Shown here: positions 1-59,609 of the stretch, piece by piece
Layout: each line of letters starts with the position of its first letter
Position numbering within the stretch: the stretch's first letter is position 1
From: an uncultured Gammaproteobacteria bacterium
GTDB taxonomy: Bacteria; Patescibacteriota; Patescibacteriia; Patescibacteriales; UBA12465
Direction of reading: 5' to 3'
Length of the DNA stretch: 59,609 nucleotides
Assembly (NCBI GenBank): GCA_964609365.1
Contig: CAZSRC010000001.1
Coordinates: 1-59,609 of the forward strand
Made by a program: the position numbers and the translations under genes
Notes under the pieces: generated by a model
What the model was told of the DNA's origin: nothing
Database searches by the model: none
What the model saw: the letters and a program-made list of their open reading frames with translations, nothing else

Positions 1-363
1 TATAATTGGTATGCAGTTAATCAAGTAGATCTTTGTCCAACAGGATGGCACGTACCATCTGATACTGAATTTACAACTTTAACAGATTATTTAGGAGGAG
101 AATCTGTTGCTGGAACTGCTTTAAAGACAGATTCTTGGGGTGGCAATAATAGTTCAAGTTTTACAGCCTTGCCAGCCGGTGGCCGTCTGCACGATGGTGA
201 TTTCGATAGTCTTAGTAGTTTCACTAGGTTCTGGTCTTCATCGGAGAGCGAAGTTCTTGATTTTTCTTGGCTCCGTTACTTGTCTTCAGGCAATTCCGGA
301 GTCTATCGTAGCGTTGACGGTCAGGCTTTTGGTTTTTCGGCTCGTTGCTTGAGAACTGAATAA
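1..363 (+). CDS. C-terminal fragment (5' end outside window) of a FISUMP/DUF1566-type C-type-lectin-fold surface protein
   Basis: Frame 1 is open from nt 1 to TAA 361-363. The translation YNWYAVNQVDLCPTGWHVPSDTEFTTLTDYLGG...FWSSSE...GFSARCLRTE carries the 'CP.GWH.PS..E...L', 'WSS' and terminal 'G.S.RCL' hallmarks of Fibrobacter-paralogous/DUF1566 domains. Confidence 0.6.
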   Translation, partial: YNWYAVNQVDLCPTGWHVPSDTEFTTLTDYLGGESVAGTALKTDSWGGNNSSSFTALPAGGRLHDGDFDSLSSFTRFWSSSESEVLDFSWLRYLSSGNSGVYRSVDGQAFGFSARCLRTE

Positions 364-405
364 ATAAGCAATCCTTGCTCAGTAAGTTAAAACACTTCTT
401 AAAAG

Positions 406-432
406 CAAACATTTGAACAATGTTTGTTTTTT
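406..432 (+). terminator. Rho-independent terminator after the lectin-fold gene
   Basis: 8-bp stem caaacatt/aatgtttg (406-413 / 419-426), 5-nt loop, followed by a T-run at 427-432. Confidence 0.6.
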
Positions 433-504
433 TAAATAGTTTATTTTTAAATATTTATAAAATTATTATAAAAGCTTTTTATGGGTGTATATTAGCGCTA
501 AGTA

Positions 505-533
505 TTGACATTTTTTTGTTTATATGATATAAT
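505..533 (+). promoter_or_regulatory. Consensus sigma70-type promoter (TTGACA-N17-TATAAT)
   Basis: TTGACA at 505-510, exact 17-nt spacer, TATAAT at 528-533. It lies 87 nt upstream of ATG 620. Confidence 0.6.
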
Positions 534-619
534 AATATATTACAATTTAAAATAATATAAATAAATATTTGAAAAATTTGTTTTTTTATCCAAAAAATCA
601 ATTTTTTAAAAAAAATAAT

Positions 620-1987
620 ATGAAAAAATTAATCTTATTTTTATTTTTAGTGGCTGCTGTTGTTGCATTTACTTCAATTCCAGCAAAAACAAAAGTAAAA
701 TCTTATTATTCGGGTGATGCTTTAAATTTTAATAATAAATTAATTGTTGCCTCAACTGATAGCGAGAGTCTAGAGTTGTTTAGTCTTGATGGGGAAAAAT
801 TAAATCTTAAATCTAAAATTAGACCTTTTGATCTTAGATTTAATAAGGATGATAGTTTTTATGGTGTAAAACTTAATATTGAAAATGGTCGTTTATACGC
901 TTATGCTATATCAGGATTTTCTATTTATAAATATGATTTTACTAACTTATCTGATCCAGTTTTAGTTAAGGAGTCTAAAAATACTTATTGGGAGTGGTAT
1001 AATAAAGTTGATAAATTTGGCGACAATATAGTAACTGTTAGTGCTAAAGGAGTTAAGGTTTATAATCAAGACCTAGAAATTATAGATAGTTATGAGCTAA
1101 ACAATGAGGTCCCTTATAACATATCTTCAGGTGGTAATAAAAATTTAATCTTTAGCTTGAATGGAGATAAAAATGAAATAAGTGTTTTTGATAGAAATCA
1201 AAGAAAAATTGTCTCCAATTTACAAATAAATTTTTACGGAGGTCAAAATAATAGAGCAATATATTATGATGCTTATGATGATAACGTCTATTTTTCTGAT
1301 GATCGTTCTGTAAAAAAAGTCGGATTAAATGGAGCTTTGAAGGGTTATTTTGAGCACTTAGGATATCCTGGATATGATGTCAGTTCCTCTAATAATGAAT
1401 TTTTATATTTTGCTAATGGATTAGGTGTTGTTAAGTTGAGAAAATCAGATATGTCCGTTGTTTCATCTCTTAGAACTGGTGGCGTAGTGCTTCCTGAAGG
1501 TTGGGCTATGGGCCTTAAGGCTGTGGCGATGCCAGGATCAGAAAGGGTTGTTGTTTTTAATAATTCTAGTATTTTGATCTTGAACTCTGATTTAAGAGTT
1601 TTAAGTCATTTTGCCGCTGGTCAAGATGATAAGGTTTATGCTAAAGAAAATTTATTCTTAAATTTAAGCTCCTCCTTTATTGATAGTGGAAGTGAATTTC
1701 AAGTTAGTGGAGGTGGTTTTTTACCAAAAGAAGACTTAGTTATAAAATTTTATAATCAAGAACACAAGATAAAAGCTGATAATGAAGGAAGGTTTACTAA
1801 AGTTTTGAACTCACCAGAATTATCAAATAGCAACTCTAGAAATAAAGTTTTTTCTCAAAGTCAAAATGAAAATGGTATGCAAATTCAAAACATATCAGAA
1901 AGAACTGATGTGAAAGTTAATGGAGAAAAATCAGGATTTACTTATAGCACCAGTTTAGAGATTAGGGATTTAGTAATAGTTAATTAA
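620..1987 (+). CDS. Secreted or membrane-anchored hypothetical protein, possible LVIVD-like beta-propeller repeats
   Basis: The track ORF 569-1987 starts at TTG. The first ATG (620) gives MKKLILFLFLVAAVVAFTS, a signal or anchor sequence. Segments such as LYAYAISGFSIYKYDFTNLSDPVLV and LYFANGLGVVKL weakly resemble LVIVD repeats. Confidence 0.55.
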   Translation: MKKLILFLFLVAAVVAFTSIPAKTKVKSYYSGDALNFNNKLIVASTDSESLELFSLDGEKLNLKSKIRPFDLRFNKDDSFYGVKLNIENGRLYAYAISGFSIYKYDFTNLSDPVLVKESKNTYWEWYNKVDKFGDNIVTVSAKGVKVYNQDLEIIDSYELNNEVPYNISSGGNKNLIFSLNGDKNEISVFDRNQRKIVSNLQINFYGGQNNRAIYYDAYDDNVYFSDDRSVKKVGLNGALKGYFEHLGYPGYDVSSSNNEFLYFANGLGVVKLRKSDMSVVSSLRTGGVVLPEGWAMGLKAVAMPGSERVVVFNNSSILILNSDLRVLSHFAAGQDDKVYAKENLFLNLSSSFIDSGSEFQVSGGGFLPKEDLVIKFYNQEHKIKADNEGRFTKVLNSPELSNSNSRNKVFSQSQNENGMQIQNISERTDVKVNGEKSGFTYSTSLEIRDLVIVN

Positions 1988-2066
1988 TAACTTTTAAATA
2001 GTTTTATTTCTCTGTCTATTATGTTATAATAATAGACAGAATAAATAAAATTAATTTTTAAAAATT

Positions 2067-2858
2067 ATGGACTTAGTTAATTTAATTAGACAAAAACGTC
2101 AAACTTTGATTTCTATTTTTTTGATATTTTTTGTTATTGGGTTGTTTGTTGTTTTAACACAAGATTTCAAGTATGGAAGTAAATCAAAGATATTAGTTAT
2201 TCAAGAGGGAGCTGGTAGGGTTGACCCCTTTGCTGTCTCTAGATCAGTAGAGTATTTATCTGGATTATTTACTAGAGTTATTCAATCTAATTCTTTTTTT
2301 GAGTCTGTAATGCAGTCTGATTTTAATATTAATAAAGATTATTTTGGTCAAAGTTCCATTAAGCAGATGAAGATCTGGAGAAAGACTGTTTCCGCTAAAA
2401 GCTCTGATGATTCTGGTATTATAAATATTAACGTGTATCATAAAGATAATTATCAGGCTACTCAAATAGCGCTTGCAGTAAATCATGTTTTGATTAATAA
2501 GCACCAATCTTTTCATGGACTAGGAAGCTCCGTAAAGATAAGTGTCATTGATCAGCCTTTAGCATCAACTTATCCCGTTAAACCAAATTTAATTTTTAGT
2601 TTATTGTTAATAATAGCCTTGAGTTTATTTTTTGGTTTAGTATATGCTTATCTTTTTCCAGAAAAAAAATATGATTTAAATTTTTTTTCTAATAATAAAA
2701 TAAAAAATAAAAAATCATCCATAAATCAAAATCGAGATATTAACAATAACCCAATTAATATAAATGTTAATAGGTCAGAACAATCCGTTAATCCAAGTAA
2801 GAAAAATAATTATGAAGAGATTAAAAATTCTGGAAATATTAACAATTTATTTGAGTAA
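2067..2858 (+). CDS. Wzz/GumC-like polysaccharide chain-length determinant family membrane protein
   Basis: Has an N-terminal TM (LISIFLIFFVIGLFVVL), a 'KILVIQE', 'SNSFFESV' and 'IININVYHKDNYQATQIALAV' core, and a C-terminal 'P.KPNLIFSLLLIIALSLFFGLVYAYLF' TM. This is the typical Wzz two-TM topology. An N-rich low-complexity tail follows. Confidence 0.5.
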   Translation: MDLVNLIRQKRQTLISIFLIFFVIGLFVVLTQDFKYGSKSKILVIQEGAGRVDPFAVSRSVEYLSGLFTRVIQSNSFFESVMQSDFNINKDYFGQSSIKQMKIWRKTVSAKSSDDSGIININVYHKDNYQATQIALAVNHVLINKHQSFHGLGSSVKISVIDQPLASTYPVKPNLIFSLLLIIALSLFFGLVYAYLFPEKKYDLNFFSNNKIKNKKSSINQNRDINNNPININVNRSEQSVNPSKKNNYEEIKNSGNINNLFE

Positions 2859-2867
2859 ACTTAACTA

Positions 2868-2896
2868 TTGACATAAATTTTTATTTATGTTATAAT
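2868..2896 (+). promoter_or_regulatory. Consensus promoter with extended -10 (TTGACA-N17-TGnTATAAT)
   Basis: TTGACA at 2868-2873, 17-nt spacer ending in TGT, TATAAT at 2891-2896. Upstream of the CDS at 3009. Confidence 0.6.
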
Positions 2897-3008
2897 ATTA
2901 TATTAGTTCATTAAAATCAAAATTATGATTAATACTGAAAAGATCTTTATTTTTGGAGTTTTTCTTAGTATTAATCATAGTAAAAAATAAAAAAACGGAG
3001 GATATATC

Positions 3009-3824
3009 ATGAAAAAGTTATCAGTATTATTATTGTTTGTGCCCTTATTTATTTTTGGGCAACAAGGAGAACCTCAGATGGTATCCTTGAAATATGACGG
3101 TGTTTTATCAGTTAGGGATCAGTATGTAGCAGGGATTGATACCTTGGTTAAACCAGGATCATTTTCTGAAAATACTGGAAGTATAGTGGTGTTTTTTAAC
3201 GAATCAATTTTTCAAATTGGAGCATTTGCTTCTTTTTCCGAAAGATCTGGATTAGTTAAAGAATTTAACGCTAACATTTCCAGAGATTATAACGCTGGAG
3301 TTTTGAGCAGAATTAGTCTCAGCTCAAGTGATCTAGTCTTGGGTCTTGGATATTTTAGCAACAGTTTAGTTGATTATGGTTATAACGAGAGTTATAATGT
3401 CTTCAGGGACACTATTAGTTCTCATGGACTAGTGGTTCCAGCTAATATTATTATTAGCCAGGAAGAGTTTAAACTTTTTCCTAAATTAAAGGGAAGTGCT
3501 AATGCAAGTTTTTCCTTTTCCGATAAATTTTCGGATAAAATGTTTGATAAAGAGAAAAATAAAATTAATTTTTCTTTAGAGGCAAATGTTTACCGAGTTG
3601 ACTTGCTTGCAGGCGATTTTTACCTTTCACCAACCTTCGGTTTTTCCAAAAATGAACATTTTTCTAATTTGAGTTACGGCTTAGTCCTAGCTTCAAACCA
3701 GAGAAGATTGGATATTGTAAAAATATCTTATTTTAATGAAGTTTTTGGAAGCGGTATCAAGGGAATAGAGGGAGTTTCTCTTACTGTTGACTTAGGTGCT
3801 TTAATTAGCATCTTTGTAGAATAG
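3009..3824 (+). CDS. Secreted hypothetical protein
   Basis: Strong SD (GGAGG) 6 nt before the ATG. N-terminal signal-like MKKLSVLLLFVPLFIFG. No recognisable domain. Confidence 0.6.
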   Translation: MKKLSVLLLFVPLFIFGQQGEPQMVSLKYDGVLSVRDQYVAGIDTLVKPGSFSENTGSIVVFFNESIFQIGAFASFSERSGLVKEFNANISRDYNAGVLSRISLSSSDLVLGLGYFSNSLVDYGYNESYNVFRDTISSHGLVVPANIIISQEEFKLFPKLKGSANASFSFSDKFSDKMFDKEKNKINFSLEANVYRVDLLAGDFYLSPTFGFSKNEHFSNLSYGLVLASNQRRLDIVKISYFNEVFGSGIKGIEGVSLTVDLGALISIFVE

Positions 3825-3850
3825 CTCTATCATCCTCTGCCTAAAAATAT

Positions 3851-3879
3851 AAAACCTTTGAGCAATCAAAGGTTTTTTT
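3851..3879 (+). terminator. Rho-independent terminator
   Basis: Stem aacctttga/tcaaaggtt (3853-3861 / 3866-3874), GCAA loop, then a T-run. Confidence 0.6.
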
Positions 3880-3884
3880 AATAC

Positions 3885-3910
3885 AAAAAAAGAATCTTTT
3901 TAAAGATTCT
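3885..3910 (-). terminator. Rho-independent terminator of rpmA
   Basis: Inverted repeat agaatcttt/aaagattct at 3891-3910. On the minus strand it is followed by a T-run (plus-strand A-run 3885-3890). Confidence 0.55.
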
Positions 3911-3929
3911 CTTTTTTATTTTTTCAAAT

Positions 3930-4208
3930 TTATTGCTTAACTACGTTGACTATTTTACTTTTTACTAATTTTCCATCAAATTTCATTAGCTTTTTACTTT
4001 TAAATTTGACAACCCCCTTGCTTGTAGCAAAAAGTGTATCATCTTTACCTTTTTTTACATTTTCCCCGGGATGATACTTTGTTCCTCTTTGTCTAATAAT
4101 AATAGAGCCAATTTTAGCACCTTGGCCATCTGATAACTTTACTCCTAATCTTTTACTATGGGAATCACGTCCCAGGGTGGTAGATCCACCCGATTTCTTT
4201 GTTGCCAT
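3930..4208 (-). CDS. rpmA: 50S ribosomal protein L27
   Basis: [24 protein letters not shown]...[16 protein letters not shown]...DTLFA is the canonical L27 signature. Confidence 0.95.
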
Positions 4209-4251
4209 ATTTTTCTTTAATTATTTATATATTTATTATTTATACTTGTAT

Positions 4252-4280
4252 AATATATCAAAATTAGATTAGCTTGTCAA
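4252..4280 (-). promoter_or_regulatory. rpmA promoter (TTGACA-N17-TATATT on minus strand)
   Basis: Minus-strand TTGACA at 4280-4275, 17-nt spacer, TATATT at 4257-4252. A second identical -35-containing 14-mer lies 19 bp further upstream. Confidence 0.5.
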
Positions 4281-4386
4281 TTGTTTATTAGCTTGTCAAT
4301 ATTTTATAATTATAGTATAATTTTAATAGATTTAATTAATTAATTTGTATTTATAATTATTATAAATAATTATAAATTTTATATCT

Positions 4387-4563
4387 ATGTCAATAAAAGT
4401 AGAGCAAGATAAATGTATAGGATGTGGTATGTGTGTGAATATGTGCCCAAAAGTTTTTAAAATAAATTCATCTGGAAAATCAGAGGTAATTAGTCAGCAA
4501 GATTCTGATTGTGCTAGAAATGCTGCTAATAGTTGTCCGGTTGAAGCCATTATAGTAAATTAA
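4387..4563 (+). CDS. Small single-cluster [4Fe-4S]/[3Fe-4S] ferredoxin (58 aa, below the ORF-track size cut-off)
   Basis: My own translation is MSIKVEQDKCIGCGMCVNMCPKVFKINSSGKSEVISQQDSDCARNAANSCPVEAIIVN*. It has CxxCxxCxxxCP plus a distal C...CP, colinear with Thermotoga/Pyrococcus-type ferredoxins. The stop lies 1 nt before the next ATG. Confidence 0.8.
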   Translation: MSIKVEQDKCIGCGMCVNMCPKVFKINSSGKSEVISQQDSDCARNAANSCPVEAIIVN

Positions 4564-4564
4564 T

Positions 4565-5074
4565 ATGCCACAAGACTTGAATAAAGGCTTCGATTCTGAA
4601 AAAATTGAAGATATTTTAAATAGTAAGGTGGAGACAGGACCATCTCCGGAAAATCAAGATTTATCTAAGGAGGACTTATTTGAGTCAGAGTCTTTTGATT
4701 TTGAAAAAACTGGAGAAGACTCAAAGCCATTGGAGAAAACAGGGGAAAAACTTTCTATTAAGCTTCCAGTCAGAAAAAATTTAAAAATCAATAGCCCAGA
4801 AGAGGAGAGGAAAAAAGAAATTGATAAAATTTTAGCCGATGGTTTAAATGAAGTTTTTTTAAAGATGAGCCCTGTTCAACAAAAAAAATTTAAAGAAGGG
4901 GGTGATGAAACCGTTAAAAAAATAAATAAACTATTAGAGGGGACAAAAATAAAAATTAGTAAAATAATTAATTTAATTAGAGCTTGGCTTAAATTAATTC
5001 CTGGTGTTAATAAATATTTTTTAGAGCAGGAAGCTAAAATTAAAGCTGATAGAATAGTTCAATTAAAGAAATAA
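4565..5074 (+). CDS. Hypothetical acidic/coiled protein, translationally linked to the downstream ATPase
   Basis: 169-aa ORF with a 2-nt gap to CDS 5077. E/K-rich, with a C-terminal amphipathic segment IINLIRAWLKLIPGV. No recognised domain. Confidence 0.55.
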   Translation: MPQDLNKGFDSEKIEDILNSKVETGPSPENQDLSKEDLFESESFDFEKTGEDSKPLEKTGEKLSIKLPVRKNLKINSPEEERKKEIDKILADGLNEVFLKMSPVQQKKFKEGGDETVKKINKLLEGTKIKISKIINLIRAWLKLIPGVNKYFLEQEAKIKADRIVQLKK

Positions 5075-5076
5075 AT

Positions 5077-7638
5077 ATGAATAATGATATTAGTTCTCAA
5101 ATTGCTCTTGAGGGAGAGGTGCTTATTCAAAGTAATCTAAATTATTTATATTGGATTGCTTTTTTTGTTTTTGTTTTTTTACTTTTATATTTATTGAGAT
5201 ATTTTGTAAAATATTTTTCAGTTAGAAGTAAAGATAATTCTAATATTATTTTTTCAGTTCGCCTACCAAAGGAAAAACCAAAAGATCAGGACAGGGAATT
5301 GAGCATACAACAATTGAGAGAGGAGATAGCTAAAGGGGAGACTGTTTTTTCTAGTATTGGTGGTTTAAAAGCTGAAAGAGGTTTTGTGTCTTGGTTTTTT
5401 GGAAGAAAAGATAATTTTTCCTTTGAAATAGTATCAAATAAGGGAAAAATTTCTTTTTATGTAACTGCCCCTAAAAGTAAATCACTTTATTTAGAGCAGC
5501 AAATACACGCTCATTATCCAGAGGCTTCAATTGAGGCTGTTGAGGATTATAATGCTTTTAATTCCCAAGGATCAGTTTTAGCAGCTTATTTTAAAGCTAA
5601 GAGGAGTTTTGTGTTTCCTTTTCTTGATTATACCGACATGGAACATGATCCAATGAATTCATTAATAAATGTCATGTCCAAGTTAGAAAATAATGAAAGT
5701 ATTGCTATTCAATATGTTGTTAGAAGTGCAAAGAAAGATTGGCATGCAAAAATAAAAAGCTCTGTACAGAATGCTTATAAAAATAATGATGTTAGTCAAA
5801 TATTTAAAGCCAGTGGCTCAGCTTTTCATAATAGTATAAATTTTGTTATTTATGATGTTATTTTGGGAGCTTTAAATATTGGACAACCAGATAAAAAACC
5901 AGAAGATTCTGCAAACAAAAAAGAATTAACAGAAAAAGAAAGAGAGATGTTAAAAAAAATGGAGCAAAAAAATTCTAAATCAGGACTAGATGTAAATCTC
6001 AGAATTGTTGTTAGTGCTAATACTCAAGAAAAAACTAAACTTTATTTTGATAATATTAGTAGCGCTTTTAGCGAATATACTTATTATCAGTACGGTAATT
6101 CTTTTTATCAATATGATAATTCTATTTATTCTAAAATAAAAAGAAGTATTAACAAGCAATTAAAGCAAGAAAGACTAGTTAGTAGTTTTATATATAGACA
6201 GTTTATTGAATCACAAAGTTTTTTATTGAGCACACAAGAATTAGTTAGTATGTTTCATTTTCCACTACCTCATACTGAAACTCCAAATATTGATTGGCTC
6301 ACAGCAAAATCAGCTCCGGCTCCTAATAATATTCCCAAGGAGGGAGTTACATTGGGCTTTAATGTTTTTAGAGGACAGAAAACTGATGTTAAAATAAAAT
6401 CGATTGATCGCCGTCGCCATATGTATATTATTGGTAAATCTGGTACTGGTAAATCTGTTTTATTGAATAATTTAGCTATTCAAGATATTCAAAATGGTCA
6501 TGGAGTTTGTGTTATGGATCCAAACGGTGATTTAATTGAGGATATTTTAAATAGAGTTCCTCCAGAGAGAGCTGATGATGTAGTTGTTTTTTCTCCCGCA
6601 GATACCCAAAGGCCAATTGGTTTAAATCTATTAGAATATGATCCTCGTTATCCAGAGCAAAAAACTTTTGTTATTAATGAAATGATTGGAATCTTTGATA
6701 AATTATATGATCTAAAGGCAACTGGTGGACCTATGTTTGAGCAGTATATGAGAAATGCCTTATTACTTATCATGGATAGTCCAGAAACCGGTTCAACTTT
6801 AATGGAAATATCAAAAGTTTTAGCTGACGAAGATTTTAGAAGAATGAAAATAAAGCTTTGTAAAAATAAAACTGTAGTTGATTTTTGGCAAAAAGAAGCC
6901 GAAAAAGCTGGTGGAGAGGCTGCTCTAGCTAATATGGTCCCTTATATAACCTCTAAATTAACACCATTTGTCTCTAATGATATGATGATGCCTATCATTG
7001 GTCAGCAAAACAGTGCTTTTAATTTTAGAGATTTGATGGATAGTCAGAAAATATTAATGGTTGACCTTCCTAAGGGTTCCATTGGAGAGTCAAATGCCTA
7101 TTTATTAGGTATGATTATTGTTGGAAAAATATTAATGGCAGCATTATCTAGAACTGATATACCACAAGAACAAAGAAAGGATTTTTATTTATATATCGAT
7201 GAGTTTCAAAATTTTACTACTAATTCTATTTGCCAAATTTTATCTGAGGCTAGAAAATATGCTTTATGTTTGAATATTGCCCATCAATACATCGGTCAGC
7301 TTAGTAAAAATAATGATAATCAAATTAAGGATGCCGTTTTTGGTAACGTTGGAACTATGGTTAGTTTTAGAGTCGGGTCAGAAGATGCAGAATTTTTAGT
7401 TAAAGAGTATGGGCCAGTATTTAATCAATATGATTTAGTTAATGTTGGTAGAGGTGGCTTTGTTAAATTATTGGTTGATGGTCAGGCTGTTAGACCATTT
7501 TCTCTGCAAACTATTTGGCCTTTAATGGGTCAAAACAGGGAAGGCATGTCTAAGAATATCAGGGAATTAAGTCGTTATAAATATGGTCAAGATAGAGATA
7601 TTATTTTAAAAGAAATCTCACTAAGAAGTGATTTTTAA
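5077..7638 (+). CDS. Membrane-anchored VirD4/TraG/TraD-like (type IV coupling protein family) P-loop ATPase
   Basis: N-terminal TM (YLYWIAFFVFVFLLLYLL). Walker A is IIGKSGTGKSVLL and Walker B is FYLYIDEFQNF. 'ARKYALCLNIAHQYIGQL' resembles the TraG-D_C region. Confidence 0.7.
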   Translation: MNNDISSQIALEGEVLIQSNLNYLYWIAFFVFVFLLLYLLRYFVKYFSVRSKDNSNIIFSVRLPKEKPKDQDRELSIQQLREEIAKGETVFSSIGGLKAERGFVSWFFGRKDNFSFEIVSNKGKISFYVTAPKSKSLYLEQQIHAHYPEASIEAVEDYNAFNSQGSVLAAYFKAKRSFVFPFLDYTDMEHDPMNSLINVMSKLENNESIAIQYVVRSAKKDWHAKIKSSVQNAYKNNDVSQIFKASGSAFHNSINFVIYDVILGALNIGQPDKKPEDSANKKELTEKEREMLKKMEQKNSKSGLDVNLRIVVSANTQEKTKLYFDNISSAFSEYTYYQYGNSFYQYDNSIYSKIKRSINKQLKQERLVSSFIYRQFIESQSFLLSTQELVSMFHFPLPHTETPNIDWLTAKSAPAPNNIPKEGVTLGFNVFRGQKTDVKIKSIDRRRHMYIIGKSGTGKSVLLNNLAIQDIQNGHGVCVMDPNGDLIEDILNRVPPERADDVVVFSPADTQRPIGLNLLEYDPRYPEQKTFVINEMIGIFDKLYDLKATGGPMFEQYMRNALLLIMDSPETGSTLMEISKVLADEDFRRMKIKLCKNKTVVDFWQKEAEKAGGEAALANMVPYITSKLTPFVSNDMMMPIIGQQNSAFNFRDLMDSQKILMVDLPKGSIGESNAYLLGMIIVGKILMAALSRTDIPQEQRKDFYLYIDEFQNFTTNSICQILSEARKYALCLNIAHQYIGQLSKNNDNQIKDAVFGNVGTMVSFRVGSEDAEFLVKEYGPVFNQYDLVNVGRGGFVKLLVDGQAVRPFSLQTIWPLMGQNREGMSKNIRELSRYKYGQDRDIILKEISLRSDF

Positions 7639-7647
7639 TAAATAATT

Positions 7648-8463
7648 ATGGACATTATTTTATTTTTAAAGTCTTTATTGCTTGGCGCTATTCAGGGATT
7701 TACAGAATTTTTACCAATATCTTCAACAGCACATTTAATCCTGAGCGTAAATTTATTAAATATTGAGTTTAATGATTTTATTAAAAGTTTTATAATTATT
7801 ATTCAATTAGCTTCAATTTTAGCAGTTGTTTTATTTTATTTTAATAAAATCATAAAAAATATATCTTATATTAAGAAAATAATAATTGCTTTTATTCCAA
7901 CGGCTATTTTGGGGTTAGTTTTTTACAAATTTGTTAAGAATTTTTTACAAGAAAGTATTGAAATTATTGGTTTAGCCTTGTTTTTAGGTGGTCTAGCCAT
8001 GTTATTTTTAGAAAAAAAGAATAAGAAAAGGGAAGAGCAACTTTTATTAAACAATAAATCATCAGAGGGAAAAATTGAAAGCATAGAAGATATTAGTTAT
8101 AAAAATTGTTTTATTATTGGGGTGTTTCAATCACTGGCAATGATACCTGGTGTTTCTAGGTCCGCTGCAACTATTTTAGGCGGACTTTCATTGGGTATTA
8201 GTAGGCTAGCTATTGTTGAATTTTCTTTTTTGCTAGCCATACCAACAATGGCGGCGGCCTCATTTTTAGATATTATTAAAAGTGGTTTTAACTTTAGTCA
8301 TCAAGAATTTATTTTTTTGACCCTTGGCTTTATTAGCTCTTTTATTGTTTCCTGGTTTAGTATTAAGTTTTTATTGAATTTTATAAAGAAAAATAGCTTT
8401 GTTATTTTTGCTTGGTATAGAATAATAATCGGATCTTTAATTTTTTTCTTTCTTTATAGTTAA
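7648..8463 (+). CDS. uppP: Undecaprenyl-diphosphate phosphatase (BacA/UppP)
   Basis: The 'GAIQGFTEFLPISSTAHL' N-terminal motif, 'PGVSRSAATI', and polytopic membrane character. Confidence 0.9.
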   Translation: MDIILFLKSLLLGAIQGFTEFLPISSTAHLILSVNLLNIEFNDFIKSFIIIIQLASILAVVLFYFNKIIKNISYIKKIIIAFIPTAILGLVFYKFVKNFLQESIEIIGLALFLGGLAMLFLEKKNKKREEQLLLNNKSSEGKIESIEDISYKNCFIIGVFQSLAMIPGVSRSAATILGGLSLGISRLAIVEFSFLLAIPTMAAASFLDIIKSGFNFSHQEFIFLTLGFISSFIVSWFSIKFLLNFIKKNSFVIFAWYRIIIGSLIFFFLYS

Positions 8464-8485
8464 TTTTTATTAAAATATACTATAT

Positions 8486-8520
8486 AAAAAAACAGAAGCA
8501 TTTTTTGCTTCTGTTTTTTA
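8486..8520. terminator. Bidirectional rho-independent terminator between uppP(+) and rplA(-)
   Basis: 10-bp stem aacagaagca/tgcttctgtt (8491-8500 / 8506-8515), with an A-run on the left and a T-run on the right. Confidence 0.7.
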
Positions 8521-8535
8521 TATATACTCAACTAG

Positions 8536-9189
8536 TTATAAAGATATTTTTATTCCTGGTCCCATAGTAGAGTTTATGCTTAAATTTTTAATATAAACAC
8601 CCTTAGAAGATCCTGGTTTAGCTTTTTTAATAGCATCAATTAAAGTATTTAAATTTTCTTCTAGCTTATTGTTGTCAAAGCTAATTTTTCCAATAATTGC
8701 ATGAACATTACCAGTGTCATCATTTTTAAAGCTAATTTTACCCCTTTTTAGCTCTTCTACGGCCTTAACAGGATTATTTGTTACAGTTTCATTTTTTGGT
8801 GAAGGCATTAAACCCCTTGTTCCTAAGATTTTTGCTATTTTTGCTAAGCTTTTCATTGTTTCCATATCTGCTATAGCAACTTCAAAATCAGTTTTTTCAG
8901 TTCTTTTTATTTCTTCTATTAAATCTTCTCCTCCAACTAAATCAGCCCCAGCCTCTTTAACAGCCTTTTCTTTGTCGGGTGATACAAATGCTGCTACTCT
9001 GATTGTTTTTCCTGTTCCATGAGGAAGACTAACTGCAGATCTTACTTGTTGATCTCCTTTTTTATTATCTATTCCTAATCTAAAATGTGCTTCAACTGAA
9101 GCCTCAAATTTAACTTTATTAAATTTTTTAGCTAATTCAATAGCTTCGGCAATAGAATAACTCTTTTCTTTATCAAATTCTTTTTCCAT
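8536..9189 (-). CDS. rplA: 50S ribosomal protein L1
   Basis: FEASVEAHFRLGIDNKKGDQQVRSAVSLPHGTGK...RGLMPSPK is the L1 signature. Position downstream of rplK. Confidence 0.95.
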   Translation of the reverse strand: MEKEFDKEKSYSIAEAIELAKKFNKVKFEASVEAHFRLGIDNKKGDQQVRSAVSLPHGTGKTIRVAAFVSPDKEKAVKEAGADLVGGEDLIEEIKRTEKTDFEVAIADMETMKSLAKIAKILGTRGLMPSPKNETVTNNPVKAVEELKRGKISFKNDDTGNVHAIIGKISFDNNKLEENLNTLIDAIKKAKPGSSKGVYIKNLSINSTMGPGIKISL

Positions 9190-9248
9190 ATTTTTTTAGT
9201 GGTTTTAGCGAAATGAATTTCTCCCACCTAATTAATTATTATTTATTA

Positions 9249-9674
9249 TTAATCTTTTATTTCTACCCCCATTTGTCTAGCTGTTCCAGATAGAATTTTT
9301 ATAGCCATTTCTATATCATTGGTATTTAGGTCATTCATTTTTTCTTTTGCAGCTTCCGCTAATTGATCTCTAGTAATTGTGCCAACTTTTTGACTCAAAG
9401 GTTTACTAGAGCCCTTTGTTATTTTTGCATATTTCTTTATTAGCTCTGATGCTGGAGCTGATTTCATTATGAAGTCAAAAGTTCTATCTTCATACACACT
9501 TATTTCAACTGGAACAACTTCTCCCATTTTATCCTTACTAGCATCATTAAATTTTGAGCAAAAATCTTGGATGTTTAAACCATGTTGACCTAATGCTGGT
9601 CCAACTGGTGGAGCGGGATTAGCTTGCCCTCCTTTTATTTGTAATTTTATCTTTGTTAAAACTTTTCTTGCCAT
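9249..9674 (-). CDS. rplK: 50S ribosomal protein L11
   Basis: [41 protein letters not shown] use the ATG at 9674, so the 9-codon upstream extension in the track is unlikely. Confidence 0.95.
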
Positions 9675-9735
9675 ATTTTTTTTTATAATTTGTAGAAGCA
9701 AATCATTTTTAATTGATTTATCAAATTATATTAAT

Positions 9736-10281
9736 TTATATTTTTTTAATTTGTAAAAAATCTAATTCTACTGGTGTTTCTCTGCCAAACATTGATACGT
9801 TTACTTTTATCTTTCCTTTAGCTTCATCAATATTCGTTATTTTTCCTTCAAAATTTTTGAAAGGGCCGTCATTTATCTTAACAACTTCACCTATTTCAAT
9901 ATCTATTTTGAATTTTGGCTCTTCTACTCCCATTCTTTTCATTAATGATTGAACTTCTTTATCGCTAATTGGTGTTGGAACTGTTCCTACGCCAATAAAT
10001 CCTGTTACATTTGGAGTATTTCTTACAATATACCAAGATTCATCTGTTACTATCATCTCCACTAAAACATAACCTGGAAAAATTTTCTCTTCTACAACTT
10101 TTCTTTTTCCATTTTTTATTTTTATTTTTTTTTCAATAGGTACCAGGACGTTAAATATTTTATCACTAGCATCAAGAGTTTCTATTCTCATTTTTAAATT
10201 ATGAGCGACATTCTCTTCATAACCAGAATAAGTATGTAAAACATACCAGCGCCTTCCTTGATTTAAATTTTGTTTAGCCAT
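9736..10281 (-). CDS. nusG: Transcription termination/antitermination factor NusG
   Basis: RWYVLHTYSGYEENV...FPGYVLVEM...FIGVG..P.P plus a C-terminal KOW (GEVVKINDGPFKNFEGKI). Canonical secE-nusG-rplK-rplA order. Confidence 0.95.
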   Translation of the reverse strand: MAKQNLNQGRRWYVLHTYSGYEENVAHNLKMRIETLDASDKIFNVLVPIEKKIKIKNGKRKVVEEKIFPGYVLVEMIVTDESWYIVRNTPNVTGFIGVGTVPTPISDKEVQSLMKRMGVEEPKFKIDIEIGEVVKINDGPFKNFEGKITNIDEAKGKIKVNVSMFGRETPVELDFLQIKKI

Positions 10282-10306
10282 AAGTATTTTAAAAAATTAT
10301 AATTTT

Positions 10307-10492
10307 TTATTTTGTAATTAAATACTCTAATCCAAAATTAAAAATATAGTCTAGAGCACCTAAGAATATAGCTACTGCTAAACTTAAACCTATAACCAAA
10401 ACAGTGTATCTATAAGTTTCTTTCTTGCTTGGCCAGCTAACTTTTTTTATCTCTGTTACTGACTCCTTAACATAATTAGTTATTTTTCCCAT
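10307..10492 (-). CDS. secE: Preprotein translocase subunit SecE
   Basis: 61 aa. 'ITNYVKESVTEIKKVSWPSKKET' followed by a single TM. Located immediately upstream of nusG. Confidence 0.9.
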   Translation of the reverse strand: MGKITNYVKESVTEIKKVSWPSKKETYRYTVLVIGLSLAVAIFLGALDYIFNFGLEYLITK

Positions 10493-10532
10493 ATTATTTA
10501 AATTAAAAACAGCCTTTTTTGGCTATGTATAT

Positions 10533-10561
10533 ATAATAATAAATTAAGCTTAATATGTCAA
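10533..10561 (-). promoter_or_regulatory. Promoter of the secE-nusG-rplKA unit (TTGACA-N17-TATTAT)
   Basis: Minus-strand TTGACA at 10561-10556, 17-nt spacer, TATTAT at 10538-10533. Confidence 0.5.
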
Positions 10562-10648
10562 GGAATCTAAAAGTGCTTGTTTGATTTTTTATTTTTTTTA
10601 TTGTATTATTAAAAGGTAATATTTATTCAATTTTTTTAATAATTTTAT

Positions 10649-12358
10649 ATGGTCAGTCCTCATTTAATAAAAAAGAAAGAGGGTCGTTTTAGCTTGAATG
10701 TTAATGCGAAAAAACTTTTTCAGTTAATTTATATAAAAAAAAATAAATTATCATCACCTTCGGATGATTCTTCAAAAATAATGGTTTCCACAATGGTTTC
10801 TCGTTTGTCTTTTTTTTATGAAAAAATTAGAAATGCTGTTGACTATGAGGACGATCATTTACTTAGAAAAAATGCAATTAAGCGTATTTTTAAAAGACAG
10901 ATAGTTATAGAGGGGATGATAAAAAATTCAAAGAGTCAAGAGATCTCCTTACATTTATTAACAGAATTAATTCAGGCTGGTTACTTGGAGAATAATTCAA
11001 TTCCAGAAAAAAAGATTTATGAGGTAGCTGATATTCTAGAAAAATATATTAAATTAAAAGAGTTTAGTTTTAAAAAGCAAGGATTTTTTTCTGGTTTTAA
11101 TAAAAAAAACAAAGATCAAAAAAATAAAAAAAAGAGAAAAAATAACGAAGAAAAGGTATTACTCGATTGGATATTATCAATGGCTGCGGCCGAAATAGAG
11201 GAAAATTTAACCAAAGATAATATTCAGCAAGAAATAGTCAGTGATATGTTTGATATTTTAAAAGATAATATCAAGTTGCCAAGAGACCTTCCTTTTGAAA
11301 GTGATTTAAATATTCAAATTTATTTAGGAATAGCTAGAAATTTTTTAAATTATGACGAAGACCTTCTCAGTTTTACAGTTTTTAAATATTATAATAAAGA
11401 TTGGGCGAAAATAAGTGATGCTGGCATTGAAGATCTTTCTGAAAAAATTGAAATATTACACTTAGCCATATCTCAGCAATTAAATCACCCTCTGAAAAAG
11501 CAATTAGATAAGATAATTAAATCATATTCTTTATATTATTCAATATTAAAAGAAGTTATTAATGAAAATCCAATTAAGGTTTATGATCAAGCGGTTAATA
11601 ATTACAAATCTTTTAATAATTTAGTTAAAGAAGCTTGCGAAAAAAGATTTAAAAAAATAAAAAAGAAACTTTGGAATTCTGGTTTTAGAAGTATTATTTA
11701 TATATTTTTAACTAAATCAATTTTTGTTTTTTTATTAGAAATTCCAGCAATTAGATATTTTGGTGAAGAGCTAAATGTTATCTCCCTAGCAATCAATGTT
11801 TCTTTTCCTGCATTCTTATTATTTGTAATGATTTTATTTACCTGGGCCCCAGCACAAGAAAATACTAAGAAAATAATTGAAGGAGTTGAGGAGGTTGTTT
11901 TTAGTGAAAAAAGAAGAAAAAGTTCAATTCTTTTAAGAAAACCAGCAAGGAGAAGTTTGGTTATGGATTTTATTTTTAATATCCTTTATTTAAGTGGTTT
12001 TTCCATAACAATTTATTTTATTATTGAAGTGCTGGGAATGATTCATTTTAACTGGGTAAATATAGTAATATTTTTATTTTTTCTAACTTTTGTCAGTTTT
12101 TTTAGTTTTAGAATTAAGCGCGATATTAAGAAGTTTATTATTATTGAGCCAAGTGAAGGATTTATTTCATTTTTGTTTGATTTTTTTTACACCCCAATAA
12201 TAGCTATGGGTAAATTTTTATCAGACAATGCTTCCAAGGTTAATGTTTTTGTTTTTGTTTTAGACTTTATAATTGAAGCACCATTTAAGGTGTTTATCGA
12301 AATATTTGATGATTGGATTAAATATATGAAGGAAAGAAAAGAGGATTTAGTTAATTAA
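10649..12358 (+). CDS. Hypothetical multi-pass membrane protein (soluble N-terminal half, 4-6 C-terminal TMs)
   Basis: 569-aa ORF heading a co-directional, tightly spaced gene string. Contains a K-rich insert (NKKNKDQKNKKKRKNNEEK) and hydrophobic C-terminal segments. No domain recognised. Confidence 0.6.
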   Translation: MVSPHLIKKKEGRFSLNVNAKKLFQLIYIKKNKLSSPSDDSSKIMVSTMVSRLSFFYEKIRNAVDYEDDHLLRKNAIKRIFKRQIVIEGMIKNSKSQEISLHLLTELIQAGYLENNSIPEKKIYEVADILEKYIKLKEFSFKKQGFFSGFNKKNKDQKNKKKRKNNEEKVLLDWILSMAAAEIEENLTKDNIQQEIVSDMFDILKDNIKLPRDLPFESDLNIQIYLGIARNFLNYDEDLLSFTVFKYYNKDWAKISDAGIEDLSEKIEILHLAISQQLNHPLKKQLDKIIKSYSLYYSILKEVINENPIKVYDQAVNNYKSFNNLVKEACEKRFKKIKKKLWNSGFRSIIYIFLTKSIFVFLLEIPAIRYFGEELNVISLAINVSFPAFLLFVMILFTWAPAQENTKKIIEGVEEVVFSEKRRKSSILLRKPARRSLVMDFIFNILYLSGFSITIYFIIEVLGMIHFNWVNIVIFLFFLTFVSFFSFRIKRDIKKFIIIEPSEGFISFLFDFFYTPIIAMGKFLSDNASKVNVFVFVLDFIIEAPFKVFIEIFDDWIKYMKERKEDLVN

Positions 12359-12362
12359 TGAT

Positions 12363-13031
12363 ATGAATTTATATATAGTAGCAAGCCCCATAGGTAATCT
12401 AGAGGATATAAGCTTGAGAGCTCTTAGAATTTTATCAGAAGTGGATGTTATTTTAAGTGAGGATACTAGAGTTAGTGGAAAACTTCTCAATCATTATAAG
12501 ATAAAAAAGAGCTTAATATCATTTCACCATCATTCTGGGCCTGGAAAATATAAGCAGGTTTTAGAATTACTTAAAAGTGGTAAATCATTAGCGCTTTTAA
12601 GCGATGCCGGAACTCCAAATATATCTGATCCAGGCGGTCAATTAGTTCAATTTATTAGAGAAAATTTAGAAGATGTTAATATTGAACCAATACCTGGAGC
12701 ATCAGCTATAACGACTGCTTTATCAGTTTCCGGTATAAAGGCTGATAAATTTTCTTTTTTCGGTTTTTTACCTCATAAAAAGGGAAGATCTACAATGATC
12801 AAAGAGATTTTAAACTCTAAATTTCCTGTTATTTTTTATGAGTCAAAACATAGGGTTCAAAAGTTATTACAAGAATTAATAGACCTTAATATGCAAAAGA
12901 AAATTATGATTTTCAGAGAGCTAACTAAAATGCATCATAGTTTTTATAATGATGATCTAGTTTCTTTGTATAAAAAATTTGAACAAGATAAAAATAATTT
13001 AAAAGGAGAGTTTACTATAATTATTTATTAA
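12363..13031 (+). CDS. rsmI: 16S rRNA (cytidine1402-2'-O)-methyltransferase RsmI (tetrapyrrole-methylase fold)
   Basis: LYIVASPIGNLEDISLRALRILSEVDVILSEDTR...LLSDAGTPNISDPG. Confidence 0.85.
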   Translation: MNLYIVASPIGNLEDISLRALRILSEVDVILSEDTRVSGKLLNHYKIKKSLISFHHHSGPGKYKQVLELLKSGKSLALLSDAGTPNISDPGGQLVQFIRENLEDVNIEPIPGASAITTALSVSGIKADKFSFFGFLPHKKGRSTMIKEILNSKFPVIFYESKHRVQKLLQELIDLNMQKKIMIFRELTKMHHSFYNDDLVSLYKKFEQDKNNLKGEFTIIIY

Positions 13032-13037
13032 AAAATT

Positions 13038-13556
13038 ATGCCAATTCTAGATTTAATTTTAATAGTTTTTTTGGGTGGATTTGCTTTATATGGTTTTTAT
13101 TTGGGTTTTGTTAAGATGGTTTTAAAATTATTAGCATCGATTCTTTCTATCATTTTTGCTATTAACTCTTATTTGACTTTTTATCAAATATTTCCATCTA
13201 TAGGATTTGGATCTGAAAGCTTGGGTAAGTTTTTATCTTTTATTATTGTTCTAACTTTAATTAACTTTGTTTTAAGTTTTCTTATTTCAATAATCGCTAA
13301 GGTGTTAAAAATTATTACCGGACTTCCTTTTATATCCTTTATTAATAGAGTTATGGGATCTTTATTGGGATTTGCCCAAGCTTTATTTATTTTGGGTGTG
13401 GTAATTTTTATTATGTCCAGATATGCTATAAGCAACAACCTGTTAAATCATTTAATTATAGGCTCAGATTTGTCCCCAATCTTGCTCAGAAGTGTTAATT
13501 GGTTAGAGCCATTATTTCCCAGCGCCCTAAGAATTTTAGAATCTGCTATTAATTAA
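13038..13556 (+). CDS. CvpA family membrane protein
   Basis: N-terminal ILDLILIVFLGGFALYGFYLGF and a 4-TM profile typical of colicin V production protein family members. Confidence 0.65.
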   Translation: MPILDLILIVFLGGFALYGFYLGFVKMVLKLLASILSIIFAINSYLTFYQIFPSIGFGSESLGKFLSFIIVLTLINFVLSFLISIIAKVLKIITGLPFISFINRVMGSLLGFAQALFILGVVIFIMSRYAISNNLLNHLIIGSDLSPILLRSVNWLEPLFPSALRILESAIN

Positions 13557-13560
13557 TTTT

Positions 13561-14163
13561 ATGGAGTTGAGAAGAATTTTAGATGAAAATGATGAAAAAT
13601 TTTTAGTAAAAAGCTTCAAGGAATCAAAGACCATGGTATTACTCAGTGATACTGTTTATGGAATTAGCTCCTCTTTAAGAAGTTTGGCAATTAAAAATAT
13701 TTATAAAATAAAAAAAAGAGATAAATCTAAGTTGTTTATTATTTTAGTTAGTGATTTATTAATGTTAAAAAAATATTTTTTTGTTTCTAGTCAACAAGAT
13801 TTTTTTATAAAAAAGAGTTTGTCAGATAAAAATAGCAGAGCTATTAGTTTTATTCTCAAACCAAAAAAAGATCTTTTATTTTTTTTAGATAATAATTATA
13901 AGAATGGTGTTGCTGTTAGGTTGCCAAAAAGTAAATTTTTAATTAAAATAATAAAGTTGATAAAGGAGCCAATAATTTCAACTAGTTGTAATATTAGTGG
14001 AGAAAAATCTTTAAATAATTTAAAAGATATAAAAAATTTTTTTGAAAAAAGAAACTATAGGCCAGATTTAATTATCTCAACTCCTTACTTAAGGCCCAAG
14101 AAAAAAGCCTCAAAACTTGTAGATATTAGGGATATTAACAATGTTAAAAATATAAGAAATTAA
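13561..14163 (+). CDS. Sua5/YciO/YrdC/YwlC family protein (TsaC-like threonylcarbamoyl-AMP synthase)
   Basis: 'LLSDTVYGISSS', 'KIKKRDKSKLFIILVSD' and 'STSCNISGEKS' correspond to conserved YrdC-fold motifs. Confidence 0.7.
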   Translation: MELRRILDENDEKFLVKSFKESKTMVLLSDTVYGISSSLRSLAIKNIYKIKKRDKSKLFIILVSDLLMLKKYFFVSSQQDFFIKKSLSDKNSRAISFILKPKKDLLFFLDNNYKNGVAVRLPKSKFLIKIIKLIKEPIISTSCNISGEKSLNNLKDIKNFFEKRNYRPDLIISTPYLRPKKKASKLVDIRDINNVKNIRN

Positions 14164-14166
14164 AAT

Positions 14167-15417
14167 ATGAATATTAAATTTAAAAAAGTATTTGATAAAA
14201 TTTTAAGAATTTTTGTAATTGCTATTTTGACAGTATTTGTTTTTTTTAGTGGCGCTTATTTAGCCGTGGAAAATGATGTAGTCAAGTCTTTGGCTGAAAA
14301 AGAAGTTTTATATCTAGGAAAAATTAAAGGTAAATATAGTAATGTTGATGGTAATTGGGTTCAGAATGTTAATTTTGATTTATATTGGGATGTTTGGGAT
14401 ATGTTAAAAAATGATTATAAGGGCAGTGATCAGTTAATTGATAAAAAAATGTTTTACGGATCATTAAAGGGGCTTGTTTCATCTTTAGGCGATCCTTATA
14501 CAGAATTTATGGACCCAAAAGAAAACAAAGATTTTCAAGATGATATGTCTGGAACTTTTGAGGGAATAGGAGCTGAAATAGGTATAAGAGATGGAATTTT
14601 AACCATAATATCGCCAATAGACGGCACTCCTGCGCATAGAGCTGGTTTAATGGCTGGAGACAAAATTTTAGAAATAGACGGAGAGGATACAAAAAATATG
14701 AATATTAATGAGGCTGTTAGTAAAATTAGGGGAAGCAAGGGTAGTGAAGTAGTCCTAAGTGTTTTTAGAATGATTTCTGGTGAGATAGAGGAGTTCAAAA
14801 TAAACAGAGATACAATTATTATTAAAAGTGTAAAATATCAAGAAGTAGATGAAAATATTTTTCTAATAAAAATTAGTGCTTTTAATAATGACACTGATTA
14901 TTTATTCTCCGAAGCTGTTACTGAGTTTTTAAAAAAAGATTATAAGGCGTTGATTCTTGATCTAAGAAATAATCCCGGTGGATACCTAGAAACATCAACT
15001 TTGCTTTTAGGTGAGTGGATCAATGACCAGGTTGCCGTTATTGAAAAGTTTTCTGATAACAGGAGTTTAGATTATCCAGCTAAAGGTTTGAATAGATTGT
15101 CGAATACTAAAACTGTTGTGCTAATCAATAATGGAAGCGCCTCTGCCTCAGAAATTATGGCCGGTGCTTTAAGTGATTACAATAAAGCTACAATAATTGG
15201 CGAAAAGAGTTATGGAAAGGGTTCGGTTCAAATGATTAGAAATTTAAAAGATGGCTCATCTATTAAAATTACTGTTGCTGAATGGTTAACCCCAAATGGT
15301 AGAAATATAAATAAAGAGGGGATTGTTCCAGATATTGAGGTAGAGTTGAGTTATGATGATTATTTAAATAATATTGATCCACAGTTAAATTCCGCTAAAG
15401 AGTTTATTTTAAAATAA
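14167..15417 (+). CDS. S41 family carboxy-terminal processing peptidase with PDZ domain
   Basis: N-terminal TM. 'FEGIGAEI..RDG.LTIISPIDGTPAHRAGLMAGDKILEIDG' is the PDZ domain. 'NNGSASASEIMAGAL...GEKSYGKGSVQ' carries the catalytic Ser/Lys motifs. Confidence 0.9.
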   Translation: MNIKFKKVFDKILRIFVIAILTVFVFFSGAYLAVENDVVKSLAEKEVLYLGKIKGKYSNVDGNWVQNVNFDLYWDVWDMLKNDYKGSDQLIDKKMFYGSLKGLVSSLGDPYTEFMDPKENKDFQDDMSGTFEGIGAEIGIRDGILTIISPIDGTPAHRAGLMAGDKILEIDGEDTKNMNINEAVSKIRGSKGSEVVLSVFRMISGEIEEFKINRDTIIIKSVKYQEVDENIFLIKISAFNNDTDYLFSEAVTEFLKKDYKALILDLRNNPGGYLETSTLLLGEWINDQVAVIEKFSDNRSLDYPAKGLNRLSNTKTVVLINNGSASASEIMAGALSDYNKATIIGEKSYGKGSVQMIRNLKDGSSIKITVAEWLTPNGRNINKEGIVPDIEVELSYDDYLNNIDPQLNSAKEFILK

Positions 15418-15468
15418 AAAAGACTACTTTTAGTAGCCTTTCTATTATTTAGTACGTTAATACGTACA

Positions 15469-15744
15469 TTAATACGCGAGTTCTTTTATCCTTCTGATAA
15501 TCTCATCTATTTCTGAGTTTTGTAGTGCTTTGCTTATTTTAACCTTTTCCATTCCTTCTATTTGTTTTTTAGTTTTTGAGTCTATTTCATTACTCAAATC
15601 CTCTAAATAAGAAAAATGATTTTCAGCTAAAAAATTAATCAAAGCATTTTCATCCTTGAAATTTTCTAAAGTTTTAAAATCTGTATTATACAAAAAGATT
15701 TTTTCAACTTGGCGAGTTTTTTCCCCTCTAAATAGTAAGAGCAT
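15469..15744 (-). CDS. Small hypothetical protein (91 aa)
   Basis: Start chosen at the ATG at 15744, preceded by AGGAGG. The track's longer start lacks an SD. No domain recognised. Confidence 0.45.
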   Translation of the reverse strand: MLLLFRGEKTRQVEKIFLYNTDFKTLENFKDENALINFLAENHFSYLEDLSNEIDSKTKKQIEGMEKVKISKALQNSEIDEIIRRIKELAY

Positions 15745-15814
15745 CTTAACCTCCTTTTTTTTGTGAAACATTATTATATATAATTTAATCATAAATATAA
15801 TTAATTGTCAATAT

Positions 15815-17461
15815 ATGTCAAAAAAGAATCCTAAATTTATTTTTGTAGTTGGTGGTGTTATGTCTGGTGTTGGTAAGGGTATAACTGCTGCATCTATAGG
15901 ACAGATTTTGTCTCATCAGGGCTATAATGTTAGTGCTATTAAAATTGATCCCTATATTAATGTTGATGCTGGAACAATGAATCCGGTTGAGCACGGGGAG
16001 GTTTTTGTAACTGAAGATGGTGATGAAACAGATCAGGATGTTGGCAACTATGAGAGATTTTTAAATAAAAATATTTATAAAGAAAATTACATGACAACTG
16101 GTCGTGTTTATCAAACCGTTATTAATAAGGAGAGAAATTTAGAATATGAGGGAAAATGTGTTCAAGTTGTTCCTCATATCCCAAGAGAAATTAGAGAAAG
16201 AATATATAAGGCCGTTGAAAAGACAAAAGCTGAAATTATGGTTATTGAAATTGGTGGTACTGTTGGAGAATATGAAAATTTATTATTTTTAGAAGCAGCT
16301 AGAGTGATGAAATTAAAAAACCCAGATGATGTTTTATTTGTAATGGTTTCCTACCTACCAATTCCTAGTAAGGTCGGTGAAATGAAAACAAAGCCAACTC
16401 AACATGCAGTTAGAACTTTAAATACTGCCGGAATTCAACCCAATTTTATAGTAGCAAGATCAGAAAAAGACATAGATGATATTAGAAGGGGAAAGATCGC
16501 TGTTCATTGCAATATATCAAAAGATGATGTTATTGCCGCCCCTGATATTGATTCTATTTATGATGTTCCAATAAATTTTGAAAAAAACAACCTTAGTAGT
16601 AAAATATTAAAAAAAATAAAACTAAAATCTAAGAAAAATAAGGAATCTGAAAAGGCTGAAAAAAATTGGCAGAAAATGATTAATAATATAAAAAATACCA
16701 AAAAGCAAATTAAAATTGGTATAGTTGGAAAATATTTTACAACTGGAGATTTTTCTTTGGGTGATTCATATATTTCTGTAATAGAGGCTATTAAACATGC
16801 CGGAGCTTTTAATAAAGTAAAGCCAATATTAGAATGGATTAATACAGAGGAAATAGAAAAAAATGGCACTAAATGTTTAAAGGGCTTAGATGGAATAATT
16901 GTTCCTCAGGGTTGGGGTAATCGTGGCTCGGAAGGTAAAATAAAAACAATTCAATATTGTCGAGAAAAAAAAGTTCCTTATCTTGGCCTATGTTATGGTA
17001 TGCAAATGGCTGTTATTGAATTTGCTAGAAATGTTTGTAAAATAAAAGATGCTAGTTCTGAAGAGATAAATGTAAATAGTAAAAACAAAGTTATTCATAT
17101 TATGCCAGAGCAGGCTAACTTGATAAAGGAAAAGGGCTATGGCGGAACAATTAGACTAGGGTCTTGGCCTTGTAAGATGAAGAAGGGGACAAGGCTTATG
17201 GATGCTTATAGGAAAATGGGCTATAAAGATATAATAAATGAAAGACATAGACATCGTTATGAATTTAATAATGATTACAGAGACTTATTTGAAAAAAGGG
17301 GCTTAATCATTTCTGGCACATCTCCTGACGGTCAAATAGTTGAAGCAATTGAAATAAAAGATCATCCTTTCTTTGTTGGAGTTCAGTTTCACCCAGAGTA
17401 TATATCCAGGCCTTTAAATCCTCATCCTTTATTTGTTGAATTTATTAACTCTTTGAAATAA
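15815..17461 (+). CDS. pyrG: CTP synthase
   Basis: KFIFVVGGVMSGVGKGITAAS...DPYINVDAGTMNP..HGEVFVT.DG.ETD.D.G.YERF, and a C-terminal GATase with GLCYGMQ and HRHRYE. Confidence 0.97.
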   Translation: MSKKNPKFIFVVGGVMSGVGKGITAASIGQILSHQGYNVSAIKIDPYINVDAGTMNPVEHGEVFVTEDGDETDQDVGNYERFLNKNIYKENYMTTGRVYQTVINKERNLEYEGKCVQVVPHIPREIRERIYKAVEKTKAEIMVIEIGGTVGEYENLLFLEAARVMKLKNPDDVLFVMVSYLPIPSKVGEMKTKPTQHAVRTLNTAGIQPNFIVARSEKDIDDIRRGKIAVHCNISKDDVIAAPDIDSIYDVPINFEKNNLSSKILKKIKLKSKKNKESEKAEKNWQKMINNIKNTKKQIKIGIVGKYFTTGDFSLGDSYISVIEAIKHAGAFNKVKPILEWINTEEIEKNGTKCLKGLDGIIVPQGWGNRGSEGKIKTIQYCREKKVPYLGLCYGMQMAVIEFARNVCKIKDASSEEINVNSKNKVIHIMPEQANLIKEKGYGGTIRLGSWPCKMKKGTRLMDAYRKMGYKDIINERHRHRYEFNNDYRDLFEKRGLIISGTSPDGQIVEAIEIKDHPFFVGVQFHPEYISRPLNPHPLFVEFINSLK

Positions 17462-17486
17462 TAATAATTACTCTCTAAATAAATAA

Positions 17487-17528
17487 AAAAGGGCATCCTT
17501 AGTGGATTGCCCTTATTTTTTTTGTTGA
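17487..17528. terminator. Bidirectional terminator between pyrG(+) and the lipoprotein gene(-)
   Basis: Imperfect GC-containing hairpin aagggcatcc...ggattgccctt, flanked by an A-run and a T-run. Confidence 0.5.
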
Positions 17529-17532
17529 GCCA

Positions 17533-18060
17533 TTAATGGCTAACAAAGGTGATAATGTTATTAACATTATCATCATTTGCTAGGCCGTAGCACAAAAACC
17601 AGATTCTCTGACTACCGTTTAACACGGAGATATTGTATTTCAATGTATGGCCGATCTCCGACCTAATAGTGTAGTAAATGTAGCCATCAGAGATTTTTGT
17701 AATTGTGTAAGTAGCGTCATTTGCTACATTCTCGTAAATAGTCACTCCTCCAGGTCCTACGTGGGGGATTTCAAATCTTTCCAATCTTAATGGATTAGGA
17801 TCAATTTGAGATCCGTCTAGGCTCATCCTGAACTGATAGTCAAAAATAGCGATGCCATTTACACTTGTGCCAACTGGCGTTTTTCCAATTTCTTGAACTG
17901 GACTTGGCTTACAACCAGTCCATACATATGAATAGTTATTGTCGCCACCACCATTACCAGGGTTTCTAGGTATGTTTGGTGTTGCCATGTCATATTTCTT
18001 GCAGGAGCTTAATAGAGCTACAACCGCAATCACCATAAATAAGAATCTTGTTGTTTTCAT
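17533..18060 (-). CDS. Lipoprotein, function unknown (compositionally atypical)
   Basis: MKTTRFLFMVIAVVALLSSCKK is a signal peptide plus lipobox Cys. SD GGAG upstream. G/P/T/V-rich, and visibly more GC-rich than its neighbours. Confidence 0.7.
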   Translation of the reverse strand: MKTTRFLFMVIAVVALLSSCKKYDMATPNIPRNPGNGGGDNNYSYVWTGCKPSPVQEIGKTPVGTSVNGIAIFDYQFRMSLDGSQIDPNPLRLERFEIPHVGPGGVTIYENVANDATYTITKISDGYIYYTIRSEIGHTLKYNISVLNGSQRIWFLCYGLANDDNVNNIITFVSH

Positions 18061-18087
18061 ATCTTGGTTCTCCTTTTTTTATTTTTT

Positions 18088-18142
18088 TTGGTTAATACTT
18101 AAAAAACTTCTTTTTTAAAAAAATCTTTTAAGTATTAACCAA
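18088..18142. repeat. Long perfect inverted repeat (17-bp arms, 21-nt spacer)
   Basis: ttggttaatacttaaaa at 18088-18104 and ttttaagtattaaccaa at 18126-18142. Lies between the stop of the GT4 gene and the start of the lipoprotein gene. Confidence 0.8.
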
Positions 18143-18160
18143 GTCGGAGAATCAAGTATT

Positions 18161-19264
18161 TTAAAGAGCTTTATATAGCTTAACAGTTTCTTTTATTATA
18201 TTATCCCAATTATATTCAGATAATATTTTATTATACACCATTTTTAAATTTTTGTCAAGGCCTTCTCTGTTTTCATTATTTAAGAAGCTTGTTATTTTAT
18301 TCTTTAAATCTTCTACATTTTTATTTTCAAAGCTAAAAGAATCTTCCCCCATAACCTCAAGATTTGCCTCTATATTACTTATAAGTATGGCTAATTGGTA
18401 TGAAGCAGCTTCTAGTAGTGATATAGAAAGACCTTCTGCCTCAGATGGTTGTACAAATAAAGCAGCATTTGAATATAATTCATTTAAAGTTGATCCACTT
18501 TGTCTTCCTGTGAATATTATATTTTCTTTATTATCAGCTAATAATTCTAACTCTTCCTTAAAGTTTCCATCACCAACTATAACTAATTTTTTATTAGTAT
18601 TTAAATTTTTGAAAACTTCTACTAAATATTCTAATCCTTTATTTTTTACTATTCTTGAAACAGATAAAACATAAGAGTCTTTTTTTAGATTCCATTTTTC
18701 TTTTATTAATTTAGCATCTTCTTTTTTAGGTAGGCTAACACCGTTAGGTATATAGTTAACCTTTCTTTGGTATTTATTTTCTACATAATTTTTTAAACTT
18801 TTTGAAACAACTATAACCTCATCAGCTAGTAGGCAGCCAACTCTTTCTCCGAATGATAAGTATATTTTGGCTAATTTGCCCCATTTAGTATTGTAGTAGC
18901 ATTGACTATGAAAAGTAAAAACTATTTTTGTTTTTGGGCGAAATAATTTTACTAACCATATCAATGAAGCTGGTCCTATTGAGTGAAAATGTAATACATC
19001 AGCTTTTCTTCTTTTGAATACAAAATCTAAACAAGCTAAAAAAGTATGACTTATAGCATCCAAATGATTAGTATTTATACTTGGAAGTGATATTAGTTTT
19101 ATTCCTTTGTATGATTTTAGGGTTTTTTCTGTATAATTTCTTCTTGTGTAAGCAAAAACATCATGGCCAAGTTCCACTAATTTAGCAGCTAAATTATCAA
19201 CGTGTGTTTCCACTCCGCCTCCAACAGCTGGTATTCCTTTTTGTCCTATTATGTATATTTTCAT
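18161..19264 (-). CDS. Family 4 (GT-B) glycosyltransferase
   Basis: N-terminal 'IPAVGGGVETHV' and C-terminal 'FVQPSEAEGLSISLLEAASYQLAIL' (E-x7-E motif). Confidence 0.85.
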   Translation of the reverse strand: MKIYIIGQKGIPAVGGGVETHVDNLAAKLVELGHDVFAYTRRNYTEKTLKSYKGIKLISLPSINTNHLDAISHTFLACLDFVFKRRKADVLHFHSIGPASLIWLVKLFRPKTKIVFTFHSQCYYNTKWGKLAKIYLSFGERVGCLLADEVIVVSKSLKNYVENKYQRKVNYIPNGVSLPKKEDAKLIKEKWNLKKDSYVLSVSRIVKNKGLEYLVEVFKNLNTNKKLVIVGDGNFKEELELLADNKENIIFTGRQSGSTLNELYSNAALFVQPSEAEGLSISLLEAASYQLAILISNIEANLEVMGEDSFSFENKNVEDLKNKITSFLNNENREGLDKNLKMVYNKILSEYNWDNIIKETVKLYKAL

Positions 19265-19284
19265 ATGTTTAATTTAATAATTAT

Positions 19285-19313
19285 ATTATATCATATTTTT
19301 TATAATATGTCAA
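19285..19313 (-). promoter_or_regulatory. Consensus promoter of the GT4 gene (TTGACA-N17-TATAAT)
   Basis: Minus-strand TTGACA at 19313-19308, 17-nt spacer, TATAAT at 19290-19285. Confidence 0.55.
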
Positions 19314-19381
19314 TATATTCAATTAAAAAATCAAAAAAAGACCCAAAAAAGGATCTTTTTTAAAATATTTACATTATATCT

Positions 19382-20353
19382 TTATAACCATTTTTTCTTT
19401 CTAAAGAATATTATCATAATTATTGCTAAAAATAGCATTACAGAGCTTATGAGTAAAAAATCACTCAAACCAGATATTGTTTTAAGGGGGTTTGGCTCTA
19501 TATTCATACCAAGCATGGAGGCAATTAAATTTAGGGGCATTAAAACAACCGAGACAACTGTTAGGGTTTTCATGATGTTATTTATTTTATAACTCATAAT
19601 TGACTCACTGGTATCATGAAGTGATTCAATTATTTCTTTTTGTATCTCTGAAAACTCCCAAATTCTTTGACTATGTTCTGCTAAATTTTCATAGTAAGTT
19701 ATTATTTGATTTTGGGGAACTAAACTGCTTTTCATTTCAGTTAGTTTTTTCATTATATTTTTATGATTTTGAATTATTCTTCTGATATTAATAATATTCC
19801 TTTTTAGTGTTAGAAGTTGAGAGGTAATTATTTTTTGTTTTTCTGCAAAAATGTTTTGCTCAACTTCATTTATTTCAATATTATTTTTATCTAAAAGTAA
19901 GTAAGAGTCTTGAATAAGTTTTTCTAATATTTCATATAGAAGTATTGCCGATGATTCTAAGTTGTATGATTCTAGAAATATAGAATCTTGAACACAATAC
20001 TCAAAAAAATTATTTAAGGCTTTGGTTTTTCCATCATGAAGAGTTATTAAAAATCCGTGACCAACAAAAAATTCTATCTCTCCGGGGATTATTCTATTAT
20101 TTTCTAAAACAGGGAAGTGTAATATTACAAAAAGATAATCTTTTCCCTGGTAAATCATTGGTCTTTGGGCTGATATTATTTTTAGTGATGCCTTAAGGTG
20201 TTTATCTTCAAAAGCAAAATTTTTTTTTAAAAAATTTATTTCTTTTTTTTCTGGGTTTAAAATATTATACCATTTAACTTTTTTAGCATCTCTAGGGTTG
20301 TCAATTATAACTGATTTTATTTTTTTTGATATTTGTTCAAAATTATTTTCCAT
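19382..20353 (-). CDS. corA: CorA family magnesium/cobalt transporter
   Basis: C-terminal 'MLGMNIEP' (GMN motif) between two TMs. Start moved to the ATG at 20353 (MENNFEQ) because the track's upstream extension runs through a terminator hairpin. Confidence 0.85.
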   Translation of the reverse strand: MENNFEQISKKIKSVIIDNPRDAKKVKWYNILNPEKKEINFLKKNFAFEDKHLKASLKIISAQRPMIYQGKDYLFVILHFPVLENNRIIPGEIEFFVGHGFLITLHDGKTKALNNFFEYCVQDSIFLESYNLESSAILLYEILEKLIQDSYLLLDKNNIEINEVEQNIFAEKQKIITSQLLTLKRNIINIRRIIQNHKNIMKKLTEMKSSLVPQNQIITYYENLAEHSQRIWEFSEIQKEIIESLHDTSESIMSYKINNIMKTLTVVSVVLMPLNLIASMLGMNIEPNPLKTISGLSDFLLISSVMLFLAIIMIIFFRKKKWL

Positions 20354-20423
20354 AAAATTTTTATAAATTTTGTATATTAAAATTTTATCAAATTTTAAGA
20401 ACTTAGTCCAATTTTTTAAAATT

Positions 20424-20448
20424 AAAAAGCCCACCTTAAGATGGGCTT
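20424..20448 (-). terminator. Terminator of the upstream lipoprotein gene
   Basis: Hairpin agccca..tgggct with a TTAA loop, followed by a T-run on the minus strand. Confidence 0.5.
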
Positions 20449-20519
20449 TATTCTTTATTTTCCTAAGAAAAAAAAGAATTGCATTTATTTTTATGAAACA
20501 GGTACTCTATACAGGCACT

Positions 20520-21665
20520 TTATAAGTGAAGTCTTAAAGCATTTGATGCTGGATGATAGGTTCCTGATAAGGTAACCATCGGGTCTCTTACAAAATTTGC
20601 TCCAATACCTACTCCGTAGTCAAATAGATAATATCCATTTACCGGATTATTGGGCAGTGATACATTAAAATATCCGCCTCCAACATTTGTTGCTAAAAGC
20701 TCTGTCCATATTGGATTGGTTTCATCTGTTTTGTATCTGAAAATTATTTCAGGGCTACTAGATGAAAGCATCCAAATATTTAGTGTTCCAGAACTCGGAT
20801 TAACATGAGTTAGTATTACAGGAATATTTGCACTGTAATCTGCTGAGCCGGGAGATGGTCCACTTAATGCAGGCATAGTCTCATTACCAGGAATAACAAT
20901 TCCGTTACGAAAATTAGCATGAAAAATATTATTTTGAAGAGGTGGAGCATCTTGGCATTTGTAAGGGTTTAATGGATTAGCGTCAAACCAAACTGGCACA
21001 ACTCCTTGAACTTTTCCTGCAATAAACTTGTATCCAACCGCTAATGATCCAGATGGAGGAACGGAGATAATTATATCAATAGAGTCTCCATTAATATTGA
21101 CGCTATTGTATATAGGATCATAACTAGCGCCAGTATTTGATGCTAACTCAGTGATTCTAAATAGCACATCTCCCGGCATTACAAAGGTTGGTTTATTCAT
21201 GCGAAATCTGTAATGAAAATTATTGCTAGAAAAAGTTGACTCTACAAATCTTACCCAAACCTGGGAATCTGCTGGATTTCCACCAACAATAATTGTAACA
21301 TTCCAGTTAACCCCAAAGCTACTTATATTTAATACATAAGTTCCAGTATAGTCAAATCTAAAAGAAATTTGATCCATACTAGTCCATGTTTGACCTTGGG
21401 GCCCACTGATAGACCAGTTTACCAAGCTTAATGGTTCTGTCCAAAAAAGAACGGTTAACTGAGAGTCGGGAAGGAAAATAACTTGACCATTGTTTACAGC
21501 GGCTTTATTTAAATTGCCGTTAGAACCATTATTGCCCACAGACATGAATACTCTGTAGGTATTTTCTTTCGGTGGTTCTTTTATTAAGTCTTTCTTACAG
21601 GAAATAAATATCAAGCTTAAGCTTGAAATTACTAAAATTACTAAAATTCTAACTTGTTTTTTCAT
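20520..21665 (-). CDS. Lipoprotein, function unknown (compositionally atypical, beta-rich)
   Basis: MKKQVRILVILVISSLSLIFISCKKD has a lipobox. N/G/S/P/V-rich 381-aa protein. Visibly higher GC than the surrounding genes. Confidence 0.7.
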   Translation of the reverse strand: MKKQVRILVILVISSLSLIFISCKKDLIKEPPKENTYRVFMSVGNNGSNGNLNKAAVNNGQVIFLPDSQLTVLFWTEPLSLVNWSISGPQGQTWTSMDQISFRFDYTGTYVLNISSFGVNWNVTIIVGGNPADSQVWVRFVESTFSSNNFHYRFRMNKPTFVMPGDVLFRITELASNTGASYDPIYNSVNINGDSIDIIISVPPSGSLAVGYKFIAGKVQGVVPVWFDANPLNPYKCQDAPPLQNNIFHANFRNGIVIPGNETMPALSGPSPGSADYSANIPVILTHVNPSSGTLNIWMLSSSSPEIIFRYKTDETNPIWTELLATNVGGGYFNVSLPNNPVNGYYLFDYGVGIGANFVRDPMVTLSGTYHPASNALRLHL

Positions 21666-21847
21666 CTTTTACTGATTTTGTTTATAATTTGTTTCATTTG
21701 TTTAAAGAACGAATTTGCAAGTTTAGATTAATATAAAAAAAACTTTTTGTCAATAGTTTTTTTGATAATTATATTTTTTTGATATTTACTAAAGTCTTTA
21801 TATATTATATAATAACAAAGACTTATTTAATATAAATTAAATTTTGT

Positions 21848-23164
21848 ATGTTTAATATCTTGGGTGTTGATATTGATAACGATTTGAGTAAAATTGAACT
21901 AATCAATAAAATTAATAATTTTTTAGATTCAGATAAGGTTAATTATATAGTAACTCCAAATCCGGAGATTATTCTAAGAGCTCAAAAAGATGAGGAGCTC
22001 TTTTATATTTTAAATAAGGCCGATTTATCTTTGGCTGATGGTTTTGGTTTAAAAATAGCAGCCTTTTTGTCCGGAAAAAAATTAAACAGGTTTACTGGCG
22101 CTGATACAATAATAGATATTTTAAAAATTGCTGAAAATAGAAATAAAAAAGTTTTAATTATTAATAATAAAAGTGGTCTATCATCCTCCTCTGAAATCTC
22201 TATAGCTCTTGAAAAAGCTTTTCCTAATTTGCAATTTTTAGTTGAGGATCATGATATTTTTTATAACCTTGATAATCAAAAAAAAGATTTTATTAATCTC
22301 AAATTTAAAAGAAATAACTTATTTACCAAAATTTTTAAAAAAATTGAAAAAAATATAAATAAAAAATTAGAGTTTTTAAATACCAGTGTTTTAGATTTTG
22401 AAGCGGATATTTTAATTTGTAACTTCGGAGCTCCTTATCAAGAAAAGTTTATTAAACATAATATGGAAAAAATTCCATCACTTAGACTTGCTATAGGGAT
22501 TGGCGGGGCCTTGGATTTTTTGAGTGGAAAAGTCAAAAGAGCACCTAAATTTATGCGTTTCTTAGGTTTAGAGTGGTTATGGCGCTTGCTTACTCAGCCT
22601 TGGAGATATAAAAGAATTTATCAAGCGATTGTTGTTTTTCCTTGTAAATTTTTTTATTGGAAATTTTTATCACCATTGTTTTATAGAAAAAATGTTATCT
22701 GTATTTTATATAGAAAAAAAGAAATACCTTATATCGCTTTAGAAAATAAAAATAGAAATCCTTTGGACCACTATCAAATTCTTTTAGTTGAGAGATCTGA
22801 GGAAAAAGGTCATTGGCAATTACCACAAGGAGGCTTGGATAATCAAGCAATTAAAATTGCTGGAAGTAGGGAATTGTATGAGGAGTTAGGTATAAGCAAT
22901 TTTGTTCCTAAGAAGATATTTAAAAATATTTTCAAATATAAAAGTAATAGAAAAGGGCGCTATGGTTTCAAAGGTCAAAAACAAAGCCTACTTCTAGCTG
23001 AATTTAAAGGTTCCGATGCTGATATAAAAATAAATTATTGGGATCATTCAGACTGGAAATGGGTTAAGGCCACTGATTTAGTATTCGAGGTTCATTTATT
23101 AAGAAAAAAAGGAGCTGAGATTTTTTATAAAAAATTTGAAGAGTATATTTTAGGAAAAAAATAA
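21848..23164 (+). CDS. Fusion protein: WecG/TagA/CpsF-family (GT26) glycosyltransferase + C-terminal Nudix hydrolase
   Basis: The N-terminal part has 'NYIVTPNPEI', 'LSLADGFGL', 'GAPYQEKFI' and 'GIGGALDFLSGKVKRAP.FMR..GLEWLWRL..P.R' (TagA/WecG). The C-terminal part has the Nudix box 'GGLDNQAIKIAGSRELYEELGI'. The reading frame is uninterrupted. Confidence 0.75.
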   Translation: MFNILGVDIDNDLSKIELINKINNFLDSDKVNYIVTPNPEIILRAQKDEELFYILNKADLSLADGFGLKIAAFLSGKKLNRFTGADTIIDILKIAENRNKKVLIINNKSGLSSSSEISIALEKAFPNLQFLVEDHDIFYNLDNQKKDFINLKFKRNNLFTKIFKKIEKNINKKLEFLNTSVLDFEADILICNFGAPYQEKFIKHNMEKIPSLRLAIGIGGALDFLSGKVKRAPKFMRFLGLEWLWRLLTQPWRYKRIYQAIVVFPCKFFYWKFLSPLFYRKNVICILYRKKEIPYIALENKNRNPLDHYQILLVERSEEKGHWQLPQGGLDNQAIKIAGSRELYEELGISNFVPKKIFKNIFKYKSNRKGRYGFKGQKQSLLLAEFKGSDADIKINYWDHSDWKWVKATDLVFEVHLLRKKGAEIFYKKFEEYILGKK

Positions 23165-23182
23165 AATTAATTTATATAAATT

Positions 23183-24646
23183 ATGAATGAAAATATAAGA
23201 TTAAGATTTGCACCATCTCCAACTGGTTTTTTGCATATTGGTAATTTACGCACAGCATTGTTTGCTTATTTATTATCAAAAAATTTAAATGGTTCTTTTA
23301 TTTTAAGAATCGAAGATACTGACCAAAAAAGGGAGGTAGATGGAGCTGTTGATAGTCTAATTAGTATTTTAGATTGGATTGGTGTTAAATTTGATGAAGG
23401 GCCTCATCTAGGAGGAGAATTTGCTCCATATATTCAAAGTCAAAGATTGGATATTTATCAGAAGTATATACAAGAATTAATTGAAAAAGATGGCGCTTAT
23501 CATTGTTTTTGTAGCAGTGAAAGACTGGAGGAGATGAGAGATGAGCAACAAAAAAACAAACAAGCTCCGAAATATGATGGAAAATGTAGACATTTAAAAA
23601 AAGAAGAGGTCGAGAAAAAAATAAAAGATGGAGAATCTTTTGTCATTAGGCAAAAAATTCCACAAAGTTGTTGTATTGAGGTTTTTGATGAGCTTAGGGG
23701 AAAGATTATTTTTAAGTCAGCAGATTTAGATGATCATGTTTTAATAAAGTCAAATGGTATTCCAACTTATCAATTTGCTAATATAGTAGATGATCATCTA
23801 ATGAAAATTAGTCACGTTACTAGGGGTGATGAATGGTTAGCTAGTTTTCCAAAAAATGCTCTACTTTATAAAGCATTTAATTGGAATATGCCAAAGTTTA
23901 TTCACTTACCTTTGATTTTAAATAAGGGAGGTGGAAAACTTAGCAAAAGACAGGGTGATGTTTTTGTTGAGGATTATAGGAATAATGGATACTTACCCGA
24001 GGCTATTATTAATTTTTGCGCCCTACTTGGTTGGCATCCAAAAGATGATCAAGAAATTTTATCTTTAAAAGAAATTATAGAAAAATTTTCAATAGATTCT
24101 ATGGGCGTATCTCCAGCCATCTTTGATTTAGAAAAACTAGACTATTTAAATGGTTTTTATATTAGAAAAAAAGAATTGCAAGAGCTAACAAATTCTTGTC
24201 TTTTTTATTTAAAAAAGGACTCCCTGATAGATGATAATACTGATATTGGTTATATTTCCAAGGTTGTAAAGATTAGCCAAGAGAGATTAAAAAAAATTTC
24301 TGATATATCAATTTTATCATCTTTCTTTTTTAAGGATGATTTAGATTATGATATTAATTTATTACTTTGGAAGGATTTAAAAATAGAAAATATAAAAAAT
24401 AATCTAGAAGAGTTATATTTATTATTGAAAAAAATTAATGAAAATGATTGGAATAAAGAAGGTTTGGAGAATATTATTTTTTCTTATTTAAAAAATAATA
24501 ATAAAAAAAATGGTGATTATTTATGGCCAATGAGAGTTTCTTTAAGTGGAGAAAAGAATAGCCCTGGCCCAACAGAGATTGCCGATATTTATGGCAAGGA
24601 AAAAACTTTAGATAAAATAAAAAAAGCATTAAATAAAATTAAATGA
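23183..24646 (+). CDS. gltX: Glutamyl-tRNA synthetase
   Basis: RLRFAPSPTGFLHIGNLRTAL (HIGH region), 'KLSKRQG' (KMSKS region). Ends in TGA overlapping the next start. Confidence 0.95.
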   Translation: MNENIRLRFAPSPTGFLHIGNLRTALFAYLLSKNLNGSFILRIEDTDQKREVDGAVDSLISILDWIGVKFDEGPHLGGEFAPYIQSQRLDIYQKYIQELIEKDGAYHCFCSSERLEEMRDEQQKNKQAPKYDGKCRHLKKEEVEKKIKDGESFVIRQKIPQSCCIEVFDELRGKIIFKSADLDDHVLIKSNGIPTYQFANIVDDHLMKISHVTRGDEWLASFPKNALLYKAFNWNMPKFIHLPLILNKGGGKLSKRQGDVFVEDYRNNGYLPEAIINFCALLGWHPKDDQEILSLKEIIEKFSIDSMGVSPAIFDLEKLDYLNGFYIRKKELQELTNSCLFYLKKDSLIDDNTDIGYISKVVKISQERLKKISDISILSSFFFKDDLDYDINLLLWKDLKIENIKNNLEELYLLLKKINENDWNKEGLENIIFSYLKNNNKKNGDYLWPMRVSLSGEKNSPGPTEIADIYGKEKTLDKIKKALNKIK

Positions 24647-25215
24647 AAAAAATTAAATCAGCAGAATTTATAAAAGGAATAGTCGGCCCAGATAAAGTGT
24701 TACAGGATACAAGAAAAAAAATAGCCTTTATTGGTAGATCCAATGTTGGTAAGTCTAGTATTATAAATTTTATTACTGAGCAAAAAAAATTAGCAAAAAT
24801 TAGTTCAACACCAGGAAGAACTAGGGAGGTAAATCTTTTTTTAATAAATGAATCTTTTTATTTAATTGATCTACCTGGGTATGGTTACGCTAAACTTCCC
24901 GAGACTATGAGAATGGAAATAAGAGAATTAATAAATTGGTTTTTATTTACTACAGATTTTCAATTAGATAAGATTTTTTTAATAATAGATGCAAAAGTTG
25001 GTCCAACTAAGGATGACTTAGAGATACTAGAAGCACTAGAGTCATATAAAAAAAATGTGTTTATAATTGTTAATAAAATAGATAAACTCAAAAGTTCGCA
25101 AAAGGGTAATCAGGTCAGCAAAATAAAAGAAATGGTAGGAGATCATCCTATTATTCTTTGTTCGGCAAAAAATAATATAGGAATAGATGAGTTATTTAAT
25201 AAAATTTTAGATTAA
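24643..25215 (+). CDS. engB: Ribosome biogenesis GTPase YihA/YsxC (EngB)
   Basis: 'IAFIGRSNVGKSSIIN' (G1), 'DLPGYGYAK' (G3), 'NKIDKL' (G4). ATGA overlap with gltX. Confidence 0.9.
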   Translation: MKKIKSAEFIKGIVGPDKVLQDTRKKIAFIGRSNVGKSSIINFITEQKKLAKISSTPGRTREVNLFLINESFYLIDLPGYGYAKLPETMRMEIRELINWFLFTTDFQLDKIFLIIDAKVGPTKDDLEILEALESYKKNVFIIVNKIDKLKSSQKGNQVSKIKEMVGDHPIILCSAKNNIGIDELFNKILD

Positions 25216-25223
25216 TTTTAAAA

Positions 25224-26126
25224 ATGAGAAAGAAGAAAATTTTTAAACTAATATTTATTATTGTTACCGCCTATTTATTTGTTTTTTTGGCAATCATGAT
25301 CTACTCGTTTGTATTTCCTAAAAAAAGTCTAGGTACTACTAATATTAGAATGCCCATACAGAAAAAAATAATGAAATCACTTGGTGATCAAACAATTGAT
25401 AATAATTATTTTTTTTCTTATATCACAAGGGAATATGAAATAATTGATAAAAAAAATAATATATCCATGGATGACTTATCTTTTGTTATAAAGGATTTAA
25501 ATCCGGGAGATATTTTTTTTACAAATAGCGGAAAATATTTAAGTAGTTTTTTTATTCCAGGAAAATGGAAACATGCTGCTATTTATCTCGGAAGTAAAAA
25601 TCAATTATTGGAATTTTTTGGAGAAAAATCTGAGATATATAAATCATTTTCTGTTTATTATTCTAATCCTGATGATATTTTATTACTTGATAGTAGTTCC
25701 GAGGGGGTTAAAATTAGGAGAATAACCGATATATCTAATTTATCCTCTACCTCTTATTTAAAATCAATCAGCTTTTTTAGAATTAATAAACAAAAAACGG
25801 ATATAGAAATATTTTTAAAAAAAGCATATGAGCAAGTTGGCAAAGACTATGATTATGATATTGATACAGAGGATGAGACTTATATATATTGTTCGGAGTT
25901 GATTTATCATTCATTAAAATCTATTAACCTTATAATAGAAAAAGAAGGTCCATTTTTAAGCAGGGATTTAATTAGTCCCAATGATGCCCTGTATTACATA
26001 CTTAAAGAAAGTATCGATAATAATAATTTTATTTTTATTTTATTTTTAGAGAAAAAAAATGGAGAACTTCAGAAGCTCTCCAAACAAGATTTAATAAGTG
26101 AGTTTTTTCAAATTAAGCTTTTTTAA
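25224..26126 (+). CDS. Membrane-anchored YiiX/YaeF-like permuted NlpC/P60 (C92-type) putative amidase
   Basis: N-terminal TM. 'PGDIFFTNS..........WKHAAIYLG' followed by 'IYCSELIYHS', which is the His-then-Cys order of permuted papain-fold enzymes. Weak, motif-level only. Confidence 0.45.
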   Translation: MRKKKIFKLIFIIVTAYLFVFLAIMIYSFVFPKKSLGTTNIRMPIQKKIMKSLGDQTIDNNYFFSYITREYEIIDKKNNISMDDLSFVIKDLNPGDIFFTNSGKYLSSFFIPGKWKHAAIYLGSKNQLLEFFGEKSEIYKSFSVYYSNPDDILLLDSSSEGVKIRRITDISNLSSTSYLKSISFFRINKQKTDIEIFLKKAYEQVGKDYDYDIDTEDETYIYCSELIYHSLKSINLIIEKEGPFLSRDLISPNDALYYILKESIDNNNFIFILFLEKKNGELQKLSKQDLISEFFQIKLF

Positions 26127-26463
26127 ATCTAACACTAAATATTGGTTCATATCTATTATTGTATTCATCACTTATTTCCAGGGCCTCTCCTTTTAAAATA
26201 CTAGTCAATGCTGCTTGATTTAAAATTTCTTTATCAGACTCAATATCGCTTTTAATGGAATAAAGTTTTTCTATCTCTGATTTTAGCTCATCTTTTAATC
26301 TTTCTTCTATTTTCTTTTTTTCAATTTTAATTGATTCAAATTTCTCTAAAATTAATTGATATTCCTGAGAGTTATTTTGAACATCTCTGTATATTTGTTT
26401 AATTGTTTTTTGTTCTTTTTGTTTTTCTTTTATTTTGTTAAAAATTTCTTGAATATTTTTCAT
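26113..26463 (-). CDS. Hypothetical coiled-coil protein
   Basis: 116-aa E/K-rich ORF. Convergent with the preceding gene and overlapping it by 14 nt. No domain recognised. Confidence 0.4.
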   Translation of the reverse strand: MKNIQEIFNKIKEKQKEQKTIKQIYRDVQNNSQEYQLILEKFESIKIEKKKIEERLKDELKSEIEKLYSIKSDIESDKEILNQAALTSILKGEALEISDEYNNRYEPIFSVRFKKA

Positions 26464-26633
26464 ATTTTTTTTAAAAAAAATTATTAAATAATAACATTAA
26501 TATACACTAAAAAATTTAATAAGTAAAATAGCTAACAGCTTGACTTTTAGCTTTTTTTATTATAAATAGATATGAGGACTTTTTAGTCCTTTCAGATCTT
26601 TAACAAATGAAATATTAACCAAAAAAAATAAAA

Positions 26634-28772
26634 ATGGAAAATTTAGTTATTGTTTTAATTGCCTCAGGGCTATCTATCGCAGCCTTTATTTGGGCTAATC
26701 GTTGGACTAATATTCAAAAAACGCAGTTATTAGGAGAAGACGCTATGATCAAAATTTCTGATTACATCAAAGAGGGGACTATAAGTTTTCTTAAGCGACA
26801 GTACTCAACAGCGGCAAAGATTATGCTTTTTTTCTTTATTGTGTTAATTGTATTGGCTTATAACGGTTTTGTGAGTTGGTATACTCCATTTGCTGTTATA
26901 TCTGGTGCTTTCTTCTCGGCCTTGTCTGCCTATTTTGGTATGATAGCAGCCACAAAAGCTAATGTTATATGTGCGTCTCACACAATTTCTGGGATTAGAA
27001 AGGCTTTTAAGGCTGGTATAATAGGAGCATCAGTTATGGGCTTTGCTGTTTGCGGATTTGGTTTATTTGATTTAGGTCTTTGGTATGCTTTGATTTATTT
27101 TACCAACCAAACCTTATCAGAAGCAGAAATGATGCATATTATTACGGCAACTGTTATAACATTTTCCTTTGGTGCTAGTTTTATGGCTTTCATGGCTAGA
27201 GTTGCTGGCGGTATTTACACAAAATCAGCTGATTGCGCTGCTGATATAGTTGGAAAAGGAGAGCTAGAAATGGATGAAGATGATCCTAGAAATCCTGCAG
27301 TCATAGCCGATAATGTTGGTGATAATGCTTCTGATGTAGCTGGTATGGGCCAAGATTTAAATGAATCTTATGTTGGTGGAAATGCAGCTGCTATGGAAGC
27401 TGGTTTTCAATCTTTCACATCTTTTTCTGTTTATTTTGGCGTAGCTATTTCAGTATCTTTATTGGTTATGGTACCTCTATCTATTTCAGCTATTGGTATA
27501 GTAGCTTCTATAATTGGTCTTTTATCTATTAGAGCAAAAAGCTCCGATTTGAAAGATCTTTTAAATGCCGTTAGAAAGGGAGTTTATGTAAGCTCTTTAA
27601 TAATAGCAATTGGATCTGCTTTAGTTATTTATTATTCTTTTGGTAATTTTAATTATTTTTATGCTGTTATAATTGGTTTAATAACAGGAAATTTAATATC
27701 ATTTATCTCAGAATATTTTACTAGCGCAACATTTAAGCCAGTAAGGGAATTAGCTAAAAAGGCCTCAGGTGGTCATTCTAGTGTCATTATTGAAGGTATA
27801 GCAATAGGGAAGGAAAGTGCTTTATTTACTTGCCTTGCACTTGTTATTGGAATGCTTTCTGCTTACTATGTTTCTGGTCATGGAAATTATGATTTAGGTA
27901 TTTATGGAGTAAGTTTAGCTGCCGTGGCAATGTTATCAACTCTACCTATAACTTTAACTATTGATGCTTTTGGGCCAATAGCTGATAATGCTCAGGGTCT
28001 ATTAGAAATGAGTGGAGTTAAGGGCGAAAGATTAAAGATAGCAAACAGTTTAGATTCTCTTGGAAATACTACAGCAGCAACCGGTAAGGGTTATGCCATT
28101 GGAAGTGCGGCTTTTGCAGCAATAGCTTTAATTAATGCATTGTGGAATACTATATCCGCATCTATGTTAAAAATTAATCTCTCTGCTGATATTATTAATT
28201 TAAAAATTACTAATATTTGGGTTTTAGCAGGATTAATGTTAGGGGTATCCGTTCCATTTTTATTTTCAGCAAAGCTTTTAAGAGCTGTTGGTAATACTAC
28301 GCTTGTAATGATAGAGGAAATTAAGAGACAAGTTAGAGAATTGGGTATTATGGAAAATAAAAACCCGCCTGATTATCAGAAATGTATTGATATTAGTGTC
28401 TCTGCTGCTCAAAAATATTCCTTAATACCAGCACTGCTCGTTATTATTATTCCTTTAACTGTTTTTATTTTTGGCGGTCCAGAAATGATAATACCATTTT
28501 TAATTGGATCACTATCATCGGGTTTATCCTTGGCAGTTTTTATGTCAAATGCTGGTGGTGCTTGGGATAATGCAAAAAAGTTAATTGAATCTGGTTTTGG
28601 TGGTGGAAAAAACTCTAGCAGTCATAAGGCTGCAATAACTGGAGATATGGTAGGCGATCCATTTAAGGACACAGCCGGACCATCATTAAATATTTTGATA
28701 AAATTAATGGTAACACTATCAATTTTAATTTCTCAATTTGCAGTTTATTTACACTATATAATTTTAAAATGA
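26634..28772 (+). CDS. hppA: Membrane-bound ion-translocating pyrophosphatase, K+-dependent type
   Basis: 'GDNVGDNASDVAGMGQDL' and 'DAFGPIADNA'. 'GNTTAATGKGYAIGSAA' has Ala (not Lys) in GNTTAA, the marker of the K+-dependent subfamily. More than 14 TM segments. Confidence 0.93.
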   Translation: MENLVIVLIASGLSIAAFIWANRWTNIQKTQLLGEDAMIKISDYIKEGTISFLKRQYSTAAKIMLFFFIVLIVLAYNGFVSWYTPFAVISGAFFSALSAYFGMIAATKANVICASHTISGIRKAFKAGIIGASVMGFAVCGFGLFDLGLWYALIYFTNQTLSEAEMMHIITATVITFSFGASFMAFMARVAGGIYTKSADCAADIVGKGELEMDEDDPRNPAVIADNVGDNASDVAGMGQDLNESYVGGNAAAMEAGFQSFTSFSVYFGVAISVSLLVMVPLSISAIGIVASIIGLLSIRAKSSDLKDLLNAVRKGVYVSSLIIAIGSALVIYYSFGNFNYFYAVIIGLITGNLISFISEYFTSATFKPVRELAKKASGGHSSVIIEGIAIGKESALFTCLALVIGMLSAYYVSGHGNYDLGIYGVSLAAVAMLSTLPITLTIDAFGPIADNAQGLLEMSGVKGERLKIANSLDSLGNTTAATGKGYAIGSAAFAAIALINALWNTISASMLKINLSADIINLKITNIWVLAGLMLGVSVPFLFSAKLLRAVGNTTLVMIEEIKRQVRELGIMENKNPPDYQKCIDISVSAAQKYSLIPALLVIIIPLTVFIFGGPEMIIPFLIGSLSSGLSLAVFMSNAGGAWDNAKKLIESGFGGGKNSSSHKAAITGDMVGDPFKDTAGPSLNILIKLMVTLSILISQFAVYLHYIILK

Positions 28773-28947
28773 GAAAAATCAATAATTATTTAAGAAAATT
28801 ACAAGAAAAATTTTTTAATTATGGAACTATTAATACATCACCAAGATGGATAATAGTAAAAAGAAAAAAAATTAGACAAGAAAAAATTAAATTCAAAAAG
28901 ACTAATGTATTTAGAAATTTTGATCATAGAAGAATGTAGAATCTTCA

Positions 28948-28972
28948 AAGAGGACCAAAGGTCCTCTTTTTA
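28948..28972 (+). terminator. Rho-independent terminator after hppA and the small ORF
   Basis: 9-bp stem aagaggacc/ggtcctctt, AAA loop, T-run. Confidence 0.7.
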
Positions 28973-28973
28973 T

Positions 28974-29002
28974 TTGACTAATTAAAAATAAAGTTGTATT
29001 AT
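28974..29002 (+). promoter_or_regulatory. typA promoter (TTGACT-N17-TATTAT)
   Basis: TTGACT at 28974-28979, 17-nt spacer, TATTAT at 28997-29002. Confidence 0.5.
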
Positions 29003-29037
29003 TTTTATATTAGTAGATATAGAGTTTTCTTTATATC

Positions 29038-29066
29038 AATTACGCTTTTTGCGTAATTTTTTATTT
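29038..29066 (+). terminator. Terminator-like hairpin within the typA leader
   Basis: 8-bp stem aattacgc/gcgtaatt (29038-29045 / 29051-29058), TTTTT loop, followed by TTTTATTTTTT. It lies downstream of the promoter and about 27 nt before the typA ATG. Confidence 0.5.
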
Positions 29067-29092
29067 TTTAAAATAAATTAACATAAAAAAAT

Positions 29093-30883
29093 ATGGAAAT
29101 AAGAAATATTGCCATTATAGCTCACGTTGATCATGGCAAAACAACTTTAACAGATTCTTTAATGCGTCAAACTGGGATGTCTTCTTCGGAAACCAGTATG
29201 GACAGCAATGATCTAGAAAAAGAAAGAGGTATAACTATTTATTCAAAAAATACATCAATTTTTTATAAAGACACAAAAATAAATATTGTTGATACACCTG
29301 GTCATGCTGATTTTAGCTCAGAAGTAGAGAGAATTTTAAGATCAATTGATTGTGTTTTATTATTAGTTGATGCACAAGAAGGGCCAATGCCTCAAACTAA
29401 ATTTGTTTTAAAAAAATCTTTAGAATTAGGTCTTAATCCTATCGTTGTTATAAATAAAATTGATAAACCAGCAGCTAGACCAGAGGAGGTTCAGGAAATG
29501 GTTTACGAATTATTTTTAGACTTAGGAGCCAGTGATCAGCAATTAGAATTTCCAGTTGTTTTTGCTGCCTCAAAACAGGGTTTTGCTAAATTAAAATTAG
29601 AAGATGATTCTGATAATTTGAATCCTTTGCTTGATTTAATTTTGGAAAAAGTTAAACCAGCTTCCAACTCAGAATTGGAAAAAGAAATTTTAACAGTACA
29701 GCCATTTAATTTGGCCTATGATAATTTTTTGGGTCGTTTAGCTATTTGCAGAATATATGGAGGAATAATAAAATCAGGACAGGAAGTATTTGTAAAAACT
29801 TTAGAAAACGAAACTAGATCTAGGAGAGTAACAAAACTTTTTACATTTAGTGGATTAGAGAGAAAAGAAGTTAATGAGGCCAGGGCTGGTGATATTATTA
29901 TGATAGCTGGTTTACCAAATATCTATATCGGTGAAACAATTTGTGAAAAAGCGGATCAAGATGCTTTACCAGCAATTAAAATTGACGAACCTACTATATC
30001 TCTTGATTTTTTAATTAATAATTCTCCTTTTGCTGGACGTGAAGGAAAATTTGTTACTAATAGACAGTTAAAAGAAAGACTGGAAAAGGAATTAGAGATC
30101 AATGTTGGCTTAAGAATTGATTTTTCAGATTTGAGTTTCTATAAAGTTTACGGAAGAGGCGAATTACATATTGCAATTTTATTGGAAAACCTAAGAAGAG
30201 AAGGTTATGAATTACAAGTCTCTCAACCTCAAGTAATTATAAAAAATATTGATGGGGTTGATTATGAGCCTTTTGAAGAGATCACAATTGATGTACCAGA
30301 GGAAATGTCCGGAGTGGTAATTGAAAAATTATCAAAAAGGAAGGGTCAGATAACTAATATAAAAAATCAAAATGGCCAATCTAGATTAATATTTGAAATT
30401 CCTACCAGAGGAATATTAGGTTATAGAAATGAATTTGTTGTTGATACTAAGGGAGAGGGAATTTTATGTTCACATTTTCTTGATTTTAAACCTCATGTTG
30501 GAAAAATAGAAAAAAATGAACTAGGATCTATGATTTCCATGATAGCTGGAAAAGCTTTGGCTTATTCTCTTTGGAATTTACAAGAAAGAGGGTCTTTATA
30601 TATTGTTCCGAATGTCGATGTTTATGAGGGAATGGTTATTGGTAGTGTTTCTAAGGGCAATGATTTAAATGTTAATCCTATTAAAGGAAAGCAACTAACT
30701 AATGTTAGAGCCTCTGGATCAGATGATGCAATCAAGTTGACTCCACCAGTGGAGCTGAGCTTGGAAATTGGTCTAAGTATAATAAACGAAGATGAATACT
30801 TGGAAGTAACACCAAAAAATATTAGACTAAGAAAAAAATGCTTAACAGAAGTAGAGAGAAATAGATCAAAAAAAACAAAATAA
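29093..30883 (+). CDS. typA: Translational GTPase TypA/BipA
   Basis: IRNIAIIAHVDHGKTTL, DTPGHADF, NKIDK, and a length of 596 aa with an EF-G-like domain order. Confidence 0.95.
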   Translation: MEIRNIAIIAHVDHGKTTLTDSLMRQTGMSSSETSMDSNDLEKERGITIYSKNTSIFYKDTKINIVDTPGHADFSSEVERILRSIDCVLLLVDAQEGPMPQTKFVLKKSLELGLNPIVVINKIDKPAARPEEVQEMVYELFLDLGASDQQLEFPVVFAASKQGFAKLKLEDDSDNLNPLLDLILEKVKPASNSELEKEILTVQPFNLAYDNFLGRLAICRIYGGIIKSGQEVFVKTLENETRSRRVTKLFTFSGLERKEVNEARAGDIIMIAGLPNIYIGETICEKADQDALPAIKIDEPTISLDFLINNSPFAGREGKFVTNRQLKERLEKELEINVGLRIDFSDLSFYKVYGRGELHIAILLENLRREGYELQVSQPQVIIKNIDGVDYEPFEEITIDVPEEMSGVVIEKLSKRKGQITNIKNQNGQSRLIFEIPTRGILGYRNEFVVDTKGEGILCSHFLDFKPHVGKIEKNELGSMISMIAGKALAYSLWNLQERGSLYIVPNVDVYEGMVIGSVSKGNDLNVNPIKGKQLTNVRASGSDDAIKLTPPVELSLEIGLSIINEDEYLEVTPKNIRLRKKCLTEVERNRSKKTK

Positions 30884-30889
30884 ATCTAA

Positions 30890-31318
30890 ATGAAATCCTT
30901 GTGGACAAAAATAGATAAAATTTTTATATCTAATAATGGTGTTTTTTTTACAAAAAAAAAGATAATAAAAAAAAATAAAAAAAATAACTTTTTTTATTTA
31001 AAATACAAGGAAGCAGCTCGTCGTTTAATTAGTAAGAAGGTGGAGGAATTTAATTTATTTTATAATTATAAAATAAACAAAATTAGTATCAGGGATCAAA
31101 AAACTCGCTGGGCTAGTTGCTCTAGGAGTGCAAATTTAAATTTTAATTATAAGATAATTTTTCTTCCCGAAGATTTAATTAATTATATAGTTGTTCATGA
31201 GATATGTCATTTAGGTGAGTTCAATCATTCTAAAAATTTTTGGAAACTTTTAGAAAAAAAAATTCCTAATTATCTAGTAGTCAGGAAAAAATTAAAATAT
31301 ATTAGAATTAATTTTTAA
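30890..31318 (+). CDS. YgjP/DUF45-like (M48-related) zinc metallohydrolase, N-terminally shortened
   Basis: 'IRDQKTRWASCSRSANLNFNYKIIFLP..LINYIVVHEICHL.EFNHSKNFWKLLEKKIPNY' is the conserved DUF45 catalytic half. The N-terminal third is K/N-rich low-complexity sequence encoded by A/T homopolymers. Confidence 0.7.
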   Translation: MKSLWTKIDKIFISNNGVFFTKKKIIKKNKKNNFFYLKYKEAARRLISKKVEEFNLFYNYKINKISIRDQKTRWASCSRSANLNFNYKIIFLPEDLINYIVVHEICHLGEFNHSKNFWKLLEKKIPNYLVVRKKLKYIRINF

Positions 31319-31818
31319 AAATTAATTTTTTTTATTTTATAGACAATATTTTTATTATTTATATTTAGAGAGAATTTTTCTCCACTTGATCTTCCTAGTA
31401 AAGCACTACCTAGTGGGGAGCTGTAAGAAATGAAACCTTTGCTAGGATTACTTTCTAGTGAACCAAGAATTTGAAAATTTCTAACACTTCCATTTATCTC
31501 TAGTTCAATAGTACTACCAATTTCTATTTTTTTACTATATTTATTATTTTCTATTATCTCTGCCCTAGACAAGAGATTCTCAATACTCAATATTTTACTA
31601 TTAGTTCTTCTTAGTCTATATTTAGATTCTTGGTAACCAGCATTTTCAGAGTAATCTCCTCCGGTTGATAATTCTTTTACCTCTTCTATTTGAATTGGTA
31701 AAACTTCTTTTTTTAGTTTATTTAAATTGCTTTGAAGTTGTTTATATTTCTCTATGGTTATCTTTGGTTCTATTTTTTCTCTTGGTATTTTATCGTTTTT
31801 TCTAGTTGGAACTCTCAT
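31315..31818 (-). CDS. greA: Transcription elongation factor GreA
   Basis: 'ITIEKYKQLQSNLNKLK......IEEVKELSTGGDYSENAGYQESK' coiled-coil finger, and a C-terminal 'SYSSPLGSALLGRSSGE' domain. Confidence 0.9.
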   Translation of the reverse strand: MRVPTRKNDKIPREKIEPKITIEKYKQLQSNLNKLKKEVLPIQIEEVKELSTGGDYSENAGYQESKYRLRRTNSKILSIENLLSRAEIIENNKYSKKIEIGSTIELEINGSVRNFQILGSLESNPSKGFISYSSPLGSALLGRSSGEKFSLNINNKNIVYKIKKINF

Positions 31819-32677
31819 CTTTTTTTATATAAATATTAGTATTAGAAAATGCTGTATCTATTTTATTTTCTTTTAATGTATTATATATCAAAGCTGTGGC
31901 TTCTATTTTTTTATCAAATACTTGAGCATAATCATCTACCCAAAATCTTAACTCCCAATTTAAATTATTCAACAACATTTCAGTCATAATTATTTCAATT
32001 TCATGATCCTTGCTTATATCTTTTATATTCTCTTTAATTTTTTTATATATATAATTTTTTACCTCCTCTATATCAATTCCATAAGCAGTATTAAAATTAA
32101 TCACCACCCTAGATTTACTACTTGGCTGATTGAAGTTGCCTATATTCATTTCTGATAGTTTTCCATTTGCTATTGTTAATAGATCATTATTAAAAGTTAT
32201 TATTTTTGTGCTTCTGATACTAATAGAATCAACAATTCCTAGAGCTTTTCCATCTAAGGCTATTCTATCTCCAACTCTTATAGTTTTATCTAGTATTAAA
32301 GATATTCCTCCAAAAATATTTTTTAAAGTATCCTGCATTGCAAAACCAATCACTAAACCAAAAACACCAACACCAGCTAATAACGGCACTATATTAAAAC
32401 CCCAAATATATAAAATCCATATAAAAGCAGTTATTACGAGGGCCACCGTGATAGCCTTTTTAAATAATGGACCCAGAGAATCTATTGTTTTACTTTTATA
32501 TTTATTTTTAAAATTATTAGACCAAATTTTAAAGATAATATTATTTGCAAGTCTAGCAAAATAAAGAATAAAAAGAACTAGAATTGATTTAATTAATGTT
32601 CCTAGATAATTCAAGTCATTTATTTTATCTATCTGATCTTTTGTTATTTCTTTTAGCACTGAGATTAAATTTTCCAT
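31802..32677 (-). CDS. MscS-family mechanosensitive channel
   Basis: Three TMs, then 'GFAMQDTLKNIFGGISLILDKTIRVGDRI' and a beta-domain, typical of small-conductance MS channels. Confidence 0.85.
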   Translation of the reverse strand: MENLISVLKEITKDQIDKINDLNYLGTLIKSILVLFILYFARLANNIIFKIWSNNFKNKYKSKTIDSLGPLFKKAITVALVITAFIWILYIWGFNIVPLLAGVGVFGLVIGFAMQDTLKNIFGGISLILDKTIRVGDRIALDGKALGIVDSISIRSTKIITFNNDLLTIANGKLSEMNIGNFNQPSSKSRVVINFNTAYGIDIEEVKNYIYKKIKENIKDISKDHEIEIIMTEMLLNNLNWELRFWVDDYAQVFDKKIEATALIYNTLKENKIDTAFSNTNIYIKKDESSN

Positions 32678-32692
32678 ATGTTTTTTAAAAAA

Positions 32693-33379
32693 TTATATAT
32701 TTATGTCTAAGTCTTCTTTTTCAATTTCTTTCTCTATTGTTTTTTTCTCTTTTTTAAAATTAATAAAAATAAAAACCAATAAAGATCCGAGTAGTATTCC
32801 AATAATATTCATTAATATAAAAATTATTATTTTTTTAGATAAAGCAAAATCTAGTGAAAATAAGGTTAATCCCAGTAAAGATATAGGGGGCATTATTGTT
32901 ACTGCGATAGCAACTCCGGATAAGTAATCTTTTGAATTTTTTCTAGTCCAAGCATAACTCGCTATAATACCAGAAATTACTGCAATTAAAAAATTAATTG
33001 AAGATAAGTTTACCCTACTTATCATTTCAATTTTATTAATATCCACTACAAATAAAACCCCCAATAAAAATGATGCTAAAATAGCTATTATAATAGCCGG
33101 AATTAAAACTAAAAAAGATCTAATCATCATTTTAAAATTAAAAACCACTAATGCGATTGATATGGCTAGTATTGGTGATAAAAGGGGAGCAACAATCATT
33201 CCGGCTATGACCAATACTAGGTTATTGGAAATTAAACCTAATGTCGTTATTAGAGATGAAAATAAAACCATTAAATAAAAATCAGTTTTAGGTGCGCTTG
33301 ATTCAATAAGATTAAATATAAAATCTTTATTTCCATTACAACTTCTTTTAAATTTTATTAATTTTCTTAATTTAAACAT
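32693..33379 (-). CDS. DUF389 family membrane protein
   Basis: 'FYLMVLFSSLITTLGLISNNLVLVIAGMIVAPLLSPI' and a repeated TM pattern characteristic of DUF389. Confidence 0.65.
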   Translation of the reverse strand: MFKLRKLIKFKRSCNGNKDFIFNLIESSAPKTDFYLMVLFSSLITTLGLISNNLVLVIAGMIVAPLLSPILAISIALVVFNFKMMIRSFLVLIPAIIIAILASFLLGVLFVVDINKIEMISRVNLSSINFLIAVISGIIASYAWTRKNSKDYLSGVAIAVTIMPPISLLGLTLFSLDFALSKKIIIFILMNIIGILLGSLLVFIFINFKKEKKTIEKEIEKEDLDINI

Positions 33380-33413
33380 TTTTGTTGATATTTATTATTA
33401 ATCATACTAATAG

Positions 33414-33440
33414 TTTAATCAATTTAATCAATTTAATCAA
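33414..33440. repeat. Three perfect tandem copies of the 9-mer TTTAATCAA (minus strand TTGATTAAA)
   Basis: Read directly at 33414-33422, 33423-33431 and 33432-33440. Located in the promoter region of the DUF389 gene. Confidence 0.9.
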
Positions 33441-33442
33441 AT

Positions 33443-33466
33443 AAAAAAACAGAATTTTTATTCTGT
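33443..33466 (-). terminator. Terminator of the small lexA-divergent gene
   Basis: Stem acagaat/attctgt, TTTT loop, T-run on the minus strand. Confidence 0.6.
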
Positions 33467-33491
33467 CCTTTTATTTGTGACTATTTTTTGT

Positions 33492-33752
33492 TTAAGCCAT
33501 TTGCAGGCTTTGGCTAATAAATTTTTTAATTCTAATTCTATTTCTTGGGTTTTCCTCTTTGCAGAACCATAAATACCAGCCCTTCTTTTTTTTACCAGAA
33601 ACCCTTTCTTTTAGGTTCTCTGTCTCTCCAATATCAGCTATCTTGTTTTTACGATCAGCTATAATATAAATACCAGCCTCATTTTTAAAATTAGCACCAA
33701 GTGGAAATTGACCTTTAAATGGAATTCCCTTAAAAATAACTTCTTTGTTCAT
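33492..33752 (-). CDS. Small hypothetical protein with a GIY-YIG-like N-terminal motif, divergent from lexA
   Basis: 86 aa. 'AGIYIIADRKNKIADIGETENLKERV' resembles GIY-(x10)-YIG-xT-xNL-xxR. The remainder is basic and does not clearly complete a nuclease domain. Confidence 0.35.
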   Translation of the reverse strand: MNKEVIFKGIPFKGQFPLGANFKNEAGIYIIADRKNKIADIGETENLKERVSGKKKKGWYLWFCKEENPRNRIRIKKFISQSLQMA

Positions 33753-33899
33753 AGTTTTGTTTAAATATCTTAGTTTTGTAAAAATTAAGATATTTTTAAA
33801 TTAAATTATAAAAGATTATATTTTTATTTTAGCAAAAGAAGAAAATCTTGTCAAGAAGTAAAACTTGTCAATAATAATAAAAAGAATTGACGAAAAACC

Positions 33900-33928
33900 T
33901 TGACAAAGTAAAATATTTAAACTATAAT
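33900..33928 (+). promoter_or_regulatory. lexA promoter, perfect TTGACA-N17-TATAAT
   Basis: TTGACA at 33900-33905, 17-nt spacer, TATAAT at 33923-33928, and the ATG at 33956. Confidence 0.6.
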
Positions 33929-33955
33929 TATTATATAAATTAATAAAATAAAAGT

Positions 33956-34588
33956 ATGCATGATATTCAAAAAAAAATAATAAAATTGACAAGTGAAAAG
34001 GACTTATCCACAATGACGCTTCGGGATATAGGAGAGGGTGTTGGATTGGGCAGGGAAAAGCCTCAGATAACCAAACATCATCTTCAGCAGTTAGTAAAAA
34101 GAGGATTTTTAAAAAATAAGGATGGAAAATATTCAAAAATTAATATTAAAAATGAGGATAAAAAAAGTAATCTATTGTCTTTGCCGATTTATGGACTAGC
34201 AAATTGTGGCGAGGCTATATCGATAGCTGATGATAGTATTCAGGGGTATTTAAAAGTATCACCAAAAATAACAAAAAATAAGAAAAATATTTTTGTTGTT
34301 AAAGCAAAGGGCAACTCTATGAATAAAGCTTTTATTGCCAATGAAAACATTGAAGATGGTGATTATGTTTTAATAGATGCTGATAATAAAAATCCAGAAA
34401 ACAATGATATTATTCTCTCTATTATTGATGGAGCTGCTAATATTAAAAAATTTAAAAAAGATAATAAGAGGTCTATGATTAGCCTACTCTCAGAATCAAG
34501 CTCTAGTTATGAGCCAATTTACATACATCAAGATGATCAAGATTATTATTCCGTAGCTGGAAAAGTTTTTGCAGTCCTGAAGAGTTAA
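33956..34588 (+). CDS. lexA: LexA-like S24 family repressor
   Basis: N-terminal wHTH ('MTLRDIGEGVGL......HHLQQLVKRGFL'). Linker 'GLANCGEAI' is at the cleavage-site position. 'AKGNSMNKA' carries the catalytic Ser and 'AANIKKF' the catalytic Lys. Confidence 0.8.
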   Translation: MHDIQKKIIKLTSEKDLSTMTLRDIGEGVGLGREKPQITKHHLQQLVKRGFLKNKDGKYSKINIKNEDKKSNLLSLPIYGLANCGEAISIADDSIQGYLKVSPKITKNKKNIFVVKAKGNSMNKAFIANENIEDGDYVLIDADNKNPENNDIILSIIDGAANIKKFKKDNKRSMISLLSESSSSYEPIYIHQDDQDYYSVAGKVFAVLKS

Positions 34589-34666
34589 AACATTTTAAAT
34601 ATTGCTTTTTATTAGGATATTATATATTATTATATAGTATCCTTTTTAAAATTAAATTAAAAAAAT

Positions 34667-35050
34667 ATGATTTTTGAGTGGTTACCAATTTATTCTGTTA
34701 ATGTCAGTGAGATAGATGAGCAACATAAAAAAATGTTCGATATATTGAATAAGGTTTTTAGTGAGAAATTAGATGGAGATGTTTTTTTAAGTAATATTAT
34801 GAAAGAACTGGATGATTATTCTTTGTATCACTTTGAAACAGAGGAGAAATATTTTAGTCAATTTAATTATCCCAAAGAAGAGGAGCATAAAAGATTGCAT
34901 CAAGAATATGTTGAATCTATTAATAATTTTAAAAAAAATAATGTAAAAGAGTCAGAATTGAAGGATTTTTTAAAGAATTGGTGGTTTGATCACGTTCAGG
35001 GAGCTGATCAGGAGTATTCAATATTTTTTAATAAAAATGGTTTATTTTAA
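34667..35050 (+). CDS. Bacteriohemerythrin-like protein
   Basis: 'FEWLPIYSVNVSEIDEQHKKMF', 'HFETEEKYF', 'EHKRLHQEY' and 'WWFDHVQGADQEY' together supply the His/Glu/Asp di-iron ligand pattern. Confidence 0.85.
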   Translation: MIFEWLPIYSVNVSEIDEQHKKMFDILNKVFSEKLDGDVFLSNIMKELDDYSLYHFETEEKYFSQFNYPKEEEHKRLHQEYVESINNFKKNNVKESELKDFLKNWWFDHVQGADQEYSIFFNKNGLF

Positions 35051-35068
35051 TTAATTATTTTAAATAAT

Positions 35069-36865
35069 ATGCTTAGAACACATACTTGTGGGGAGTTATC
35101 TTTAGAAAATTTAAATCAAGAGGTTTTGATTTCTGGCTGGGTTAATAGTTATAGAAACTTAGGTAGTCTTATTTTTATTGATTTAAGGGATAGGTATGGT
35201 CTAACACAATTAAGATTTGATTCTAATGATGGTGATTATAAAATTTTTGAAATTTTAAAGGATGTTAAAAATGAGTGGGTTTTACAAGTTGAAGCTTTAG
35301 TTTTAGCCAGACCAGATAATATGAAAAACTCAAATATTAAAACCGGTGAGATAGAGTTGGAAATAAAAAATGTTAAAGTTTTAAACAAGTCAAAAGCTTT
35401 ACCATTTGAGTTAAATGAAGATAAGGCTGGAGAGGCAAATGAATCACTCAGATTACAATATAGATATCTTGATCTTAGAAGAGAAAAGGTTCAGAAAATG
35501 CTAAAAACAAGAGATCAAATTATTACTTATTGTAGAGAGTATTTTCATAAATTTGATTTTATTGAAGTTCAAACTCCAATTATTGCAAATTCTTCACCAG
35601 AAGGTGCTAGAGATTTTTTAATACCATCAAGAATTCACCCAGGTAAGTTTTATGCCTTACCACAAGCCCCACAACAATTCAAACAGTTGTTGATGGTTGG
35701 TGGCTTAGATAGGTATTTTCAAATAGCTCCATGTTTTAGAGATGAGGATCCTAGAATGGATAGGCATTATGGAGAGTTTTATCAGTTGGATATGGAGATG
35801 AGCTTTGTTGAGCAAGATGATATTTTTAAAGTAATGGAGCCATTATTTATAGATATAATTAATAAATTTAGTGATAAAAAGATAATAAACTTAAGAGAAG
35901 ATAACAGGTTTGTTCAAATTTCTTGGACAGATGCTATGAATAGGTATGGCTCAGATAAACCAGATTTAAGGTTTTCAATGGAAATAAGTGATATAGTTGA
36001 TTTAGTTGAAAATAAGGGTTTTTCTATTTTTGATGAGCAGTTAAAGCAAAAGAATTCTAGTATTAAAGCTTTATCAGTTAAAAATGGAGCCAATCTTAGC
36101 AGAAAGGAGATAGATAATATAATCGAAGAGGCGAAAAGAAGGGGTTTAAAGGGTTTATCTTATATAACTATAAAAGATAATGAAATTAATAGCTCTCTGT
36201 CTAAATTTTTTGAACAGGATGTTTTGAGATCTATACAAGAGAGATGTTTAGCTGAAAATGGTGATATTATTTTTATAGCTGCTGATAAATGGGATTTAGT
36301 TTGTAAGTTTTTGGGTTATCTGAGATCTTCTATGGCTGAAAGATTTGAATTAAAAGATAATAGCTTAGCTGCTTTTGCCTGGATAGTTGATTTTCCAATG
36401 TATGAATATTCTGAGATAGAGGAGGGTAGAATTGACTTTGCTCATAATCCTTTCTCTATGCCTCAGGGCGGTATGGATGCTTTGTCTAATAAAAATCCCT
36501 TAGAAATATTGGCATATCAATATGATCTTGTTTTTAATGGTTTTGAGGCATCTTCTGGAGCTATTAGAAATCATGATCCGGAAATAATGTATAAAGCTTT
36601 TGAAATAGCTGGATATACAAAAAATGAGGTTGATTCTAAATTTTCTGCAATGATTAATGCTTTTTCTTTTGGAGCACCTCCGCACGGCGGTAATGCTCCT
36701 GGTATAGATAGAATTATAATGGCCTTATTTAATTATAATTCTATTAGAGATGTTTATGCTTTTCCAAAGGATAGTCAGGGTAAAGATTTAATGACGAATT
36801 CTCCTTGTGAAATTGAAAAAAAACAATTAGATGATTTAAGTATTTCTATAAAAAATAAAAGTTAA
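35069..36865 (+). CDS. aspS: Aspartyl-tRNA synthetase
   Basis: OB-fold N-terminus 'GWVNSYRNLGSLIFIDLRDRYG'. Class II motifs 'FYALPQAPQQFKQLLMVGG.DRYFQIAPCFRDED' and 'GGNAPGIDR'. Confidence 0.95.
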   Translation: MLRTHTCGELSLENLNQEVLISGWVNSYRNLGSLIFIDLRDRYGLTQLRFDSNDGDYKIFEILKDVKNEWVLQVEALVLARPDNMKNSNIKTGEIELEIKNVKVLNKSKALPFELNEDKAGEANESLRLQYRYLDLRREKVQKMLKTRDQIITYCREYFHKFDFIEVQTPIIANSSPEGARDFLIPSRIHPGKFYALPQAPQQFKQLLMVGGLDRYFQIAPCFRDEDPRMDRHYGEFYQLDMEMSFVEQDDIFKVMEPLFIDIINKFSDKKIINLREDNRFVQISWTDAMNRYGSDKPDLRFSMEISDIVDLVENKGFSIFDEQLKQKNSSIKALSVKNGANLSRKEIDNIIEEAKRRGLKGLSYITIKDNEINSSLSKFFEQDVLRSIQERCLAENGDIIFIAADKWDLVCKFLGYLRSSMAERFELKDNSLAAFAWIVDFPMYEYSEIEEGRIDFAHNPFSMPQGGMDALSNKNPLEILAYQYDLVFNGFEASSGAIRNHDPEIMYKAFEIAGYTKNEVDSKFSAMINAFSFGAPPHGGNAPGIDRIIMALFNYNSIRDVYAFPKDSQGKDLMTNSPCEIEKKQLDDLSISIKNKS

Positions 36866-36869
36866 AAAA

Positions 36870-38411
36870 ATGAGCTTTTTAAGCAAAATATTAGAAGTTA
36901 AATTTAGATCAAGATTTAAAGAGATTAATTTTTTTAAAAAAAATCCTCAATTAGCTCAGGAAAAGGTTTTTTTTGAACTAATTTCAAAAGCTCAAAAAAC
37001 CAAATGGGGCTTGAAATATGGTTACAAAGAAATATCTTCAAAAAAATTTAGAGAAGCTTATAGTACTTTCAAGGAAAGACTTCCTATTTCTAATTACGAA
37101 CAATTATTTGAATATATCGAGGTATTTTGTAGTGGTGAAAAAAATGTTTTATGGCCAGAAAAAATTAAATGGGCAGCAAAGTCATCAGGAACTACAAACA
37201 GTAAAAGTAAAATAATACCAATAACAAGTGATTCTTTAAAAAAATGTCATTACAAGGGCGGGCAAGATGTTTTTTCTTTTTACTTAAAGCAAAATCCAAA
37301 ATCTAAACTATTTTCAGGGAAAACACTAAGTATTGGTGGCTCTCTCTCTTTAGATAAGGGTAATTTTAATATTAAAATAGGTGACTTATCAGCTATTTTA
37401 ATGATAAATTTACCAATATGGGCTAGAATTTTTAGATCACCAAAATTAAAAATAGCCATGTTAAATGAATGGGATGAAAAACTTGAATTAATAGCCAAAT
37501 CAGCAATACAGCAAAATATTGTAGCATTGGCCGGAGTTCCTTCTTGGACATTATTAGTGTTAAATAAAGTTTTAGAGATAAGTAAAAAAAATAATATTTT
37601 AGAGGTTTGGCCAAATTTAGAACTTTTTGTTCATGGTGGAATTAGCTTTCTTCCTTATAAGAGTCAATTTAAATCAATAATACCTAGTGATAAAATGAAC
37701 TATCTAGAGACATATAATGCTTCTGAGGGATTTTTCGCTATAAATGATGATTTGAGTAGAGATGATATGTTATTAATTCTTGATTGCGGTATTTTTTATG
37801 AATTTGTAGAATTAGATGAGCTTTTAAAGGATAAGCCTAGGGTTTTAGGTGTAGATGATTTGGAGCTAGGCAAGACCTATGCTGTAATAATTTCCACTAA
37901 TGGTGGTTTATGGAGATATTTAATTGGTGATACTGTTAAAATAAGCTCCTTGAAACCAATAAGAATCAAGGTTGCTGGAAGAACTAAACATTTTATTAAT
38001 GTTTTTGGAGAAGAGTTAATGATTTCAAACACAGATGAAGCAATAGCTATTGCTTCTGAAAAAAATTTAGCTATAGTCTCTGATTATAGCCTTGCTCCAA
38101 TTTTTATGAATAATCAAAAATCTGGAGCTCATCAATGGATTATTGAATTTAGTCAAAAACCCAAAGATATTGAAAAATTTACCAAGGATCTAGACGACTC
38201 TCTAAAATCGTTAAATTCTGACTATGAAGCTAAGAGACATTCCGACATGATTTTATCTTTACCTCAGATAAATATAGCTAGAAAAAATCTTTTTTATGAT
38301 TGGTTGAAGAATAAAAATAAATTAGGTGGTCAGAATAAGGTTCCCAGACTATCTAATAGTAGAGAATATCTGGAAGAATTATTAACTTTAAATAAAAATG
38401 AAAAAAATTAA
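36870..38411 (+). CDS. GH3-family (plant auxin-responsive GH3-like) acyl-adenylating enzyme homologue
   Basis: 'AKSSGTTNSKSKIIP' P-loop-like motif, 'YNASEGFFA', 'GGLWRYLIGDTV' and 'GRTKHFINVFGEEL' match bacterial GH3 proteins. Confidence 0.7.
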   Translation: MSFLSKILEVKFRSRFKEINFFKKNPQLAQEKVFFELISKAQKTKWGLKYGYKEISSKKFREAYSTFKERLPISNYEQLFEYIEVFCSGEKNVLWPEKIKWAAKSSGTTNSKSKIIPITSDSLKKCHYKGGQDVFSFYLKQNPKSKLFSGKTLSIGGSLSLDKGNFNIKIGDLSAILMINLPIWARIFRSPKLKIAMLNEWDEKLELIAKSAIQQNIVALAGVPSWTLLVLNKVLEISKKNNILEVWPNLELFVHGGISFLPYKSQFKSIIPSDKMNYLETYNASEGFFAINDDLSRDDMLLILDCGIFYEFVELDELLKDKPRVLGVDDLELGKTYAVIISTNGGLWRYLIGDTVKISSLKPIRIKVAGRTKHFINVFGEELMISNTDEAIAIASEKNLAIVSDYSLAPIFMNNQKSGAHQWIIEFSQKPKDIEKFTKDLDDSLKSLNSDYEAKRHSDMILSLPQINIARKNLFYDWLKNKNKLGGQNKVPRLSNSREYLEELLTLNKNEKN

Positions 38412-39048
38412 AAATTTTTTTATAGTTTTACTATTAATAGATATTTCATTAGTTTTAGCACATATTTTTTGGGGTGATATTTTTTATATTTTAAATCTTG
38501 ATAATGAAAGAACGATTCCTTCTTATTATAGTGGCTTAAAATTAGTTTTTATTTCTTGTTTTTCTTTTTTAATTTTTTTAATTTTAAAAAATAATACAAA
38601 AAATAAAATAGACTATTATTTGTATCTAATTATTTCTTTATTTTTCATTTCATTATCATTTGATGAGATTTCAGAATTGCATGAAAACTTAGGGGAGTAT
38701 TTATTGGTTAAAAATAATAATTTCAACATATTTCAGCAGGATAGTTTTATGTGGTTGATATATTTAAGCCCAATAATATTAGGAGTTTTTTCTTTGTTAA
38801 TTTATTTTTTAATAAGGCAAAAAAACAAAAAATCCTTTATATTTATCTTACTCGGAATTATTTCTTTTATTTTGGTTATATCATTTGAATTTTTGGGTGG
38901 TATGATTATTTATTCCAATAAAGGTTTTTATAATATTATGATTATTCTCGAAGAGGCTTCTGAAAAAATAGGGGCTAGTTTGTTTTTTATTGCTTTTTTG
39001 ATTAATATTAAAAATGAATTTGGTAAATATTATAAAAAGATAATTTAA
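38398..39048 (+). CDS. Hypothetical 6-TM membrane protein
   Basis: Overlaps the GH3 stop by 14 nt. Strongly hydrophobic with about 6 predicted helices. No domain recognised. Confidence 0.55.
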   Translation: MKKIKNFFIVLLLIDISLVLAHIFWGDIFYILNLDNERTIPSYYSGLKLVFISCFSFLIFLILKNNTKNKIDYYLYLIISLFFISLSFDEISELHENLGEYLLVKNNNFNIFQQDSFMWLIYLSPIILGVFSLLIYFLIRQKNKKSFIFILLGIISFILVISFEFLGGMIIYSNKGFYNIMIILEEASEKIGASLFFIAFLINIKNEFGKYYKKII

Positions 39049-39052
39049 AAAT

Positions 39053-40354
39053 ATGAAAAATCCACAAGAATCATTCAATTTTAATGAAAATAATAACCCA
39101 GAAAACTCAGGATTTGATCCAGAGAAGGACTTCTTAAAATTAAAAAATATTAACAAAGATGATGCTTCTGAGAAAATAAAGGAGTTTAAGGATAATTTGA
39201 GAAAATATAAAGAGGTTATAGCGAGTATGGGCACTGAGGTTTTTAAATATTTAGAGGAGGTCAAAGAGATAGACTATAAACATTTGGAAGACATTCCTAA
39301 AAGAAATATTGTTAATTTTAAAATTTCTGAGGGGTCTGATTTTATTAAGTCTTATCGAGAATTTATTAAAAATATTAAAAAAAGAGAGGATGCTCTTACT
39401 TCTCTTGTTTCTGATTGTTTAGATAATCAAGGCAATATGGACGCTAATAAAATTTTTGAAAAATTATTCTACAAAGAGGCAAGGGGTAATATTAAGATTG
39501 AAAAAAGTCCAATCAATATTTATATTAGAATGGAGGATGGAGATGACTTTGTTTATGTTTGTAGTGGTGCCTATAAAAAGAAAAGAGAGGTAAATGAAGA
39601 TGATATAGAGGATAGTGCTTCTTGTGGCGGCATGTGTCTTCTTGATTATCCTCAAAAAAAGTTAAGAGGGGCTATATTAATTGAAAATCCAGCTTTCTTT
39701 AATGATGATGATCTTAGTTTTAAGACTAGATCTCACGAAAATCAACATTCTTTAAATAGCTTAATAGATAATATAAGTGGTGTTGATCATATTTTTGGTT
39801 ATAGAAAATTTGATGAACTGAAAAAGATTTATGAAAGAAACAATACAAAAGAAGAGTCTTTGGAGTCCGAAGTTAAAAGCAATGAAGGTGCTGGAATTCC
39901 TTCTGAATTGTTAGAGGATTTTTCTATTTTAATAGTGGAAAATCCAGCAATAGAGGAGAAAATAAGAGGGGAAATAACCGCCTATTTAAAAGATGGTAGT
40001 AGCTCCTTTGAGTTAAGTAAAAGATTGCTAGAAAAATATAGTATTTATAATTATGGATTGTTTTATGATATTGCACCAGGAGAAGATGAATCAGGTGATT
40101 TTACTTATAAATATATGAAATTAGTTGAAAACGGAATAATTGCCTTTGCTAAGTTATTAGATGATAAATATTCTTATGAAGCTGTTCATTCTATTTTATA
40201 TCTAGAGCCTTTATCAAAATGGTTAAAGGTGTTAGAAAGATTTACTGGTAAAAAATTAAGCAAGGATGAATATCTTAACTTAGAGAAAAAATATATAGAC
40301 CCTGAAATAATTAAAGATATTGAGGAGGCAAAAAAGTATGCTGATTTATCTTAG
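39053..40354 (+). CDS. Hypothetical protein with an HExxH motif
   Basis: 433 aa, begins 4 nt after the previous stop. 'TRSHENQHSL' is the only HExxH. There is an upstream Cys cluster (VCSG...SCGGMC). No family recognised. Confidence 0.55.
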   Translation: MKNPQESFNFNENNNPENSGFDPEKDFLKLKNINKDDASEKIKEFKDNLRKYKEVIASMGTEVFKYLEEVKEIDYKHLEDIPKRNIVNFKISEGSDFIKSYREFIKNIKKREDALTSLVSDCLDNQGNMDANKIFEKLFYKEARGNIKIEKSPINIYIRMEDGDDFVYVCSGAYKKKREVNEDDIEDSASCGGMCLLDYPQKKLRGAILIENPAFFNDDDLSFKTRSHENQHSLNSLIDNISGVDHIFGYRKFDELKKIYERNNTKEESLESEVKSNEGAGIPSELLEDFSILIVENPAIEEKIRGEITAYLKDGSSSFELSKRLLEKYSIYNYGLFYDIAPGEDESGDFTYKYMKLVENGIIAFAKLLDDKYSYEAVHSILYLEPLSKWLKVLERFTGKKLSKDEYLNLEKKYIDPEIIKDIEEAKKYADLS

Positions 40355-40449
40355 TTTTACTAAAATTAAAAAATTTGCTAATATATAAATAGTTCATTCT
40401 TAGACTAAAGGTTGAAAAAAAATTATAAATCTTATTTAATTTTTAAAAT

Positions 40450-40656
40450 ATGAAAAATTTAACAAGTTTTGATTGGATTGCTTTAGTATTAGTGATAGTC
40501 GGAGGTCTAAATTGGGCCTTGGTAGGATTATTCGGTTTTGATTTAGTTGCTTTCATCTTTGGTGATATGTCAGTTTTATCTAGAATTGTTTATACACTAG
40601 TAGGAATTTCAGCAATCTACATCCTAGCAATATCTTTTAATTTAGCAAAAAAATAA
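40450..40656 (+). CDS. DUF378 family small membrane protein
   Basis: 'FDWIALVLVIVGGLNWALVGLFGFDLVAFIFG' is the DUF378 signature. 68 aa, 2 TMs. Confidence 0.8.
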   Translation: MKNLTSFDWIALVLVIVGGLNWALVGLFGFDLVAFIFGDMSVLSRIVYTLVGISAIYILAISFNLAKK

Positions 40657-40667
40657 AAGAATATTCT

Positions 40668-40709
40668 AAAACCCCTTTATTTATTATTAATAAAGGGGTT
40701 TTATTTTTC
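40668..40709 (+). terminator. Rho-independent terminator
   Basis: 13-bp stem aaaacccctttat/ataaaggggtttt (40668-40680 / 40690-40702), then a T-rich tail. Confidence 0.7.
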
Positions 40710-40760
40710 ATTAAAATAAAGTATAATAACAAGGAAATTAAAGTAATAAATATTATAAAT

Positions 40761-43178
40761 ATGATAAATGAGAAAAAATGGATAAAAGAATGGAAAGATT
40801 CAAATCTTTATAAAACCCCAGAAATAAATGATGGAGATAATAAATTTTATTGCTTGGATATGTTTCCTTATCCATCTGGATCAGGGCTTCATGTCGGCCA
40901 TGTTGAGGGTTATACAGCATCGGACATATTAAGTAGATACAAAAGAATGAATGGTTTTAAAGTAATTCATCCTATGGGCTGGGATTCTTTTGGTTTACCT
41001 GCGGAAAATTATGCTATAAAAACCGGTATTCACCCAGAAAAAACAACTAATAATGCGATAATAAATTTTATAAAACAAATAAACTCTATTGGTCTTTCTT
41101 ATGATTGGGACCTAGAAATACAAACAAGTAAAAGTGAGTATTATAAATGGACTCAATGGTTTTTTCTTTTGCTATATAAAAATAATTTAGCTTATAAAAA
41201 AAAGGCAAAAGTTAATTGGTGTGAAAATTGTGCTACTGTTCTAGCTAACGAACAGGCTAATGGTGGTTCTTGTGAGAGATGTGGTAATTTGGTTATTCAA
41301 AAATATTTAGAACAGTGGTTTTTCAAAATTACTGATTTTATAGAAGATCAAGAATTTGAAGGTAGGAAAATCAAAGGACTTTTAAGTGGCCTAGATGATA
41401 TAAACTGGCCAGAATCAACTAAATTAGCCCAGAAAAATTGGATAGGGAAAAGTATTGGGGCTAAAATTAGATTTAAAATAAAAAATAGCGAGGAAAGTAT
41501 TGAGGTTTTTACAACTAGACCGGAAACTTTATTTGCTTGCACTTATCTAGCTGTTAATCCCGAACATCAAATAATTGATAAATTTTCTAGTGAAATAAAA
41601 AATTTATCAGAAATAAAAAAATATACAGATAGTGTTAGGGATAAAACAGAAATAGAAAGAACTAGTTTAAACAAGAATAAAACAGGTATTGAAATTGAAG
41701 GACTAAATGTTATTAATCCAGTTAATGGAAAAGAATTAAAAATTTTTATAGCTGATTATGTTTTATCAACTTATGGATCTGGAGCAGTTATGGCAGTTCC
41801 GGCTCATGATGAAAGAGATTATGAATTTGCTAAAAAATATAATCTAGAAATAACAGAAGTTGTCAAAGGTGGGGATATAAATATTGAAGCTTATACTGGT
41901 GATGGCATCATGATTAATTCCGATTTTTTAAATAATTTAAATACAGAAGATGCTAAAACAAAAATTATCAAATATTTAGAGGATAATTTAATTGGAGAAA
42001 AATCAGTAAATTATAAATTAAGAGATTGGTTGATATCTAGACAGAGATATTGGGGGGCTCCAATTCCTATAATTTATTGTCCAAAATGTGGAGAGATTCC
42101 AGTTCCAGAAAAAGATTTGCCAGTTATATTAGCTGATGATGTTAGCTTTGAGGCTACTGGCGAATCACCTTTAAAAAAATCAACTAAATTTCATGATATT
42201 AAGTGCCCAAAATGTGGTGAAAATGCTAGAAGGGAAAGTGATACAATGGATACTTTTGTTTGTTCTTCTTGGTATTTTTTTAGATACCTAGATTCTAAAA
42301 ATGATAAAGAGTTTGCCAATAGTGATAAGATAAACAAACTAATGCCAGTTGATGTTTATATTGGTGGAGCAGAGCATTCTGTTATGCATTTACTTTATTC
42401 TCGCTTTTTCACAAAGATTTTACAAAAATATAATTTCATAAACATTAATGAACCTTTTAAAAATTTACGTCATCAGGGGATTATCCTAGCAGAGGATAAT
42501 AATAAAATGAGCAAGTCAAAGGGTAACGTTACTAGCCCCGAAGATATTATTGATGAATATGGCGCAGACTCTTTGAGACTCTATGAAATGTTTATGGGTG
42601 CTTTTGAGGACTCCAAGCCATGGAATACAAAAAATATAAGTGGCGTTAAAAGATTTTTAGAAAAAATAGAATTAATATCCGAAAAAATTAGCTCAGAAGA
42701 TTTAAATAACGAGGATTTTGATAAGCTAGAATTAGAATTAAATAAATCTATAAAAAAAGTTGGAGAAGATATAGAAAACTTTAAATTCAATACAGCAATA
42801 TCTCAATTAATGATTTTGGTAAACTGCTTTCAGTCTTTTGATAAGGTTCCAAAAAAATATTTTGAAAAATTACTATTAATACTCGCACCATTTGCCCCTT
42901 TTACTAGTGAGGATCTTTGGTCTAAAATTTCTAATAAATTTTCAATTCATCAACAATCTTGGCCAAGTTATAACAATGAATTACTGACAAAAGAAAAAAT
43001 TACTATAGCAGTTCAATTCAATGGTAAGACTAGGGGGTCTGTAAATATTGATAGAGATATAGAGGAGGGTGATGTACTTAAAGAAATTTATTCTGATGAA
43101 AAATTAAAATCATATTTATCAAGTGACTATAAAAAAATTATTTATATAAAAAATAAAATTATAAATATTATAATATAA
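40761..43178 (+). CDS. leuS: Leucyl-tRNA synthetase
   Basis: 'PYPSGSGLHVGHVEGY' (HIGH), 'KMSKSKGN' (KMSKS), Zn-finger Cys pairs. 805 aa. Confidence 0.97.
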   Translation: MINEKKWIKEWKDSNLYKTPEINDGDNKFYCLDMFPYPSGSGLHVGHVEGYTASDILSRYKRMNGFKVIHPMGWDSFGLPAENYAIKTGIHPEKTTNNAIINFIKQINSIGLSYDWDLEIQTSKSEYYKWTQWFFLLLYKNNLAYKKKAKVNWCENCATVLANEQANGGSCERCGNLVIQKYLEQWFFKITDFIEDQEFEGRKIKGLLSGLDDINWPESTKLAQKNWIGKSIGAKIRFKIKNSEESIEVFTTRPETLFACTYLAVNPEHQIIDKFSSEIKNLSEIKKYTDSVRDKTEIERTSLNKNKTGIEIEGLNVINPVNGKELKIFIADYVLSTYGSGAVMAVPAHDERDYEFAKKYNLEITEVVKGGDINIEAYTGDGIMINSDFLNNLNTEDAKTKIIKYLEDNLIGEKSVNYKLRDWLISRQRYWGAPIPIIYCPKCGEIPVPEKDLPVILADDVSFEATGESPLKKSTKFHDIKCPKCGENARRESDTMDTFVCSSWYFFRYLDSKNDKEFANSDKINKLMPVDVYIGGAEHSVMHLLYSRFFTKILQKYNFININEPFKNLRHQGIILAEDNNKMSKSKGNVTSPEDIIDEYGADSLRLYEMFMGAFEDSKPWNTKNISGVKRFLEKIELISEKISSEDLNNEDFDKLELELNKSIKKVGEDIENFKFNTAISQLMILVNCFQSFDKVPKKYFEKLLLILAPFAPFTSEDLWSKISNKFSIHQQSWPSYNNELLTKEKITIAVQFNGKTRGSVNIDRDIEEGDVLKEIYSDEKLKSYLSSDYKKIIYIKNKIINIII

Positions 43179-43221
43179 TTATATAGTTAATTTAAAAATA
43201 TAGTTTAAAATAAAATAAATT

Positions 43222-44793
43222 ATGGCAGTTTTATATCAAAAATATCGTCCACAAAATTTTTCAGAAATTTTTGGTCAAAATCATATTAAGGTAACCTTGC
43301 AAAATGAAATAACTAGCAATAAAATAGCTCATGCTTATTTGTTTTGTGGTCCAAGAGCTGTTGGTAAAACAACCTTGGCCAGGGTTTTTTCTAAAGCCAT
43401 AAATTGTAGAGAAAAAAAAGATTCTGAATTTGAACCATGCAATAAATGCCTTACATGTCAGAGTATCAATAATTTTAGCAATATGGATGTTATAGAAATT
43501 GACGCTGCTAGTAATACTGGAGTTGATAATGTTAGGGAAAATATTATTTCTATTAGTAAAATTAGTTCATCAAATAATAAGTTTAAAGTTTTCATAATTG
43601 ATGAGGTTCACATGCTATCTATTTCCGCTTTTAATGCCTTACTTAAAACCCTAGAAGAGCCTCCGGCTAATGTTATTTTTATCTTATGTACAACTGAGAT
43701 ATATAAAGTTCCACTAACTATCATATCTAGATGTGAAAGATTTGATTTTAAAAAGATAAGTGTCGCTGATATGATAATGAAATTAGAAACTATTGTAAAA
43801 AATGAAAAAATTGATATAAGCAGAGATGTTTTAGAGTTGATTTCTTTAAAGGCTGATGGTCATCTTCGCGACGCGGAGAGTATTTTAAGTCAAATTATAG
43901 CTATAAGCGGAAACAAGATAGATATGTCTACAGCTAAATTAATAATACCTCACAACAATATAGAAGAGAGTTTGAGTCTGCTAGAGAGTTTAAGTAGAAA
44001 AGATATGATCTCATCTATAAAAATGATAAATTCATTAATGACTAATAATATAAACTTAAAGAATTTTATTAATGATTTTGTCGAACTATTAAGAAAAATG
44101 ATTTTAAATAAAATAAATGATTCTCTGGCCAGTAGCCTAGGATTGGATCTAAGTGAGAAGTTAGAAATAAAAATAAGTGAATTAAATAAAAATTTTTCCC
44201 TGGATGATTTAATAAAAATTAGCGAGGAATTTATTTTAGCTAGTAAGGAATTAAAATTTGCCTTGATAACCCAAATGCCTTTAGAATTGGCGATAATAAA
44301 TCTTTGTCAGAGTAGGACTAATAATTATTATGTTAAAAATAATGAATTATCAGAAAACATAATTAATAATTCAAAGATAATGGAAGATGGTAATAATAAA
44401 ATAAATGAAGAAGAGGTTGTTGATAAAAATAATTTAGAAAAAATAATCACTTCCGATATTTTTCCGGGTTTTGATGAAAAATGGTCAGAGTTTTTAACAA
44501 AACTAAAGCCCATAAACAATTCATTGTCCTTCGTTATGCAGTCTTGCAAGGTTAGTGACTTTAATAATAATAAAATATGTCTCTCTTTTAAGTATAAATT
44601 TCATAAAGACAGAATAGAGGATCCCGTTATAAAGAAAACCATGGAAGATTTATTGAAAGATATCTATAAAATGGATTTAAAGATTGAATCAATTATTGAA
44701 AGTCAGGCATCCACAATCAAGGAAAGTGAAAAAATAGATAATAATGCAATTGACACTTTATTAAAAACATTTGGTGGTCAAATTATAAATTAA
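43222..44793 (+). CDS. dnaX: DNA polymerase III subunit gamma/tau
   Basis: 'YRPQNFSEIFGQNHI', 'GPRAVGKTT', Zn module 'CNKCLTCQS', 'IIDEVHMLS', 'SRCERFDF'. Confidence 0.93.
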   Translation: MAVLYQKYRPQNFSEIFGQNHIKVTLQNEITSNKIAHAYLFCGPRAVGKTTLARVFSKAINCREKKDSEFEPCNKCLTCQSINNFSNMDVIEIDAASNTGVDNVRENIISISKISSSNNKFKVFIIDEVHMLSISAFNALLKTLEEPPANVIFILCTTEIYKVPLTIISRCERFDFKKISVADMIMKLETIVKNEKIDISRDVLELISLKADGHLRDAESILSQIIAISGNKIDMSTAKLIIPHNNIEESLSLLESLSRKDMISSIKMINSLMTNNINLKNFINDFVELLRKMILNKINDSLASSLGLDLSEKLEIKISELNKNFSLDDLIKISEEFILASKELKFALITQMPLELAIINLCQSRTNNYYVKNNELSENIINNSKIMEDGNNKINEEEVVDKNNLEKIITSDIFPGFDEKWSEFLTKLKPINNSLSFVMQSCKVSDFNNNKICLSFKYKFHKDRIEDPVIKKTMEDLLKDIYKMDLKIESIIESQASTIKESEKIDNNAIDTLLKTFGGQIIN

Positions 44794-44814
44794 TATATAA
44801 ATAATTTTAAAAAT

Positions 44815-46065
44815 ATGCTAGATATAAAAAAAATAAAAGAGAATAAAGATTTAATAGAGGGATCACTAAGAAAAAGAGTTGGTGATGATAATTTATTTTT
44901 AGATGAAATAATTTCCCTTGATGATAATAGAAAGAATGTTATTACTGAATTAGAAAATTTAAAAGCTGAAAAAAATAAGCTTTCAAAAACAAAACCTGAT
45001 CAGGAAACTATCGAAAAAATTAAAGATAATAATATTAATATAAAAAAACTAGAAGAAAAACTAGATTCTATAGAACAAGATTTAAAAGAAAAATTATCAT
45101 CTTTACCAAATATAGTTGCCGATGATGTTCCTGCTGGAGGAAAGGAGAATAATCAAGTTATTTATACATTTAAGGAAAAGCCAAGTTTTAATTTCAAAAA
45201 AAAGGATCATGTCGAATTAGCTGAATCACTTGATATTATTGACTATAAAAGGGGTGTTAAAATGTCTGGTTCTGGATTTTGGGTATATAAAGGTTTAGGG
45301 GCTATCTTGGAGTGGGCGCTTCTTAGTTATTTTATTGAATATCATTCAAAAAATTCTTATATATTCATGATTCCTCCATTCTTATTAAATGAAAATTCAG
45401 CTTATTCCTCTGGTCACTTACCAAAGTTTAGAGATGATTTATTTTGGACAGAAGATAGGTTGTGTCTAAATGCTACTTCAGAAATGATGCTTGGTAATTA
45501 TCATAGAGATGAGATATTAAAAGAAGAAGATTTACCTTTGAAATATACTGCCTACTCACCTTGCTTTAGAAGAGAAGCTGGAAGCTATAGACAGGAGGAA
45601 AGGGGAATGATTCGTGGTCATCAATTTAACAAAATAGAATTATTTCAATATACCAAAGCTGATAAATCTTGGGAAGCTTTTAACCAAATGCAAGAACAGT
45701 TAGTATCACTATTGGAGAGTCTTGGGTTGCATTTTCAAGTCAGTAAATTAGCTGCTGGAGATTGCTCATCTGCAATGGCAAAAACCGTCGATCTAGAGGT
45801 TTGGATTCCTAGTATGTCAATATATAAAGAGGTTAGCTCAATATCTAACTCGCTAGATTATCAATGTAGAAGAGGTAATGTTAGGGTAAAATCATCAGAT
45901 AATTCAAATTCTTTCCCTCATACCTTAAATGGATCTGGATTGGCAACATCTCGCTTAATACCTGCTATATTAGAGCAAAATCAAGAAGAAGATGGAAGTG
46001 TTATAATACCAGAGGTTTTAAGAAAGTATTTTCCAAATAATATTTCTAAAATTAATAAACAATAA
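44815..46065 (+). CDS. serS: Seryl-tRNA synthetase
   Basis: N-terminal coiled-coil arm. Class II motifs 'YSPCFRREAGS' and 'GSGLATSRLIPAILEQNQ'. Confidence 0.95.
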   Translation: MLDIKKIKENKDLIEGSLRKRVGDDNLFLDEIISLDDNRKNVITELENLKAEKNKLSKTKPDQETIEKIKDNNINIKKLEEKLDSIEQDLKEKLSSLPNIVADDVPAGGKENNQVIYTFKEKPSFNFKKKDHVELAESLDIIDYKRGVKMSGSGFWVYKGLGAILEWALLSYFIEYHSKNSYIFMIPPFLLNENSAYSSGHLPKFRDDLFWTEDRLCLNATSEMMLGNYHRDEILKEEDLPLKYTAYSPCFRREAGSYRQEERGMIRGHQFNKIELFQYTKADKSWEAFNQMQEQLVSLLESLGLHFQVSKLAAGDCSSAMAKTVDLEVWIPSMSIYKEVSSISNSLDYQCRRGNVRVKSSDNSNSFPHTLNGSGLATSRLIPAILEQNQEEDGSVIIPEVLRKYFPNNISKINKQ

Positions 46066-46997
46066 TGATTTTAAAAATACTTTTAAGTGCATTTTTTTAT
46101 AGCTTTTATTTACTATTTCCATTTTTGGCTTTTTTAATTTGGGAACTACTGAAGAAAAATAAAAGACCAATAGAAATTGTTATTCTAATAATAATAGTAA
46201 TAATAATTATTTGGGCTAGGTTTATAGAACCGAGTTATATTAAAATAAAAAAACATAATTTTTCAAAAAAAAATATTAGTACTGAGGAAAAATTAATAAA
46301 AATAGCTATTTTTTCTGATATTCACCTAGGTGCTTTTAATAATCAACTAATTGTTGAAAAATTAGTTAAAAAAACAAACCAGATAAATCCTGACTTAGTT
46401 TTAATACCAGGAGATTTTATTTATGCTATAAATAAGGAAAATATTAATTCAAATATTTCTGGATTAAAAAATATCAAGGCTCCCAAAATAGCAGTTCTAG
46501 GTAATCATGACTACGGTAAAAAAAGCAATAATTACTCTTCTTATATAAACTCGGCCTTAGAATCGGCTGGAGTCTTAATGGTTGATAATAAAATAAAAAC
46601 TATTAATATCAATAATTCTCTCATAGAAATTATAGGCATAGCAGATCTTTGGGTTGGCGCTCCTAATTATAATGGTTTAAATTTAAGTGGATTTGAAGAT
46701 CAAATTGATTTATCTATATTATTAACACATAATCCGGATACAATCTACGAAATAAGTGAAAAAATTAAGGAAAGTAATAAAAGAATAGACCTAATGGTTT
46801 CTGGGCATACACATGCTGGACAGATAAGAATACCAAAAATATATAAACATGTAATACCTAGTGAGTATAAATTTGATAAATATTTTTATAATATTAAGGA
46901 TATTGATCTATTTATAACTCCAGGTATAGGAAATGTTGTACTTCCAATGAGATTATTTAATTTTCCTGAAATAAGTGTAATTGATATAAAGTACTAA
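46065..46997 (+). CDS. Membrane-anchored calcineurin-like metallophosphoesterase (YkuE/YaeI-like)
   Basis: Two N-terminal TMs, then 'FSDIHLG', 'IPGDF', 'LGNHDY' and 'SGHTHAGQ'. Confidence 0.85.
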   Translation: MILKILLSAFFYSFYLLFPFLAFLIWELLKKNKRPIEIVILIIIVIIIIWARFIEPSYIKIKKHNFSKKNISTEEKLIKIAIFSDIHLGAFNNQLIVEKLVKKTNQINPDLVLIPGDFIYAINKENINSNISGLKNIKAPKIAVLGNHDYGKKSNNYSSYINSALESAGVLMVDNKIKTININNSLIEIIGIADLWVGAPNYNGLNLSGFEDQIDLSILLTHNPDTIYEISEKIKESNKRIDLMVSGHTHAGQIRIPKIYKHVIPSEYKFDKYFYNIKDIDLFITPGIGNVVLPMRLFNFPEISVIDIKY

Positions 46998-47001
46998 AGT
47001 A

Positions 47002-47030
47002 TTGCCAAAATAGCATTTTTATGTTATAAT
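47002..47030 (+). promoter_or_regulatory. Promoter (TTGCCA-N17-TGnTATAAT)
   Basis: TTGCCA at 47002-47007, 17-nt spacer ending in TGT, TATAAT at 47025-47030. Confidence 0.5.
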
Positions 47031-47055
47031 CAAAGGTTATAATTAATATTAAGAG

Positions 47056-49110
47056 ATGAATAAAAACTTCAGAAAAATTATTTTATTTCTATTTTTTTTA
47101 ATATTTTTTTTGTTACCTGAAAAAAGCTCAGCAATTACAATTAAAAATACTTATCCAAAAATAGCTAATTATTTTCTAAAATGGACCATAGCAGATTATG
47201 AAGTTAGCGAATTAGCAAAATGGGACCTTTTGATACTTGATATGGAGGTGCAGGAAAATAGTAGATCTAATTTAAGAAAAATAAGAGAACTAAATCCAAA
47301 TATTATTATATTAGCTTATATAACATCTCAAGAGGCTAATGCTGATATTTATTCTAGTCCATGGAGTCAAAATGCCAGTTTAAGAAAAAAATTAGTTAAC
47401 AATATTGATTCTTCTTGGTGGTTAAAAGATAAAAATTCTAATCGAGTTAGTTTTTGGCCAGGAACCTTTATGCTTAATTTAAGTGATGGTGCTAAAACTA
47501 ATTCTAAAGGTCAAAGATGGAATGATTACTTACCTGAATTTGTTTCCAGGGAAATACTTTCCACTAAACTTTGGGATGGTATTTTTTATGATAATATCTG
47601 GGGTGATGTTGCCTGGACCAGGTCTGATCTTGATATATATAATGAAGGAAGCGCAAGATCAATAAGGGATGTAAACAATGCTTGGTCAGATGGGGTGAAA
47701 AAAATGCTTAAAAAAACTAGAGATTTAATTGGTAATAACTATTTAATATTAGGAAATGGTAAAGTTTTTGATGGTTACCAGGTTTTTTTAAATGGAATAA
47801 TGATGGAGGGCTTTCCACCATCATGGGAAAGTAGTGGTGATTGGGGTGGGATTTTAAAAACATACTCATCAGTTAAAAATAACAATAATTCTCCACAAGT
47901 TTCAGTAATTAATTCCTATAATAGTAATAGGCAAAATTATCAATTAATGCGATTTGCTTTAGCAAGTACCTTAATGGAAAATCATGGTTATTTTAGTTTT
48001 GATTTTAGTAACTCTGATCATGGTCAAGTTTGGTGGTATGATGAATATGATGTAAACCTAGGAAAGGCAGTTTCAGCGCCCTACAACTTGCTCGATAAGA
48101 ATAATAACACTTATAAAAAGGGCTTATGGAGAAGAGATTTTGAGCAGGGTAGTGTTATTATAAATTCAACTGAAAAAGAACAGCTTTATGTATTTAATCA
48201 AGAGGAATTCCAGAAAATAAATGGAAGTCAGGATCGTAGTGTTAATAATGGCAGTATTATAAACTTTATAAAAATAAAATCTAATGATGGGGTGGTTTTA
48301 ATAAAAAGAAATTCAAGTACCTCGTCTGTAAAAAATAATAGTTTTAATAACGGTGATTTTATTAGAGTATTTGATAAAGATGGAAGACAAAGCAGGGCCG
48401 GTTTCTTCTCTTATATAGATGCCTATCCAGCTAATTCACAAATATTAATAAGTGATATAGATAATGATGGTAATAATGAAACTCTAGTTAATAGTCGAGG
48501 AATTATTTCTATTTATAAAAATAATATCAAAATAAGGGAATTCAAACCATATGACGGTAAATTTGTTGGTGAAATATCTTTTGCAGTTGCTGATTTAGAT
48601 GGTGATGGCAGTAAAGAGATAATTACTGGAGCCGGTCAAGGTGGTGGTCCTCATGTCAGGGTTTTTAATAAAGATGGTAAACCTTTAATTGGCGGTTTCT
48701 TTGCTTATGATCAAAAGTTCAGAGGAGGTGTTAGAGTTGCAGTTATGGACTTAGATGGAGATGGGACGCAAGAAATAATAACAGCTGCCGGGATAGGTGG
48801 TGGACCCCATATTAGAGTATTTACTAAAGACGGAAAACCTTTAATTGGTGGTTTTTTTGCTTATGATCAAAAGTTTAGGGGTGGTGTTAGTATAGCTATT
48901 GGGGATGTAAATGGCAATGGACAAAAAGAAATTATTACTGGACCTGGGCCCGGATCTCAAGCAGAGGTAAAAATATTTGATAAGGATGGCAGATTTATGA
49001 ATTCATTTTTAGCTTATGAAAGTAGTTTTAATTCTGGTATAAGAGTTATGGCTGATGATATTGATAATAATAAAATAGCCGATATTTTAGTTGGAGCTAT
49101 TAGTTTTTAA
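47056..49110 (+). CDS. Secreted protein: N-terminal TIM-barrel glycoside-hydrolase-like (GH114/GHL15-like) domain + C-terminal FG-GAP/VCBS beta-propeller repeats
   Basis: Has a signal peptide. 'WDLLILDME...NPNIIILAYITSQE' and 'WDGIFYDNIWGD' resemble GHL-type TIM barrels. The C-terminus has repeated 'D.DGDG..EIITG.G.GGGPH.RVF.KDGK'. Confidence 0.6.
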   Translation: MNKNFRKIILFLFFLIFFLLPEKSSAITIKNTYPKIANYFLKWTIADYEVSELAKWDLLILDMEVQENSRSNLRKIRELNPNIIILAYITSQEANADIYSSPWSQNASLRKKLVNNIDSSWWLKDKNSNRVSFWPGTFMLNLSDGAKTNSKGQRWNDYLPEFVSREILSTKLWDGIFYDNIWGDVAWTRSDLDIYNEGSARSIRDVNNAWSDGVKKMLKKTRDLIGNNYLILGNGKVFDGYQVFLNGIMMEGFPPSWESSGDWGGILKTYSSVKNNNNSPQVSVINSYNSNRQNYQLMRFALASTLMENHGYFSFDFSNSDHGQVWWYDEYDVNLGKAVSAPYNLLDKNNNTYKKGLWRRDFEQGSVIINSTEKEQLYVFNQEEFQKINGSQDRSVNNGSIINFIKIKSNDGVVLIKRNSSTSSVKNNSFNNGDFIRVFDKDGRQSRAGFFSYIDAYPANSQILISDIDNDGNNETLVNSRGIISIYKNNIKIREFKPYDGKFVGEISFAVADLDGDGSKEIITGAGQGGGPHVRVFNKDGKPLIGGFFAYDQKFRGGVRVAVMDLDGDGTQEIITAAGIGGGPHIRVFTKDGKPLIGGFFAYDQKFRGGVSIAIGDVNGNGQKEIITGPGPGSQAEVKIFDKDGRFMNSFLAYESSFNSGIRVMADDIDNNKIADILVGAISF
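48592..48903 (+). repeat. Two near-identical 156-bp (52-aa) tandem FG-GAP repeat units inside CDS 47056-49110
   Basis: Unit 48592-48747 (DLDGDGSKEIITGAGQGGGPHVRVFNKDGKPLIGGFFAYDQKFRGGVRVAVM) versus 48748-48903 (DLDGDGTQEIITAAGIGGGPHIRVFTKDGKPLIGGFFAYDQKFRGGVSIAIG). More degenerate units flank them. Confidence 0.9.
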
Positions 49111-49111
49111 A

Positions 49112-49140
49112 TTGATTTTTATTAATAAATTAATTATAAT
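49112..49140 (+). promoter_or_regulatory. Promoter (TTGATT-N17-TATAAT)
   Basis: TTGATT at 49112-49117, 17-nt spacer, TATAAT at 49135-49140. Confidence 0.45.
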
Positions 49141-49157
49141 GTAACTATAATAAATAT

Positions 49158-51041
49158 ATGGAAAACAAAAAAAACAAAAAAAAATCTCCCTTTGTTAGTC
49201 AAGAAAATGGAGGATTGGAAGTAATAAGTCCCATGGAAAACTTATCATCATCTCAATTAATAATTGAAAATGATAATGATAATGATTCTATAAATATAAG
49301 CAAAGAAAAAATTCAAGTTAAAAAAAGTGGTAATTTAGTTATAGGAAGTTTGAATTTAGCACTTGATCCAATTAGGCGAAGAAATGAGAGATATTATAAA
49401 AATAATTTTTGGCATATTATAGCTGATCTATTTTTAGTTTTATTAATTTTAACTTTAGTTTTTTCTTTATTTTATATAAATAATTGGAGAAATGATGAAA
49501 AAATTCAATTAAATATTCAAAATAACAACCAAGAAATAGTATCCGGCTCATTAAATTCTTTTGAGCTTACTTATAAATCAGAAATTAAGACTACAAAAAG
49601 TAAGGTTCATCTTTCCTTGCCTGAAAATATAATAATTGAGTCAGTTTCTCCTAGTAATTTGTTTAGTAAGGAGACAAATAGTTTTGATCTAGGATTGCTT
49701 GATGCTGGTTCTAGCGGTAAAATAAAAATAAATGCCTTTATTTTTGGAAAAAAAGATGCTCAACAAAAAATAGGATTTACTTTTAATTGCGAGCAATGCG
49801 GAAGGAAGGGTTTCACTAAGTCTCTTTTTTATAATATTGAAAAATCTATTATAGACATGGATTTATCTCTCCCGGAAATAGCCCATACAAATAGTGAGTT
49901 TGATTCCTTTATAAATATAAAAAATAATAGTAATCAGGATATTAATAATATAAAAATACAGCTAGGCAGTGATATTGTGATTAGGGATTCTGATTTTAAA
50001 TTTGAGCATTCTTATATTATTATAGATAAATTATCTAGCTTGGAAAATAAAAAAATAGAATTTACTGCAGAAGTTAACAAAGAGGCTGTTATTAATATAA
50101 AGCCAATAATTGAGTTGAGTATCTTGGATGAAAAGTTTCAATTCAGTGAAAAAAGTTTTTCATTGAATGTTAAAAAGCCAAGTTTTAATCTTGTTATAGA
50201 TACTGATAAAAAAATAGCTAATCATAATGAAGAAATATCTTATACGATAAAAATAAAAAATGAAGAAAAAGTTTCTTTAAAAAATATAAAAATTAACTTA
50301 TTTTCAGCTAATAATAATTTTTCCTTAAATGCGGTAAAATTAATAGGTAACTTAAAAAATGCCAGATTACTAGATAAAACAATCTCTATAAATGATTTAT
50401 TGGCTGATGAAGAGTTAATAATAAATATAACAGCATCTTTTAGTGGAAGAAAAATCATAGCCAATCAAGAATTAGCAATTAGGGCTGAAACAGAATATGA
50501 AATTGATAATCATATAATAAAATATAAAAGCAATTCAAAGGAAACCAAGCTTAATTCTATTTTTAGAGCTACTGCATCTGCTTATTATTATAGTCCACAA
50601 GGTGATCAACTTGGGGTTGGGCCACTTCCACCAGCTATTAATATGGCCACTAATTACTGGATTTTTTTAGAGTTTGATAACGAGGGGAATAGTTTGAGAG
50701 ATCTTGTTTTGAGTGCTGAATTAGCAGAAAATGTTTATTTTAGTGATAATAAAAGAGTTCTTGATGGAGCATTAAATTATGCAGAAATTGGTAAAAGATT
50801 AATTTGGCAAATATCAGAAATAAGTAGCGGGAATAGTAAACAAAGGGCAAACTTTGAAATAACCTTAATTCCGGAAAGTGATGACCTGGGCAAGACCTTA
50901 GAATTACTTAAAAATATAAAAATTAGTGCTATTGATAATTTTACAAATCAGGAAATATCTACTTCAATTGGAAATATTAACACTGATCTAAAAAATGATA
51001 AATTTTCTAGTGGCAAGGGTAAGGTTATTAATCTAAGATAA
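49158..51041 (+). CDS. Large membrane-anchored hypothetical protein with a beta-rich extracytoplasmic region
   Basis: 627 aa with a single TM (FWHIIADLFLVLLILTLVFSLFYI). Several roughly 100-aa segments have alternating hydrophobic patterns. No family recognised. Confidence 0.6.
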   Translation: MENKKNKKKSPFVSQENGGLEVISPMENLSSSQLIIENDNDNDSINISKEKIQVKKSGNLVIGSLNLALDPIRRRNERYYKNNFWHIIADLFLVLLILTLVFSLFYINNWRNDEKIQLNIQNNNQEIVSGSLNSFELTYKSEIKTTKSKVHLSLPENIIIESVSPSNLFSKETNSFDLGLLDAGSSGKIKINAFIFGKKDAQQKIGFTFNCEQCGRKGFTKSLFYNIEKSIIDMDLSLPEIAHTNSEFDSFINIKNNSNQDINNIKIQLGSDIVIRDSDFKFEHSYIIIDKLSSLENKKIEFTAEVNKEAVINIKPIIELSILDEKFQFSEKSFSLNVKKPSFNLVIDTDKKIANHNEEISYTIKIKNEEKVSLKNIKINLFSANNNFSLNAVKLIGNLKNARLLDKTISINDLLADEELIINITASFSGRKIIANQELAIRAETEYEIDNHIIKYKSNSKETKLNSIFRATASAYYYSPQGDQLGVGPLPPAINMATNYWIFLEFDNEGNSLRDLVLSAELAENVYFSDNKRVLDGALNYAEIGKRLIWQISEISSGNSKQRANFEITLIPESDDLGKTLELLKNIKISAIDNFTNQEISTSIGNINTDLKNDKFSSGKGKVINLR

Positions 51042-51054
51042 AATTAATTAAACT

Positions 51055-52209
51055 ATGATCGAAAAATTAAGAAACATAATAAAGGCAAAATATATACCAC
51101 TTAATACAATAGAAATAATAAAAGATAATATTATTTCTAATTTAAACTATCTTTATTCACTACAAAATCAAGCGGAGATGTTTCCAGTTTTAAAAAGCAA
51201 TGCTTATGGTCATGGATTGAAAGAGATTTGTAAAATTCTAAAAGATACTCAACTTAAAATGGTTGCCGTTGATTCTTTTCCAGAAGCTCAAATAATTTAT
51301 AAAAAATCCAACCTAAGAGTTCTTATTATGAGTGAAATGCCTCTCAAGGTTTATAAATATTGCAATATAAAAAGAACAGAATTTACTGTTTATAATCAAG
51401 AAACACTTAGATATTTAAGCAAGCTTAACAAAAAAATAAAAATTCATTTATTTGTAAACACTGGAATGAATAGAGAGGGGATAGATGATATCGAAAGTTT
51501 TATAGAAAATAATAAAAAATACTTAGACAGATTGGATATTTGTGGTTTTTGCTCACATTTAGCCGAGGCTGATAATTCAGATAGCTTATATAATAAAAAG
51601 CAGGAAAAAATATTTTTTAAAAAATTAAATACTTTAAATAAATATAAAATATATCCAAAATGGATACATTTAGGTAATTCTGCTGGAATATTCAACCTTA
51701 ATGATCAAAGATTGAACGCATTTAGACCAGGAATATCTTTTTATGGTTACAATCCCTTTAAAGAATCTGATAAGAATTATAAAAATGCTAGCCAGCTTAA
51801 ACCAGCTTTGAGGGTTTTCTCAACTATAATAGCCAAGCATCGAGTATTAAAGGGGGAGAGAATTTCCTATGATAACAGCCTAGAACTAGAAGATGATAGT
51901 AATATAGCATTAATCCCATTTGGTTATTATGAGGGTCTAGATAGGTCATTATCCAATTGTGCAAAATTTTTATTCAGCAATAATAATGATATTTTTTGGG
52001 TTAAAATAGCCGGAAAAGTCTGTATGAATTTAACCTGTTTAAATTTTTTGAACAATGAAATTATACTAGGGAAGAGAGTTAATCTAATTTCGGAGATAAA
52101 TGGTTTTCCTAATTCATTAGAAAATATTAGTAAAAATAGTAATAAAATAAATTACGAAACCTTAGTATCCCTGAATAGCAACATAAAAAGACTTATTTGT
52201 CAAAAATAA
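51055..52209 (+). CDS. alr: Alanine racemase
   Basis: 'PVLKSNAYGHGL' (PLP-Lys motif) and 'ISYDN...ALIPFGYYEG'. 384 aa. Confidence 0.88.
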   Translation: MIEKLRNIIKAKYIPLNTIEIIKDNIISNLNYLYSLQNQAEMFPVLKSNAYGHGLKEICKILKDTQLKMVAVDSFPEAQIIYKKSNLRVLIMSEMPLKVYKYCNIKRTEFTVYNQETLRYLSKLNKKIKIHLFVNTGMNREGIDDIESFIENNKKYLDRLDICGFCSHLAEADNSDSLYNKKQEKIFFKKLNTLNKYKIYPKWIHLGNSAGIFNLNDQRLNAFRPGISFYGYNPFKESDKNYKNASQLKPALRVFSTIIAKHRVLKGERISYDNSLELEDDSNIALIPFGYYEGLDRSLSNCAKFLFSNNNDIFWVKIAGKVCMNLTCLNFLNNEIILGKRVNLISEINGFPNSLENISKNSNKINYETLVSLNSNIKRLICQK

Positions 52210-52222
52210 TTCAAAATATAAT

Positions 52223-53212
52223 ATGCAAAGAAAAATAGGACATCATAATAAACTAGAAAGGAACAAAAAAAGCTTCTCGAGTTCATTTAGAGCACCAAAA
52301 AAAGAAAAAAATTACAAATCATTAATAATATTAGTAATTTTATCTATCATAGTTATATCAATTATCTTATTTTTAGTCCTTTCTAGTTTTTTAAAAATAA
52401 AAAATACTGAAATAAAAGGATTAAATAATGAAAAAATGTTCGAAATTGAATCTATGGTGGAAAATCAAAAAAATACTAGAAAAATGTTGTTTAAACAGGA
52501 AAATTTAATATTTTTCAATCAATCAGACCTTATAAATTCATTAAATAGCTTTAATTTTCATGAAGTAAAGGTTAAAAAAGACTATTTTTCTAGAAAAATA
52601 ACAATCAACATAAAAGAAAGGGAAAAATCTATTATATTTTTAGAATCTTCGGATTATTTTTTCATAGATAAAGATGCTAATATAATTGAATCAATTAAAA
52701 GCTGTGAGTATCTAGAAAAAATAAAAGAACAAGAAGCCTCTAGTGCTACTAGTAGTAATAATTCTGTACAAGAGGATGCTCAAGGTCTAAATATAGAGTC
52801 GGAGCAGGATTTAGAGCAAGAACAGAGCTTAGAGCAAGAAGAATGCCTAAAAATAGACCAAGAATTTAAATCTAATAATTTACTACCTTTAATTGAGAAT
52901 AATGGCAAGAATAGACTTGATTCAAATAAAAAAATAATAAAATTAGAACCTGGATATATTGATTTTTCATTAAAATTATACAATGATTTAAGCGAAAACA
53001 GTGATTTCGGCTTTAAAAATATAATACTAGATGAAGAGTATAACACTGTAAAAGTTAGGCTAAATAATGATCTAGAGCTTTATTTTAGCTTTAAAAACGA
53101 CTATTTAGACCAGATTTCTAGATTTTTTACATTAAAAAGAGAGAGAATTAACGATCTAAAGGGTAAAAAATATATAGATTTTAGATATGGAGACAAAATA
53201 TATTATTATTAA
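52223..53212 (+). CDS. ftsQ: FtsQ/DivIB-like cell division protein (POTRA domain) with an acidic insert
   Basis: Basic N-terminus and a single TM. 'IKNTEIKGLNN' marks the POTRA start. Internal E/Q/S-rich insert (DLEQEQSLEQEE). Confidence 0.65.
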   Translation: MQRKIGHHNKLERNKKSFSSSFRAPKKEKNYKSLIILVILSIIVISIILFLVLSSFLKIKNTEIKGLNNEKMFEIESMVENQKNTRKMLFKQENLIFFNQSDLINSLNSFNFHEVKVKKDYFSRKITINIKEREKSIIFLESSDYFFIDKDANIIESIKSCEYLEKIKEQEASSATSSNNSVQEDAQGLNIESEQDLEQEQSLEQEECLKIDQEFKSNNLLPLIENNGKNRLDSNKKIIKLEPGYIDFSLKLYNDLSENSDFGFKNIILDEEYNTVKVRLNNDLELYFSFKNDYLDQISRFFTLKRERINDLKGKKYIDFRYGDKIYYY

Positions 53213-53224
53213 TTTTTAAATATT

Positions 53225-53368
53225 ATGGGAGAAGGTGCATTTAAATTTATTTTTTCTTTGGCTATTTTTGTTTTTTGTTTAGTAACAATAGGAATATTTT
53301 TAATAATTTTAAAAATAATGTTATTATTTACGCCACAAATAAGCCTAATGGGCTTAACTATTTATTAA
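53225..53368 (+). CDS. Possible small hydrophobic peptide (47 aa, below track cut-off)
   Basis: My own translation is MGEGAFKFIFSLAIFVFCLVTIGIFLIILKIMLLFTPQISLMGLTIY*. It begins 12 nt after the ftsQ stop and has one or two TM helices. Confidence 0.3.
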   Translation: MGEGAFKFIFSLAIFVFCLVTIGIFLIILKIMLLFTPQISLMGLTIY

Positions 53369-53415
53369 TATTATTATTCTTTTATTATCGTATTTTATAT
53401 GTTACTATATAGTAT

Positions 53416-53443
53416 AGGTTAATTAATATACATTATGCGAAGT
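53416..53443 (-). other. Candidate dif-like Xer recombination site
   Basis: The minus-strand reading ACTTCGCATAATGTATATTAATTAACCT shares a contiguous 16-nt identity (CGCATAATGTATATTA) with E. coli dif as I recall it. It matches 20/28 to E. coli dif and 21/28 to B. subtilis dif. It lies 77 nt upstream of the xer gene. Confidence 0.45.
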
Positions 53444-53456
53444 ATTATATAAAACA

Positions 53457-53478
53457 TTTATTACTATATAGTAATAAA
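53457..53478. repeat. 22-bp perfect palindrome TTTATTACTATATAGTAATAAA; its 12-bp core TACTATATAGTA also occurs at 53403-53414
   Basis: Read directly. The two cores lie 59 bp apart and bracket the dif-like site. The second is 41 nt upstream of the xer ATG. Confidence 0.9.
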
Positions 53479-53519
53479 AATACTCATTCCCCTAAAATAA
53501 TAAACTAAAGAACCAAGTA

Positions 53520-54467
53520 ATGGAAAATAAGGCAATTATTAAATATCTTAGAGACTTTTTGGATTATTGTGAAATTGAAAAAGGTTTATCAATTAAAACT
53601 CAGGAAAATTATTCTAGATTCTTAAATAAGTTTTTTAATTGGTTAAAAGATAATAAACTGGATCAATTAAAACCAGGATCATTAAATGATGAGCTTATTT
53701 GGCGATATCGACTTTTTCTATCCAGGCATATAGATGCAAGAACCAAGAAGAGTCTTAAAAAATCTACTCAAAATTATTATTTAATAGCATTGAGAAGTCT
53801 TTTAGAATTTTTTGTAGAAAAAAATATTAATTCTTTGGCTCCTAGTAAAATAAAACTGGCCAGAGATAGATCAGAAAGAGAAATTAAATTTTTAAATTTA
53901 GATCAACTAGAAAGACTTCTGGATTCGCCAGAGCAATCTACAATTATTGGTCTAAGAGATAAATCTATTTTAGAGAGCCTATTCTCTACCGGACTTCGAG
54001 TTTCTGAATTAATAAACCTAAATAGAGATCAAATAAAAATAAAAAATGATTCTGACTACTTAGAAATAACAATAGTTGGAAAGGGTCAAAAAGTAAGAAC
54101 GGTTTATTTTTCCAAGAGGGCTATAAGTGCTTTAAAAAAATATCTAGATAAAAGGTTTGATCTTGACCCTTCCCTATTTATAAATTTTAAACCAGGGATA
54201 GAAAAAACTGATAAATCAAGAAGATTAACTGCTAAAAGTATCGAGGATATAGTAAAAAAATATATAAAAATAGCAGGATTACCAATAATGGCTACTCCTC
54301 ATACTCTTAGACATAGTTTTGCAACTGATTTATTATCTCAAGGAGTTGATTTAAGGCTTGTCCAAGAGTTTTTGGGCCACAAGAACATTGCAACAACCCA
54401 AATATACACTCATGTAACGAGCAAACAACTAAGGGATGTCCATAAAAAAATACATAATAAAAGATAA
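53520..54467 (+). CDS. XerC/XerD-type tyrosine site-specific recombinase
   Basis: N-terminal SAM-like domain. Catalytic residues are in 'GLRVSEL' (R), 'GKGQKVR' (K), 'HTLRHSFAT' (H-x-x-R), 'LGH' and 'TQIYTH' (Y). Confidence 0.9.
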   Translation: MENKAIIKYLRDFLDYCEIEKGLSIKTQENYSRFLNKFFNWLKDNKLDQLKPGSLNDELIWRYRLFLSRHIDARTKKSLKKSTQNYYLIALRSLLEFFVEKNINSLAPSKIKLARDRSEREIKFLNLDQLERLLDSPEQSTIIGLRDKSILESLFSTGLRVSELINLNRDQIKIKNDSDYLEITIVGKGQKVRTVYFSKRAISALKKYLDKRFDLDPSLFINFKPGIEKTDKSRRLTAKSIEDIVKKYIKIAGLPIMATPHTLRHSFATDLLSQGVDLRLVQEFLGHKNIATTQIYTHVTSKQLRDVHKKIHNKR

Positions 54468-54526
54468 AAAAACTAGTCGAATGACTAGTTTTTTTGTTAT
54501 ACTTTTTTTATTTTTTTTATTATTGA

Positions 54527-55768
54527 CTAGGGTAAATAATTCAATGGATTAACTGGAATACCATTTTTTCTTATTTCAAAATGAAGATGAGGTCCAGTTG
54601 AAAATGGCCCAGCACCAGTTGTTCGAGGAGCTCCTCCGGTTTTTCCAATAACTTGACCCTGACTAACATACTCATCAGCTCTAACACTAACCCCTGAAAC
54701 ATGTCCGTAGACAGTTGAAAAATTATCAGCATGGATTATCATAATATAAGAATAGGCGGTACTACCATCAAATTTAACTCTAGCAACATAACCAGAGGCA
54801 GCAGCCTTAAGGGTTGTTCCCTGAGCAGCTCTAATATCAACACCAGAATGTTCGCCTATAGATTTTCTAAAAGGATAAGATGGATCGCGAAAAGTTGCTG
54901 TAATTGTATTCTTTGTAACTGGCCAAGACCAACCACTTAATGTTTCACCTAGGCCATTATCTTTTTTTTGAGCCAACTTTTCTCTAACTGTTTTTTCAAG
55001 TGAAGATATCTCTGCCATCGCTTGGTCATTTTCCCTTTTAGCTAAATCTAATAATTTTTTATATTCTTTTTCAGATTTTTTAGTTTCAGTTAGTATGAAT
55101 TCTTTATTACTTATCTCCCCTTCTAAAATATTTTTCTTATTTTCTAATTCTTTTTTTAAAACATCTAATGTAAGTTTTTTTTCTTCTAATATCTTTTTTT
55201 GGCTATCCATTTCATCTTTTGAAATTCTTAGAGATGCTAAACTAGTAGCAAGTTCTTTATTGGCATTTTCTAAATAGGTTAATTGATTTATAAAATCAGC
55301 CAAGGAGTTATTTAATAATATTATCTCCAAAGGGCTAACCTGACCTTGTTTATGAAGCATTTTTAATAAAGTAGCAATATGATTCTTTTTTTTCTCAATT
55401 TGCTCTAATTTATTATCAATATCTATTTCTATTTTTTTTATTTCTAAATTATTTTTACTAATCTCTAAAGTAGCCTCTTCTATTTCTAGCTCTGATTTCA
55501 TTAAACGAGTATCTAATATTTCAAGTTGATTTTGTAGAGTATCCTGCTCCTGTTCTTTTGATTTTATTAATTTAGAATATTCTTGTTGTTTTTTTTGAAT
55601 ATTCTCTAATTGTTTTCTTTGGTTTTGAATTTTATTGTTTAAATCTTGAACCTCATCATCAATAGAATTGTATTGACCAATAGCAAAATTAGATTGGGAT
55701 AAAAAAATACCCAAAATTAAATAAAATGAAAAAATAATTATAAATATTTTATTTTTTTTCTTAATCAT
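54527..55768 (-). CDS. M23 (LytM-domain) peptidase with a long N-terminal coiled coil (EnvC-like architecture)
   Basis: Signal or anchor, about 250 aa of heptad-rich sequence, then 'HSGVDI', 'YGH' and 'GPHLHFEI'. Confidence 0.88.
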   Translation of the reverse strand: MIKKKNKIFIIIFSFYLILGIFLSQSNFAIGQYNSIDDEVQDLNNKIQNQRKQLENIQKKQQEYSKLIKSKEQEQDTLQNQLEILDTRLMKSELEIEEATLEISKNNLEIKKIEIDIDNKLEQIEKKKNHIATLLKMLHKQGQVSPLEIILLNNSLADFINQLTYLENANKELATSLASLRISKDEMDSQKKILEEKKLTLDVLKKELENKKNILEGEISNKEFILTETKKSEKEYKKLLDLAKRENDQAMAEISSLEKTVREKLAQKKDNGLGETLSGWSWPVTKNTITATFRDPSYPFRKSIGEHSGVDIRAAQGTTLKAAASGYVARVKFDGSTAYSYIMIIHADNFSTVYGHVSGVSVRADEYVSQGQVIGKTGGAPRTTGAGPFSTGPHLHFEIRKNGIPVNPLNYLP

Positions 55769-55806
55769 AATTTATTTATATCATATTTTGATAAAAAAGG
55801 CAATAA

Positions 55807-58269
55807 CTATAAATCCTCTAAATAATCTTTTTTTATTAAGTTTATTAGACGACTTTTACTGGCAGGATAATTATTTTGATTAAAATTGCTATAAGAAAGA
55901 AAAATTTCTTTTCTCGCTCTAGTAAGCGCTACATAAAATAAACGCTTTTCCTCTTCTAGATTATCACTTTTAAATATAGGAAAAGAACCCTCATTTAAAC
56001 CCAGAATAAAAATATAATCAAATTCCAGTCCTTTAACCTGATGAATTGTTACTATTGGTATTTTTCCTTGTTCTAGTCCTAAAAAATCAATATTTTTTAG
56101 CAAACCAGAAAAATGAAGCAAATTATGTAAGGAACTCCTACTTGTTAAGGATAAGTCATCCCTGGTTTCAAAAAATTTTTTTAAAGTCTGAAAAGATCTC
56201 TCTCTTTGCTTAAAATTTTTATCTTGATAATAATCTTTTAAACCTGACTCTACCCATATAAAATCCAGTAATTCATCTGGTCTTTTTTTGTCTAATTCTT
56301 TTTCCCAATTATATATACTAGAACTAATATTTATAAACTTATTTTTAAATTTATTCCAAAGATTGGTTCTTTCTTCTAATTTATTCTTTAATATTTTTAT
56401 TAAATATAACAATAAATCAATAGTAGCAGCAACATCATCATCAGCACTATGAGTAGCGTTTTTAAAATTTAAATATTTAGCTATATTACTAAGTTTATAG
56501 GAGTCGAGATTCAAAAATCTTCTTGATAAATCTAGAGTATCATAATAATTTTTAAAATCAATATTGATATTATGTCTCTTAGAGTTTTCCTTGATCATAT
56601 TTAAATCAAAGATTATATTATGACCGCAAACAATAGAGTCTCCTATAAAATCTTTGAGATTTTTTAATATTTTTTTAGGGTCCTCTCCTTTTTCTTTCAA
56701 AAACTCATCACTAATTTTATGAACAAAATATGCCGATCCAACTGATTTTTTATTTTTTAAATAATGATGAAATTCTTTGCCAAGTTTGCCATTCACTAAT
56801 TCCCTAGCATAAACCTGGACTATTTCATCGGAACTAGGATTTACTCCGGTTGTCTCCGTATCCAAAACAATAATTCTACCATTATCATGTTGAGATATTA
56901 GTTGTTGATATGGTTCTACAAAATTGTAATTTTTAAAACTTAAAAAATCTGAAATATTTAAACCACAATCTCTACCATTATCATTAATCTTATTTAAGCT
57001 TTCCTCTCCAATGTTTTTTGCTGGCCTTTCGATTAATCTCTTGGCTGAAAATAAATCATTTTTATTTATTAATATTTTTAAATAAGCCAAAATATCCTTA
57101 ATTTCTTTGCGTTTAAAAAAATCATATTGATCAACTGTAAGAAAGGAGATTTTATTTTGAGAAAATATTTCAGCTATATCCTTTATAGCTTTATTAGTCC
57201 TATTTAAAACGGCTATTTTTGCATCAGGATCCTTATCTTTAATTTTCTTTATATTATCAATGGACCAAAGCACCTCTTCGGAAAAATTATAAGCTCTGAA
57301 TAAGTGGACATATTTTTGTCCTTCACTATCATGAGATTGCCCATAATCACTTAACTCCTTAGTTTGAGGCTTCTCCATATTATTCAAAACCGAAAGAAAA
57401 ACTTTAATTAACTCTGGATTAGAGCGATAATTTATTCTCAAAGACATTTCCTTAACGGGATTAAAATGATTTTTAAATAATTGTGCTATGAAAACTGGCT
57501 GAGAGTCCCTAAAACTATAAATAGTTTGATCAATATCACCGATAAATGAGATATTTTTATGTTTTTTAGCTAACTCCTTAATAACTAAATACTCTGATAA
57601 GTGTGTATCTTGAAATTCGTCTAGTTGAATAAAACGAAAACGATTTGACCATTTTTCATTTATTTCGCGATTATTGATTAGAGTTTTTAAAGTTAATAAA
57701 ACAAGCTCATTAAAATCTAGGGCATTTTGCTTTGACAATTCTTCTAAATATTTTTGACTAAAATTAATTAATTCCGGTTCAAGCTCTTTTAGCTTAATGT
57801 TGTGACCCATCTCTAATTGCATCAGTGAAACTCTGTATTTATAAATACTTTCTAAAATATTATAAATATCATTTTTATTTTCAATAAATATTTTTTTTTC
57901 TTTGCTTAAAATATTTCTTACTAAATCAAGTTGGTCATCTTCGTCTAGAATTATAAAGTCTGAGTTTATATTAATACTCTTAGATTCGGCTTTAATAAAA
58001 TAAGCGCAAAAACCATGGAAGGTATTAATATTTAAAGCATCATAATCATTTTTATCATTAATTCTTTCTTTAATTCTACTTTTCATTTCCTCTGAAGCTC
58101 TATTGGTAAAAGTAAGGGCCAAGATTTCACTTGGCTTTATGCCCTGCTCAATAGCCTTAATAATTCTCTCTGTTAAAACTGTTGTTTTTCCAGTACCAAC
58201 TGGAGCATTAACTAGATATGCTCCAAAAATATTATTGATAATTTCTTGTTGTTCATTATTGAATTTCAT
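55807..58269 (-). CDS. UvrD/PcrA-family SF1 helicase with an inserted DEDDh (DnaQ-like) 3'-5' exonuclease domain
   Basis: Helicase motifs: 'NAPVGTGKTT', 'IQLDEFQDT', 'YRSN', 'VTIHQVKGLEFDYIF', 'LFYVALTRARKE'. Between 2A and the C-terminus are 'VLDTETTG', 'GHNIIFDLNM' and 'HSADDDVAAT' (Exo I/II/III). Confidence 0.85.
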   Translation of the reverse strand: MKFNNEQQEIINNIFGAYLVNAPVGTGKTTVLTERIIKAIEQGIKPSEILALTFTNRASEEMKSRIKERINDKNDYDALNINTFHGFCAYFIKAESKSININSDFIILDEDDQLDLVRNILSKEKKIFIENKNDIYNILESIYKYRVSLMQLEMGHNIKLKELEPELINFSQKYLEELSKQNALDFNELVLLTLKTLINNREINEKWSNRFRFIQLDEFQDTHLSEYLVIKELAKKHKNISFIGDIDQTIYSFRDSQPVFIAQLFKNHFNPVKEMSLRINYRSNPELIKVFLSVLNNMEKPQTKELSDYGQSHDSEGQKYVHLFRAYNFSEEVLWSIDNIKKIKDKDPDAKIAVLNRTNKAIKDIAEIFSQNKISFLTVDQYDFFKRKEIKDILAYLKILINKNDLFSAKRLIERPAKNIGEESLNKINDNGRDCGLNISDFLSFKNYNFVEPYQQLISQHDNGRIIVLDTETTGVNPSSDEIVQVYARELVNGKLGKEFHHYLKNKKSVGSAYFVHKISDEFLKEKGEDPKKILKNLKDFIGDSIVCGHNIIFDLNMIKENSKRHNINIDFKNYYDTLDLSRRFLNLDSYKLSNIAKYLNFKNATHSADDDVAATIDLLLYLIKILKNKLEERTNLWNKFKNKFINISSSIYNWEKELDKKRPDELLDFIWVESGLKDYYQDKNFKQRERSFQTLKKFFETRDDLSLTSRSSLHNLLHFSGLLKNIDFLGLEQGKIPIVTIHQVKGLEFDYIFILGLNEGSFPIFKSDNLEEEKRLFYVALTRARKEIFLSYSNFNQNNYPASKSRLINLIKKDYLEDL

Positions 58270-58322
58270 AAATTGGGTTATAACTGAAAATATGTTAAAA
58301 TATTATTATAATTTTAATTAAT

Positions 58323-58949
58323 ATGAATTTAGAAAAAGAGACAAAGTTATTTCAAGGTGGAGTAAAATTTATTGCTGCTATTGATGAAGCTGGCAGAGGT
58401 CCATTAGCAGGTCCTGTTGTTAGTGCTTGTGTAATAATAGATAAAAATTTTAAAATAACTCCCGAACTAGAAATGGTAAAAGATTCAAAAAAACTAAGTC
58501 CCAAAAAAAGACAAGAATTATTTTCAATTATTAAAAAAAATGTCAAAGCTGTTGCTATAGGTGTTTGTGATCACGAAATAATTGATAGGGTCAATATTCT
58601 TCAAGCAACCTTTCTATCAATGAAAAAATCTTTAGAAAAAACACAAATTAATGCTGATATAGTTTTATTGGATGGAAAATTTGAAATTCCAAAAATTCAA
58701 ATAAAGCAAGAGGCTATTATATCTGGAGATAATTTAGTTTTTTCAATTGCCATGGCTTCAATAATTGCTAAGGTTAGTAGGGATTATATAATGGAAAAAT
58801 ATGATCAAGAATTTCCTTTATATAATTTTAAAAAACATAAAGGATATGGAACTAAGGAGCATATGAAAATGATAAGTCTATATGGACCATCTCCAATTCA
58901 TCGACTTAGTTTTGCTCCCTTTTCTCAAAAAAATATAAAAACTAATTAA
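58323..58949 (+). CDS. rnhB: Ribonuclease HII
   Basis: 'IDEAGRGPLAGPVV', 'DSKKLS' and 'ASIIAKVSRD'. Confidence 0.93.
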   Translation: MNLEKETKLFQGGVKFIAAIDEAGRGPLAGPVVSACVIIDKNFKITPELEMVKDSKKLSPKKRQELFSIIKKNVKAVAIGVCDHEIIDRVNILQATFLSMKKSLEKTQINADIVLLDGKFEIPKIQIKQEAIISGDNLVFSIAMASIIAKVSRDYIMEKYDQEFPLYNFKKHKGYGTKEHMKMISLYGPSPIHRLSFAPFSQKNIKTN

Positions 58950-59609
58950 TACAAACATTATCTATCCACACTATCGTATTATTTCCCCATGTTGCTGGAA
59001 CAAAAAGTAATCTAGCGGGTCCTTCATTTGGTGATCCTGGTATATTACTCAAGGTATATTCACTAAAAGTTGTACCTATATTAAAATTATTTCCAATCCA
59101 ATCATCAACCCATGAAGATGTGCTTGCATCATACCACCAACCTGCTGAGTCCTCTATCCATACTTCCAAGGCTTTAACGGGAGAATTAACATCAGCTTTA
59201 GCAAAAAAAGATAAGCTTGATATAGCTTGTGTAGCATCATTTATTGGAATGCCTATTTCCATACTGCCTTCTTGAGAGGAGTCTCCATTACCTATTTTAA
59301 AAGATTTTGTTCCTTGGTAAACATGAGATGGATTTGTTTCTATTTGTAAAATACCATCATCCTGGCCACTATAACTATAATAGTTAAGCGGAAAAATGGT
59401 ATTAGTCTCAAAGGAATGGTTTAAAATTAAATTTGAACCAGCATCATTTAGTCTCAAAGAAATATTATCTACAAAAGAAGTATCATTTTGACTAACAATC
59501 ATAAGGCTAACAACACTACCATTACCAATTACGGCCGGCATTATAAATTCTTGATAAGAGTTTGATAAATCAACCGCTCGAAAATAATTTGGATTAAATG
59601 GATTTTGAG
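58942..59609 (-). CDS. C-terminal part (5' end outside window) of a secreted protein with a carbohydrate-binding-module-like jelly-roll
   Basis: The minus-strand frame stays open upstream of the track's ATG (59541) to the window edge. 'LILNHSFE', 'W......G', 'KIGNGDS' and the terminal 'WIDNVCIN' resemble CBM4/9-like modules. Composition is atypical (G/S/N/W-rich). The stop overlaps the rnhB end by 8 nt. Confidence 0.45.
   Translation of the reverse strand, partial: QNPFNPNYFRAVDLSNSYQEFIMPAVIGNGSVVSLMIVSQNDTSFVDNISLRLNDAGSNLILNHSFETNTIFPLNYYSYSGQDDGILQIETNPSHVYQGTKSFKIGNGDSSQEGSMEIGIPINDATQAISSLSFFAKADVNSPVKALEVWIEDSAGWWYDASTSSWVDDWIGNNFNIGTTFSEYTLSNIPGSPNEGPARLLFVPATWGNNTIVWIDNVCIN

Follow-up and report, generated by a model that had tools for sequence, protein, structure and literature searches.

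The gene cut by the left edge of the window ends in a segment that is poor in adenine and rich in codons of the form NNY, which raises the question of whether this segment is the target of a DGR and, if so, where the retroelement acting on it would lie. The window is the whole stretch of DNA analysed, 59,609 nt long. The initial annotation had read the segment as a candidate DGR variable region with its retroelement off-window, and this reading is strengthened by a match to the template repeat (TR) of a sister cassette, L030, by variability among sister variable regions and by a family control. Nt 173–353 very probably constitute the variable region (VR) of a surface-type FISUMP (CLec2-class) target gene. 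We lean, with less confidence, towards a VR that is currently serviced by a DGR; a cognate TR and reverse transcriptase (RT) would then exist in the window's genome, and diversification of the window VR would be ongoing.

The features on which the argument rests are:

1–363, forward strand: 3′ part of the FISUMP target gene, encoding the C-terminal 120 aa; the 5′ part lies beyond the left window edge
173–353, forward strand: probable VR, aligning end to end with the L030 TR (about L030 nt 1630–1807)
331–353, forward strand: conserved 3′ block GGTTTTTCGGCTCGTTGCTTGAG, 23 nt, common to all sister VRs and the L030 TR
354–383, forward strand: VR-specific 3′ flank AACTGAATAAATAAGCAATCCTTGCTCAGT, stop codon included, defined by sister-locus alignments
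367–379, forward strand: stem-loop AGCAA-TCC-TTGCT of 5 bp in the centroid structure, 4 nt after the stop
405–433, forward strand: AT-rich hairpin with a 9-bp stem (405–413/419–427, one G·T) followed by a T-run; its fold z-score is only −1.7

The proposed mechanism is that of a DGR acting from elsewhere in the same Falkowbacteria-like CPR genome, which would transcribe an Asn-codon-rich TR of about 181 nt. The RT, helped by bAvd, would copy the TR transcript and misincorporate opposite template adenines. The cDNA would then replace the VR, guided by the 331–353 block together with the VR-specific flank and small hairpin (354–379). The outcome would be randomised codons (NNY from AAY) at about 17–20 ligand-contact positions on an invariant scaffold.

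Target gene and genomic setting

In frame 1 of the forward strand, no stop interrupts the reading between the left edge and the TAA at 361–363. Its product matches the Pfam profile PF09603 (Fib_succ_major) at 77 bits (cutoff 33.9, E 2.9e-21, profile positions 54–187 of 187) and the NCBIfam profile TIGR02145 at 65.9 bits (cutoff 41.65, E 7e-18); Lcl_C/DUF1566 is also matched, weakly. With PF09603 and TIGR02145 both above their cutoffs, the original assignment to the extreme C-terminus of a FISUMP/DUF1566-type protein holds, and the 120 residues make up the C-terminal two-thirds of the Fib_succ_major/FISUMP domain. The nearest relative is a 534-aa protein with 58% identity, encoded at L010 and, as the same gene, at L027 on a 26.9-kb contig. 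A collection of 5.8 billion proteins holds no near-identical allele of the window protein, the best match being 55% identical. Because relatives reach 534 aa and the FISUMP domain spans about 175–200 aa, some 0.2–1.3 kb of the gene would be missing to the left of the window.

For the putative C-type-lectin fold, an AlphaFold model of the homologue P0002 (55% identical) has a pLDDT of 94.9. When this model was compared with the PDB by Foldseek, the top ranks were mostly C-type-lectin-like domains at non-significant scores (E at least 0.19, TM 0.26–0.33); a sequence search of the PDB gave no match.

The window is a piece of a cellular genome with 28% GC, and L1, L11, NusG, BacA and a TrwB-like ATPase are encoded nearby. 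For the 455-aa protein encoded next to the FISUMP gene, the best relatives that carry a name belong to Candidatus Falkowbacteria and to the Patescibacteria group. It is a secreted protein (620–1987) that matches no Pfam family and has at least 250 homologues in Falkowbacteria and other Patescibacteria, and a perfect extended sigma-70 promoter (TTGACA, a 17-nt spacer with TG, TATAAT) stands upstream of its gene at 505–533. Further along, 5077–7638 encodes an 853-aa TrwB/TraG-like coupling-protein ATPase whose orthologues carry DUF8128 and TrwB_AAD_bind; its chromosomal synteny with bacA is kept across Falkowbacteria relatives, and no mobile element is obvious there.

The FISUMP gene itself is not a fixed part of this neighbourhood. 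The closest relatives of the 455-aa gene (76%, 68% and 65% identity) have glycosyltransferase or GHL15 genes upstream instead, and such genes occupy the FISUMP position in the syntenic loci L002, L007 and L036; the window FISUMP gene is therefore accessory.

For extension of the contig, an exact 41-mer of nt 16–56 was sought in collections of genome, metagenome and viral contigs, none of which contains it. The sole record of any window protein is a 2.1-kb Logan contig (L001, SRR8925755), which equals window 339–2433 at 100% identity and thus breaks at nt 338/339, inside the VR. Such a break fits population heterogeneity, as weak evidence, because the other end of the contig also breaks, at a SNP. 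The same sample holds the relative L005, whose 455-aa orthologue is 76% identical at the protein level, so that two related Falkowbacteria-like populations co-occur in it.

Adenine depletion and codon usage

The counts that first drew attention to the segment were reproduced. Nt 181–360 contain 29 A in 180 nt (16.1%) and 44 NNY codons out of 60, and nt 1–180 contain 53 A (29.4%); the quoted level of about 35% A in other coding DNA agrees with 34.9% in the neighbouring gene and 36.1% in the whole window. T stands at 36.7% and GC at 47% in nt 181–360. Codons ending in C or T number 33/60 in the first half of the ORF and make up 52% window-wide. Across the window, 180-nt stretches hold a mean of 65 A (sd 11.5), and the lowest of all 59,609 nt, both strands considered, falls here, with a minimum of 25 A at nt 166.

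Synonymous codons were resampled in 5000 simulations that followed the codon usage of the window itself (17,613 codons). For nt 181–360, 44.4±3.2 A are expected and 29 are observed, a count reached in 0/5000 simulations, and the low A content is therefore not a product of amino-acid make-up. Third-position A is observed 6 times against 18.3 expected (10% in the VR segment vs 37% in local usage), and third-position C 14 times against 6.2. Individual codons show the same departure: Arg is encoded by CGT four times in nt 181–360, a codon with 5% usage in the window's genes, and Leu TTA, with 55% usage, is absent. Nt 1–180 of the same ORF fit expectation (53 A observed, 48.1 expected). With the codon anomaly confined to the 3′ half and T unchanged, the ORF contains a sharp, adenine-specific compositional break.

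Family composition does not account for this break. The initial annotation had named equally low A content in orthologues among the findings that would make it ordinary; the last 180 nt of six FISUMP homologues from other genomes (L011–L015, L020) instead contain 25–33% A, and depletion is accordingly not a family trait, these homologues being non-diversified. Among the homologues from species-representative genomes, only three relatives share the depletion, L010, L016 and L018 (13–18% A). All three lie on AT-rich contigs (about 30% GC), and the gene content of two is clearly that of a CPR-like genome.

Comparison with the template of a sister cassette

When the window is aligned at the DNA level with L010 and L021, the two loci nearest to it, blocks of perfect identity alternate with codons that differ at 2–3 positions, and an invariant 3′ block runs past the stop codon. 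Per-codon-position differences between the window and L010 are [19,14,15] in the VR and [10,10,17] upstream, which is only mildly informative as a DGR test.

A metagenome collection was scanned with the conserved 3′ block pattern GGTTNTTCGGNTCGTTGCTTGAG, and 10 loci with 11 copies were recovered. The approximately 170 nt upstream of the block contain 13–21% A in 9/10 loci, on contigs of 31–38% A. One locus, L030, carries two copies 790 nt apart and is a complete DGR cassette of FISUMP target (417–1025), bAvd, TR and RT. Its first copy, with 16% A upstream, ends the FISUMP ORF. The second has 34% A upstream (the TR) and is directly followed by a 402-aa RVT_1 protein with NLTSQ...YVDD. Between the two copies lies bAvd, matching PF22296, and NF033474 (DivGenRetAVD) below its cutoff. 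The neighbours of the cassette are ftsA, ftsZ, hrcA, grpE and dnaK.

The L030 TR comes from another organism, and as the best available template it differs from the window at 13% of non-A positions. Even against this heterologous template, the differences concentrate where adenine-directed mutagenesis would put them. Within nt 173–353, 54 positions face an adenine of the TR (174, 181, 182, 187, 188, 191, 193, 194, 200 and so on up to 335); mutated ones start at 181/182 and end at 335. Mismatches affect 34/54 of these adenines and 16/124 of the remaining TR bases (hypergeometric p 3.6e-11). Sorted by the base in the TR, 63% of A, 18% of C, 14% of G and 8% of T are mismatched. In the reverse direction, only 5/25 window adenines are mismatched to the TR, which is the one-way asymmetry expected of A-to-N mutagenesis. 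For comparison, the L030 VR differs from its own TR at 29/54 adenines and at 6 non-A positions. The adenine-directed reading of the segment is thus supported, and so is its prediction of an AAY-rich template: the L030 TR encodes an Asn-rich peptide, with AAY at 17/58 codons, and the window has GGC, CTG, GAT, GAT, AGT, TTC and so on at these sites.

The non-A mismatches between window and L030 TR cluster in the 5′ third of the VR. When the sister TRs L032 and L034 are added, 8 unexplained positions remain inside the VR, 4 of which have A in the window and G in the TRs. Since many non-A mismatches vanish in this way, the cognate TR would be a diverged sibling of these templates. Because all available TRs belong to other organisms, we infer the window's own template rather than see it. 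Other candidates were set aside. L032, L033 and L034, reached through RT homologues, come from unrelated samples and were rejected as the source of the cognate TR; as templates, their TRs fit more poorly than that of L030 (34 and 23 non-A mismatches), and the TR of L035 goes with another family of VRs.

Variability among sister variable regions

Among 10 non-redundant sister VRs, column entropy is concentrated at the same sites, at 1.28 bits in TR-A columns vs 0.25 elsewhere (p 4e-20). Invariant columns number 84/124 at non-A positions and 5/54 at A positions. The framework residues that the initial annotation had described as kept (WSS, GFS.RCL) are encoded by codons among the 84/124 invariant non-A columns.

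Two pairs of sister loci show live activity. L026 and L028 have nearly identical flanks and differ at 19 VR positions, 16 of them in TR-A columns. Between L022 and L023, with 99.5% identity across 2 kb, there is an AA/TT difference at a TR AAC codon. These differences indicate that the sister family is being diversified in nature.

Some sister loci have architectures of their own. In L022, L023, L026 and L028 (e.g. L022 332–640), the ORF passes the VR block as GAGAAGTGTTTCTCCC... into a second FISUMP-like segment. A cluster of 7 mismatches between L022 and L023 lies at L022 527–545 and may mark a second VR in a tandem-domain target. In L031 (Ga0116152_10178922, reverse-complement 992–1114), the order is VR, bAvd and a conserved TR 5′ flank, and the expected TR site holds A-depleted, VR-like sequence up to the contig end; this could be a chimeric assembly, or a TR that itself received mutagenised cDNA.

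Location of the retroelement

The 59.6-kb window contains no repeat of the VR region by blastn or by a scan tolerating any mismatch at adenines. It likewise contains no RT, with no YxDD motif in any frame and no tblastn match to the L030 RT, and no Avd by tblastn. The earlier statement that TR, Avd and RT are missing from the window is in this way confirmed. Downstream of the VR come a probable terminator, then a perfect promoter and genes of unrelated kinds, which excludes the canonical target-Avd-TR-RT order in the window. The cognate TR and RT would accordingly lie off-window, either beyond the left edge or remote, in trans.

Sister loci are found in both arrangements. bAvd adjoins the VR in L030, L031, L021 and L035, and an RT is present in the cassettes L030, L032 and L035. 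Other sister VRs, which offer precedents for a cassette elsewhere in the genome, have no RT or Avd nearby, as in L027 (12 kb of downstream sequence) and L025 (6 kb). Among GTDB relatives, 11 loci were recovered; all belong to other species, and no RT or TR is present in them. A longer view is given by a relative's contig of 901,513 nt, Ga0645779_00060, which carries L035 and L036. It has a full cassette at 166–179 kb, with a DGR target that joins a type-IV-pilin-like N_methyl N-terminus to a FISUMP-like domain. In the region syntenic to the window, another N_methyl (pilin-like) + FISUMP gene lies between the TrwB-like gene and bacA. The contig also has a second RVT_1 ORF, about 10 kb upstream of the 455-aa orthologue and immediately upstream of rplJ.

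Avd adjacency is not required for non-adjacent DGR targets. One tentative arrangement, to which we give somewhat less than an even chance, is that the VR is such a target, served in trans by a single remote TR/RT cassette that acts on several FISUMP adhesin or pilin-like genes, the targets being mobile accessory modules. Each dispersed target would be recognised through the 23-nt block, the VR-specific flank and the mini-hairpin, and target genes would hop between chromosomal sites, here to the position that relatives fill with glycosyltransferase or GHL15 genes. If true, CPR bacteria would join the lineages in which a DGR acts on multiple, remote targets. Non-adjacent DGR targets are documented (PMC5758913), and the Treponema denticola DGR (TvpA) offers a precedent in which one TR/RT serves VRs far from the cassette (PMC5758913), although it belongs to another lineage and another CLec class, and the remoteness of the window's cassette is itself putative. 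Wu et al. (2018, PMC5758913) found one target to be the usual number for CPR DGRs; a trans arrangement in the window would be atypical.

A different account of the missing cassette is that the VR is a relic or orphan, shaped by past DGR diversification or acquired by transfer or recombination from a DGR-bearing CPR relative, and now frozen with neither cognate TR nor RT. A 59.6-kb window free of any cassette, an accessory FISUMP gene replaced by glycosyltransferase or GHL15 in L002, L007 and L036, and several sister VRs likewise lacking an adjacent cassette all agree with it, but the 3′ elements (23-nt block, VR-specific flank, small hairpin) are all intact, and the codon anomaly (47% GC in a 28% GC genome) has not decayed toward local usage. 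The break of the SRR8925755 Logan contig inside the VR adds weak evidence on the same side. Taken together, we consider a frozen VR unlikely.

An origin without any retroelement, through ordinary FISUMP composition or recent transfer of a GC-richer segment, could draw on the elevated GC already present in nt 1–180 of the ORF (39% vs 28% in the genome) and on the Gly/Ser/Trp/Arg richness of FISUMP domains, but it is highly improbable and effectively refuted by resampling (44 A expected from the amino acids, 29 observed), by T, whose undepleted level speaks against a GC shift, by the homologue control (25–33% A in the segment of six ordinary homologues) and by mismatches to a real TR that are adenine-specific and directional.

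Relation to known systems

CPR DGRs with targets of the Fib_succ_major class are already described, and knowledge of the DGR mechanism is unchanged by the window VR; with a known target class and a lineage rich in DGRs, it is another case of a known system. CPR DGRs are reportedly the subject of Paul et al. 2017. The variation that DGRs create in surface lectins is considered central to the attachment of ultra-small episymbiotic CPR bacteria to changing hosts. The C-termini of DUF1566/DUF823/Fib_succ_major proteins form a well-established class of DGR targets (CLec2, category d) that makes up 14% of curated DGRs (PMC5758913), and Fib_succ_major DGR targets have been found in human microbiomes (PMC4159848). 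DGRs are significantly over-represented in CPR genomes (Roux et al. 2021, PMC8144416).

The window VR resembles the CPR chromosomal DGRs (DGR clade 2, PMC8144416) in its Falkowbacteria-like host and in its place at the target's extreme C-terminus. The sister loci L030 and L035 also conform, being compact target-bAvd-TR-RT cassettes among housekeeping genes; the window VR, by contrast, is solitary, and Avd, TR and RT are all missing downstream of it.

Compared with category d/CLec2 targets such as LdtA of Legionella pneumophila (PMC5758913), the VR overlaps a C-terminal Fib_succ_major/DUF1566-like domain and the scaffold motifs WSS... and GFSxRC are kept, a likeness that concerns the C-terminal domain, the protein's N-terminus (lipoprotein signal included) being cut off. 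The window's relatives are surface proteins, with a signal/TM N-terminus in L010 and pilin-like N_methyl in L035 and L036.

The RT-anchored pipeline of Roux et al. could not detect remote targets (PMC8144416), and orphan targets like the window VR are missed by standard pipelines of this type. The present case indicates that base composition can by itself reveal a DGR target whose retroelement is off the contig. The analysis also provides a family-level template showing a conserved candidate IMH/IMH* distinction, 54 positions of predicted read-level variation, and several sister loci, some of them in pairs whose differences testify to live diversification.

3′ elements of the variable region

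The VR ends 8 nt before the stop codon, and its last 23 nt are the conserved block. By its sequence, this 331–353 block is an IMH-like core at the end of the TR/VR homology and a candidate for a role in homing; it is diverged in the TRs of L032 and L034. The sequence beyond the block separates the two kinds of repeat. VRs whose ORF ends there continue with AACTGAATAA (small variants), and all three TRs with CCCTGATTAT. At greater length, the sister VRs with an ORF ending at the block read AACTGAATAAATAAG(T/C)AATCCTT..., again with small variants. The 354–383 flank is kept wherever the sister ORF ends at this point, namely in L024, L025, L027/L010, L029, the L030 VR and L021. The contrast between VR flank and TR flank is a candidate IMH versus IMH* discriminator.

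The stem-loop at 367–379 recurs in the sisters L024 and L025 as AGTAA-TCC-TTACT, with one pair changed on both sides. It may serve as a target-site (target-recognition) hairpin and is a better candidate for this function than the hairpin at 405–433. The initial annotation had pointed to a hairpin downstream of the ORF; the structure exists, with a 9-bp stem at 405–413/419–427, but its value as a DGR element falls away, as it is most simply a terminator. The 405–433 hairpin is thus better taken as the target gene's probable intrinsic terminator than as a DGR-specific element; a consensus terminator scan missed it because it has fewer than 3 G-C pairs.

In the Bordetella phage BPP-1 DGR (Mtd), the difference between IMH and IMH* reportedly gives directionality, and a hairpin is said to lie downstream of the VR. 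The window family is alike in that a conserved 3′ element ends the TR/VR homology, after which VR and TR diverge into AACTGAATAA and CCCTGATTAT, and in the short stem-loop that follows the window VR. It is unlike BPP-1 in that the element is AT-richer, the hairpin is only 5 bp and the homing function is putative.

A further likeness concerns the 405–433 hairpin region. Window 398–440 resembles L030 1810–1850, where a hairpin overlaps the RT start codon (MFVF...). The window hairpin (405–427) with its MFVF small ORF was considered as the counterpart of the L030 post-TR hairpin and RT start, and was rejected because the alignment does not exceed shuffles; the likeness of the two hairpins may be due to chance or to a generic terminator. 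L010 has a similar GAACAT...ATGTTC hairpin.

What the first reader, a model, noticed from the sequence alone, without database searches (positions are those of the whole stretch)
53403..53478. dif-like 28-mer bracketed by two copies of a palindrome, immediately upstream of the xer recombinase gene and at a gene-orientation switch
- The minus-strand reading of 53416-53443 is ACTTCGCATAA-TGTATA-TTAATTAACCT.
- Compared with E. coli dif as I recall it (GGTGCGCATAATGTATATTATGTTAAAT), it has 16 contiguous identical bases spanning the inner XerC arm, the whole 6-bp spacer and the start of the XerD arm, 20/28 overall. It matches B. subtilis dif (ACTTCCTAGAATATATATTATGTAAACT) at 21/28. The outer XerD arm is the weak part.
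- It is flanked by the 12-bp palindrome TACTATATAGTA (53403-53414) and by a 22-bp perfect palindrome containing the same core (53457-53478).
- The 22-mer itself has the form of 8-bp arms around TATATA, so it is an alternative recombinase core site or an operator.
- In single-recombinase systems (XerS/difSL, XerH/difH) the site sits next to the recombinase gene, as here.
- All 20 genes from 33956 to 54467 are on the plus strand and the next two long genes (54527-58269) are on the minus strand. That fits a replication terminus near 54 kb.
Basis: partly seen in the sequence, partly recalled or inferred. Interest (0 to 1): 0.65.

Follow-up and report, generated by a model that had tools for sequence, protein, structure and literature searches.

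The report
Conserved dif site beside xer gene
A 28-base site just upstream of a Xer recombinase gene in an uncultivated Patescibacteria genome is almost certainly that enzyme's own recombination target (a dif site used to separate chromosome dimers), whereas the palindromes around it are a strain-specific extra.

Summary
The 28-mer (53416-53443) and both palindromes are in the sequence as described. The 28-mer is functional sequence. In 75 of 77 related species loci found through the Xer protein alone, the same 11-6-11 site lies 1-1108 bp upstream of xer. It is always in the same orientation, and the xer-proximal arm TTATGCGAAGT is invariant while the flanking DNA has diverged. A second recombinase family fills the same chromosomal slot in other Patescibacteria and has a different 28-mer of its own, so site and enzyme co-vary. 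Tailed-phage contigs carry look-alikes of the site. I conclude it is the cognate Xer recombination site, most likely the chromosomal dif.

The palindromes are not part of it. They are absent from every relative, one is broken in a strain variant, and long AT palindromes are common in this window.

The terminus claim is only partly supported. The window has three other plus-to-minus gene switches. Across relatives, 37 of 47 loci switch GC skew at the module, and the strand-independent skew component changes sign. However, 9 of 44 show no switch within 7 kb, and no whole chromosome could be read. Whether one recombinase suffices is untested.

Verdict: a new member of a known kind, apparently undescribed for this phylum.

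The parts
53416..53443 (+). dif-type 28-mer, read in the direction of xer: AGGTTAATTAA-TATACA-TTATGCGAAGT
   Evidence: Unique in the window. Identical or near-identical upstream of xer in 75 of 77 related species loci. About 2 bits per position across positions 8-28, while flanks fall below 0.5 bit.
This arm varies between lineages.
   Evidence: Variants across relatives are AGGTTAATTAA, AGGTGTATTAA, ACGTTAATTAA and ACTTCGCTTAA. A1, T4 and TTAA (positions 8-11) are kept. In about a quarter of the sites this arm matches the inverted copy of the other arm at 9-11 of 11 positions.
53427..53432 (+). 6-bp central region TATACA, the presumed strand-exchange region
   Evidence: Across 129 distinct xer-linked sites: TATACA 68, TCTACA 46, and a few CCTACA or TCTATA. 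The cleavage positions are inferred, not shown.
53433..53443 (+). xer-proximal arm TTATGCGAAGT, the invariant arm
   Evidence: 11/11 in 73 and 10/11 in 2 of the 75 protein-ascertained loci that have the site, always on the xer side.
53520..54467 (+). xer gene, a 315-aa tyrosine recombinase of the XerC/XerD/XerA type
   Evidence: Pfam Phage_integrase plus SAM-like N domain. NCBIfam XerC 225 bits, XerD 223, XerA 197, all below their cut-offs. The alignment to E. coli XerD (1a0p) keeps the catalytic R, K, H-x-x-R, H and Y motifs. More than 120 protein clusters at 70-84 % identity, named Patescibacteria or Falkowbacteria where a source names them.
53403..53414 (.). 12-bp palindrome TACTATATAGTA, copy 1. 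Strain-specific and not part of the conserved site.
   Evidence: Present. Absent in all relatives. C>T at 53405 in strain variants of runs X3 and X6.
53457..53478 (.). 22-bp perfect palindrome TTTATTACTATATAGTAATAAA holding copy 2, 42 bp before the xer start. Possibly a promoter or operator element of this strain.
   Evidence: Present. Not conserved in relatives. One of five perfect palindromes of 20 bp or more in the window.
54463..54498 (.). Hairpin with T/A runs on both sides, a bidirectional terminator-like site between the convergent xer and M23 genes
54527..55768 (-). Coiled-coil M23 peptidase gene (EnvC/PcsB-like), convergent with xer. A conserved neighbour of the module.
   Evidence: Pfam Peptidase_M23. 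The same neighbour is found in L001, L004, L217, L219, L221 and L222.
52223..53212 (+). Membrane-anchored protein in the FtsQ/DivIB (POTRA) position, a conserved upstream neighbour
   Evidence: No Pfam hit itself. The syntenic proteins in L219, L221 and L223 hit POTRA_1 or FtsQ_DivIB_C. Weak pairwise similarity over the POTRA region, E 0.002.
53225..53368 (+). Conserved 47-aa hydrophobic ORF between the FtsQ-like gene and the site
   Evidence: Called as a 47-aa gene in L001-L003. The sequence is conserved in L001 and L216.

Best explanation
The 28-mer at 53416-53443 is the cognate recombination site of the recombinase encoded 77 bp downstream. It is a dif site of a Patescibacteria (Falkowbacteria-like) chromosome, forming a gene-plus-site module at a conserved housekeeping locus (SerRS, alanine racemase, FtsQ-like, dif, xer, convergent M23 peptidase).

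Proposed working, inferred by analogy with characterised Xer systems:
- Xer monomers bind the invariant arm TTATGCGAAGT strongly and the variable arm AGGTTAATTAA more weakly.
- Two occupied sites on a chromosome dimer synapse at division.
- The catalytic tyrosines exchange strands across the 6-bp centre TATACA, which turns the dimer into monomers.

Because the site lies within about 50-130 bp of the start codon in most relatives, bound Xer may also limit its own transcription. This is speculative.

The two flanking palindromes are strain-specific AT-rich palindromes. They could be a local operator or promoter feature and are not part of the recombination core.

Shown: presence, uniqueness, conservation, fixed orientation, co-variation with the recombinase family, an intact catalytic motif set, and look-alike sites on phage contigs.
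Inferred: recombination itself, dimer resolution, terminus position, FtsK control, and one recombinase being enough.
For: 1. Site conservation. The genome-collection scan used Xer peptide patterns only and returned 80 species loci.
- In 75 of the 77 with enough upstream DNA, a 28-mer whose half-site matches TTATGCGAAGT at 10 of 11 or better lies 1-1108 bp upstream of xer, always with that arm towards xer.
- The DNA on both sides of the 28-mer is unalignable between relatives.

2. Reverse test. An exact-pattern scan of metagenome contigs gave 120 hits. Of the 107 with room beside the site, 76 have xer immediately downstream (median 88 bp). Six more have xer next to the other arm of a near-palindromic site.

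3. Architecture. It has 11-bp inverted arms around 6 bp. It matches experimentally confirmed dif at 20/28 (E. coli) and 21/28 (B. subtilis), with 16 contiguous bases.

4. Co-variation.
- In other Patescibacteria a 32 %-identical recombinase family sits in the same Alr, FtsQ, xer, M23 slot.
- In 4 of 4 such loci it is preceded by a different near-palindromic 28-mer, A[TC]TGAGTATAA-TAAC[TC]C-TTACACTCA[AG]T.
- Loci that hold both genes carry the first type of site in front of the first type of gene.

5. Enzyme. It is a full-length XerC/D/A-like recombinase with its catalytic residues. It is highly conserved among housekeeping genes, not in a mobile element.

6. Many sites have nearly identical arms, including ACTTCGCATAA-TATACA-TTATGCGAAGT in L022. 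This is what binding of one protein to both arms predicts.

7. Phage contigs carry look-alike sites. This parallels the Legionella case, where a dif mimic on the element LME-1 led to the host dif (PMC9765430).

8. Terminus-type surroundings in relatives.
- Upstream 10 kb is about 90 % plus-strand, and downstream turns to the minus strand.
- GC skew is positive upstream and negative downstream in 37 of 47 loci.
- The local cumulative-skew maximum falls within 300 bp of the site in 14 of 44 loci, where about 2 are expected.
- The strand-independent skew component is +0.023 upstream (95 % CI 0.003 to 0.066) and -0.019 downstream (-0.033 to -0.006).
Against: - No recombination, binding or phenotype data exist.
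- Uniqueness per genome was shown only for the window and for 20-kb loci.
- Terminus position is not established:
  - The window's own skew maximum is at 54376, the 3' end of xer, on a plateau from 53.4 to 54.5 kb.
  - Only 5 kb follow the switch.
  - The window has three other plus-to-minus switches.
  - 9 of 44 relatives, among them the complete chromosome OW818634.1 (L058), show no skew switch within 7 kb.
  - Loci are phylogenetically related and partly syntenic, so the counts are not independent.
- L035 has no site and L080 has a degenerate one.
- A second recombinase elsewhere in the genome cannot be excluded. Two loci (L213, L221) do carry two recombinase genes in tandem.
Confidence: 0.78

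Rival explanations
1. Same site, but a two-recombinase (XerC/XerD-like) system. The adjacent Xer binds the invariant arm, and a second paralogue encoded elsewhere binds the variable arm.
For: - The arms are asymmetric in the window, with only 5 of 11 positions symmetric (counted from the site read), and in most relatives.
- A second conserved Xer-like family exists in the phylum and lies in tandem with the first in L213 and L221.
Against: - No second recombinase in the 59.6-kb window or within 10 kb of the site in 80 species loci.
- The second family occupies the same slot alone in other lineages, with its own palindromic site. This looks like replacement rather than partnership.
- About a quarter of sites in this clade have near-identical arms although their Xer proteins are at least 66 % identical to the window's.
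- In the tandem loci the site has two first-type arms.
Confidence: 0.2
2. The 28-mer is only an operator through which Xer or another dimeric protein regulates xer transcription. It is not a recombination site.
For: - It lies 19-130 bp from the start codon in most relatives.
- A weakly conserved AT-rich, -10-like stretch follows it.
Against: - In about 15 species it lies 500-1108 bp away, with an unrelated ORF in between, and is still perfectly conserved.
- The 11-6-11 form and the match to confirmed dif sites fit a tyrosine-recombinase core site.
- Phage contigs without xer carry look-alike sites.
- The promoter scan of the region is not above chance, 13 found against 9.0 +/- 2.6 expected.
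Confidence: 0.05
3. xer and the 28-mer belong to an integrated mobile element, as integrase plus att site, and not to chromosome maintenance.
For: - Tyrosine recombinase next to its site is the usual layout of integrative elements.
- One phage contig (L089) has an integrase of its own beside a similar site.
Against: - The gene is 66-84 % identical across at least 80 species and keeps the same housekeeping neighbours (FtsQ-like, Alr, SerRS, M23 peptidase).
- Only one copy of the site per locus, with no second att site.
- There are no phage or conjugation genes nearby.
Confidence: 0.03
4. The palindromes (12-mer and 22-mer) are functional partners of the site, either as accessory or alternative core sites for the recombinase or as a conserved operator.
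For: - Two exact copies of TACTATATAGTA sit 59 bp apart and bracket the 28-mer, which is more than chance.
- The 22-mer has 8-bp arms around TATATA.
Against: - Absent in all relatives, including L216 (84 % Xer identity), L007 and L218 (82 %), and L001, L009 and L010 (80 %).
- 53405 C>T in strain variants destroys copy 1, while the 28-mer is unchanged.
- The arms are unlike the conserved dif arms.
- Long AT palindromes are over-represented throughout the window.
Confidence: 0.05

Closest known systems
XerS/difSL of streptococci and lactococci (Le Bourgeois 2007, PMC1914069; review PMC5357621)
   Same: - The recombination site lies immediately beside the recombinase gene as one module.
- One arm is bound better than the other in difSL. 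Here one arm is invariant and one is variable.
   Different: - XerS is about 356 aa and a distinct family. The window's protein scores 117 bits on the XerS model against a cut-off of 267.
- difSL is 31 bp with an 11-bp centre. Here the site is 28 bp with a 6-bp centre.
XerH/difH of Helicobacter and Campylobacter (PMC3325230, PMC5241119)
   Same: - The site is near the recombinase gene.
- The arms are asymmetric, one stronger than the other.
   Different: - XerH is 354-362 aa and only distantly related (PDB 5jjv, E 9e-16, against E 2.5e-36 for XerD).
- The arm sequences are unrelated.
Canonical XerC/XerD-dif of E. coli and CodV/RipX-dif of B. subtilis
   Same: - A 28-bp site of 11-6-11 form.
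- 20/28 and 21/28 identity, including the whole E. coli centre TGTATA.
- The protein is about 300 aa, and its best PDB match is XerD.
   Different: - The protein scores below both equivalog cut-offs and equally on XerC and XerD.
- The site is linked to the gene.
- The invariant arm is the one aligned with the XerC arm, while the XerD-position arm is the variable one.
- No second recombinase was seen nearby.
- At the C-terminus, XerD's LRQLHQQ aligns with LRDVHKK. The review lists RQ-QQ as the XerD residues that contact FtsK.
Archaeal XerA/dif (Cortez 2010, PMC2958812)
   Same: - A single XerC/D-like recombinase.
- A 28-bp site with near-identical arms and AT-rich flanks.
- The window's protein scores 197 bits on the XerA model.
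   Different: - The score is below the XerA cut-off of 220.
- Thermococcales dif sites are not next to xerA.
- The organism here is bacterial.
XerL/dif of Legionellales and the dif mimic on LME-1 (Nicholson 2022, PMC9765430)
   Same: - A lineage-specific Xer system found in a group where none had been described.
- A mobile element carries a mimic of the site.
   Different: - A different recombinase lineage.
- Here the carriers of the look-alike sites are tailed-phage contigs, and integration has not been seen.
'Cand' subgroup of simple tyrosine recombinases (Smyshlyaev 2021, PMC8138268)
   Same: Described as Xer-related recombinases of candidate phyla. The window's protein is probably one of them.
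   Different: - That paper classifies proteins only. The phrase 'dif site' does not occur in it.
- I could not test membership of the subgroup.

Membership tests
Xer/dif chromosome dimer resolution system (general) | Core site of two roughly 11-bp inverted arms around a 6-11-bp central region | tested here: met
   AGGTTAATTAA-TATACA-TTATGCGAAGT. The same frame is conserved in 129 distinct sites.
Xer/dif chromosome dimer resolution system (general) | Xer-family tyrosine recombinase with the catalytic R-K-H-R-H-Y set | tested here: met
   Pfam and NCBIfam hits. The motifs align with E. coli XerD 1a0p and are invariant in 32 homologues.
Xer/dif chromosome dimer resolution system (general) | Site conserved among related genomes | tested here: met
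   75 of 77 species loci ascertained through the protein.
Xer/dif chromosome dimer resolution system (general) | Single copy per chromosome | tested here: inconclusive
   One copy in the 59.6-kb window and one full site per 20-kb locus. Whole genomes could not be read.
Xer/dif chromosome dimer resolution system (general) | Located at the replication terminus (GC-skew switch opposite the origin) | tested here: inconclusive
   The local skew and gene-strand switch are present in 37 of 47 relatives, and the strand-independent component changes sign. 9 of 44 show no switch. In the window the switch is confounded with gene strand. No dnaA signature was found in any held locus.
Xer/dif chromosome dimer resolution system (general) | Recombination between two sites, controlled by FtsK at division | not testable with these tools
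   No FtsK gene in the window among the proteins scanned. This needs an experiment.
Single-recombinase modules XerS/difSL and XerH/difH | Site adjacent to the recombinase gene | tested here: met
   77 bp in the window. Median 88 bp in 76 metagenome loci.
Single-recombinase modules XerS/difSL and XerH/difH | Protein belongs to the XerS or XerH family (about 355 aa) | tested here: not met
   315 aa. XerS model 117 bits against a cut-off of 267. XerH chain 5jjv only E 9e-16.
Single-recombinase modules XerS/difSL and XerH/difH | Only one Xer recombinase in the genome | not testable with these tools
   None other in the window or within 10 kb in 80 loci.
Canonical XerC/XerD | Protein reaches the XerC or XerD equivalog score | tested here: not met
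   XerC 225.5 against 335.15, and XerD 223.3 against 329.6.
Canonical XerC/XerD | Two paralogous recombinases, each binding one arm | not tested
   See the rival explanation. Tandem pairs exist only in L213 and L221.
Archaeal XerA | Protein reaches the XerA equivalog score | tested here: not met
   197.2 against 220.
Integrative element (integrase plus att site) | Two att copies bounding element genes, with variable presence among relatives | tested here: not met
   A single site, housekeeping neighbours, and a conserved locus in 80 or more species.

The most novel reading that the evidence does not exclude
Patescibacteria resolve chromosome dimers with gene-linked, probably single-recombinase modules of XerC/D-like proteins.
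- Two mutually replacing recombinase families each carry their own 28-bp dif at the same FtsQ, dif, xer, M23 locus.
- Tailed phages of these bacteria carry look-alikes of the host dif beside their terminase genes. They may use the host Xer to integrate or to resolve their own multimers.
- If so, these would be tailed phages that exploit Xer. I found no report of such phages in the searched literature.
Probability: 0.3. Interest if true: 0.7.

Novelty: new member of a known kind. Interest (0 to 1): 0.45.

Why it matters
Dimer resolution sites are known or predicted for most cultured bacterial phyla. I found no description for the Candidate Phyla Radiation: no paper in the searched library holds Patescibacteria, dif and recombinase together.

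What a defined dif would give:
- a terminus marker for checking and orienting the many genomes of this group that are assembled from metagenomes;
- a short, invariant, species-spanning sequence that breaks metagenome assemblies at that point;
- a testable enzyme-site pair;
- a lead to phages that may exploit it.

It also shows that gene-linked Xer modules are not confined to the divergent XerS and XerH families.

Tried and rejected
- **Total identity to known dif sites:** not a valid test in this AT-rich window. An unrelated 20/28 match exists at 10731. I relied on the 16-mer run and on conservation instead.
- **Rfam and tRNA scans of the window:** nothing.
- **RNA-seq runs holding the locus:** none listed, so no transcription start could be mapped.
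- **Promoter scan:** not above chance.
- **DnaA signature search in all held loci:** nothing. This is only weak evidence against an origin nearby.
- **Finding a second Xer on the same long contigs by matching contig lengths:** no match between the two homologue lists.
- **Phage sites having an inverted central region relative to host sites:** dropped. TGTATA differs from the host variant TCTATA at one base, and the core is itself nearly palindromic.
- **Integrated prophages at the site:** no terminase homologue in any of the 80 genome loci.
- **Polar, FtsK-orienting words:** not attempted. Gene strand and replichore are almost fully confounded in the DNA held.

Full report
**1. What is in the sequence.**
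- Read in the direction of the downstream gene, the 28-mer at 53416-53443 is AGGTTAATTAA-TATACA-TTATGCGAAGT.
- TACTATATAGTA lies at 53403-53414 and again inside the perfect 22-bp palindrome at 53457-53478.
- The recalled E. coli and B. subtilis dif sequences are those used by Kono et al. (PMC3025954).
- The identities are 20/28 and 21/28, with a shared run of 16 bases.
- Neither the 16-mer nor the 28-mer occurs in shuffled windows.
- Total identity alone means little at 28 % GC, because another 20/28 match to E. coli dif lies at 10731.
- The gene at 53520-54467 encodes a 315-aa tyrosine recombinase. It is followed by a bidirectional terminator-like hairpin and two minus-strand genes, for an M23 peptidase and a UvrD-like helicase.
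- I count 15 long plus-strand ORFs and one 47-aa ORF from 33956 to 54467, not 20.

**2. The organism and the enzyme.**
- The recombinase has more than 120 homologue clusters at 70-84 % identity. Where a source names them, they come from Patescibacteria, mostly Falkowbacteria.
- The window holds housekeeping genes: aminoacyl-tRNA synthetases, CTP synthase, H+-pyrophosphatase, BipA and alanine racemase. It is therefore chromosomal DNA of a Candidate Phyla Radiation bacterium.
- The same strain occurs in bioreactor, wastewater and manure metagenomes.
- The protein scores equally on the XerC and XerD models (225 and 223 bits) and 197 on archaeal XerA. All are below the curated cut-offs. It scores far lower on XerS.
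- Its best solved relative is E. coli XerD. The catalytic Arg, Lys, His-x-x-Arg, His and Tyr motifs align and are invariant in 32 homologues.
- It is the only tyrosine recombinase in the window.

**3. The 28-mer is conserved, the rest is not.**
- I collected 80 species loci from a genome collection using peptide patterns of the recombinase only. Three have almost no upstream DNA.
- In 75 of the other 77, a 28-mer with the arm TTATGCGAAGT (11/11 in 73, 10/11 in 2) lies 1-1108 bp upstream of xer, most often 50-130 bp. That arm always faces the gene.
- L080 has a degenerate copy and L035 has none.
- The sequence on either side of the 28-mer cannot be aligned even between species whose Xer proteins are 80-84 % identical.
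- Information content is about 2 bits per position over positions 8-28. It falls below 0.5 bit a few bases outside. Part of that set was ascertained by pattern, so the protein-ascertained loci carry the argument.
- The reverse test agrees. Of 120 metagenome contigs holding TTAANNTANATTATGCGAAGT, 107 have room beside the site. In 76 of those, xer follows directly. In six more, xer lies next to the other arm of a near-palindromic site.
- In metagenomes that hold this strain, contigs of other species match the window only across the 28-mer, and assemblies break there.

**4. Anatomy of the site.**
- The xer-proximal arm is invariant.
- The centre is TATACA or TCTACA in 114 of 129 distinct sites.
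- The distal arm keeps A1, T4 and TTAA but otherwise varies by lineage. It ranges from AGGTTAATTAA (the window) to ACTTCGCTTAA, which mirrors the proximal arm at 10 of 11 positions. L022 has perfectly symmetric arms.

**5. Site and enzyme co-vary.**
- A second Xer-like family, 32 % identical and also below the XerC and XerD cut-offs, is just as widely conserved in other Patescibacteria.
- It sits in the same slot: SerRS, alanine racemase, an FtsQ/POTRA protein, the recombinase, then a convergent M23 peptidase.
- All four such loci carry a different near-palindromic 28-mer 50-70 bp upstream of the gene: A[TC]TGAGTATAA-TAAC[TC]C-TTACACTCA[AG]T.
- Two loci hold both genes in tandem. They carry a first-type site in front of the first-type gene.
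- A site whose sequence changes with the neighbouring recombinase family, at a fixed chromosomal position, is best explained as that enzyme's target.

**6. The palindromes.**
- They are present and unlikely by chance, but nothing supports a role in recombination.
- No relative has them.
- Strain variants in runs X3 and X6 carry C>T at 53405, which breaks the first copy, while the 28-mer and the 22-mer are unchanged.
- Their arms do not resemble the conserved arms.
- The window has five perfect palindromes of 20 bp or more where a first-order model expects 0.3.
- Relatives tend to have some TA-rich stretch on both sides of the site. This resembles the AT-rich flanks reported for Thermococcales dif.
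- I treat the palindromes as strain-specific. At most they are a local promoter or operator feature.

**7. Is it at the terminus?**
The window alone cannot say.
- GC skew tracks gene strand, and there are three other plus-to-minus switches, near 8.5, 17.5 and 31.3 kb.
- The cumulative maximum is at 54376, on a plateau that begins at the site, and only 5 kb follow.

Relatives add moderate support.
- The 10 kb upstream are about 90 % plus-strand in some 50 species with partly different genes. The first 5 kb downstream are minus-strand.
- Skew is positive upstream and negative downstream in 37 of 47 loci.
- The local cumulative maximum lies within 300 bp of the site in 14 of 44 loci, against about 2 expected. 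That is at the site rather than at the end of the plus-strand xer gene.
- Separating coding-strand from strand-independent skew gives +0.023 upstream (CI 0.003 to 0.066) and -0.019 downstream (-0.033 to -0.006).

Against it:
- 9 of 44 loci show no switch within 7 kb, including one complete chromosome (L058).
- Gene strand further downstream is mixed.
- The loci are related to one another.
- The complete chromosome CP066698.1 (L045) does switch 53 bp from the site.
- Whole-genome skew could not be computed with the access I had.

**8. One recombinase or two?** Not settled.

For one:
- no second gene within 10 kb in 80 loci;
- near-identical arms in a quarter of the sites;
- the two families replacing each other at one locus.

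For two:
- asymmetric arms in the window;
- tandem pairs in two loci.

I put the two-recombinase version at about 0.2.

**9. Comparison and novelty.**
- In layout this works like the XerS/difSL and XerH/difH modules, with the site beside the gene and unequal arms. It is not a member of those protein families, and the site is a classical 28-mer with a 6-bp centre.
- In protein and site type it is closest to XerC/D and archaeal XerA. It fails all three equivalog thresholds, and those sites are not gene-linked.
- Smyshlyaev et al. grouped Xer-related recombinases of candidate phyla as a 'Cand' subgroup without describing a site.
- I found no paper that treats dif in Patescibacteria.
- I therefore file it as a new member of a known kind. 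It is an ordinary function, newly located in a poorly known phylum, with some unusual details.

**10. Side finding.**
- Nine viral contigs and several metagenome contigs without xer carry sites with both arms of the host type.
- In L087, L088, L090, L091 and L095 the site lies beside the terminase genes of tailed phages.
- L099 and L141 also have terminases, and L141 has a DnaD-like replication gene.
- No recombinase gene was found in the parts held, except in L089.
- These phages may integrate at the host site or resolve their own multimers through the host enzyme. No integrated copy was seen.

Noticed in passing
L087:1803-1830, L088:2792-2819, L090:10844-10871, L091:1156-1183 (= L102), L094:14591-14618, L095:9754-9781; also L099:131-158, L141:2024-2051, L176:6218-6245: Tailed-phage contigs (large and small terminase, major tail protein, primase, DnaD-like loader) carry a look-alike of the host 28-mer, ACTTC[TG][AC]TTAA-N6-TTATGCGAAGT. 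It is usually beside the terminase genes, and no recombinase gene lies in the DNA held. They may be phages that exploit the host Xer for integration or multimer resolution.
   Followed up: partly
L219:5938-5965, L220:5918-5945, L222:3938-3965, L223:3941-3968; tandem genes in L213:4382-6804 and L221:2511-4933: A second conserved Xer-like family (32 % identical) occupies the same Alr, FtsQ, xer, M23 slot in other Patescibacteria. It has its own near-palindromic 28-mer, ATTGAGTATAA-TAACTC-TTACACTCAAT. Two loci hold both recombinase genes in tandem, separated by a 166-189-aa ORF.
   Followed up: partly
L024:8993-9998, L037:8890-9998, L054:8948-9998, L085:8872-9980, L011, L015, L022, L031, L046, L071, L074: In about 15 relatives the site is 500-1108 bp from xer. 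The gap usually holds one ORF of about 60-270 aa, on the minus strand in all but L085, and mostly unrelated between lineages. L046, L071 and L075 also have a lone extra half-site next to the xer start. These may be remnants of insertions at the site.
   Followed up: partly
window 53225-53368 (+): A 47-aa hydrophobic ORF (MGEGAFKFIFSLAIFVFCLVTIGIFLIILKIMLLFTPQISLMGLTIY) between the FtsQ-like gene and the site. It is conserved at the protein level in L001 and L216 and is called as a gene in L001-L003. No family hit.
   Followed up: partly
window 55807-58269 (-): An 820-aa UvrD/Rep-type helicase with an RNase T/DnaQ-like 3'-5' exonuclease domain (residues 467-620) inserted in the C-terminal helicase domain. 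The same architecture appears in L217.
   Followed up: no
window 31054-31077, 31306-31327, 10290-10309, 38037-38056, 53457-53478: Perfect palindromes of 20-24 bp are over-represented in the window, 5 observed against 0.3 expected under a first-order model. Four of the five consist only of A and T.
   Followed up: partly
window 53413-53469 in runs X1 and X2: Contig depth rises several-fold exactly over the 28-mer, and Logan contigs end at 53416/53417 and 53444-53447. Co-occurring related species share only these 28 bases, so the site acts as an inter-genome repeat that breaks metagenome assemblies.
   Followed up: yes
L194:11532-12359 and L106:98-125: A recombinase only 30 % identical to the window's Xer lies next to a site with the same invariant arm (ATAGTAATTAA-TGTATA-TTATGCGAAGT). 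This may be a third enzyme lineage using a related site.
   Followed up: no
L004:9885-9975: Between the site and xer in L004 there are two GC-rich hairpins (GTGGGACCTCCATGCCCAC, and GGCAGCGTCTTC...GAAGACGCTGCC followed by a T run) in otherwise AT-rich DNA. They could be a terminator or a small structured RNA.
   Followed up: no
window 5077-7638 (+): An 853-aa protein with a TrwB-type coupling-protein DNA-binding domain (type IV secretion), lying among housekeeping genes.
   Followed up: no
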